64,000 bases of DNA from Albugo candida (Eukaryota), in contig JBDOQK010000060.1 of assembly GCA_040437565.1 (NCBI GenBank), positions 62,001-126,000 of the forward strand, read 5' to 3'. A program made the translations under genes and the position numbers. This document shows, piece after piece, positions 1 to 64,000 of this stretch (the first letter of the stretch is position 1; each line of letters opens with the position of its first letter). The notes below the pieces were generated by a model that searched no databases, was not told where the DNA came from, and saw nothing but the letters and a program-made list of their open reading frames with translations.

Positions 1-1910
1 AAGTTACAGATTCCAAAGTTACGATTTCCATCACCAATCGTGAATTTGTTGTATTTTACGCTGAAAGGAACGGCATGCCGAGTGATGCCGCATCTTCAGT
101 TCTCTTTCACAGACACTTGCACCATCGCTGTAATGACATTTGACGCAACAGTATTTAGCGTCAAATGATAACGTACCTTTCAAGACAGCGCCTTAAGAAT
201 ACCGATGCAATAAAGGGATAGTAAAGCGCTTCCACTTTGCAGAATCACAGGCATGTACGTATGTATCTGACTGATAATGTCGTCTTTTAGCAGACAGAGT
301 ATTTGTTACTTCTGACGCTGATACAAAGCAGCTCTGATCACGTTGAAAGGTTCGAATTAGCAGCTGATACAAGTCACAGAGCGCAGACCCTCAATGAGAG
401 AATATGATACTGCAATCATAAAGTGCACTATTACCAGGTCGTACTTCGCATATATCCGATGTATCAGCTACATGCTACTGTTTGAATGGTATGGCTGGGA
501 CTTGAAGTGCATACACTTGCTACAATCAGATACTTTTATTGCAGCATGTTCGAAATGTGAATGTTGCATCACTATAATAACAGGAAATCAAGTGACGCAA
601 TTGTATTAACAAGGACTGAACGCGCAATGACATTTCAATATGAACGTTGACGACACGCCAAACGACATAATCAGTGAGAAGGAGACATTACGCATTGCAG
701 TCTAATTACTAGTTACGATATAAGCTTATCGACACCTTCAGTAGCATAACTTGTTCCAGCAAGTAGCATCTGCTCAGACTGACTTGCATTTAGAGCCTAT
801 TGTTTGTACCTTAGTGCTTTATTTATGTTTCGACATCAATGTGATCATTCCGCATGGAGCACTTCGCGGTTTCCACCTTTTCAGCGAGACCATAGAGAGA
901 ACACGTTCACATCGCTTCATGCACTAAATCAAAAAAACTTTGATTGCAAGTGGTATTATAACATCATAAAACAGGCTATTCCATATGGCGAATTGCTCCC
1001 CGCGCTGCCGCTAATGCAAGGTTTTTAATTCCAAATCAGTGCGCATTCATTCATGCAATTTTACCTAGCTCACAAGCTCTGTGTGTTGCCTCAAACGATC
1101 ACAATTTCACTGTTTGGTTAAGGACGTCAACTTGAGCTATCCAGCACGATTACGTGACCCCAGCCAGAGCAGCAAATGGCGCTTCACGATTCAGATTGTT
1201 CGAGTAGAAGGTGGAATGCGCTAATGTTCAACTACTACTATATGACTGCGTCAGCAAACCGATAATGTTAAGTGTTTACATTGAGTTTTAGGAGAGATAA
1301 AGGTCGAATGTAATTGTACGAGTTGAAAATCTACGTCAATCAGTAAATTGCTGATACGTGTGTCGAGAAAACTTGAATCCTTCGCGTAGCATTGGGTGAT
1401 ATTCGATGTTTAGTGGCCTTCTATCGGGACATCGGTCGTCGTGTAATAATCGTTTACTCACAACGTAAAGATATGATCTTAGTGGAGTTGTCAATTGATT
1501 CAGTAGATTGCTAATTCCATACGTCTTTGCGGTCTTCAGCTTTCACTACAATCTGCAAGGTTCTACAAGTCTCTTCCTAATCGAAAGGCTATACGCGGTG
1601 CTGATGCTTCGTTCTCACAGCTACAAGTTCTAGGAGTCTTTTCACTTGCTCCGTGCTTAGACATTTGAAGGGACCTGAGAACGGCAAGCACTCAATGAAA
1701 ACAATTCCCGCGTTCGAGCAGTTCCGTTATGTGTCCCACTTCACTTGACTTTTTTGCGTTTTGATAGCCTTTATNNNNNNNNNNNNNNNNNNNNNNNNNN
1801 NNNNNNNNNNNNNNNNNNNNNNNNNNNNNNNNNNNNNNNNNNNNNNNNNNNNNNNNNNNNNNNNNNNNNNNNNNAGTCACTTGTCAGTGATCCTGCATTT
1901 CTTCGCAAGG

Positions 1911-2581
1911 ATGGACGCAGCGCAAAAGCTTACTCTTCCGCTTGGTATGTATCCTTTCAAAAGCACATTATTCAGAACAAAGTGTAAACTTGGCTCTACA
2001 GACGCTTTGATTCAACACAAAAAGTCAATACGTTCGCGTCACAAAGCTACAAAACCCTCGCGAAAACAGCCAAAACGCCGTACAAATGTGAAAAAAACGG
2101 TCGTAGTTCCCGTTTCTTCCAAAATGGTCGCTCAATCGTCTTTTTCGCCGTAATATGTACTCAACCATGTGTTCTGTAGCGCGCGCGGGCCAACTTAGCC
2201 GATGCATCACTCAAGCGTCAGGCTGTGGTGAATAAGCGTCGAAAAGGATTGGAGATCGCGCAAGGAAATCAGAAACAAAATAAGATGCCAAAAGTATCGG
2301 CAAAATGGAGCTCGCAATTGCATCGTTCGGCCAAAAACAGCTCCGAAGCAAAGTTGCCACCAAAAAAACCTCTGAAAACACATCCCAGCGATTTGCTCGA
2401 TGTGTCCAACATTCAGCGGCATTTCAAGACCCACCCGAAGAAATTCGACCTACCGGAAGGCACCAATCTCCGCATAACGATCGAGTACGTGAATGGAATC
2501 AACACGCCTTCCTTCTCTTCTCACAATCTGTACTTTAGTCTGAAAAAAGTGCAGCCAGTCGTAGGAACAACAAAGAAATGA
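1911..2581 (+). CDS. Putative two-exon Lys/Arg-rich protein of unknown function
   Basis: ATG at 1911 (MDAAQKL...). A candidate intron at 2127-2179 (GTCGCT...TGTAG, phase 0) joins it to the 2225-2581 frame. A decayed inverted copy lies at ~55900-56580. Confidence 0.4.
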
Positions 2582-2632
2582 GACATACTTCAGCGTCGTA
2601 AGCGATAACAATATTTCAACAAAAACATATTC

Positions 2633-3578
2633 TCATTCATTTGGCAAGACGATTCTCAACCAATTCTCGACGTCTCTGATTTCTTCCTCACTGGAGCTGT
2701 GCTCCAAGTGTGGATACGCTTTGAATTGGATGTTTCTCGACCCACAGGATTCCAAAACCTCTTTAGTGAGCTTTCCCCATTCAAATCGTACCACAGGATC
2801 CATTTCGCCATGACACATCAAAATTGGGACGTCTTTTGACGCTTGACTCATTTGAAAAGCCTCGCGTTTGGGTAAATATCCAGAAAGAACGAGAACACCT
2901 CCGAGTTTGTGCGGAAATTGTAAGCCTGTGAAAATGGACATTGCACCTCCTTGGCTGAATCCGGCCAAGACAATTCGATGCGATGGAATTCCTTTTTGAA
3001 TTTGCTCTTCAATGAATTGGCCAAGTCGAAGTTGCGATTCTTCAATGCCTTTGGCTCCCTGTTCATCCCGTGAGCTTAATGATGTGATATCGTACTGCTC
3101 TCAAGGATTCAATCAAAATTACACACGAGATGATACGAACGGAAGAGAATGGTACCCATGAAGGCATTTTCATTCCCATATTTAGCGTCACTGGTTGTGT
3201 TTTTGCTACATGTTCAAAGGTGTTAAGAAAACGTCTGCGTGAAAAATCGCATTGGATACCCGTCGGAAGGACAAATCGGATATGAGGTAAGCTCTTTGAA
3301 AGTAATTCCATGCTACTGGCCCATCCATGCGCGGTATCGCCGAGCCCGTGTGCGAAAATGACCTATGACAAAGATCCTCTTTGAAAAAATAGCAATTTAG
3401 AAGCAACAGGAGCATATTTTACAGCAGCAGTCGGCTTCGATGGCGAAATACGAATTGTTCCGTCTGTATCCGGCTTCATTGCGGTCTGGTGGGTCCAAAA
3501 CGAGCGCTTGAAATGGAGTGAAATTGGTCGTCGCGAGTGCGTGATAATTGGCCCAACAGAAGGCCTCCAGACATTCAT
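2633..3578 (-). CDS. Acyl-protein thioesterase / lysophospholipase (LYPLA/APT1 family), 4 exons
   Basis: Spliced motifs VIFAHGLGDT, QPVTLNMGMKMPSW|YDI, GFSQGG nucleophile elbow, HGEMDPVV and EHSS. The start is 3578 or 3479. Confidence 0.9.
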
Positions 3579-3785
3579 TCAATCAGATTGCGTGTTATAG
3601 CGCTGGTGGAATTTGGATTGGATATAAATATAAGGTTTTGATTAATTTAGAAGACTAAGTTTGTACGCGTTGATTGATTGATAATCACACTCAGTATACA
3701 CGATTTAGACCAATAGTGGTGCGTGGACGAGTAGGAACATAGGCATTACTACGATCGACAGACGCTCGCGAGTCGTACCGCTCAA

Positions 3786-4144
3786 TCAGTTATCACGACT
3801 GTCATCCACGGCTTCTGAACTCGCAGTGGGTGTTTTGGTTTCTTCATCCCATAAAACCGTGTGCGCTTTCTCCAAAACAGGAAATTGGAAGGTGTCAATA
3901 ACACACTTCTCAGCAGGAGCACACAGCTGACAGATCTGAGCATACCCAACGCGCTTGCATCCTGGCTTTTTACCGGATTGTGGCACATTGTAGTAACACG
4001 GAGGATTTCATCGCAGCGAGTTGTATTGGACTTGGAAGCGGTCTAAAATACTCTATTGATTGTGGCGGAATCTGGGAGCTGCCATTGGCTAAAACACTCG
4101 TGTACGCTTCGATAACTCTTTCTGCCCGCTTCTCATTGGCTTTT
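3786..4144 (-). CDS. C-terminal part of the Cys-rich secreted protein whose N-terminal part is at 53686-54926; one apparent +1 frameshift near 4007
   Basis: Reads KANEKRAERVIEAYTSVLANGSSQIPP...LAAM, then after removing one A from ATGAAATCC it continues NPPCYYNVPQSGKKPGCKRVGYAQICQLC. Positions 4079-4144 are the exact reverse complement of 54861-54926. Confidence 0.75.
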
Positions 4145-4384
4145 NNNNNNNNNNNNNNNNNNNNNNNNNNNNNNNNNNNNNNNNNNNNNNNNNNNNNNNN
4201 NNNNNNNNNNNNNNNNNNNNNNNNNNNNNNNNNNNNNNNNNNNNGAGATAATACAACCGAACATCATTCTGTACTGAATCGTACTTATACTGCTACTACG
4301 GTGCATCTACGCACACAATCGATGTCATTGGTTCCACCACACTAAAGCGTACTTGTGCAAAGAAGCACGGTGTTTCAACCGGTA

Positions 4385-6620
4385 TTATCGGTCTCCATAG
4401 CGAAATTGAAGTTTCCAGACTTCATGCAACTTCAACGCGGGCTTCCGGACGATCAATTGATACAAATCCGAGTCGTACGTGAAATCCAACTGCTGATACG
4501 AAACACAGCTTTCCATGTCGTCTTTTTTGATGTTTGTTTCCGCAGAAATCACAGCGTTAATAGCTTCAAATTCACGCAAAACGTTTGTCGGAACTTCTCC
4601 AGCGCTCCAAAAACCGTCAATTCTTTCGGCCCAAATCGACGATGCGTACTCATTCGCCGCCACGAACGATTGTAATCCGTTCATTGTACATTCAAAATGC
4701 ACCAAAGCGAAGCGATTGCTCAATTTGTACGCAAATGTGCGCTCATCATCCAAATACAGTTGACCTTTGGCTGATCATTCGCATCCAATGTGATCAGCAG
4801 ACTCACCGGATCATGATGCATCAATGCAGAACTTCGTCGAACGCGACGTTTTCGTGTAACAATACTTCCACCGCGCTGAAAGACCGGAATATGTTTCGGA
4901 ATTCCGTCATGAAGCTTCCCTTGACCGAGAATTGGCTTGTACTGCTGGAAAAACACTACACCAATTGTATTCGGACGGAAGAACACAGAGCTACTGATGA
5001 TACCCGATTGTACGATCGAATGTATCAAAGGATCTCAACCCAATAATAACGCATCTTCTTGATGCAAAATCTCATCAGAGCGGAAGTGGTACCGTAATGA
5101 ACGGATTTTCGGAAGCCGTTGAGTGGGCCCAATGTAAAATAGTGTGCAGCTGCGGAAGAAGGCTGTATCGCTCACGGATAGCCGAGCGAATGTGTGACGT
5201 GTGTGGTTCACCGAAAACCCATGTCTCACGACGATCGGAATCATGATGTGCGTGTCCACGGAAGAACGGCTGGTACGCTGCAGCTTGATACCATCGTGTA
5301 AGAAGCTCTGTATCAGGATTTCCAAAGAACCCTCCAATATAAGCACCGACAAACGTGAGGCCCGCAATCGACATGGATAAGAGCATTTTCGTCGTGTATT
5401 TGAGATGTTTTCATTTCGCTGCATTATCGCCATTTCAAGTGGCACCGAAACGTTGAGATCCGGCGAAAAATGATCCAGAAAGAACAAATGGTCTCTCCAT
5501 ATCCTCTTGAATCTTGTATGACGACAAGAGTACTCGATCAATAACGGTAATTATCGTACCAGTTGTCCTTCCGCAGTCGCTTTCTGCATATGAAATCCAT
5601 ACAAATTGTGCAATTCGCGACGATTCAGCTTTCGAATGCACGTAATATGCGGGATCGACCCTGGTATGGGGATCCACGATCGTGACAACTTGCGTCCAAC
5701 AATCGCCAAGTTCTCTTGCATTGAGATTCGATTTGGAATATGTACCAAATGTATTGGATCCCACGTGAAATACCGCTTCCCATCGGTAAGCTCGATATCC
5801 AGCCACAAGACATCGTACGGGATTTTGTGCTGATTCAAAGCCGGGTTTGATTTTGACAGCGCCACGCTCATTCTATAGTTCAGCGACACTGATGGTAACC
5901 AAGTGCAAAAAGAGGCGGCATGGAAGCGGTTCCGGTCAATGACACATACTACTTGGAGAAGGATTGAGGCAGAGGTCCGATAAGGAAGAAGACGTCCAAG
6001 ACACCCGACTCAGTCATCCAAGACTCGTCTTTTTGCGTGTGTTTGCATCTTTTATGACATCCAAACGTTTCCGAGGGATTATGGCAGAACAAACCGACGG
6101 AATTCAAAGTATTGGCGGCCATCAGAAGAGGGATGGAGCCATACAAAGCCATTGGAACGTCCAATTCGTACTCAAATACATTGAGATTGTACAGACGATA
6201 GGAAGGATTTACAATCTCATCATTACGGGTGGTATCTTTCAGCTCGAAATCGGTAGCGTGCTCAATACGTCCACACAACTGGCGAAGGTGCTGCTGCGAG
6301 CTGAAAAGAGATATCGACGTCAACGGAACTGGGAAGAAATACCGGTTGCGCGGTATGATTGCGAAAATGTGTCTCCAACCGTCATCGGTTAGAGCAGTAT
6401 TGTTACTGGTATTCTCATCTGTTGAAGCTTTGGCTTATGTGGTTCCATGGGTGTGATAGCGCGACCGTCTTCACCGTAATGGAAGTCTTCTTTACCGTTA
6501 TGGATATCATCTGATACAGTTTATTTGGTTCTTGTGGATACGACGCTATCAGATGTCGTCGTTTCTCTGTGTCTTTGGTACTCAAAATGAAATTGGGTTC
6601 TCACCGTGTACACATCAAAA
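4385..6620 (-). pseudogene. GH31 alpha-glucosidase II pseudogene (module A)
   Basis: Collinear with 50790-53341. It carries frameshifts, TGG>TGA stops and a ~250 bp deletion that removes WNDMNE. Confidence 0.92.
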
Positions 6621-8073
6621 GATTTTCCAAGCTCTCTCCTCATGATGCAGGAGTTCAAAGGATGTAGAGCCGGTCAAAAAGTCAGCTGGATTGCGGAAGT
6701 ATATGCTATCAATGCCCCAGTGCATTGATGCGAATAAGTCAGAAAGTCAGAAAATCGAGTCAAGACTCCATGCAGCCTTTCGTCTACGGAGTCCACAAGC
6801 TACGTCGATAATGAGTTCTTATGGTCGATGCAAAGTTGTATTGTTTACAGCAAAATGCAAAAGAATCTTACAAATGCGACGTTGCAAAGAAGCATCTTCA
6901 AAGCGTCAAGAATCGACGTGCTGCTGGAAGATGACGCTGATGAATATGTGCTGCGAGATTTGCGTGAAACTCAAATCAAGCACCGAGGACAACGACAACT
7001 GTCCCAATCTGTTCGACGGATAAATGATGATAGAGAAAATTGCAAAAGCGCGAATGGGTCTTGTGATCGTTCATCAGCGGGAGATTATCGTACAATTTAC
7101 ATCGATGGCAACGAGAAAGAGGCGTCTCCCTTGTATGATCAACCTTTGACCACTCTGTTACATTCTACAAAAGACGCTTCATCTATGAATGAGGTCCTAC
7201 AGCATCCGATATAACTCGGCTCGTGTGAGAGAATCTGAAGGTCCTGCAGCTGCGAAAGAAAGATGTTATCATCACCCAGTAGTCTGTCTCTTGGTCTGGA
7301 TGCCATTCAATAATCTGGCTGGTCAGCCACAGCTCACTCTAATTACTCAGTCAATGGATGCGACCTAGCGGCTGAATGCTGTGGCGTTCTCAATATTTGA
7401 TTAGACTGTGGACCTTGGGTACGAAGTCATCTCTCGTGGGCAAGAAATATGAGTTGGTGGTGTTCCTGGGACTGATACATTCAAATTCGATTGTTACAAC
7501 ATGTGTGAAGTAATCTAATTGCCCAGCTCCCAGCTGTATGGATTATCGTGAGATAATTCCACGCAATATCTTGTTCGATTAGCCGATGGATACAAACGAG
7601 TGAACGCGAAGAAACACACCAGTACGCTTTCGTTTTCTAACTGGCATTCCAAATGGAGCGTGTACGACCAGGAGGATTGCGTCCAGGATTGCGTACGATG
7701 AAGACGATTATGAGCGCTCTAATAGTGCACTTTTGGAGCTTGTGTCCAAAGCGAAGACACACACGGTATCGAACAACTATCTTGCTAGTAAAGGAGGCGG
7801 AGCGATCGTGATTATACAAGCAGTAGTCGTGGTTTTTTCGTGATCCGGGGACTCGTTTTGACACATACACTATGTACATGTTCGTGTCATCAAAATCACC
7901 GTGTGGAAAGGAGCACTTCAACAAGTACAGCGCTGTGTCACAAAACTGAGAGTATGAAATCAAAATTCGGATGTAAATGAATCATTAAGCTTGTCTCAAA
8001 AGCAAAGTATCCCATGATCATGAGCCATTCGAATATGCTCTACGTTTTGTACAAGCTCGATAATGTCAAGCAC

Positions 8074-9000
8074 CTAGCAGATTACACAACCATCCTTCCC
8101 AGTTGTGCTAGCCTCTTCACATTTACTTCTCCGATACTAGAGCAGTCTACGTAGGGTCGATTTTCTATGTCTTGATTCGATCCTTTGCATCGACACTGAC
8201 CTTAATAGGTGTCAGTAATGTAAGGCACACAGCCCAAGCATTACTTTGGATTGAAGTCACAGCTTTCGCTATGGCTTATGTCAATATCCGTTACGCTCAC
8301 GGTGTAAATCCCCCATATGGTTGAAGCATCGATACGAAGTTTATTTCTGACCAACGTATCCCATAGCATAGATTTCTTCGTATATATTCTTCTACCCATC
8401 AAAGTATCTCAAATCTTGCATCGGATAAAAGCTCTACATAAGCTTGTCTTGGGACTTTTAACAAACGGTCGCCAAAATTGATTTCCGAGTTTTCAAGCTT
8501 TACTTGGAGACCACCAAATTCTAACATACTGCCATATAGTACCCCGCCATTTGAAATTGCTGTTTTCACGCTGCCACAAAAAATTGTGAAATATAACAGT
8601 CTCCCCCGGTGTTGCCCCCACATCAAAGGAGTAGACTACTTCTGAAGACATACTTGTGAGCTCGTCAGCATGAGTGTTTTTAAGCTCGCCATTGTGGTAC
8701 AGCATCCGATCCTTGCGCAACTTTTCCCCAAATGAGGAAAGGACTGCAGGACTTCCAACAACCTAGCATACCCTGCTTGACTCTTTACGGTTTACTGGTA
8801 TATAGATAGAATTTGTCTCGTTCTTGTGCTCGTAACTGTACGAATGAAAACCACCGCCATTTTTCTTCGCTTCACTCCTTTTGCCGCGCAAGGCAGACAT
8901 CGTTCGAGAGTAGCATAAGCGCCTACAGCCAAGCCCAAGTAAAATGCCATAATACCCGCATCATTCATTTGTTACTTTTGCAATTTCAACATGCAGCCCC
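8074..9000 (-). pseudogene. Decayed, 5'-truncated fourth member of the secreted 'AYGLAALG/GCWK' family (module A)
   Basis: Across frames it reads GLHVEIAK..IMAFYLG..TLERCLP, MLGCWKS, SSEVVYSF, LENSEINFGDRLLKVPRQAYVEL, NAWAVCLTLLTPIKVSVDAKDRIKT* and GCVIC*. These occur in the same order as the matching motifs in 10872-11897, 35850-36877 and 58771-59805. Confidence 0.75.
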
Positions 9001-9330
9001 ATACAAATCCATTGAAATGTCAACTCGTACTCCAATACATCGAGTGTACAGACGATAGGAATCTCATAAAACAGATATCGACGCCAAGAAACTGGGATCG
9101 AATACCGGTCTATCGGTATGATCGCTTCCAGGCCGTTATCGGTTCTATCGGTATCAGTACTGGTATTCTCAGCAGTAGAAGCTTTGGCCTATTTCTTTAC
9201 CGTTGCGGATGTCCTCTGTGACGAGTTCTTTGGTCCTTGTCGATGCGATGAGGTCTCTTTGGTCAAAGTGAATTGATCATGATCTGTAAACGACATTACC
9301 ATTCGCTGTCCATGAATAGAGCACGATACA
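9000..9330 (-). pseudogene. Highly degraded glucosidase II remnant (module B)
   Basis: Nucleotide similarity to 6139-6600 and to the reverse complement of 50810-51330, e.g. ccatacaaatccattgaaatgtcaactcgtactccaatacatcgag and atcgaataccggtctatc. Confidence 0.7.
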
Positions 9331-10871
9331 CTTCAGGCTCTCTTCTCGTGGTCTGAATTCATAAAGGATTTAATGGCGATCACAATTTGCTGGTTTTACG
9401 AGTCTTTTCTTTTCGGGATAAATGATGTGATTGAGTCAGAAAACGGAATGAAGAATTCTCGTACTCGTTCCTCTGCGAAGTACATATTCACGTCGTAATG
9501 AGTTGTTTTGGTCTACGACGGTGAAGTTTAATCGAACCAATCAATTCGACATTGTGGGAGTCGTATTCACATCCTCGAAACTTGATACAACGTACAAAGT
9601 TGACGCTGATGAATGTGTTTCGCGAGATTTGTTAGGGAATCAGCTTCAGAAGTGTCCGACCACGACAACTTTACCAAAGCTAGTCAATGGAGAGAAGAAT
9701 GTCTGCAAATGCATACTGGGTCTTGTAATCGTACATCGAGGAATATTATGGTACAATCCACATCCACGACAACAAATTGAGTACGTCTCGCCTGCATGCA
9801 TCGACTTTAGACCGATGTGTTACATCCTTCAAAAGACGCCTCAGTTAGAAATGTGGTCTTACAACAACCGATCAGCTCGTCTCGTGTCAGAGAAGTTCAA
9901 ATATTTTGCAGCTGCCGAAGAAAGGTGTTGTTATCACCCAGTGGTCTTTCAACTAAATAAATGTATGGCATCGTGTCACAGAACCTTCAAAAACTGGTTC
10001 GGGTGTCAAGCAAGAACGTGTTTGGTTAACTACATCCCACTATAGCTCCAGATTACTTGCCAGCTCAAATGAGTAAAAAAGAGTCAATTTATTCGATGCG
10101 ATTTACAGATTGAACTCTGTGGCATCTTCGTTGTGTAGTTGAGACATGGACTTTGGGTATTGTTTCATCCTTTTTGGGACAAGAAGGATGGATTGGTGTC
10201 ACTCGGTCTGATACAAAAATCCGATTGCTTGGAGACCTGTGAAGAAACCTAGTTACCCAGTTATTCCAGCTCGCATGTATATGCCGAAAGATTACTACAC
10301 GCAATGTCATGACGAATCAGCGGAACGATTTGAATTGAGTGAAGTAGAATGAACGCCGAATATGGATGTTAGCCTGTCGTGCCAGATGAAACGTGTACAG
10401 CAATTGTTTTGCATGAAGGATCACTCATGGTGAAGGCGGTAGTTCGCAGTGTGATCTTTCGATCTCAGGAATTTGAATGCGAACTGTACGAGCACGTATT
10501 CCATACGAGAAATTTGTCATCGAAGAATGCGAATAGATTATACGCAAGTAGCAGGTTCATGTCCATTAAGTGACATGGGGACTTCAAATAAGATATTTCC
10601 CTCACTATGTTTTCAATATCTGTAATATCTTGTAGATGATTAAACGCATGGAATCAAAAGCTGAATGTGTATTGACCATTAGTGTCTTGAAGCGAACGAT
10701 CTTAATGTAGGCTATATGGATACGCTCGACATTTCGTACCAGCTGCATGGTAACATGAAGCTAGCAATCACACATTCAAATCTCCCAGTTCAAGTTCTTG
10801 ACCCTCTTCTAATTATACGTCGAAGACTTCAGTTCAAGTGCTTCATTCTCTTCTCTGTATTTGTTGAAGAA

Positions 10872-11897
10872 CTACGCTTTAGCAACGATTTCGTATTGTT
10901 TGACGTCACCTCGCGTATCGACACTGATAGGGAAACCCGCCATTAGTACAGGAGTGAGAATCCATGCGCCATTGCCGCTAGGCTTAATATGGATGCGTTC
11001 GAAATTAGACACTTTAAAGTGTGTTCCGGGTAGTTTTATAAAAGTTTTCCCGTCTGGTAATAACTTTAGTTGCATCACCATGTCGAAGGTTTTGCATGTA
11101 GACAACCTGTAATGGATTCCATAGTCAATGTCGTAACCATTACGCTTTATTTCGTTTATGGTAGCATCGTAAGCCTCTTGCGGCAATTGTAGTAGATAAG
11201 GGGAAAACCGAATTTCGATGTTTTGGCTCTTATAAAAGAAGCCAGCATAATAGATGTCAGCGAGGCCGGTGCTTATCTTCGGTATGGAAGTGCCATCTTC
11301 AGTTTTCCTATTAATATCCATAATATAACTTATCATATCGTCCGTTACCGTCGCTGAAAAGGTGTAAACTGCTTTCGGAGCCAAACTTATGAATCTGTCA
11401 GCATTTAGTATATTGCTGTCATCCAATGGAGGACGTATTATCATCTTCTCCTTGTGCAATTCCGACAATTCCGTCCGAGACAGCTTCCAACAACCTTGTG
11501 TTGCATGGTTGGGGTCGCTGTTGGTCTGGTCTGTAGAAAATGGCTCATACAACAATTGGGTCTCCGTGTTGCGCTTGGCCTTGCCTGATGGAATCCGTTT
11601 TGAATTCGATGATTTGCCCTTGGCCTTGCCTGATGGCTTCCCTTTTGAAATCGATGATGGTGATAAAATAGACATGCACCGCTTATAAGCTCCACGCCTG
11701 TCCTCAGAACCATCCATATAAAATGTCAGCATATACATGTCTTCTTCATCTTCTATCTTAACAGTTTCGAAGTTCATACCCCAAGGGGAATGACCTACTT
11801 TGTACAATCTTATGTGAGTACCCAACGTAAATCGGAGAAATGTTGTCCACACCCCAAGGGCAGCGAGACCGTACGCTTTAAGCTTTGAAATCTTCAT
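10872..11897 (-). CDS. Secreted candidate effector of an unnamed family (module B), 341 aa, intronless
   Basis: Signal-peptide-like N-terminus MKISKLKAYGLAALGVWTTFLRFTLG. Shares GCWKL, VY(T/S)F and QNIxIxF motifs with the paralogs. Confidence 0.8.
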   Translation of the reverse strand: MKISKLKAYGLAALGVWTTFLRFTLGTHIRLYKVGHSPWGMNFETVKIEDEEDMYMLTFYMDGSEDRRGAYKRCMSILSPSSISKGKPSGKAKGKSSNSKRIPSGKAKRNTETQLLYEPFSTDQTNSDPNHATQGCWKLSRTELSELHKEKMIIRPPLDDSNILNADRFISLAPKAVYTFSATVTDDMISYIMDINRKTEDGTSIPKISTGLADIYYAGFFYKSQNIEIRFSPYLLQLPQEAYDATINEIKRNGYDIDYGIHYRLSTCKTFDMVMQLKLLPDGKTFIKLPGTHFKVSNFERIHIKPSGNGAWILTPVLMAGFPISVDTRGDVKQYEIVAKA

Positions 11898-22985: not shown

Positions 22986-24614
22986 TCAAGCACACGCTTT
23001 AGGTTCCCGCGAGGAATGAATTCCTTTTTCCGTCGCACAATCAATTGAGTGAGTAAGTGCTTTCGTCTCTTTTTGTGTCTTGAACTGAATCTCCTTCAGC
23101 TTTCGGTGTTCGGTCAATTTAATGGCGTGACGCATTTGTCGATTATCGTCTTCATCTTCTTCTATCGATTCATGTGGAGTGATTTCGTTAACAATGTGAA
23201 TTTTCGACGCGTTCCGAAGGCGTTGAATAGCTATCGGTAATCCATTATGTGCGTTGGATCCGTTCGTCAATTGGAATCTGGAATCCAAAATGCTCGATCG
23301 TGCTTCCGACGTTCCATATTCCGGCACGATTTGCGAGAATTGAAGCGATTGATCTTCTGTAAGAGGCTGTCGCGACCATTGAATTCTCAATGCAATTGTA
23401 AGACTATGACAAAGCATCGAAGCAAACGGATCCAAAGTGTCCAATTCAGTCACTTCATTAGGTTCGAGACACTGAAGCAAGCTAAAGGTATTCTGTATTC
23501 CTTGCTGAATGCGTGAGAGAGATCGAAGGCTCTGTAGGAATTTGTTTTTGGCTTCAGTCTTCTCCGTCGATATCGATGCGAGTTGTTCCGTCAGCGACTC
23601 TGTTTGTTTTATCTCCGACAATGGCGCTATCAGCGAAGTTTCCAGATCGCGAATGAGTTCATTTTGTGCATCACAATGCATCCGCAATCGATCATTTTCA
23701 GTGACCATTTCTTTCTCTGTTTGATTGAAATGCTGCCTGGATGTCTCAAACGCGCGGAAACGATCCAAAACGATTTGTCCATGCACTTCATTGGTCTCAC
23801 TCAACAATCGATCGTACTCTGCTTCTATTAAAGAAGAATCCTGCGGCAATTCCAATGGCGTATACTCTTTATGCTCAACCTTTTTGAGGTCAGTATTCTT
23901 TTCGAAATGACTTGGAAGCGCGTGGATGATCTGCATGATGCCAAGTCGCTGTTGATCGGCTTGTTGACGCTGCATGAAGACCCGCTTTCGACACTCCAAC
24001 TCATGCTGCATCGATGTCCATCCAATCATCCAATGATGCCGATTCAATTCTCGTTCATCAGCGACGCATTTCCTCCGTCGATCCCATTCAGCGACCGCAT
24101 TACGCTCTTGCATGAGCTTACTCTCAAGGGTTCCAAGCTCACGTTCGAGAGTGCATTTGGTTTCCTCCATCACTTTCAACATCGACGTATGCATTTGATT
24201 CTGCCGTTCGAGATCGTCAATGACGAATTTCAATCGTTTTATATACATTTCCTGGCGTGCGATTTCGTCTTTCAGCGGTTGGAACGCGTTCACTGTGGAA
24301 ACTTTGGTTCCATTCTTCTCCACAGCAATTTGAAGACGTTGCTGAAGCGTATAAAGCTCTTTCTTCTTCTTACAAAGCGTTGCCTGCAGCTGGAAGAATA
24401 TCGCGTGTCCCTGCACCGTTGCTTGACGCTGGAAGGCAATCTCTTCCTTCAGCACTTTGGAGGTCGCAATCGCCGATTGCGGTCGAATACGTTGAGTATT
24501 GCGCTTGTGCAAAGGCCTTACCGGTTGATGTTGACTAATTGGCTGTGATTCATACGTCTCAGCTTTCGATCGAGCGCGCGCGGTGGCCGACTGCGGTCTC
24601 AAGATTTGGACCAT
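22986..24614 (-). CDS. Long coiled-coil protein, possibly flagellar (outer dynein arm docking complex-like)
   Basis: 542 aa ORF with heptad-rich E/Q/K/L composition and two N-terminal RPQSA motifs. The family assignment is tentative. Confidence 0.6.
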   Translation of the reverse strand: MVQILRPQSATARARSKAETYESQPISQHQPVRPLHKRNTQRIRPQSAIATSKVLKEEIAFQRQATVQGHAIFFQLQATLCKKKKELYTLQQRLQIAVEKNGTKVSTVNAFQPLKDEIARQEMYIKRLKFVIDDLERQNQMHTSMLKVMEETKCTLERELGTLESKLMQERNAVAEWDRRRKCVADERELNRHHWMIGWTSMQHELECRKRVFMQRQQADQQRLGIMQIIHALPSHFEKNTDLKKVEHKEYTPLELPQDSSLIEAEYDRLLSETNEVHGQIVLDRFRAFETSRQHFNQTEKEMVTENDRLRMHCDAQNELIRDLETSLIAPLSEIKQTESLTEQLASISTEKTEAKNKFLQSLRSLSRIQQGIQNTFSLLQCLEPNEVTELDTLDPFASMLCHSLTIALRIQWSRQPLTEDQSLQFSQIVPEYGTSEARSSILDSRFQLTNGSNAHNGLPIAIQRLRNASKIHIVNEITPHESIEEDEDDNRQMRHAIKLTEHRKLKEIQFKTQKETKALTHSIDCATEKGIHSSREPKACA

Positions 24615-24671
24615 TTGGAACTATTTCGAGAACGAATGGAATTGAAACGGCGTTTTATTACACATTTTTAT

Positions 24672-25421
24672 TTATTCACAAGCTTTCCATCGCGCGTGGA
24701 GACCGTGTGATTGTGCCTGAGCTCTTAGCAGCTCTTTTACCAATTTTTTGTTCTCCTTCCGGCGCGATGGTTTTCGAATTGTTTCTGGCGCTTTCGACAC
24801 AGTTTTTCGACTCACAAGCTGCCAATCTTCTTCAGAATCACTTTCCATCTCTTTCGGGACATTCGATTGCGCGGCTTTCATGCTTTCGGATGCGTCAAAT
24901 GGAAGAATGTATATGTCTGGAACTCGGTACTCGATCTCTCCGTCGTCGTATTTCAAGTGGTATTCGTTGCCTCGACGGATCTACAGCGGTTCATGAGGTC
25001 GAGCAATGAAATGGCATTCGCATACCTCTTTGATTGTGGCGGGAAACCATTCATTCCCGCGTTTATATCGAGCGATCACTTTTTCATCGGTTTGGTATCG
25101 CGTTATCATCGAAATTGGCAATGTTTCGCGTTGAAGAGGACGTTCATTTATTTCGGAAGCGATTTCATTCGATTTTGGAAAAATATCTTCTGGCGGTACG
25201 TTCGGAAGTATCGAATCGGAATCGGAGCTTTTCACTTTTTTTTTACTTTTTTTTTTCTTTTTTTTAGACATTGTACGCTTTTTTGATGGCACATGAAGAG
25301 ATTTTGATGTTTGGAATTGTTGGAGCCATTTGAATGCGAAAAAAGAGAGCAACAAAACACTCACACCGCCGACATAGCGATACAAAAATGCATTCCATAT
25401 TTCCGAGCGATCGCCAAACAT
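24672..25421 (-). CDS. Membrane-anchored Tudor/Agenet-like domain protein, 2 exons
   Basis: N-terminal hydrophobic helix, poly-Lys tract, then VIARYKRGNEWFPATIKE|...YHLKYDDGEIEYRV (Tudor-like). Confidence 0.7.
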
Positions 25422-25594
25422 CAGGCACTGTCCTATACTAGGTATGCGAATAGCGTGGTGGGTATAAACAAGGATTCACGAGTATCGGCTTGCTACCGCG
25501 GGAGAAAACAAGAGTTTGTATGCGTGCAGTACGGGAAAAGCGGAATGTGTAGTGGAGTTTCAAGAGTCACTGTCAGAACACGAGATATTCCGAT

Positions 25595-26886
25595 TTAGAG
25601 GCTATTCGATTTCTGGATTTTGAGCGAGAAGTCCAAGCACGGATAGCCTAGAGTATGCGTCAGACTCTCTCTTGCTGGATAGCTGCCACGTACCTTGTGT
25701 AAGGCTGCCCTGACTGATGATATCGACGTGCGGTGACGTGTATTCGACAATATTTACCGCTGTGATCCCACCGCTGGCTTCAATCAAGACATGAGAAAAC
25801 CTTTCCTTGAGAGATTGTGCGACCGATCGCAATACGTCGGGTCTCATGTTGTCCAGCATCACAATGTCCGCTCCGGCTGTCGCCTGCATCTCATCGTCAT
25901 CAATGTATCGTACAAGTGAATGGATATCTCACCGCTTCTTCGGCTTCCTTTTGGTTCTGACATTCCACTTCGATTTTTATATGGAAGCCTGCGACTTTCT
26001 TAGCACAAGAAACCGCTTTTGTGATACTTCCAGCAGCCCAAATATGATTATCTGATCCATTCGATTCTGACGGTCAGTATGGAAACAACGGCTTTGTGAT
26101 TGACATTCACCTTTGAGCATCACCATTTGGGACAAATCGTGACGATGTGTGCTGACACCGGCGACCATCAACGCGTATTTCTCAATCAGACGGAATCCTG
26201 GCGTTGTTTTTCGCGTTCCAGAAAGGTGTCCATTCCATCCAAATTGGCGTGCGATTTCGAGTGTTTCGAAAGCCTACGATTTATTTGTACTGGAAAGTGG
26301 CTCTGTGGATGCAAATGACGTCTACCTGTGTGGCGATACCGCTGGCACGAGTGAGAATATTGAGAGCGGTACGCTCTCCGAGAAGAATGTTGCGACACTT
26401 TCCAGTGATTTCAGCGACAATTACTTTATTGGTATCAGTGTCTTTGAGATCGATTTTGGACCCTTCTGTCAGCTTCCATTCGACTGTACAATCGAGTTTC
26501 TTGAAGATTTCTAGTGAGAGGATGTGAGAGCGTGTGATGGAAGAGAATGGAATGCACCTTCAAAAAATGGAACGCCGGCAAGGATTCCGTCCGATTTGCC
26601 GAATAAAAGTGCTTTTTTTATCGATTCTGCACGAAATACGGCGATTAGAGAGGGATACAGCATTATGGAGCATATGTGCGACCGCCTACTACGTAGCCGC
26701 CAATGTCAAAGGATGGGATATCGTCTTCGAGCCACATTTGAATGTGTTTTTTCCATGTCGGAGGAAGCAAATNNNNNNNNNNNNNNNNNNNNNNNNNNNN
26801 NNNNNNNNNNNNNNNNNNNNNNNNNNNNNNNNNNNNNNNNNNNNNNNNNNNNNNNNNNNNNNNNNNNNNNNNAGCAAATGCGCCAT
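25595..26886 (-). CDS. QPRT: Nicotinate-nucleotide pyrophosphorylase (quinolinate phosphoribosyltransferase), multi-exon
   Basis: [50 protein letters not shown] and LDFSLKI. The gap flanks overlap (agcaaat), giving MAHLLPPTW. Confidence 0.92.
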
Positions 26887-27620
26887 GCAACTTGGACCTG
26901 ACATTGTGTGCGGAACATTGTATACGGTGGGATGTGGTGTACACTAAGTAAGGCTGGTATGGGCGGTGGTTGATGCAGCTCCCAATCTTTTATTAATGGG
27001 CGACAAATAGGGTGAGACGGATGTTTTCTGAATGTGAATCAGATGGAGATGGTTTCTGACATCACAAATGAATTGACTATCTTAGCGGTTGTATGGTTGC
27101 GTTTTTATATTAGTAGCTCGTTTTATAAAGGAGTAAGTCGAGTATTTGGTAGTATGGTGCACAAGCTTTTCTGCTGCTGGAAGCAATATTTGCACATTAA
27201 ATGAACATACCCCATTCGTACTTCAAGTACGAGCTTTCGACATATTTTATAAAAAGGTAATGAGTTCATCTGATTATGGTGTCACATAAAGCAGCAAGTC
27301 GGCAGGAGTGAGAGTCTTATGTTATCTGATAAGGGTGCTGCGGCCTTCAACATTGAGAATATGCATTCAGATAATCGATACACAACGGCACTGCTATAGA
27401 TAGTTGGGTTATCGCCAGTGTGAATACCTGAGAAGTGCGGACTCGATCGAACTTATGCGGTTTTCATACACGATACTGAAGGTAATTACGATTTTGTTAC
27501 AACGGTTGACAACTGGTTACGCCGAAGCTATTATAATTCAATAAAAGAGTTTCAAAACTTTTATTACATGAAATACGCAGAAAGAAACATTCTTTGGTAT
27601 CACCATATCGCCCGCCGCAC

Positions 27621-27998
27621 TTAAACCGTACTCGGACGTGGCTTTGGCAGCACACATCGATACGAGTTCTTTCCATTACTCTGGCAAATCGAGTCTTCCG
27701 ATATACTACAGAGTGTACATCCGTTTTCGCACAAACCGCTCGCTTCCTTGAGTGGGCATTTCCCAAAATGAGTCCCAGAGCACTCTGTACCGTTTTCCGC
27801 AGTAACAACAAAAGAGCCCGAATTCTCAATCGGTAACAACCTGCAATGATCCTTTTCGTAATCACATGAATTCAATTCCAAAGGTAGACACACTTTTGGA
27901 AGATCTGAAGTAGCCGGAGTCGTCTCGCTGTCTGCGTCCGTAAGCTCAATGCCCGTGAAGGCAGTCACCAACGCCGTGAGAATCCATTGAATGCGCAT
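27621..27998 (-). CDS. Small cysteine-rich secreted protein (125 aa, 10 Cys), candidate apoplastic effector
   Basis: Signal peptide MRIQWILTALVTAFTGIELTDA and ten Cys in the mature part. Gene-poor DNA flanks it on both sides. Confidence 0.75.
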   Translation of the reverse strand: MRIQWILTALVTAFTGIELTDADSETTPATSDLPKVCLPLELNSCDYEKDHCRLLPIENSGSFVVTAENGTECSGTHFGKCPLKEASGLCENGCTLCSISEDSICQSNGKNSYRCVLPKPRPSTV

Positions 27999-29543
27999 GA
28001 CTGTTTGCAGGTAATCAAATAATGAGCTTTCGATCCATCGCACAGTCAGAGAATACGGAATTGACGATAGCGAAGTTTCTATCGATTAAAAAAATGTGTG
28101 AGAATTTGTGTATGCGTAACCAGGATACGACCATAACCCTCGTTTATTGTGGGATAGCGCCTGCGTGAGAAAGGGGCCGTATCGGAGGGATACCTACCCA
28201 TTGATACTTGGTGCATTCATCATCTTTACATCAAATTACGGACAACTATTGCGTTCTTTCCAAAAATTGAAGCTTAGTAACTGTCCACGTAGCCGGAAAG
28301 TTACATCAGTATCGTTTAGCCTCCAGGTTTTGTCCGAGAACCTTACCTAACGAGGTTAGTCTCCTCACTACTCGAAGAAAGTGGAGGAAAAGAAGCTTTG
28401 GAACAGCAATCACATCTGTTAAGTCGGCTAGAAGCATAAAAAGGCAGAGTCATTAGGGAGTTACAGTCCATTCGGGGACAGTTATGCTGTTATAAAATCA
28501 TCCAAGGTTCGAGGGGTATTGAGGATGACCATAAAAATGGAAAGGAACTTTGGCTTTACCCACAATATCGCTTGCTGAACATATGTGCTCTACTAACGTG
28601 CATTTCTGACATATCGCCATTATTCCTGTTAGTCTATGTGTATATTGTTGAAATCTGGAATTGGTTCGAATCAGATAGATAGGGTCTTTCTCGAAAATTA
28701 TGTTTGTATGGTAATTTTCAGCACTACTAGTGAGACTAACAATACTCCACCATGCGCATGTAGCCGGTAATTGCGCTAGTCGCTGCAACCATCCAGTGTG
28801 GTTGGTATGTATACGCTGTGAGTGAGTACACAAGTATTTCCGATAGTGGTCTTGAAAGAAGCATTCTGCAAATTCGATTTGTCATCTTAAACAAAAGCGG
28901 CGACAGTTGTGTTCTTCAACTAGTGACATAGTCGTAGAGAGCTTCTGGCACCTGCTACAATTTATATCCGCTCCTCGCTTTTTATTATCAAAAGTGCTAT
29001 ATGCTTCAATATGACTTGTACTTGACGAGAATGCTTCGTAAAAGCCTTCGGTATCAAGCCGAGCTTTAGCTTGTATAAAGACACAAGTTGATCTACCTTG
29101 ATTCCGACGACGGCGATGCTACCTGATCTGCCAGATCGTTCTTTTCACACGTAGAATAATAGAGGTAGTCAGCGTGAGGTGACGTTTCGCACCAATGTGC
29201 ATAACAAAACATTCCGAACCAGGACTCGTTGACTACATCGATAGACTATGGCTGATATCAATCAACTTTACAGTCCTTGTGTCGGTTCTTTAACTTAAAT
29301 TAGTAGCTTTGGATAAAAATGCCGTCAAAGCGAAAGAACCACACGTAAGAAAAGAAGAATGAATGCGTTTACGTGGCACAATAGTTTTCAATTGCAAGCA
29401 ATACCGTTAAACAGTGGCATAAACAAGGTATTGAGCCGACGACCATATGTCCACTTAAGGTATGTCAGACCTATATATTACTTATTTGATGATAAGCATG
29501 CGCTCTAAAGAAGTTGAACCCAACAGTGGACTAGTGAAAGAAT

Positions 29544-29615
29544 TGCGCATGCCCGGATTCGAACCGGGGATATCACGGCCACAACGTGAGGTACTGACCA
29601 CTATACTACATACGC
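29544..29615 (-). tRNA. trnH-GUG: tRNA-His(GUG), A73 discriminator, genomic G at position -1 (29616)
   Basis: GCGTATG TA GTAT AGTGGTCA GTAC C TCACG TTGTGGC CGTGA TATC CCCGG TTCGAAT CCGGG CATGCGC A forms a full cloverleaf. It is followed by ATTCTTT. Confidence 0.96.
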
Positions 29616-29616
29616 C

Positions 29617-29684
29617 AAGGGACGCCGGGTTTCGATCCCGGGTCCTTTCGACTAGCGAACGCCTTTCCGACAAGCTACATCCCT
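29617..29684 (-). ncRNA. tRNA-like element (tRNA-Ala-like body, truncated anticodon arm) fused directly upstream of tRNA-His
   Basis: AGGGATG TA GCTT GTCGGAA AGGC G TTCG CTAGT CGAA AGGAC CCGGG ATCGAAA CCCGG CGTCCCT T. Acceptor, D and T stems pair, while the anticodon arm has only 4 bp and a 5 nt loop. Confidence 0.85.
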
Positions 29685-29835
29685 TCACAGTAATCTTTGC
29701 TCAAAACGTATTATAATGAAAACATACTTAACCCCAGATAAATAAAAAAACTTATTTTGATTCGTCAAGACATTTGGTATCCGCCAATCGGATTGAGTAC
29801 AACCATTAAGTGGCTTACAAGCACTTCACCACCCA

Positions 29836-30729
29836 ATGCATCTGCTCCATTTCAATCGCTTCATACGCCCGTGTCGTTTCCATTCCACACTCCAAACAGC
29901 AGCCCCCATCTCTCCTGTTCTACTCTCTCCCTATCCTAATGGAAAGAAAAGAACGGGTTTATTAGCTGTTAAAATCGGAATGATTTCTGTGTGGGACTTT
30001 TACGGCGTCGCACACGGGTGCACAGTACTCCAAGTCGAAGAATGTCAAGTCACACAGGTCAAAACTAGCGATATCCACGGATTTGACGCTCTCCAATTGG
30101 GAGTCGGTTTGCGTAAGCCTCGAAATGTGGTCAAACCGCTTATGGGCCATCTCAAAAAAGCCGGAGTTGCTCCAAAACGGCAATTACAAGAGTTTCGCGT
30201 GTCGCAGGAAGGTGTCTTACCCGCTGGAACAACACTCAACGCAACCCACTTCGTTCCTGGGCAATTTGTCGATGTGTGTGGGATCAGGTACGCAAAGAAC
30301 CAGCGTAGGCTTAGAGACTAACTGTGTGCTTGAAGCAAAGGGAAGGGATTTCAAGGGGTTATGAAGCTCCATAATTTCTCAGGGCAACCAGCTTCCCACG
30401 GAAACTCGAAGACACATCGACATATGGGCTCTACGGGTCAATGTCAAGACCCAGGAAGAGTATTCAAGGGGAAAAAGATGCCTGGGCGTATGGGGAATAG
30501 ACGCGTCACGCGAGATAATCTTTGGATTGTGAAGATCGATACGATTCGAAATCTTCTCTATGTGAAAGGAAGCGTGCCGGGGAATAAAGGGAGTATCGTT
30601 CGTGTCACGGATGCTCGAAAAAAGACTCCACCGGTGCCTCTACCGTTCCCAACCTTTATCTCTCAGGAAGAACTTCCAGCAGAATTACTGGCGCCACATA
30701 GTTCTACGGATCCGTTCCATTATGACTAA
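29836..30729 (+). CDS. MRPL3: Mitochondrial ribosomal protein uL3m, 2 exons
   Basis: Presequence-like N-terminus, [57 protein letters not shown]. Intron ~30288-30335. Confidence 0.95.
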
Positions 30730-32074
30730 ATATGCTTGCAACGTTTTGATTTGGCTTTTCTTTTTTTGCGTCTGGTTTTGGTTCCCTGATTGTCCGTAAA
30801 GTAGAGACTCGAGCCATTGTCAATCGGTTGTGTTGATCCTTCCTTCAAGAAGCTTTCATACGCCTACAAGTATATAGTGAGTCAAAAGCCGAAATCCCCT
30901 GAAAATACGTACTCGCACAAAGGTATCGAACATCGATGCGGAAATGACAGTTTCTTGCATGATGGACGCAGCCGGCTTATGAGCGAATTTCGCGAGCATT
31001 TTGCATTTTGGGTTGGCGGATGAATTGGCCCATTGACAAAATCCGATTGGAAGTAATTGTTTTCCAAGTGATACTCCAAATTCAGACATTTTGGGAGCGT
31101 ACTTGATCGCACCGGTACAAAACCGGTAGCAGGAAATCGTGTTGAGAAATATCATCTCGTGCTTGCTCTCAGGTGCTTTTTGAGAGAATGCCGCTTCACA
31201 TAACTGGGTCAGAGTTTCATGAGCGCAATAAATTTTACTTCGATGCATTTCTAAGAGCACATCCATGAGCCAATTTTTTGTGAGGTTGGATTCTGTATAC
31301 GATAAAGTATTGTAATAAACGACAAGTTGAATGGCTTTATTGATGAAAGCGTCGTTTTGACTGGCAGAATTGACTGCAATCAAGCATACTGCAGCTCGCG
31401 TTATCGATGCGCTTGATTCAACTGGATCGATTTTTGACGAATCATCAAATGGATCAGATGATTTGATTGATGGAAATAGAAGAAGTGTTGTCCATAATTT
31501 CAAATGAATGTTCCGGATGCGTTCACAGTCGTGTGCTGCAATTTGTTCCCATTGTCTGAGCAAGGCGGTTGTACAGCTACACATGTCATTGATGCTGCGA
31601 GTCTCGTCCTGGATAGATTTTTGATCGCTTTGAAGTCGGCAAAGCTGCTTTTTCGTCCACGACGCTTCCAAATGGACGATGAGTTTCGACGGACTCGTCA
31701 GTGTTAAGGTTTCATTCTCGCTTTCTGGTGCCTCCGAAATCGTAAATGCGCTTTGTTTGAACAGCGTACTTAGTGATTCGGCTGCGACGGGAACGAATTG
31801 AGCGATGTTCGTAATGAGAAATGTTTGGAGCGGTACTGCGGGCAGTTTTTTTATCGCTTTGTCCAAGATAGATTGCAGGAACGTAGTATCCATCCAGAAA
31901 AGATCATTTGGAGCTACACTTCTACTTGTACGATCCTTTTCCCAATGGTGGAAAAGCGCTTCACTCCACTGAGCAACGAACTTTGTGGCTTTTGCATTCA
32001 TCTTGATGAGTGGTTCACTGACAAATACCGGTACGAACAGTAAGTAATGGCAGCGCATCATTAGATACTGAGGT
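30726..32074 (-). CDS. Unknown helical protein, probably 5'-truncated by module C; last exon ends LYFTDNQG...[15 protein letters not shown]
   Basis: ORF of more than 380 codons. A phase-0 intron at 30912-30864 (GTACGT...TGTAG) gives a final 46-codon exon. Upstream of ~32075 the sequence belongs to the duplicated block. Confidence 0.6.
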
Positions 32075-32884
32075 ACGATTTGGTCGGACAAGTATTCGGA
32101 AAGGAAATCGGTAACAATTTCGGTACGGTGCACGAGTGTCGGTACTTTTATGTCCGCCACCGACAAAGGGGCCTATAATTGGTTGCTGACGGTCTCCATC
32201 CCGTCGAAGGGATCCCGGCGCCAGTTTGTTTTCTTGCAAAGGCGTACATCGCCCTCCTTCATCGATATCATTGGATAATACTCACACGTCTCCCAAGTGT
32301 CTTGAAGTTGAGCAATGGACGCATTTGGATGCACTACCGCAATGTCATAAAAGACCAAGTTTTTAGCATTGTTCTTATGATCGCATCGATTCTCGAAGGA
32401 GCGTGCATTCACGTTAATACATTCGGCCTGAATATACACCAGCACACCTTCCACCGATTCCGTATTCACAGTATCCATTGCAGCCAGATATGCACTCGTG
32501 CGTGAATGGTGCGAACTCTTCGCAATTGTCACGCGTCCTTGGTCTGTATCGCGCGATTTTGATCGAGTGGATCTTCCGTTGGAGTCATTACAGAGCTCCC
32601 ATGTGGGCCGAAAGTTGAGGTGCGTAGTATGCTACTGCTTTCACCGGATCGGAGTTGAGAGAGTTCATAGTATGGGCATGTAGTACCCGTGGATATGCTG
32701 AAATCAACGTCGTCCACTCCGACTCTAGATTCTTCACCAAGCGTTGATCAGACTGTAAAGCATTTCGGATGATTGAAGAGGTCCCAGGCAGCGTCCACCC
32801 CAAAGTGTCGCTCGATAGCTCCAAAGATGTATGTTGATTTGGCAGTTGGAAGAGTACCAGAAAAACACATCGAATGAATGACAT
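32075..32884 (-). pseudogene. Frameshifted, truncated copy of the secreted protein at 53686 (module C)
   Basis: MSFIRCVFLVLFQL..., SAYLAAMDTVNTESVEGVLVYIQAECINVN and QENKLAPG...GPFVGGGHKSTD occur in different frames. It ends at CCGACCAAATCGT. Confidence 0.88.
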
Positions 32885-33206
32885 CGATGCTTGCTGCTTG
32901 TCGCTTTTGCAACTGAGAGTGTAGTCGATTGGTTTGCGGGCAAATAGGAGTCATATCTAATCAAAAGATTGGTAGCTTTTGATCAATGACAATGATTGAC
33001 AGAAAACTGTCCCAACTTATGAGAAGCGCATCTCTCCATCGCCATCGCTGTCAATGCAATTGCAAGCGTTGAAGAGAAAAGGCTTCAAGTGAAAGAGATA
33101 ATACAANNNNNNNNNNNNNNNNNNNNNNNNNNNNNNNNNNNNNNNNNNNNNNNNNNNNNNNNNNNNNNNNNNNNNNNNNNNNNNNNNNNNNNNNNNNNNN
33201 NNNNNN

Positions 33207-34370
33207 AAAAATGATCTGGAAAGAACAAATGGTCTCTCCATATCCTCTTAATCTCGATATCACGACCAGAGTATTCAATTAATGACGGTAATTGTCGCAC
33301 CAATTGTCCTTCTTAGTCGTTTCTGCATTGGAATCCAAACAAATTTTTACATTCTCGATGCTCCACTCCTTTCATAATTCAAACATCAATACGACGAATC
33401 TCCTGGCCAACACCATCCATGAAAATCGTTTCCAAGCTCATCTTTAACAAAATACCTCAACGATGCGGCTTTGGAATGCACGTACTACGCGGGGTCGATC
33501 TTGATAGGACTCACTATAGCGACAACCTTGCGTCCAACAATCGCCAAGTTCTCTTGCATTGAGAATCGATTTGGAATATGTACCAAATGTGTTGGATCCC
33601 TCGTGAAATACCGTTTTTCATCGGTATGCTCGATATACAGTCACAAGACATCGTACGGGATTTGTGGATCAAAGCCGGCTTTTCTTTAATCAACGTCACG
33701 CTCATTTCTATAGTTCCAGCGACACTGATGGTACCCGAGTTCAAAACAGGAGGCAGCGTGGAAGCGATCGCGGTCAGTGAAACATACTGCTTGGAGAAGG
33801 ATGGCGGTAGAGGTCCAATGAGGAAGAAGACGTACAAGACACCTGACTCACTCATCCAATGACTCTTCTTGCGTCTATTTGCATCCGTTATCACATCCAC
33901 AAACGTTTTCGAAAGATCATACCAAAACGCACCGAAGGAATTGAAAGTCTGGGCGGCTGTCAGAAGAGGAATGGAGCCATAAAAAGCCATTGGAACGTCC
34001 AGTTCGTACCCAAAGACATCGAGATTGTACAGCTGATATGGATCACTTACAATCCCACCATTATGGATGCCACGAAATCGGTCGCGTTGCGCAGGATGTC
34101 CATACAATTGTAGAAGCTGCTGCGAACTGTAAAAAGAGATATCGACGCCAAGGGACCTCGGACCGAATACCGGTCTATCAGTACGATCGACAAAATTCTT
34201 CTCCCAGCTGCTTCGGTTCTAGCATCTGTACTGGTTTTTAATCATGAGAAGCTTTGGCTTGTTTGGCTCGATCGATGTGATAGCGAGACCGTCTTCTCCG
34301 TACTCGACGCTTTCTTTACCGTTGGCCATGTCCTCTATGACATCAACATTACGTTGTCCATGAATACAGC
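33207..34370 (-). pseudogene. Glucosidase II pseudogene fragment (module C)
   Basis: DPYQLYNLDVFGYELDVPMAFYGSIPLL and VEYGEDGLAI are present with frameshifts and a ~147 bp deletion over WNDMNE. The 3' part is hidden by the gap at 33107-33206. Confidence 0.9.
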
Positions 34371-35849
34371 AAGAGACACTCCAGGCTCTCTTCTCCTGGT
34401 GTGGTGATACAAAGGATTTGATGGCGATCATACTTTTGCTGTTTTTTGGAGTTCTTCTCTATCGTCGCAAATGATGCGATTGAGGCAAAAAGTTGAGCAA
34501 ATCCTTCTCGTAGCCGTTTGTCTACAAAGTGGACCGTATACGTCAAACCGAGATATTGGCCTCCACGAAAATGTATCGAATACAGTGATACAGTGACATG
34601 CAGCAGAGTCATATTCAAATTCTCAAGACTTGACATGTTGCAGCGTGCTGGCGGATGATTTTGTACTGCGACAGTTTGCATGAGCAACAAACGGAAAATC
34701 GTATTATCACGACAAGTGTACCAAAACCGGGCGATTGCTACACGATGGTGAAGTGTTCGCAAGTGCACAATGGTCTTGAGATCGTACATTAAAGGAAGAT
34801 TATGGTACAATCGATGACAACAAGGATGGTTGTTCCCACGTGTACGATTCTAGTTCAGAGGCTGTGTTACATCCCACAAAAGACCCTCCTGCTATGAATG
34901 AGGTTAAACAACAACCGATTGAGCGCGTCTCGTGTCAGAGGATTTGAAAACGTTTTGCAACTGCCAAAGAAAGATGTTTTTTTGACCCAGTGGCCTATCA
35001 ATCACAAACGTATGGTGAAATATGGCAGGATCTTCTCAAGCTCGTTTGGGTGTCATCCAAGAATGTGTTTGGTCAGCCACATCTCACCTTAGAATCAAAT
35101 CATCTACTTGCTTCAATCATCCTGACAATGACAAACTGCTTGATGCGAGCCAGTGGTCGAAACATGGACTGTGTTGTTTTTTTCGTTTTTGGGCAAGCAG
35201 TATGGGTTTGTGTCACTCGGTCTTATAGAAACCAGTTCGATTCCGTGGAGACGTGTGGCAGGAGCTGTTCATGCAGCTACTCCAGCTCACTCGTCAGGCC
35301 ACTGGAGGCAACGTCTTGATGGATTGACGGATGGCGTCGAACTGAATGTTTTCGAAGAATCACGCGAATATGCGTTGTAGCTCGCCGTGCCACATGAATC
35401 GTTCACTGAAAAGAGGTTTGCATCAAGGATATTCATGGCGAAGACGACAGTTGACACTCCCGTCATAAACTCACAAAGCTGTATGAGACCTTGAAGGGCG
35501 CAGGTTCCGTACGAATATGTTTTCAGCACAGAAGATAGATCGATCATGCGGATACAGCAAGTGGGGATTCATAATTCGTCGTGAAGTGCTCTGGAGACTA
35601 CAATTGAGACAGCTTTCTTCACTTATGTTCTTCATATCTGTAAGCAACGTGTGGAAAGGAGTACTTTGAGATGTAATGGGGCCTTTCGCACAAGAGTTAA
35701 TTGATTCAGTGTACGACAAAAGATTGAGCGGGTAGGCAATTCCTAAAATGTTTATTAAGCATTAATCTTGTCTTAGAGCGAGCTATCTCTTGATCGTAGG
35801 CCATGCGAGTATGTAAGACATTTCGTACCAGCTGCATGGGGAGATCAAG

Positions 35850-36877
35850 CTAGCATATCACACATTCACCATCAATAGATGAAGTGCCCGCCTCTTGTTC
35901 CTTTTGAGCAGGAAGGATTTGGTACGTTTTGGTTCCACCTTGGGTATTGACATTGATGATATGATTGCCCAATAATTCAAGTCCAAGAACCCACTCTGGC
36001 TTGTCGTTTTTAATGAACATCCCAAACCAAATGCGGTGGGGACATGTGCTCATCTCATTAACAGGTCCCAATTGGATGTTCGATGATCCTGCGTTGACCT
36101 GTGGTTTTCCGATACTTAAGCTGCTTTCAAAAGCAATATCTGACCGGATCGTTCCTTAATCTCATTGTACACTTCTCTTGGAACACGCACCCAATTACCG
36201 AAACCAATAGCGATATTCTGATTTTCGAATAATAAATTGCCATATCTTATTTTTATGTGAAATAGATTTCCCGGAATGAATTCGCCAATAGGTTCGAGCA
36301 CACGTTCTACAACATATATACTTTCGGAATTGCGACTTGACGACTTGAATGCGAAAGAGTAGACTCCTTCTTCAGCCAAATCTAGAAATCCTTCAGGATT
36401 GAGTCCAAACCCATAATGGCGCGATTCTACGAGGATATCTGAATCTCTCATCTTCTTCAGATCTGACTCACTCAGTTTCCAACATCCTGGTGTATATCTG
36501 GAGTTCACATTTTCAGCAAGACCCTTTTTTGCTGGTTCCCAGAAAGAGATCTGATGCGCTACATCAGCTTTTCCGTTATTCACGTCTTCAACAAATGCAT
36601 ACACATCGGGCATTCTATCAACCTCAGATCCAATTTTCATGCTAGGAAGGCAGCGATGGATAGTATCACGGGAGGATCGCGAACCGTCCAAATGAAACGC
36701 CATAATGTATTCATTGGGACCTTTTCGCACCAATTGCACATCCAAAGCCCTTATAATGCCTCTTTGTAGCAAAGTATGGTTTTCAATTTGCATGTACTCA
36801 CCGGACACAAATTGGAGATACGTTGTCCATGCCCCAAGGGCAGCGAGACCGTACGCTTTGAGGTTGGAAATCCTCAT
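35850..36877 (-). pseudogene. Secreted family member (module C) with a single frameshift near 36145; the full-length reading would end GECVIC*
   Basis: ORF 36877-36116 plus the shifted frame SDIAFESSLSIGK...CPHRIWF...WVLGLELLGNH...TKTYQILP aligns with the paralog at 58771-59805. The frameshift could be a sequencing error. Confidence 0.75.
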
Positions 36878-38310
36878 CGATGCTTGCTATGGGTGGATTT
36901 TTGATTAATGATGAGGAAGCCTTCGATGATTAATGAAATTGAAAGCAGACAGGCTTTATATATCCCCCCGCCGCAATGTGAGTTCTCCCCTCGTTAAATG
37001 CTTATCCAACTCTAGTTTAGGTTCTATTTGTGAGAATATTTACAAAAAGGATGCACACCTCGTAAAGCAAATAAACTGGTAACGATGTTAAATTATAGAA
37101 ACCGTACTTAGGGAGCATAGAAGTGAGCCTTTAACATGCAGGTGAGACACAAAGGTGCACAGTAATGTACTGGTGGTTTTTTGTACGAGGGGACAACTTT
37201 GATGTAATAAAATGCATATTAACCTAAGTAATAAAAAAAAGAATACCCTTTCTCAAGACTCTTACGACATTTTGGAATTGAGAAACAACGTAAACATTCA
37301 CCTCACCTAATCATTATACGAATTCTGGATTTTTGCAAATATTCACACGCAACGTTATTATTACAATAAGGTTGCACACCTTCCTGAGTAAATATAGATT
37401 GGTAACGATCAAACTATCGGGACCGTGCTTCGAGAGCATGGAAGCGAATCTTTGAACATGCAGGGGAGACAACGGTGCACAGTAATATACTCGTGTATCT
37501 TATCCTATAAGTGAACAACTTTAATATAATATAATGCGTATCTACATAAGTAAGAAACTAAAGGATACCTTTTCTGCACGCATGGAATGATGCTTCCAAT
37601 ATTTTAGAATCGGAAAGCAACGTTAGCATTCACCTTACCTAGCCATTACATTATTCTAGATTTTCCCAAATATTTATGCGCAACGTTTGTATTATAGTAA
37701 GGTTGCACACTTTCCTTGATATATAAATTGGTAACGATTTCCAAATTATGGAAACTGTACTTTAGGAGCTTGAACACAATTGGCTGAAATAAACATCCAA
37801 AACCACTTTACTAGGAAAACAAATACTTCCCGGATAATAAGATTTTACAATGACGTGTATCAAAGCAGTCCAGCTGATTTAGCCGTCAGTAATGCGCTCC
37901 TCTGTTCGATTCTTTGCTTACTTGCACCGATTGCTTTGCCTTAAAGCTGTTGTTTTACTGCATCGTTTGATTCTCAGCATAATCTCATCTTTGTTGCCTA
38001 TTGTAAGGTGCAGGAAAGCATAGATCAGTACGTATAACTCTGATGAATGCGCTACTCCTAACTCTTTATTTCAGATGAACGCTGATGTAACAAGGACATC
38101 AAATATCAGTCGATCTGATTCAGTGTTCATAATATTTGAAATACCTGATTAGGCGTGTCATTTTGTTTACAGAAGTGCGCAAAAAGATTCCAGAGCTTGA
38201 AAACGCACATAGTCCAGAGGCTTGCACTTTGATTTGGTTATGACGCTGACTATTGTGTACGTTCAGAGACATAGCGGGTAAACGACCGTCGACAGCGCGA
38301 GTATACTCAT
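36878..38310 (-). promoter_or_regulatory. Conserved upstream region of the family gene (copy C)
   Basis: Collinear with 11898-13345. TATATAAA at 36955-36962 (minus strand), with repeat units starting at ~37049, 37370 and 37701. Confidence 0.7.
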
Positions 38311-38822
38311 TACCCATATAGTATACGTATATTCAGTTAGTTAGTGTTCTTAGACGTGCTGCCTAAAGTCAACCGTTAGCGTAGACCTATAACGTGCACA
38401 CTACGGTACATAGAACAACTTTAAGAGCGATAATTATTCTGTAACTCAAAGAATTGGACCATTTTGTGCACACAATTCGAAATCCCGCAATACGGATAGC
38501 GCGTCGCTTATTGGTTGAATATATCTCACGTGAGCCCCCCTTACAAGTCGCAAGAGGATGTCAAGGTCAATGGTGTCGTCACCAAAACCGTACTATCGAT
38601 TGATATTACCATTATAACTCAGTCGGTAACTTTTGGAATGTTGCAAATAATGTTTGCTGGAAATAAGCGTCGCATGCAACTGCAAATTTTACTAAGATTC
38701 TATTGACTGAGTCAATCAGTCTGATGCAGCATCGTATGCAGTTCAATAAAATGTATAAAACATAACCAATGTCATAGCGGTTTTATTAAAATTCCTCATG
38801 CCTCTGCACAGCTGTACCCTAT

Positions 38823-39338
38823 TCAGCAAACTGAATCCAGTGCAGCGAATTTTTCTGATAAACTCTGACTCGCATGACAATCAAGCTGTCGTCGAGAATG
38901 TCGTTTGAATGTAGAGCGAGCATGGCACGATACTCTACAGAATGAAGCCCCATCGCGCACGCGAAGAAAATCCATCAGCACTTGAATCATACCGCGATGT
39001 TTGCTACAGTTTTGTACATCATCCGGTTTGAACGCTTGGATCATTTGTAATAATCGATTCAAATAATGCTCAATTGTGTAATTGTTTAGAGTATCGATAT
39101 TTTCCAATGAGCAGCAACTGGCACATACTTGACACAACCGTCCGTTGGTGCGTTGCATCATCATCTTGACTAGTTGAATCATCATCGACAGACTTTTCAA
39201 ATCATGCTTGGTTTTGTATGTGGAAGAGGATTCCCCACTACGACTGAGCTTGATTTGATACATTTGCGCGCCACCTATGGCAGGAGCCAATCGCACGCGT
39301 GCGCGGAGCTGGTCGACTTGGTTGTTGTAAGCGCTCAT
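38823..39338 (-). CDS. 171 aa protein resembling oomycete PX-like domains with CxxC/CxxH motifs
   Basis: YQIKL...CQVCASC...IEHYLNRLL...CSKH...VLMDFLRV pattern, recognised from memory only. Confidence 0.5.
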   Translation of the reverse strand: MSAYNNQVDQLRARVRLAPAIGGAQMYQIKLSRSGESSSTYKTKHDLKSLSMMIQLVKMMMQRTNGRLCQVCASCCSLENIDTLNNYTIEHYLNRLLQMIQAFKPDDVQNCSKHRGMIQVLMDFLRVRDGASFCRVSCHARSTFKRHSRRQLDCHASQSLSEKFAALDSVC

Positions 39339-39616
39339 GAATCAGTAACTATGCGTTTGAAGGAAAATTTGGCAATGTTATGAACTGAATTAAGGCGAAA
39401 AGTACTTTTTGCTGCAAAATTTGAGACATTGCCACAAGGTTCGTGCCTGCGAGACAAACCTGTTAGAGATGTGTATACAGAATATGCGAAACCTTTATAA
39501 GGGTTACAAATTCGTCTTGCTTACGAGTATGTAATCAGTAACCTCATTAACTCTAGGAGTATACAATTAAAAACCATCAAGTTTGTACACTAAAAATCAC
39601 ATTTTTCTGACCTACT

Positions 39617-42100
39617 TCAAGCCGCGGCAATCTCAGAGCAATTACGTATCATGGAGACACCATGCATATAGTTTGATGCGCCTTCATTCAACTCGAAAAT
39701 AGAGGCTGACTTTCGTGTAGGTGAACGTTCCAGTGAGCATTCTTTTTTTGGAAGCATCGAATTGTCGCAACTGCTGGACCTATTGGACTCGTACTTAGCG
39801 GTATCCGAGCTCGTCTTTCCACTAATTCCAATTCGATATTGTTCTTGTATGGATACATACGCTTCTTCAGTATCGTATCCCAAGTTATAACACACAGTAT
39901 ACACTTCTTCCGCTTTCTGCCTGACAATTAAATTCCAGTGGCTCGTTATCACTTGACGCAACGAGACTTTGATGATCTCAAATATTTCCTGTCCTATACA
40001 TTCAAACTGATTCATGACGCGCACACACGTTGGCGAATTCCAAAACGAAATCGCACGTTCCGCGACTTGAAATTGTTGACTCGTCATACAACGCGCTAAA
40101 CGTTTCGCTAACGCTTTGTGTAAGTTGTCAAAGTCGATTTCTGATAAAACGTGTTCCATCAATTCTTCAATTTCTACAATAAAAATCATCTCTTTGCATG
40201 ACTTTCCAACGGGCCAGTATTTAAGCATCCCTCGCACAATGGTACCAAATAACTGATGATCTTTTGAGACATATTGTATCATACAGTACGCGAGCTGTTG
40301 ATGGTAAGAGACATAAGCGGGCGATAGATGCAGTGGAATCAACGCCTTTTCTAATAATCGAACATGCTCCTGCTTGATGGGACACGCAAAGCCATTCACA
40401 ATACTGCCAAGAATCTCCAATAATTCGGCGATCCCGTAAAACGTGTCGGACTCGTACAAAAACTCATAAAACGTGTTGGCGATTTCTTTCCGAATACAGG
40501 ACCGTCGATGCGTCAATTTGTAATATAATCGATGTAGCACACCTTTGAGAATCTGGCGTTCTTTAAGCGCCGGTGTTCGAAATAAACCAATCAGTTGTGA
40601 AATAAATCGCACGGTGAATATTTCCTTACGAAACGACTTTTCAAAATTTTCCACGCACTCGATTATTTTCAGCAAAAGATCGTAGCACGCGGTAAGAAAT
40701 CCCCAGTTTTGTTCCTCCACTGTGTAGTCCATACTCTTATCTGTATGTCCATGTAGTCCTCCAGAAGCGTCTCCCAAAGGAGCTTCGACCAAATTCGGTT
40801 GATCGACAAACACGTTATACGGCGCAAAATTTTGCACAGTTGGAAAGGAACGAAATAAATAATAACCCACTAAACGGACCAACTCTGAGTAAGCCTGAGG
40901 GTCTTCTAACAAAAACGGATACGACTCGCAGTACGAATTCAAATCGTACAAAGTTGAGAGTCGCTTTTCATTCAGCTGGAAACGTTCTAAAGGCGTTAAC
41001 TTTGAGTACCGTGGCACACAAAATGCAATTTTCTGACGGAAAAGAAGAAGCCGGTGATGTGATTTTGTGTCTTCTAGTGCTGGCAAGTCATCCCATATGT
41101 CTATGTCGTTCATCGCCAAACATTTCCTATCAGCGTCCAGCGGCATAGATGCAGAAATAAGGCTTCCCATCCAAAATTCTGCTTCTTCTTCATTCTTTGC
41201 CATGAAATACAAAGAGCGGTATCCCTGATATGATTTTAGTTATGTCGAGTTTATACAGAATGCACGTCGCACGTACCGTTTGTGAGATCTCAAAACAGTG
41301 TTGCCGCTTGAATCGGTTTACTTCAATCGCGTTTACTTGAGTATTCTACGCACATGTTAGAATAAATTGCACATCGCTACGTAAAACTTACCAGCAATGG
41401 AATTACGCCCCGAGGACATGCATCACTGGCTGCCTACAGAACGATCTGAGTCTCACTCAAATTAAGCTTGAGAACTTACATTTCCAGACACATAGTAAAA
41501 TAAACTTTGGCCTTTAAGGATCATGAGTCTTTTTTTCCAAACTTTAAAGTGACTTGTTTGTTTTACCAAAACTCCAGAGCGGGCTATCGGCGCTTGAAAA
41601 TCCACAATATATGAGCAATTGTTGCGTTCCGTTGATGAGGGTGATGCGAGAGGGATGATCAAGCTCATTTTTTTGGAAAGTAACGGATGATGTCCTCCCG
41701 TACAGCCGATATTGAAATCTAACTCATCATCAAAAAGTTCTGAATGTTCCTCCGAGGGAACATGGAACGAGTGTCGGAGAGACGTAGCGCTCCCGGTTGT
41801 ATTCTGGCGCCTCAAAGGCTGTAAAGTATCCTCATCGTGCGGTGATATTGTTAGTCGCTCTGATGTGAGGTTCTTTTTCTTCCTACTCCACCGTTTTTTT
41901 ATACGTGAGTCCGCATCAGAGTTTGCTTCGTGAGTTTCCTCGTCGTCTTCGCCTGTCTCTAATGAGGATGCGGATTGCGAGCTGGAATCGCATTCTGATT
42001 TGATAATTTTATCGGAGGGATCGGTGCGTTTAACCGCCTTATAAAAATTTCGAAAGAAACGCGACTCGCATGTTACTTTAGATGTATTAGGAGTCGTCAT
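39617..42100 (-). CDS. PP2A regulatory B' (B56) subunit with an N-terminal PH domain, 4 exons
   Basis: PH: RSGVLVKQTSHFKVWKKRLMILKGQSLFYY...PRGVIPL...CFEIS...LYFMAKNEEEAEFW. B56: ERQILKGVLHRLY, GIAELLEILGSIVNGFACPIKQEH, YHQQLAYC, FQVAERA. Confidence 0.9.
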
Positions 42101-42392
42101 GGAAGTGACCAAATCCGAAATTGAACGAGAGTAGTTAACTGCGTATCACATAAAAACGTCGAGCAAGCGGTTTTCGGTTTTTTCTCTAGCGGACATAAAA
42201 CATAAGAGATTCGGAGTGACTCTATACTAAGGGTTATAAAATGCGTGCCAAATACTACGGAAATAATCGAACGAATCACGTCACTTTAAATATTTCAAAA
42301 ATGCCATTAAGTCATTTGTGTGCTTTTCATTCAGTCGAATGTAATATCCGTACTTTACTATTAGAAACGACGCACACCACCTGATCTATTTC

Positions 42393-42892
42393 TTACCGCT
42401 CTTCTTGCTGGTCAATGGTCTGTTCAATCGTGTGGAGTTTTTGTAAAACGCGGTTTTTCTTCTTCGTCCGAGCGTTTCGATTGATTTCCCGTAGCCGTTC
42501 CTTACCATTCACTGAGATATCTTTCATGGAGAGCGACGTTCCTGATTGTAACACACGTGTGGCCATAACTTCTTCGATATTGTTATTGATAAATGCGGTC
42601 ACCGACTAGTTGAAAACTCAGTTTAGGCAAGCCTCCGGATCGAAGTCATAAAACGCACCTTATTACCGCATTTTTTAAATCCATTGCATCCACGACGAAT
42701 TTCGGTTGTCGGATCTGAGGCAAGAGGAAACGTTACATTCGAACTCAAACATCTGAGGGAATTCGTACTCCCTTTTTTCTTGAATTTGGCGGCAGACTTT
42801 TTGTGTCTGTACTGAATCTTCTTTGTATCAGGTCGACTCGATGCATTCGCCACTTTCTTTTTACATTTTAAGTACGTTGCTCCTTGCGCCAT
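42393..42892 (-). CDS. Small basic protein, possibly DUF2462/UPF0390-like, spliced
   Basis: MAQG... start, K-rich segment ending KKG, then TAFINNNIEEVMATRV. GT-AG introns separate the pieces. Confidence 0.5.
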
Positions 42893-43358
42893 TCTTTCTT
42901 GTAAGCTGTCTATACGTATACTGTAAAAGGCTGCAGAAATCCACTTTACTAATATCAAATAATAACCTCGCTATTCTCATGACGAGACCCACGATCATTT
43001 ACGTGTATACCTCCCTCCTTGAACGCCTCTTTATACACTCTTTAACCGAACATGTATCATCGAAACGAGCATCCTCACGCATCGCACTAACACACTTTAC
43101 TTGCATCCAACTTGATGACCACGGCTTGATAAACGATTCCTTGATCGTAGCCCTTTCGCCTCTCAACTACTAATACCCCGTAAACTCGTTCACTACCACA
43201 ATCTTGTCCTTCTCCTGCACAAATTACTCCATACTATCCCACCTTTATGTACACCACACTATCCTACACAATCAACGCACCGCTTCGAATCGCATCGTCC
43301 TCGCTCTTTTTCTCAGCATCACGTGTTTTCTCCATTTTTCGCATCATTTCCAAGCGGA

Positions 43359-44595
43359 ATGGGCTGTATTCTAGTTCATACTAATTACACCGATTCTAGC
43401 GGCGAAGAAACAGCCTCAAAAACGTCTTCAGAGCCTATAAATATCGCATTTTGTGCTCCAATCGCCACACTTTGGCCTCGAAATCAGCCCAGAAGCTCCC
43501 GTACATCAAATGCACGTCCACAGCCTCCACAAACGTACATTGGTGGTGGTATTCCTGGTGTTGCACTCACTGAAGACCAAGTGGATTCGCCACAATTCAC
43601 AGGCGCTTGTGCTGTAGGCTTTCAGGTACTCTCATCATCTTCCTCATTTCCCTCACCTTCTGACAAAATCCTCATAGTCTCTCGATGGAAAATTGCGGTG
43701 GGGAAGCTGTTCACGCGCCGGGAAAGACTCGCTGCTTCGACGTAAAGAGAATCAGGACAGTTTTTGTGTGTCGGACGGCATCGGCCAGTGGAATGCAACC
43801 TTATTCATCGTATTGGACGGACACGGTCCTGAGGGTGCTTTTGTGAGTCATTACGTGCGTGAGGAATTCTGCAAACACATCACTCAAGCGCTCGAACCGG
43901 TACATACCGGTTCTCTCTGCGTCGAAGATGTCGCTACTTTTCTTCGCCAAGCGTTTGAGAAAGCTGCGACAATCGTATCCGATCGACTTTTACAGTATAG
44001 TGCATTGGATATAAGTATCAGCGGTACAACTGCTACAGCAATGCTTGTGACTGGAGAGCATTGTATCTTTGCAAACATCGGAGATAGTCGAAGTGTGTGG
44101 GCGCACGCTCCGAAATCAAAGTCAGATGGGTCGTACCAGCTCGTTTTCGAAACCCAAGACCATAAACCCGACCTTGAACCCGAACGGATGCGAATTGAAG
44201 CGAGCCAGGGGCGTGTATTTGAGTGGGGATCCTACCGTGTGTGGATACAGGATATCGATATGCCGGGTTTGGCTATGTCACGGTCGTTCGGAGATGGAAT
44301 TGCAAGGACTGTGGGAGTCATCAGCGTGCCAGATGTCACGTGCTTGAGCCGTTTGGAAGATAATCGACCATCGAATGGAGATGTGATTCCACGGTCTTTT
44401 GTGATTTTAGCAAGTGATGGAGTTTGGGAGTTTATGACATCTGAAGAGTGTGTGGTTTGTGTTTCAACTTGCATTCTATCATTTCAAATGACACCGCAGG
44501 AAACGTGTGATACATTGGTGGCAGAAGCTATACGACGATGGGAAGAAGAAGAGGACGTTATTGACGATGTCACCGCAATTGTCATCTATCTTTGA
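43359..44595 (+). CDS. Protein phosphatase 2C (PPM family) with an N-terminal MGC acylation motif
   Basis: ENQDSF, VLDGHG, SGTTA, ANIGDSR, DHKP, GLAMSRSFGD, ASDGVWE, DDVT. Intron ~43626-43677. Confidence 0.93.
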
Positions 44596-44614
44596 ATAGA
44601 GCATTACAATTGTA

Positions 44615-45041
44615 TCAATTCGAGTCTTGGATCGTCACATTTTGTTGCAAGTGGTGGATTCGATATGAGAGTTTGGATACTTGTTTTAGCAGGTTATCAC
44701 GTTCCAGAGTGACTTGGTCGAGTTGAGTTCTTGTGCGCTCAGACTCTCTGTGTTCGACTTTCATCACATCTGAATGAAAAATGAGTTGGCAAAGGAATTG
44801 TAGAGGATGCAACACGTACCTCTGATATTTCGTAGACGATGGAGAAGATACGTTTTGTATTGGTGCAACTCCGTTGATTCTACGCTTCCTGCGAGGGAAT
44901 TGGAAAGGTGGGTGAGTTGGGCTTCTATTTGATCCACACGTTGGACGATATTCTGAGCGATTCGAAGCGATTTAGATCAAGAAAATTGGTGGAATAGTGA
45001 TTGTGTATACCGTATCTGTATTGGAGGTGTTCTGTCAGCAT
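44615..45041 (-). CDS. Small coiled-coil protein, spliced
   Basis: Spliced reading ...IVQRVDQIEAQL...YLLHRLRNIR|DVMK...KQVSKLSYRIHHL. The start is uncertain. Confidence 0.55.
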
Positions 45042-45215
45042 GACGATGAGTTAGTGGACGCAAAATGAAAGGAAGATAGCAAGGCAAAATACATTGTTCA
45101 TGCGACAGAATGGTTGCGGGTAATACCGGCAGTACCGTTAAAACTGGTACTGAGCAAAAAGTATAGATATACACTCTTAATAATAGACCGTAATGTACTA
45201 CATATTCTCCCTAAA

Positions 45216-46887
45216 ATGCGAAATCATGCGCATCTAAAAGAACGGCATGTGGTCGTTCTCGTGCTCGGAGACATTGGACGTAGTCCCCGCATGCAAAATC
45301 AAAGCGTATCGATCGCATCACTCCTCTACGACAAACGTGCGCCCAATCGTTGTAACGTAACGCTCATAGGCTACAAAGGAGAACAATGCATTCCATCCGT
45401 CATCGACCAACCCAATCTCCGTATTCTACCAATAACACCAATCCTTTCCCATATCCCTCGATCTCTCTTCCTTCTAACCGCTCCAATTAAAGTTCTCCTT
45501 CAGGTATCCCATCCAACCCTTATCCGTTACATCACCGTTACAACCACTTTACAGATATTACAACTGTTCTATATCCTACTGGTATCTACCGGTAATACCG
45601 ACGCCATTCTCCTTCAAAATCCGCCGACAATTCCGACATTTCTCGTCGTATGGATCTCCTGCAAGCTCAAACGCGCCAAATTCATCATCGATTGGCATAA
45701 TTTCGGTTATACGATTCTCGCTCTATCGCTCGGTATCTCTCACGTCTTTGTCCGCGTACGTAATCGCTCCATTTCTTTCAAAAAGCCTCACGCTCCATCC
45801 ATTCCGCAGATCGCTCGCTTCATCGAACGCGTCATCGGACAGAAAGCCGATGCCAATTTCTGCGTCACACAATCCATGCAGACGTATCTCCTCTCCAATT
45901 GGAACATCCACGCGACCGTTTTGTACGACAAACCACCGATTTCTTTCCGTCCGACGCCTTTGGAGTTGCGTCATAAACTGTTTCAAAGCCTTTCGGAACA
46001 ATTGAAACTTTGCAACGACGTAAGCGCTATCATCCGTTCCTCATCGTCTGACGTCGTGTGTAGCTGGTTTCTTGGGAACATGACGCAGACACGTTGGAAA
46101 TGACACTGGTGACGCGTAAAGCGGTTCATCATGACGGAATCCGACACACCTTTCGACACGATCGTCCTGCAGTGGTCATCAGTTCCACAAGTTGGACGCC
46201 CGATGAAGACTTTGGAATTCTGTTGGATGCACTTATTCTTTTGGATCAACGAATTGCGTCCTCTTCCTCGTTTCCGAATCTTTTGGTTCTTGTCACTGGA
46301 AAAGGACCCCAAAAAGCGCATTACGTCGAAAAAATCAATGATTTACGTCTCCGACGCATTCGTATTGCCACATTGTGCGTTCCTTTCCATCGCGTAAGAC
46401 ATCGTTTCTCATCCAATGCGTAGATGGATGCAGCCGGAAGAGTATCCTCTGCTTCTAGGCGCTGCTGATCTCGGCGTTTGTCTCCACACATCGTCTTCCG
46501 GCTTGGATCTTCCCATGAAAATCATCGATATGTTTGGATGTCAAGTTCCCGTTTGCGCCGTCGGCTTTGAGAGTTTAAGTGAACTCGTTCAGCATTCAAC
46601 GTACGTGACGTATCTCTTCCAAAGCTTTACGCTCATTGTGATGTCATTTTCAAGGAATGGAATGATTTTCTCAACGCATTTGGAATTGGTCGATCAATTG
46701 TTTGAGCTTTTGGACGGATTCCCTTCGCGTTTGAATGGGAACTTGCATCGAATGCGAATGGAGTTGCAGTCCATAGAGGTGCGTCATCATGTCCTCTCCA
46801 CAATTTCTCATTTCCATTCGTATGCAGCGATGGACAGAGCATTGGAATACGATCGCGAAACCGGTGATCACAGCGTTGTGGACGTAA
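45216..46887 (+). CDS. ALG1: Chitobiosyldiphosphodolichol beta-1,4-mannosyltransferase, multi-exon
   Basis: [65 protein letters not shown]. Confidence 0.95.
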
Positions 46888-46923
46888 TACGATTCGATTC
46901 CATTTGTTTGATTTCGTATGTCG

Positions 46924-49900
46924 CTATTTGGAAAAGAGAAAACGTAAATCTTCAATCGTCAGACGTGAGAGAGATCCGACATTTCCACCGACTGTGGCAT
47001 CGAATATCAATCGTTTCTTCTCTTGAAGCTGTAGAATACGATCTTCAATGCTTCCTGCAATGATGAAATGTGTCGCCTGAATCGGTTTGAATTGACCGAG
47101 TCGATGTGTTCGATCGATTGCTTGACTCTCTGCTGCGGGATTCCACCATGGATCCATGAGGAAAATGTAGGAAGCGATTGTGAGATTGAGTGCGACTCCG
47201 CCGGCTTTGAGACTGATAAGCATTGTGGTGACGCCGGCATCTTGACGGAAGGATTGGAGGATACGATCACGTGCGTCCATTGTCATATTTCCCGATAATT
47301 TGACACATGAAATTCCACCGCGTCCGAGTCGAAATTGGATGAGATCGAGCATATTGACGAATTGTGAAAAGACAATTGCTTTGCCGCATGGATCGCGTTG
47401 TCGCATCCATTGTAATTCCTGGAAGAGAGCTTCGATTTTAGTGCTTGTTTGGAACGCGGATCGATCGGGAAGACGCGAGAGAATGCTTTTGGAATTGAAT
47501 TTGAGACGTGGTTCATGTGTGTCGAAATCGATGCAAAGAGAGCAATTGCATATCGGACATAACGCGATAGCGTCGATAGGAAGTGAGTCGATGTATTCCT
47601 GGACACATTGACGACAGAATGGATGGGAACATGACGCAACGACGAGATTCTCTGCTTCTTCGTGACAGAATCCACAGATAGTATTCGCTTCGACTTCAAT
47701 TTCTGCTTTTACGATCGGTTCTTCGACGACGGAATCGCTTGTGATATGCTGAAGCGCCGGATTCGATTTCGAGTAAATGACGAGGTACGGATGATCGACA
47801 GCTTGACGAAGTCGCATCAAAAGATCGAAAATGTGTGCGTAATTGTTCAAAAGCGTTCCAGACGACACGTACGTGTTGAATTGTGCTCGACTTTGCGTGT
47901 AAATCGCTTGATAGAAATCATTCTCACGCTCGTCCAAGGCGTCTCGACGGACACGAATGAGTTTTGGCGGAAGGCAAATGTCATCGGCACGGCTCACTTT
48001 GGTCCTTCGGAGGAGAATCTATCGAGTCACAGTTTGTCAGCAAAGGCTGAAGGATACGCAGAACACGTACGTGATGGAGAATATCATTTTGAAGACGAAT
48101 AAGAGCGAGTTTTCCTTCTGCAATGTACCCAAACGCTTGGATGGGAATAACGACTTTCTTGTTGAAATAGGAATAATGAGACAGCGAGGAATGTTGACAC
48201 TCTGTGCATTTTCCAGCATCCATTCTGCAGCGAGATGTTAGACATCAGAGATCGTAATCGATGGATCGACGTACGTGAAATCGAGCAATTGGCAATCGCA
48301 TTTGGTGCAGTGATAAAAAGCGTATTTCTCAATTTGAAGGAATCGGATGAGTGAGAACAGCTCACCAATTCGATTCTGAAGCGGTGTGCCGGTCAAACAC
48401 CAACGATATGTCGCCTTCAGAAGGAATACGCTTCGTGCAGTGTTACATCTTCGGTCTTTGATGTAATGTGCTTCATCCAGTACGATTCTCGTCCAATGGA
48501 TATGATGCAATGGCGATTTCTTCTGTGGGAAGGTATCATTACGAATGGGTTTTGACGGCGCGTTCGAAGGCTTTTCTTTCTCTGGAGAGAATTCTTTCAT
48601 TTCCATTGATTTTCGCAATTGTTTGGATTGTTGTCCCGTTCGTTTGGCATTGGGACCACAAAAGTATTTGTTGTGAAGTATCAATTTCTCGGGAATGTAT
48701 TTCTTGTTGCAGTAGGCGCACGGGATTTTAGAGACACTCAAAGTGGATCGAATTTCGCTTTCGAGAATCGAATATGTCGTCAGAACAATGTCATAGGACG
48801 CGATACGCGCTGCAGATTCCATTCGTTTGCCTCCGTGATGGATGTAAATGCTCAAATGATTGCGTGTGACAAAACGTTCGATCTCACTCTTCCATTGTGT
48901 CACTGCTACTAACGGACACACAACGAGCGTGCCGCCAATCATTCCCTTGGAGACGTCTGATTCCCGTGTAGTTTTCAATATCAGTGAGATCGCTTGAATC
49001 GTTTTCCCCATTCCCATTTCATCAGCGAGGATTCCACCTTTGTACTTGCCATCTTCTTGATCGCTCATCCATTTTAAGGCTTCACGTTGATACGGTAATA
49101 GCGTCGCTGTGAGCGTCGATGGTGGCTCCATTTCCTCCATTCGTGTTCGGACGCAAAAGTCGGTGTCTTGAAGCTCTTCTCTTTCGTCTTGAAGGCCGTT
49201 CTTGTGGTTTTCCCGCATATGCTGAAAGACGAGTTTCTGGTCGTCGAATGAGAGTTGATCCAAGCCGGACAGACAAGTCGAATCAGGATGACTGGAGCAT
49301 ATTTGTGTGCATTCGAGGTGCTACAGTGCCAATGAGAAGGCGTGGAGGATCGAGGACGGAAGATGTACCTTGTAGTACTTCATAAGTCCAAACATGGAAT
49401 TTCGGATATGGACACCGATGCGTAGTTCTTCTTTATACAGTTTTCCATCACAGCTTTTGCACTACAAAGACGAATTCTGTAAGAGAAAACAGTGGGAGGA
49501 GAGAGGACGTACTTTGGATCGATTGTTGTTGCTGTATTCCACGAAATACGTCGGGCCTTTGTACGCTTCTTCAGGCTCGTGTGAGTCGTCTTCCGAGTCG
49601 ATTTGTAGGGAATCGCGCCGTGAACGAGCGTGTGCGACGTCGGTGTGCGTGGTGTCGTCCATTTGTAAAGGATTCGGTGGGGTTGCAGACACTTGGACGG
49701 AGTCAGATGATTGTGTGGATGGCGGACGCCTTTGTGCGGAGCGTGGAGGCTGTAAAGCATTGTCTTCCGGATCGGTCGATTCGCATACAAAGTCTTCATC
49801 TTCGTCGTCGTCGTCGTGGTCGATCCATTGGCGTTTACGTTTTCCGCGAGGTCGTAGAATTCGTCTGGAATCAGAAACAGTTTCTGAGGAATTCTGAGTC

Positions 49901-50115
49901 TGCGTATTTCTGATTCTTGCGGATGTCGACGAATCAACTGTTGGGTTATTACAATTATGACACAACCAAGCGTATCGAGGGGAGCATCGCAACGGCGGTA
50001 CCATGCAGCTGAGATGGAAATCATTGTAACATTGTGTGCATGTAACGACTGTGCGGGCGTTGGCGATACCACAAACGCTGCAGCGATTAGCTCTTCTGCG
50101 GGACGCAGGAGCCAT
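46924..50115 (-). CDS. RAD16: RAD16-like SNF2 ATPase with RING, plus N-terminal PHD finger and PARP-type zinc finger
   Basis: [55 protein letters not shown]...CSHPFC..C...[22 protein letters not shown]...CTQC...FHLSC...WLCHNC. zf-[18 protein letters not shown]...ELRIG. Confidence 0.9.
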
Positions 50116-50260
50116 TTCAGTTGGGAAGTAGAGGCCTGTATTCGAGTGGCTAGAGAACGATGGACCGTAAATACCGGTTAGATCGGTAGGCACTAGAACC
50201 GGTACCATCAGTACACTCTAATAGTAGCCCCAATCTGTGCGGCTGAAACGAAATTTCGAA

Positions 50261-53200
50261 ATGCGCTCAATTTGTGCCTTTGGCGCTCTCATTGTGCTCA
50301 TTTTCGCGTTTGCATTGAATCCTTCGATGTCAGTTGATCAGAATAAGTTTCGAACATGTAGCCAAACGCGTTTCTGCCGTAAATATCGTCAAAAACAAGG
50401 TGAAAAATACATTGTCGATCCATCTTCAGTCCACGTTATCGATACTCCACAGGAATCCGTTGTACGGTTTGATTTAGCATCATCCTCTTCACCAGAAGAA
50501 GTCCTAGAGGCGACATTGAGCTTTGTAATCGACGAAGAGACATCGACCAATCCGGCCATACGCTTCCAAGCCGCTGAAAAATGGAACGATGATAAAGATC
50601 CAAGACGTCGTTGGGTGAACTCTGATGTTTTACAACCTCCAGCATTTCATACTCGTCCACTTATTTCAGTGTCACCAGCTGAGTCTACCATACCTGTCGA
50701 TACCGATAATCCGGTCTTCATTTATACATTAGCATCTCCACGTACCCAAATTCAACCAGTCAATCTCCTCATCTTCGTCTACACAAATCCATTTAAGATC
50801 GACGTGTTCATGGACAACGAAAAAGTGATCTCGTTCAACGATCACAACCAATTTCACTTTGAATACCGAAAACACAGAGACCCCATCCCATCCACAAGCC
50901 GCAAAGAAATTGGCACACAGGACATTAACACCGGTAAGGACCTCGTCTCAGAAGACATCCATAATGGCAAAGAAATCGTCGATTACGGAGAAGACGGTCT
51001 CGCAATCTACAGCGATGGAACCACACAAGCCAAAGCTTCTACTGATGAGAATACCAGTACTGATACCGATACAACCGATGACGGCTGGGAGGAACATTTT
51101 AAAGATCATATTGATAAACCGGTATTCGGTCCCAGTTCCATCGGCGTCGATATCTCCTTTTACAGCTCGAAGCAGCTTCGCCAATTGTACGGACTTCCCG
51201 AGCATGCGACCGATTTCGTGTTGAAAGATACCATCCATAATGATGAGATTGTAAGTGATCCATATCGTCTGTACAATCTCGATGTATTTGAGTATGAATT
51301 GGACGTTCCAATGGCTTTGTATGGCTCCATTCCTCTTCTGATGGCCGCCAATACTTTCAATTCCGTCGGTGTGTTGTGGCATAATCCATCCGAAACGTTT
51401 GTGGATGTGATAACAGATGCAAACACACGCAAGAAGACGAGTCATTGGATGAGCGAGTCGGGTGTCTTGGATGTTTTTTTCCTTATTGGACCTCTGCCTC
51501 AATCCTTCTCCAGGCAGTATGTTTCATTGACTGGAACCGCTTCCATGCCGCCTCTTTTTGCACTCGGGTACCATCAGTGTCGCTGGAACTATAGAAATGA
51601 ACGTGACGTTGATCAAGTGAATGCCGGCTTTGATCAACACAAAATCCCCTACGACGTCTTGTGGCTGGATATCGAGCATACCGATGGGAAACGGTATTTC
51701 ACGTGGGATCCAATACATTTTCCAAGTCCAATCTCAATGCAAGAGAACTTGGCGATTGTTGGACGCAAGGTCGTCACGATCGTGGATCCCCATATCAAGA
51801 TTGATCCCGCGTATTACGTGCATTCTAAAGCCGAATCGTTGGGATATTACGTTAAGGATGAGCATGGAAACGATTTTCATGGATGGTGTTGGCCAGGAGA
51901 TTCGTCGTATTTGGACTTTACGAGCCATCAAGTTCGGTATTGGTGGGCATCGTTGTTCCGTTATGAGACATATGCTGGAAGTACTTCTTCCCTGTATACT
52001 TGGAACGATATGAATGAGCCATCCGTGTTCAATGGTCCAGAAGTGTCGATGCATAAAGGATGTTTGAATTTGGAAGGAGTTGAGCATCGAGAATGGCACA
52101 ATTTGTATGGATTCCATATGCAGAAAGCGACTGCGGAAGGACAATTGGTACGACAATTGGCGTCATTGATCGAGTACTCTGGTCATGATTTCGAGATTCA
52201 AGAGGATATGGAGAGACCATTTGTTCTGTCCAGGTCTTTTTTCGCCGGATCCCAACGTTTCGGTGCCATTTGGAATGGCGATAATGCAGCGAAATGGGAA
52301 CATCTCAAATATACGACGAAAATGCTCTTATCCATGTCGATTGCGGGCCTCACATTTGTCGGTGCTGATATTGGAGGGTTCTTTGGGAATCCTGATACAG
52401 AGCTTCTTACACGATGGTATCAAGCTGCAGCGTACCAGCCGTTCTTCCGTGGACACGCACATCATGATTCCGATCGTCGTGAGCCATGGGTTTTCGGTGA
52501 ACCACACACGTCACACATTCGTTCGGCTATCCGTGAGCGATACAGCCTTCTTCCGCAGCTGTACACACTCTTTTACATTTGTTCGACTCAGGGGCTTCCG
52601 ATAATCCGTCCATTATGGTACCACTTCGATTCAGATGAAATTTTGCATCAAGAGGATGCGTTTTTATTGGGTTCTGATCTATTGATCCATCCAGTGGTAG
52701 AACCGGGTATCACTAGTATCTCCGTGTTCTTGCCTTCCGATTCCATTTGGTATAGTGTTTTCCAGCAATACAAGCCAATTGTCGGTCAAGGGAAGCTTCA
52801 TGACGGGATTCCAGCACCGATCGAACATATCCCGGTCTTTCAACGCGGTGGAAGTATTATCACACGAAAGCGTCGCGTTCGCCGAAGTTCTGCGTTGATG
52901 CATCATGATCCGGTGAGTCTGCTGATCACATTGGATTCGAATGTGTCAGCCAAAGGGCAATTGTATTTGGATGATGAGCGCACATTTGCGTACAAAGTGA
53001 GCAATCGCTTCACTTTGGTGCATTTGGAGTGTACAATGAACGGATTACAATCGTTTGTGGCGGCGAATGGGTACGCATCGTCGGTTTGGGTCGAAAGAAT
53101 TGAGATTTACGGTTTTGGAGCGCTGTATAAAGTTCCGACAAACGTTTTGCGTGAATTTGAAGCTGTTAGCGCTGTGATTTCTGCGAAAACGAACATCAAA

Positions 53201-53341
53201 GAAGACGATATGGAAAGCGGTGTTTCATATCAGCAGTTGGATTTCACGTACGACTTGGATTTGGATCAATTGATTGTGCGGAAGCCCGCGTTGAAGTTGC
53301 ATGAAGTCTGGAAACTTCAATTTCGCTATGGAGACCGGTAA
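50261..53341 (+). CDS. GANAB: Neutral alpha-glucosidase II alpha subunit (GH31), intronless
   Basis: Signal peptide, FRTCSQTRFC, YRLYNLDVFEY, WLDIEH, catalytic WNDMNEPSVF, WNGDN, GADIGGF, PFFRGHAH. Confidence 0.97.
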   Translation: MRSICAFGALIVLIFAFALNPSMSVDQNKFRTCSQTRFCRKYRQKQGEKYIVDPSSVHVIDTPQESVVRFDLASSSSPEEVLEATLSFVIDEETSTNPAIRFQAAEKWNDDKDPRRRWVNSDVLQPPAFHTRPLISVSPAESTIPVDTDNPVFIYTLASPRTQIQPVNLLIFVYTNPFKIDVFMDNEKVISFNDHNQFHFEYRKHRDPIPSTSRKEIGTQDINTGKDLVSEDIHNGKEIVDYGEDGLAIYSDGTTQAKASTDENTSTDTDTTDDGWEEHFKDHIDKPVFGPSSIGVDISFYSSKQLRQLYGLPEHATDFVLKDTIHNDEIVSDPYRLYNLDVFEYELDVPMALYGSIPLLMAANTFNSVGVLWHNPSETFVDVITDANTRKKTSHWMSESGVLDVFFLIGPLPQSFSRQYVSLTGTASMPPLFALGYHQCRWNYRNERDVDQVNAGFDQHKIPYDVLWLDIEHTDGKRYFTWDPIHFPSPISMQENLAIVGRKVVTIVDPHIKIDPAYYVHSKAESLGYYVKDEHGNDFHGWCWPGDSSYLDFTSHQVRYWWASLFRYETYAGSTSSLYTWNDMNEPSVFNGPEVSMHKGCLNLEGVEHREWHNLYGFHMQKATAEGQLVRQLASLIEYSGHDFEIQEDMERPFVLSRSFFAGSQRFGAIWNGDNAAKWEHLKYTTKMLLSMSIAGLTFVGADIGGFFGNPDTELLTRWYQAAAYQPFFRGHAHHDSDRREPWVFGEPHTSHIRSAIRERYSLLPQLYTLFYICSTQGLPIIRPLWYHFDSDEILHQEDAFLLGSDLLIHPVVEPGITSISVFLPSDSIWYSVFQQYKPIVGQGKLHDGIPAPIEHIPVFQRGGSIITRKRRVRRSSALMHHDPVSLLITLDSNVSAKGQLYLDDERTFAYKVSNRFTLVHLECTMNGLQSFVAANGYASSVWVERIEIYGFGALYKVPTNVLREFEAVSAVISAKTNIKEDDMESGVSYQQLDFTYDLDLDQLIVRKPALKLHEVWKLQFRYGDR

Positions 53342-53685
53342 TACCGGTTGGGGCACCGTGCTTCTTTGCACAAGTACGTTTTAGTGTGCATGGTAGCAAA
53401 CACAACGATTTTGTCTATAGATGCACCGTAGTAGCAGTATAAGTACGATTCAGTTCAGAATGATGTTCGGTTGTATTATCTTTTTACTTGAAGCCTTTTC
53501 TCTTCAACGCATGCAATTGCATCGGCAGCGATGGAGAGATGCGCTACTCATAAGACGCGACAGGTTTCTGTCAATCATTGTCATTGATCAAAAGCTACCA
53601 ATCTTTCGATTCGATATGACTCCTATTTGCCCGCAAGCCAAACGACTACACTCGCAGTTGCAAAAGCGACAAACAACAAGCATTC

Positions 53686-54926
53686 ATGTCATTCACTCGA
53701 TGCATCCTCCTGGTAATCTTCCATCTGTCAATACAAAGCACATCTTTAGAGCTGTCGAGCGACACTTTGGCGTGGGCGCTTCCTGGAACCTCTTCAATCG
53801 TGCGCATCTCCTCACCCTTTGATCAAGAATCGGTAGAGAATCCAGACTCGGATAAGACGACGTTGGGCTTACCGTATCCACGACAACTACCTACCAATCC
53901 TGTTTACTCTCTCATCTTCGATCCCGCTGAAAGCAGTGGCACACCAAGCACCTCGGCAACGGACCCACATGGGAGCTCTGTAGCGACTCTAACGAACGAT
54001 CCACTGGATCAAAATAGAGTGATACCAACCAAGGACGCGTATCACATGCGAAGAGTGCGCGCGGTTCACGCACGGGTGCAATCCGATACTCCGAAGTTGA
54101 TGAAAGGACGCTTTGTATCATCGTATGGAGCCTCGAGCTCTGATCTAAAGAGCGCATATCTGGCTGCAATGGATACTGTCAATACGGAATCAGTGGAAGG
54201 TGTGCTGGTGTATGTTCAGGCCGAATGTATCAACGTGAATGGACGCTCATTAGAGAATCGATGCAATCGTAAAAACAATGCTAGAAACTTGGTCTTTTAC
54301 GAGATTGATGTGGTGCAGCCAAATGCGTCCATTGCTCAATTTCAAGACACTTGGGAGACGTATGAGTATGGTCCAATGATACCAATGGATGAAGGACGAT
54401 GTACGCCTTTACAAGAAGACAAACTTGCGCCGGGATGCCTTCAATTTAACGGAGACCGTCAGCAACCAAATATAGGACCTTTTGTGGGTGGCGGACATAA
54501 AAGTACCGACCCACGTGCACCGTACCGAAATTGCTATTGGTTTTCCTTTCCGAATTCTTGTCCGACCAAATCGTGGAACGAAAAGACTGCAGCATGCCGC
54601 AAAAGCACGAAAAAGGGATTGTGTGATCTTGGCGTCGCACCCAACGGCGTCGATTGCACGTTTGCGTACAATATTTTAGGCTGGGTCCCTTTGGACGATG
54701 TAGTTGGAATTACAAGTATCAAAAATCCAAAGACAGGGCACCCGTATGCGAATTTCATGGAATGGTCCGAAACCAGTGATAAAAATATCGAATTTAAAGC
54801 TGATATACAAAGTGGGAGATTTGAGAAGGGTTTTGTGTTTTGGCAGAATCCAACAGATCCAAAAGCCAATGAGAAGCGGGCAGAAAGAGTTATCGAAGCG
54901 TACACGAGTGTTTTAGCCAATGGCAG
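53686..54926 (+). CDS. Cys-rich secreted protein of unknown function (runs into a gap; C-terminus most likely the reverse complement of 3786-4144)
   Basis: Signal peptide MSFTRCILLVIFHLSIQS, S/T/P-rich linker, then a Cys-containing domain (CYWFSFPNSCP, GLC...GVDCTFAY). Confidence 0.8.
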
Positions 54927-55026
54927 NNNNNNNNNNNNNNNNNNNNNNNNNNNNNNNNNNNNNNNNNNNNNNNNNNNNNNNNNNNNNNNNNNNNNNNNNN
55001 NNNNNNNNNNNNNNNNNNNNNNNNNN

Positions 55027-55848
55027 CCTGATAAATGAAGAACAATTCGCATTTCTCCACCTGAGTCGACTGCTGCTGTAAAGTATGCTCTTGTTGCTTC
55101 TACATTGCTTTATGAAGATGATCAATGTCATAGGTCACTTTCGCACACGGACTCGGCGATACAGCGCACAGTTGGGCCAGGAGCATGGAATTGCTTTCAA
55201 CGTCCGATTTTTCTTTCCGACGGGTATCAAATGCGATTATTTACGCAGACAATTTCTAATTACCTTCGAACATGTAGCAAAACCACAGCCAGTGACCACA
55301 AATATGGGAATGAAATGCCTTCATGGGTACCATTATCTCCTGTTCGTTTCATTTTGGTTGAAATTCTGATTGAATCTTTGAAAGCAGTACGATATCACAT
55401 CGTTAAGCTCAGGGGATGAACAGGGACCTAAATGCATTGAAGAATCGCAACTTCGACTTGGCCTATTCATTGAAGAGCAAAATCAAAAAGGAAATCCATC
55501 GCATCGAATTAACTTGGCCGGATTCAGCCAAGGAAGTGCAATGTTCATTTTCACAGACTTACAGTATCCGCACAAACTCGGAGGTGCTCTCGTTCTTTCT
55601 GGCTATTTACCCAAACGCGAGGCATTTCAAATGAGTCAAGCGTCAAAAGACGTCCCAATTTTGATGTGTCATGGCGAAATGGATCGTGTGGTATGATTCG
55701 AGTGGGGGAGCTCGCTATAGAAATTTTGGAATTCTGTGGAGCGAGGAATATCCAGTTCCAAGTGTGGATACACTTGGAGCACAGCTCCAGTGAAAAAGAA
55801 ATTAGAGACGTCATGGATTGGTTGAGAATTGTCTTGCCAAATCAATGA
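55027..55848 (+). pseudogene. Decayed acyl-protein thioesterase copy
   Basis: Inverted copy of 2633-3480 with GFSQGS, an in-frame stop (VV* at 55694-55696) and frameshifts. Confidence 0.88.
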
Positions 55849-55849
55849 G

Positions 55850-56600
55850 AATGTGTATAATTCTGTTGGAATATTGTAATTGCCTACGACCCAAAAGTAT
55901 GTCTCATTTTCGTTGTTGTTCCTTCGATTGACTGTAGTTTTCTCAGACTAAGGACAACTTGTGATAAGAATGGGAAAGCGTGTTACTTGCAACACGTAAT
56001 CGATTGTCACGCGGAGATTAGTGCCTTCCGGTAGGTCGAATTTCTCCGGGTCGGTCTTTCAAATGCCGCTGAATGTTGGACACATCGAGCAAATCGCTGG
56101 AATGTGTTTTCCCCTTTTTTCAATGGCTTTTTTGGTGGGAACTTTGCTTTGGAGCGGCTTATGGCCAAACGATGCAACTGCGAGCTCCATTTTGCCAATT
56201 CTTTTGCCATCTTCTATTGTTCCCGTTTTCTTTGCGCGTCCCCAAATCCTTTTTGACACTTAATCACCACAACATTACGCTTGAGTGATGCATCGGCTAC
56301 GTTGGCCCGCGCGCTACAGAACACTGTTCGAGTAGGCGACTGAAAGGACCAATTTCGAAGAAATTGTAGCCAAGACCGTATGTTTTCACATTTGTGGGCC
56401 GTTTTGATTGTGTTTGCGTGAGTTTTGCAGCTTTGCGTGACGAATGTTCTGACTATTCATGTTGAATCGATGCATCGATAGAGCTAATTCACATTTTGTT
56501 TTGGGTATTTATGCTTTTTTATGGGTAGGTACCAAGCGGCAGATAGAATTTCCTCGCTGCAACCATCGTTGCAAAGAAAAGCGGCACTTTTGACAGGCAA
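55850..56600 (-). repeat. Diverged inverted copy of 1875-2630
   Basis: Reverse complement similarity throughout, e.g. AKWSSQLHR...PPKKPLK and ARKFYLPLGTYP versus AQKLTLPLGMYP. Confidence 0.85.
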
Positions 56601-57409
56601 AAAGTCGTTGCATTATACTTGTGTTTAGGAATATCAAGCGCAAACCCCAGTAAGTCCAACACAAAGACATCTGACGAGCGATTTTGTAACCCTCTGTAAG
56701 TGTGGTGATCCATCTTTCCTGCAGTAAGTTAAGAAGGCCTTTAAGACCACTCGTAGCCTTTTGAACAGGTAAGAGAATTGCTTAACCTTTTAATACTGTC
56801 GTGAGCCAATTTCGCGGCTCACATATATTCTCGTTGAATTTGCAATGCAATATGAAAGTGGAGATGCAAATGCGTATCGGGTAAAAAGTCTACCTGAGCA
56901 ATTTTGCGACCCCCACCGCGGCACAGGTCGAAGATTTGAATGGGTCTGCTTGAAGCCACGATCTCTACCATGACATGAGGGACCATTACTTTATGACCGA
57001 TATCCAGGCATACCTATATATACAGATGTCGCGATCGACTACCACTAAAGCTGGGATAGATATCAATGCTGATCGACGTTTGTATGTATTGAAGAGTAAT
57101 GAGCCTTCGTTTAATTAATCCTTGACATTTGCACTTTTGTCTACACGTGAAGCTCAATCGTTCACACAGTGGAGCCAAAGATATAAGTAGTTGTGCAGCG
57201 ACGAGTTAGCACATTAAGATGACTCTCTATATCTGGTGTGGTTTGATTGATCGCATATCGTTCCATGCGACAACGACATTCAATTCCTTACGAAGTGACT
57301 GCTCGAAACACAGCCGCTGAATTTCAGTGCTCTCATATTGTACGCTGTGTTCGAGAATTGATACACAAAAGTTCACATATGAACGACATGACTTCACATT
57401 CTCACGGCA

Positions 57410-58770
57410 CTGAATTAGATCGACTCATATTTGATTGCCTTGTCACATCAGCGTTGCTCTAAAAGAAGGGATAAGAGTAGACGCATCTTGACCCATCTTT
57501 CAGAGATATACATACTGATCTATACCTTCCTACACCTTACAAAAGACGAGATAGATGAAATAAACGACGCAGCAAAAATAGCAGCTTCGAGGCAAACCAA
57601 TCGATGCAAGTAACGAACAGAGGGGCGCATTACTGACGGCTAAATTAGCTGGACAGCTTTAATACGTGTCATTGTANNNNNNNNNNNNNNNNNNNNNNNN
57701 NNNNNNNNNNNNNNNNNNNNNNNNNNNNNNNNNNNNNNNNNNNNNNNNNNNNNNNNNNNNNNNNNNNNNNNNNNNNACAGCTTTAATACGTGTCATTGTA
57801 AAACCTTATTATCCTGGAAGTATTTGTTTTCCCCGTAAAGTGGTCTTGAATCTCTATTTCAGCCTATTGCGTTCAAGCTCCCAAAGTACGGTTCCCATAA
57901 TTTGGAAATCGGTACCAGTTTATATCTCAAGGAAAGTGTGCAACCTTATTATAATAATAACGTTGCACATAAATATTTGCAAAAATCTAGAATGTATGTA
58001 ATGGCTAGGTAAGGCGAATGCTTACGTTGCTTTCCAACTCTAAAATATTGGAAGCATCATTCCATGCGTGCAGAAGAAATACCCTTTAGTTTCTTACTTA
58101 TGTAAATACGCATTATATTATATTAAAGTTGTTCACTTATAGGATAAGATACACGAATATATTACTGTGCACCGTTGTCTCCCCTGCATGTTCAAAGATT
58201 CGCTTCCATGCTCTCGAAGCACGGTCCCGATAGTTTGAGATCGTTACCAATTTATATTTACTCAGGAAGGTGTGCAACCTTATTGTATTAATAACGTTGC
58301 GTATGAATATTTGCAAAATTCCAGAATACATGTAATGATTAGGTAAGGTGAATGTTTACGTTGCCTCTCAATTCCAAAATGTTGTAAGAGTCTTGAGAAA
58401 GGGTATTCTTTTTTTTATTACTTAAGTTAATATGCATTTTATTACATCAAAGTTGTCCCCTCGTAGAAAAACCACCAGTACATTACTGTGCACCTTTGTG
58501 TCTCACCTGCATGTTAAAGGCTCACTTCTATGCTCCCTAAGTACGGTTTCTATAATTTAACATCGTTACCAGTTTATTTGCTTTACGAAGTTTGCATCCT
58601 TTTTGTAAATATTCTCAGGAATAGAACCTAAACTAGAGTTGGATAAGCATTTTAGCAGGGGAGCACTCACATAGCGGCGGGGGGATATATAAAGCCTGTC
58701 TGCTTTCAATTTCATGAATCGTCGAAGGCTTCCTCATCATTATTCACAAATCTATTGATAGCTCGCGTCG
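57410..58770 (+). promoter_or_regulatory. Conserved upstream region of the family gene (copy D)
   Basis: Reverse complement of 11898-13155, with TATATAAA at 58686-58693. It includes a gap with duplicated flanks. Confidence 0.7.

Positions 58771-64000: not shown

What the first reader, a model, noticed from the sequence alone, without database searches (positions are those of the whole stretch)
29544..29684. tRNA-like leader fused with zero spacer to G-1 of tRNA-His: possible RNase Z route to the His identity element
Seen (minus strand): a tRNA-like element (29684-29617) with intact 7-bp acceptor, D and T stems and A/B-box-like sequences. Its anticodon arm is shrunk to 4 bp plus 5 nt, and it has G3:C70 instead of the Ala G3:U70. 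Its discriminator (T, 29617) is followed immediately by G (29616) and then G+1 of a normal tRNA-His(GUG) with A73. Established: G-1 with a 5' phosphate is the main HisRS identity element and is normally added by Thg1 in eukaryotes. RNase Z cuts right after the discriminator, leaves a 5' phosphate on the downstream RNA, and recognises the acceptor/T-arm rather than the anticodon. Inference: a dicistronic Pol III transcript in which a non-decoding tRNA mimic guides RNase Z to release tRNA-His already carrying pG-1, bypassing Thg1 and perhaps blocking RNase P. The element keeps the parts RNase Z needs and has lost the decoding part. I know of no description of this for nuclear tRNA-His.
Basis: partly seen in the sequence, partly recalled or inferred. 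Interest (0 to 1): 0.9.

Follow-up and report, generated by a model that had tools for sequence, protein, structure and literature searches.

The report
Decayed tRNA-Ala abutting tRNA-His gene
In this oomycete a worn-out alanine tRNA gene lies directly against a histidine tRNA gene with a single G between them, an arrangement shared by related organisms that could give histidine tRNA its essential extra 5' G without the usual adding enzyme.

Summary
On the minus strand, 29684-29617 is a full-length tRNA-like element (Rfam tRNA 35.9 bits; anticodon arm cut to 4 bp + 5 nt). It is followed by one G (29616) and a normal tRNA-His(GTG) with A73 (29615-29544).

It is not an isolated oddity. It is a degenerate paralogue of a tRNA-Ala-G-tRNA-His unit.
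- The same genome holds a second His locus with an apparently intact tRNA-Ala(CGC), the same single G and a T5 terminator.
- A metagenome scan found 16 loci (10 distinct His sequences, unalignable flanks) with tRNA-Ala(AGC), exactly one G, then a closely related tRNA-His. G stands at -1 in 16 of 16, against 4 of 41 other tandem His genes.
- One of these loci (L068) has independently lost the Ala anticodon arm.

No terminator can fit between the two genes, so co-transcription is forced. A single cut after the upstream discriminator, the normal RNase Z site, would give both the mature upstream 3' end and pG-1-tRNA-His. This is inferred, not shown.

Not tested: which enzyme cuts, whether Thg1 is present, the RNA 5' ends, and expression of this locus.

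Weaknesses: the window copy lacks a nearby terminator, and between two strains its leader evolves about as fast as the flanks.

Seven literature searches found no description. I rate it a new variant of known kinds.

The parts
29617..29684 (-). tRNA-like leader: a degenerate tRNA-Ala, closest to the CGC-type paralogue of the same genome. Acceptor 5' strand 29684-29678; D arm 29675-29661; anticodon-arm remnant 29659-29647 (4 bp + 5-nt loop); variable region 29646-29642; T arm 29641-29625; acceptor 3' strand 29624-29618; discriminator U at 29617.
   Evidence: Rfam RF00005 35.9 bits, model positions 1-71, E 6.9e-06. Sequence read. Pair counts against 12 relatives. The sister locus carries an apparently intact Ala(CGC) (records 5 and 13).
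29616..29616 (-). Single G between the leader's discriminator and His +1: the genome-encoded candidate G-1.
   Evidence: Sequence. It belongs to the 73-nt contig 29544-29616 shared by all His copies of the genome (record 2). It is G in 16 of 16 related metagenomic loci.
29544..29615 (-). tRNA-His(GTG) with A73 and standard arms.
   Evidence: ARAGORN. Rfam 62.2 bits. Identical in the second locus and in strain X12. 59-69 of 72 positions identical to the His genes of the 16 related loci.
29350..29353 (-). First run of four or more T behind tRNA-His, 191 nt downstream: the nearest candidate Pol III terminator of this copy.
   Evidence: Script. By contrast, 14 of the 15 related loci with intact Ala have a T4-T5 run starting within +10. 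The sister locus has T5 directly behind His (record 3 loose end).

Best explanation
The locus is one of about two tRNA-His loci of an oomycete genome. It is a decayed copy of a conserved two-gene unit: tRNA-Ala, one G, tRNA-His.

The two genes are separated only by that G, so Pol III must transcribe them as one precursor. One endonucleolytic cut after the upstream discriminator is the ordinary RNase Z site, chosen by the acceptor and T arms. That cut would create both the 3' end of the upstream tRNA and a 5'-phosphorylated G-1 on tRNA-His. The His identity nucleotide would therefore be genome-encoded and released by junction cleavage. It would not be removed by RNase P and re-added by Thg1.

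In the window copy the upstream tRNA has lost decoding (5-nt loop) and alanine identity (G3:C70, U73). It still has all four helices. It plausibly survives as the processing handle, and perhaps as the A/B-box promoter, for the downstream tRNA-His.

Shown: the anatomy, the paralogy, and the conservation of spacing and of the G.
Inferred: co-transcription, the cut site, the enzyme, retention of G-1, and any function of the decayed leader.
For: (1) The anatomy is confirmed.

(2) Census within the same genome (run X1):
- G-1 + His (29544-29616) is a separate 73-nt contig at depth 324, against 115-124 for the flanks.
- It has exactly two upstream branches. One is the window leader (depth 114.8). 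The other (depth 152.2) has A73, C72 and U70, and continues into a D arm, a 5-bp anticodon stem and a 7-nt loop with anticodon CGC.
- So 2 of 2 upstream branches carry a tRNA or tRNA-like element abutting the same G. Strain X12 shows the same two branches.

(3) Metagenome scan for any T-loop 20-35 nt before a eukaryote-type His D arm:
- 100 stretches were returned, and 57 have a His anticodon region.
- The 16 whose His is closest to the window's (59-69 of 72 identical) all have the gap that means 'discriminator + 1 nt', and all have G there. They comprise 10 distinct His sequences and 12 distinct units.
- In the other 41, G stands at -1 in 4, and spacers range widely.
- The flanks of the 16 are unalignable. 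The first trailer base is T in 9 and C in 7.
- ARAGORN calls tRNA-Ala(agc) + tRNA-His(gtg) in 15 of the 16, and finds no other tRNA on these 1-2 kb contigs except a second Ala on L083.

(4) Two contigs of run X17 show the same Ala-type acceptor, G and His.

(5) Loss of the Ala anticodon arm has happened independently in L068. Its leader still scores 37.2 bits as tRNA, and its His is identical to that of L094.

(6) Pairing in the window leader, compared with the 12 relatives:
- 4 pairs changed on both sides and still pair (1:72, 13:22, 27:43, 50:64).
- 3 one-sided changes keep or create a pair (3:70, 12:23, 6:67).
- Only 31:39, inside the truncated hairpin, is lost.

(7) The Ala part is 48 of 73 identical to the relatives' consensus, against 71 of 73 for G-1 + His. 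His is identical to the sister copy. The His gene is therefore maintained while the Ala function is not.

(8) Established precedents:
- RNase Z at the 3' end of human mt-tRNA-His makes the 5' end of the abutting tRNA-Ser(AGY). A 1-nt leader is described there as unfavourable for RNase P (PMC12630138, passages).
- RNase Z separates plant tRNA-Gly from snoR43 (PMC3858429, passages).
- C. elegans keeps an encoded G-1 opposite A73 by an unknown nuclease (PMC4338351, passages).
Against: - No RNA 5' end, precursor or expression was seen for this organism.
- The enzyme is not identified. RNase P cutting one position early would give the same product.
- Thg1 presence or absence in oomycetes could not be tested.
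- The metagenome scan required an upstream T-loop, so it cannot reveal related His genes that lack an upstream tRNA. The 100 stretches may be a cap.
- The taxonomy of the metagenomic loci rests only on likeness of their His gene and architecture. No convincing protein gene lies on them.
- The window copy has no T>=4 run until +191. The other anticodon-less copy, L068, has none until +22. By contrast, 14 of 15 loci with intact Ala have one within +10. This fits decay of the whole unit.
- Between strains X1 and X12 the leader has 2 changes in 68 nt. One of them turns U6:G67 into U.U. The flanks have 15 substitutions plus 1 insertion in 310 nt. This gives no measurable constraint on the leader.
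- Two of the four 'compensatory' pairs (27:43, 50:64) are states that the leader seems to share with its intact CGC-type paralogue, so they need not postdate loss of function.
- The leader alone does not fold best as a cloverleaf.
Confidence: 0.55

Rival explanations
1. Decaying duplicate. The window locus is a pseudogenising copy of the Ala-His pair. The leader has no function. The single G is inherited baggage. tRNA-His is matured in the standard way: RNase P cuts at +1 and Thg1 adds G-1.
For: - No nearby terminator in the window copy (first T4 at +191).
- The same is true of the other anticodon-less copy, L068 (+22).
- The leader diverges between strains at 2 of 68, similar to the flanks.
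- An apparently intact sister locus exists that could supply all tRNA-His.
- The leader's MFE is not a cloverleaf.
Against: - His + G-1 is identical to the sister copy over 73 nt, while the Ala part is only 48 of 73 identical to relatives. Decay is therefore not uniform.
- No stem pair outside the truncated hairpin is broken, despite 12 substitutions in paired columns.
- G and the 1-nt spacing are invariant in 16 of 16 related loci whose flanks are unalignable, against G in 4 of 41 other tandem His genes. Standard maturation would not select for this.
Confidence: 0.2
2. The encoded G-1 is retained, but by RNase P cutting one position early, as in bacteria and as presumed for C. elegans. The upstream tRNA is merely a neighbour whose 3' end is made by the same cut.
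For: - G at -1 is conserved.
- There is precedent for an encoded G-1 opposite A73 in C. elegans with no upstream tRNA reported (PMC4338351, passages).
- RNase P and RNase Z both leave 5'-phosphate and 3'-OH (established knowledge, recalled).
Against: - G-1 cannot pair with A73, so the bacterial ruler does not apply (PMC4338351, passage).
- This reading does not explain why every His copy seen has a tRNA or tRNA-like element exactly one nt upstream (2 of 2 branches; 16 of 16, though that scan was biased).
- It does not explain why a non-decoding leader keeps its acceptor and T arms.
Confidence: 0.15
3. Promoter dependence. The upstream tRNA(-like) element is kept because its A and B boxes drive Pol III transcription of the pair, as in dimeric yeast tRNA genes. 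The junction G has no role in His identity.
For: - The leader keeps A-box-like and B-box-like sequence (alignment to the tRNA model).
- No terminator or spacer lies between the genes.
- A TATAAT-like hexamer lies 26-31 nt upstream of the leader.
Against: - tRNA-His has its own standard D and T arms (62.2 bits), and so presumably its own internal promoter.
- This reading does not predict an invariant G or invariant 1-nt spacing.
- It is compatible with, rather than exclusive of, the junction-cleavage reading.
Confidence: 0.1

Closest known systems
Nuclear tRNA-His genes of Caenorhabditis elegans with genome-encoded G-1 (Rao and Jackman 2015, PMC4338351; passages read)
   Same: A eukaryotic nuclear tRNA-His with G at -1 in the gene and A73, so G-1 cannot be kept by the bacterial G-1:C73 ruler. 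The paper asks which nuclease could keep it, and names other eukaryotes (Bigelowiella natans) with an encoded G-1 and no Thg1.
   Different: No upstream abutting tRNA is described there, and the mechanism is left open. Here every copy seen has a tRNA or tRNA-like element whose discriminator touches the G. Thg1 is absent from C. elegans but could not be tested here.
Human mitochondrial tRNA-His / tRNA-Ser(AGY) junction (PMC12630138; passages read)
   Same: Two abutting tRNAs. RNase Z cutting the 3' end of the upstream tRNA makes the mature 5' end of the downstream one, which is a poor RNase P substrate.
   Different: That case is organellar and polycistronic, and the downstream tRNA lacks a D arm. 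There His is the upstream partner and no identity nucleotide is at stake. Here the genes are nuclear, His is downstream, and the cut would deliver G-1.
Plant dicistronic tRNA-Gly-snoR43 genes (Kruszka et al. 2003, as described in PMC3858429; passages read)
   Same: A nuclear Pol III-type dicistron in which RNase Z cleavage behind a tRNA releases the downstream RNA.
   Different: The downstream RNA is a snoRNA, not a tRNA, and the upstream tRNA is functional.
Bacterial and organellar tRNA-His with encoded G-1 kept by RNase P (PMC4338351 introduction; PMC3590771 and PMC6097661 passages)
   Same: G-1 is in the gene and is co-transcribed.
   Different: Those cases depend on a G-1:C73 pair that shifts RNase P. 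Here position 73 is A.
tRNA-like processing elements: mascRNA/MEN-beta and plant mitochondrial t-elements (recalled; one passage each in PMC10275265, and PMC3858429)
   Same: A non-decoding tRNA-shaped RNA with a reduced anticodon arm that recruits tRNA end-processing enzymes to define the end of a neighbouring RNA.
   Different: Those elements define the ends of mRNAs or lncRNAs. The window leader does not match Rfam mascRNA-menRNA (not among matches up to E 10). It is clearly derived from tRNA-Ala.
Dimeric tRNA genes of yeasts (S. pombe Ser-Met(i), S. cerevisiae Arg-Asp; recalled, not looked up)
   Same: Two tRNAs co-transcribed from the upstream gene's promoter with a short spacer.
   Different: The spacers are recalled as 7-10 nt and are removed. 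No identity nucleotide is involved, and both partners decode.

Membership tests
Canonical decoding tRNA (Rfam RF00005), applied to the leader 29617-29684 | Score at or above the family's gathering score over the full model | tested here: met
   35.9 bits against 29, model positions 1-71. It was missed by the whole-window scans because of their filters.
Canonical decoding tRNA (Rfam RF00005), applied to the leader 29617-29684 | 5-bp anticodon stem with a 7-nt loop presenting an anticodon | tested here: not met
   4 bp + 5-nt loop. ARAGORN does not call it.
tRNA-Ala | G3:U70 identity pair and A73 | tested here: not met
   The leader has G3:C70 and U73. The 12 relatives have G:U at 3:70 and A73. 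The sister locus has U70 and A73.
Dicistronic (dimeric) Pol III tRNA gene | Two tRNA(-like) genes on one strand with no terminator between them | tested here: met
   The spacer is a single G. The same holds in 16 of 16 related loci.
Dicistronic (dimeric) Pol III tRNA gene | T-run terminator directly behind the second gene | tested here: not met
   In the window the first T>=4 run lies at +191. The feature is met within +10 in 14 of the 16 related loci and at the sister locus (T5).
Dicistronic (dimeric) Pol III tRNA gene | A precursor RNA spanning both genes | not testable with these tools
   Only contigs could be laid. The X17 RNA-library contigs span the junction, but they are 428 and 622 nt long and run past the terminator, so DNA or read-through cannot be excluded.
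Genome-encoded G-1 tRNA-His, bacterial type | G at -1 paired with C73 | tested here: not met
   G at 29616, but A73 at 29544.
Genome-encoded G-1 tRNA-His, C. elegans type | G at -1 in all nuclear His genes, with A73 | tested here: met
   The 73-nt contig 29544-29616 is shared by all laid His copies in X1. Both upstream branches start after the G.
Genome-encoded G-1 tRNA-His, C. elegans type | No Thg1 gene in the genome | not testable with these tools
   No genome is held. Figure 1 and the supplement of PMC4338351 could not be read.
Genome-encoded G-1 tRNA-His, C. elegans type | Mature tRNA carries G-1 | tested here: inconclusive
   In run X20 a short contig reads adapter, GGG, then starts at 29616. 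Another ends at 29544 followed by CCA and an A tail. The GGG looks like template switching, so the count of Gs is ambiguous. The organism is coded and may not be this one.
RNase Z-made 5' ends (human mt His/Ser(AGY); plant tRNA-snoRNA) | The upstream tRNA's discriminator directly abuts the first nucleotide kept in the downstream RNA | tested here: met
   29617 (discriminator) is followed by 29616 (candidate G-1). The same holds in all relatives.
RNase Z-made 5' ends (human mt His/Ser(AGY); plant tRNA-snoRNA) | Cleavage at that bond by RNase Z | not testable with these tools
   This needs enzyme assays or 5'-end sequencing.
mascRNA/MEN-beta tRNA-like RNAs (Rfam RF01684) | Match to the family model | tested here: not met
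   No match for the leader among hits up to E 10.

The most novel reading that the evidence does not exclude
Oomycetes make cytoplasmic tRNA-His only as the second half of a tRNA-Ala-tRNA-His dicistron. RNase Z, guided by the upstream tRNA, releases tRNA-His already carrying its genome-encoded, 5'-phosphorylated G-1. His maturation would then need neither RNase P nor Thg1. Because only the shape of the upstream partner matters for this, it can decay into a non-decoding tRNA-shaped guide, as in this window and independently in L068. This would answer, for one lineage, the open question of how a eukaryote keeps an encoded G-1 opposite A73.
Probability: 0.35. Interest if true: 0.85.

Novelty: new variant of a known kind. 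Interest (0 to 1): 0.7.

Why it matters
G-1 is the main identity mark of tRNA-His. Eukaryotes are thought to add it with Thg1. The exceptions that keep an encoded G-1 opposite A73 (C. elegans and others) have no known mechanism (PMC4338351).

A conserved tRNA-Ala-G-tRNA-His unit offers a concrete, testable mechanism that uses only standard enzymes: one cut at the junction matures two tRNAs and delivers the identity nucleotide.

It would also be a nuclear example of a tRNA gene kept, or allowed to decay into a tRNA-shaped handle, for processing its neighbour. That would be relevant to annotation of 'tRNA pseudogenes' next to tRNA genes.

Oomycetes include major crop pathogens, so a lineage-specific step in tRNA-His maturation is of basic interest for their biology.

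Tried and rejected
- Whole genome: none is held, so no Thg1/TLP search and no direct census. The census came from contigs of public runs instead.
I did not pursue Thg1 further.
- Initiator-tRNA origin of the leader: I considered this because of A1:U72, A54 and A60. I rejected it because A54 is shared by the Ala genes of all 12 relatives, and the anticodon stem and T arm match the same genome's Ala(CGC).
- L006 as a second kind of leader (G at -1, T-loop-like word upstream): rejected. Rfam finds no tRNA-like match upstream, and His there is followed at once by tRNA-Thr.
- Taxonomy of the metagenomic loci through protein genes: the ORFs of 90 aa or more look spurious.
- Thermodynamic folding gives no support. 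The leader's MFE is not the cloverleaf, and the z-score is -1.49.
- RNA evidence: the X17 contigs are long and run past the terminator, and the X20 5' end is ambiguous. Neither shows a precursor or the route to G-1.
- Other tandem classes in the scan serve only as controls: Phe-His (spacers 1, 6, 9, 10 or 12 nt), initiator-Met-His (5-8 nt), and Ala(CGC)-His inside a 60-tRNA array (5-6 nt). They have variable spacers and mostly non-G at -1.
- Literature: seven searches found no description of an Ala-His unit or of an RNase Z route to G-1. PMC3334698 is not held. Supplements and figures were not readable, so a list of Thg1-lacking eukaryotes that might include oomycetes could not be seen.

Full report
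**1.
On the minus strand the window reads, 5' to 3': a 68-nt element (29684-29617), one G (29616), and a 72-nt tRNA-His (29615-29544).
- ARAGORN finds this His(gtg) as the only tRNA in the 64 kb. Rfam scores it 62.2 bits.
- The upstream element matches the Rfam tRNA model from its first to its last position at 35.9 bits (gathering score 29, E 6.9e-06 for a 601-nt search of all families). Five nt stand in place of the nine central positions of the anticodon arm.
- Read directly, it has a 7-pair acceptor stem (A1:U72, G3:C70, U6:G67), a 4-pair D stem, a 4-bp/5-nt anticodon remnant, a 5-pair T stem and discriminator U.
- ARAGORN and the whole-window Rfam scans do not report it. No other tRNA-like match exists in the window.
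- Thermodynamic folding does not favour the cloverleaf for the element alone: -20.8 against -25.4 kcal/mol, z -1.49. The MFE keeps the acceptor and T arms.

**2. The organism is an oomycete.**
A B56 phosphatase subunit encoded at 39617-41212 has its best named relatives in oomycetes (Phytophthora, Peronospora, Pythium, Albugo, Saprolegnia and others). Identity is 89% to the nearest named entry and 49-60% to the rest. No whole genome is held.

**3. The same genome has a second His locus with an apparently intact tRNA-Ala.**
I laid the contigs of two DNA runs of the same organism label on 29400-29850.
- G-1 plus His (29544-29616) is a separate 73-nt contig at depth 324, against 115-124 for the unique flanks. 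It is therefore a repeat of about two to three copies, and all copies include the G.
- It has two downstream branches. One is the window's flank. The other reads, on the minus strand, a T5 run directly behind His.
- It has two upstream branches. One is the window's leader (depth 114.8).
- The other (depth 152.2) follows the leader's sequence back to 29650 with five differences. Three are placed by the output at 29617, 29618 and 29620. On the minus strand these give A73, C72 and U70, that is, the alanine identity features.
- This second branch then continues into sequence that reads as a D arm, a 5-bp anticodon stem and a 7-nt loop with anticodon CGC. Its first 10 or so nucleotides are not shown, and one D-stem position looks mismatched. 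I therefore call it apparently intact.
- The leader's remnant stem is the outer four pairs of that anticodon stem.
- The window's 'mimic' is therefore a decayed paralogue of a tRNA-Ala(CGC)-G-tRNA-His unit. Both of the two upstream branches seen in this genome put a tRNA or tRNA-like element one G away from His.
- Strain X12 shows the same two branches, plus a 5'-truncated His fragment.

**4. Relatives share the unit.**
I scanned the metagenome collection for any T-loop word 20-35 nt before the eukaryote-type His D arm. The scan returned 100 stretches, which is possibly a cap.
- 57 stretches have a His anticodon region.
- The 16 whose His gene is closest to the window's (59-69 of 72 identical) all show the same arrangement: tRNA-Ala(AGC) with G3:U70 and A73, exactly one G, then tRNA-His. 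They are mostly 1-2 kb soil contigs.
- They comprise 10 distinct His sequences and 12 distinct units. GC content ranges from 32 to 59% and the flanks are unalignable.
- ARAGORN calls Ala(agc) + His(gtg) in 15 of the 16, and finds no further tRNA on these contigs apart from a second Ala on L083. The pair is thus a discrete unit, not part of a dense array.
- G stands at -1 in 16 of 16. The base before Ala varies, and the first base after His is T in 9 and C in 7.
- Among the other 41 tandem His genes of the scan, G stands at -1 in 4, and spacers range widely.
- Two contigs of an RNA-library run (X17) show the same Ala-type acceptor, G and His.
- The His and Ala helices covary across the 13 aligned rows. 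97.6% of cells are paired, 11 pairs change on both sides, 0 of 500 shuffles reach this, and slid controls give 27-54% paired.
- That I call these loci oomycete rests on likeness to the window's His and to its sister locus. No protein gene on them could confirm it.

**5. What the arrangement implies.**
A single nucleotide cannot hold a Pol III terminator, so transcription started at the upstream gene must run into His (inference from the sequence).
- The upstream tRNA needs a cut after its discriminator before CCA addition. That bond is also the 5' side of the G.
- RNase Z cuts there and leaves a 5' phosphate on the downstream piece (established knowledge). A precedent is the abutting human mt-tRNA-His/tRNA-Ser(AGY) pair. 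The same paper calls a 1-nt leader unfavourable for RNase P (PMC12630138, passages).
- RNase Z also separates plant tRNA-Gly from snoR43 (PMC3858429, passages).
- Suppose instead that RNase P cut at +1 and Thg1 re-added G. Then neither the identity of the spacer nor its length of exactly one would be under selection, yet both are invariant.
- The G therefore most likely ends up as G-1 of the mature tRNA.
- Which enzyme cuts is not shown. RNase P cutting one position early would give the same ends. However, G-1 cannot pair with A73, and that route would not need an upstream tRNA.

**6. Is the decayed leader itself functional?**
For:
- Against the 12 relatives the leader has 12 substitutions in paired columns. 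Eight of them form four pairs changed on both sides that still pair. Three are one-sided changes that keep or create a pair. Only one pair is lost, inside the truncated hairpin.
- The Ala part is 48 of 73 identical to the relatives' consensus, while G-1 + His is 71 of 73 and identical to the sister copy.
- L068 has independently lost eight nt of the Ala anticodon arm. Its leader still scores 37.2 bits and its His is unchanged.

Against:
- Two of the four double changes (27:43, 50:64) are states that the leader appears to share with its intact CGC-type paralogue.
- Between strains X1 and X12 the leader has 2 changes in 68 nt: one in the loop, and one turning U6:G67 into the U.U seen in all relatives. 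The two flanks together have 15 substitutions and one insertion in 310 nt, and G-1 + His has none in 73. This gives no measurable constraint on the leader.
- The window copy has no T>=4 run until 191 nt behind His, and L068 has none until +22. By contrast, 14 of the 15 loci with intact Ala have one within +10.
- The two anticodon-less copies may thus be decaying as units, kept alike in His by selection or gene conversion.

I put the function of the leader itself at about even odds, and the junction-cleavage reading of the conserved unit somewhat higher.

**7. RNA evidence is thin.**
- The X17 contigs are 428 and 622 nt long and run past the terminator, so DNA or read-through cannot be excluded.
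- In X20, a small-RNA-type library of a coded organism, one contig ends at 29544 followed by CCA and an A tail. Another reads adapter, GGG, then starts at 29616. This is consistent with a mature His tRNA bearing an extra 5' G. It is ambiguous because the GGG looks like template switching, and it is silent on how the G got there.

**8. What is known.**
- Rao and Jackman (PMC4338351, passages) showed that C. elegans lacks Thg1 and encodes and keeps G-1 opposite A73. They left the nuclease open and noted other such eukaryotes.
- Reviews list three routes to G-1: RNase P retention, Thg1 addition and transcription initiation (PMC6471195 figure legend; PMC6097661 discussion).
- Seven full-text searches found no description of a tRNA-Ala-tRNA-His unit in oomycetes, and none of an RNase Z route to nuclear G-1.
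- The library lacks most subscription journals. Figure 1 and the supplement of PMC4338351, which list Thg1-lacking eukaryotes, could not be read.
- Thg1 status in oomycetes stays open.

**9. Verdict.**
It combines known pieces (encoded G-1, dicistronic tRNA genes, RNase Z-made 5' ends, tRNA-like processing handles) in a way I could not find described. I rate it a new variant of a known kind, interest 0.7.

Noticed in passing
L068:1636-1773 compared with L094:1083-1228: Two near-identical metagenomic Ala-G-His units. L068 lacks 8 nt of the Ala anticodon arm, and a T5 run behind His is interrupted. A long shared element lies upstream of the unit in L068 and downstream of it in L094, which suggests tandem repeats of about 1.5 kb.
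   Followed up: partly
alignment A1 columns 6 and 67 (12 metagenomic tRNA-Ala(AGC) rows); window 29623: All 12 related tRNA-Ala genes carry a U6.U67 mismatch in the acceptor stem. The window leader has U6:G67, and strain X12 has U.U again.
   Followed up: no
window 29617-29650 compared with the sister locus (records 5 and 13): The differences between the leader and its intact paralogue in the 3' part include tRNA positions 70, 72 and 73 (the Ala identity pair, the 1:72 pair and the discriminator). His + G-1 is identical, and the D arm differs at about half its positions. Divergence along the unit is strikingly uneven.
   Followed up: partly
window 29710-29715 (-): A TATAAT-like hexamer lies 26-31 nt upstream of the leader's first base, and a T7 run lies further upstream (29741-29747). 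No comparable conserved upstream motif is obvious in the 16 related loci.
   Followed up: no
L001:1-9500: A marine metagenome contig with 60 tRNA genes in 9.5 kb, nearly all on one strand with spacers of a few nt. It includes an Ala(CGC)-5 nt-His pair whose Ala T arm is identical to the window leader's T arm.
   Followed up: no
L023, L024, L036, L059, L060, L073, L085, L090, L098: A recurrent initiator-tRNA-Met-tRNA-His tandem with 5-8 nt spacers and T or C at -1, from another eukaryotic lineage.
   Followed up: no
L007:343-440: A tRNA-His with an acceptor stem like the oomycete type but with an intron-like insert after the anticodon. It sits inside a dense array of 9 tRNAs and has A at -1.
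   Followed up: no
run X12, branch at window 29595 (record 11): One strain holds an extra contig that matches only the 3' 52 nt of tRNA-His and then runs into unrelated sequence. This is a 5'-truncated His fragment absent from run X1.
   Followed up: no
window 17100-20765 (-): A long ORF for a multi-KH-domain-like protein is interrupted by a run of N. The window holds 900 N in all.
   Followed up: no
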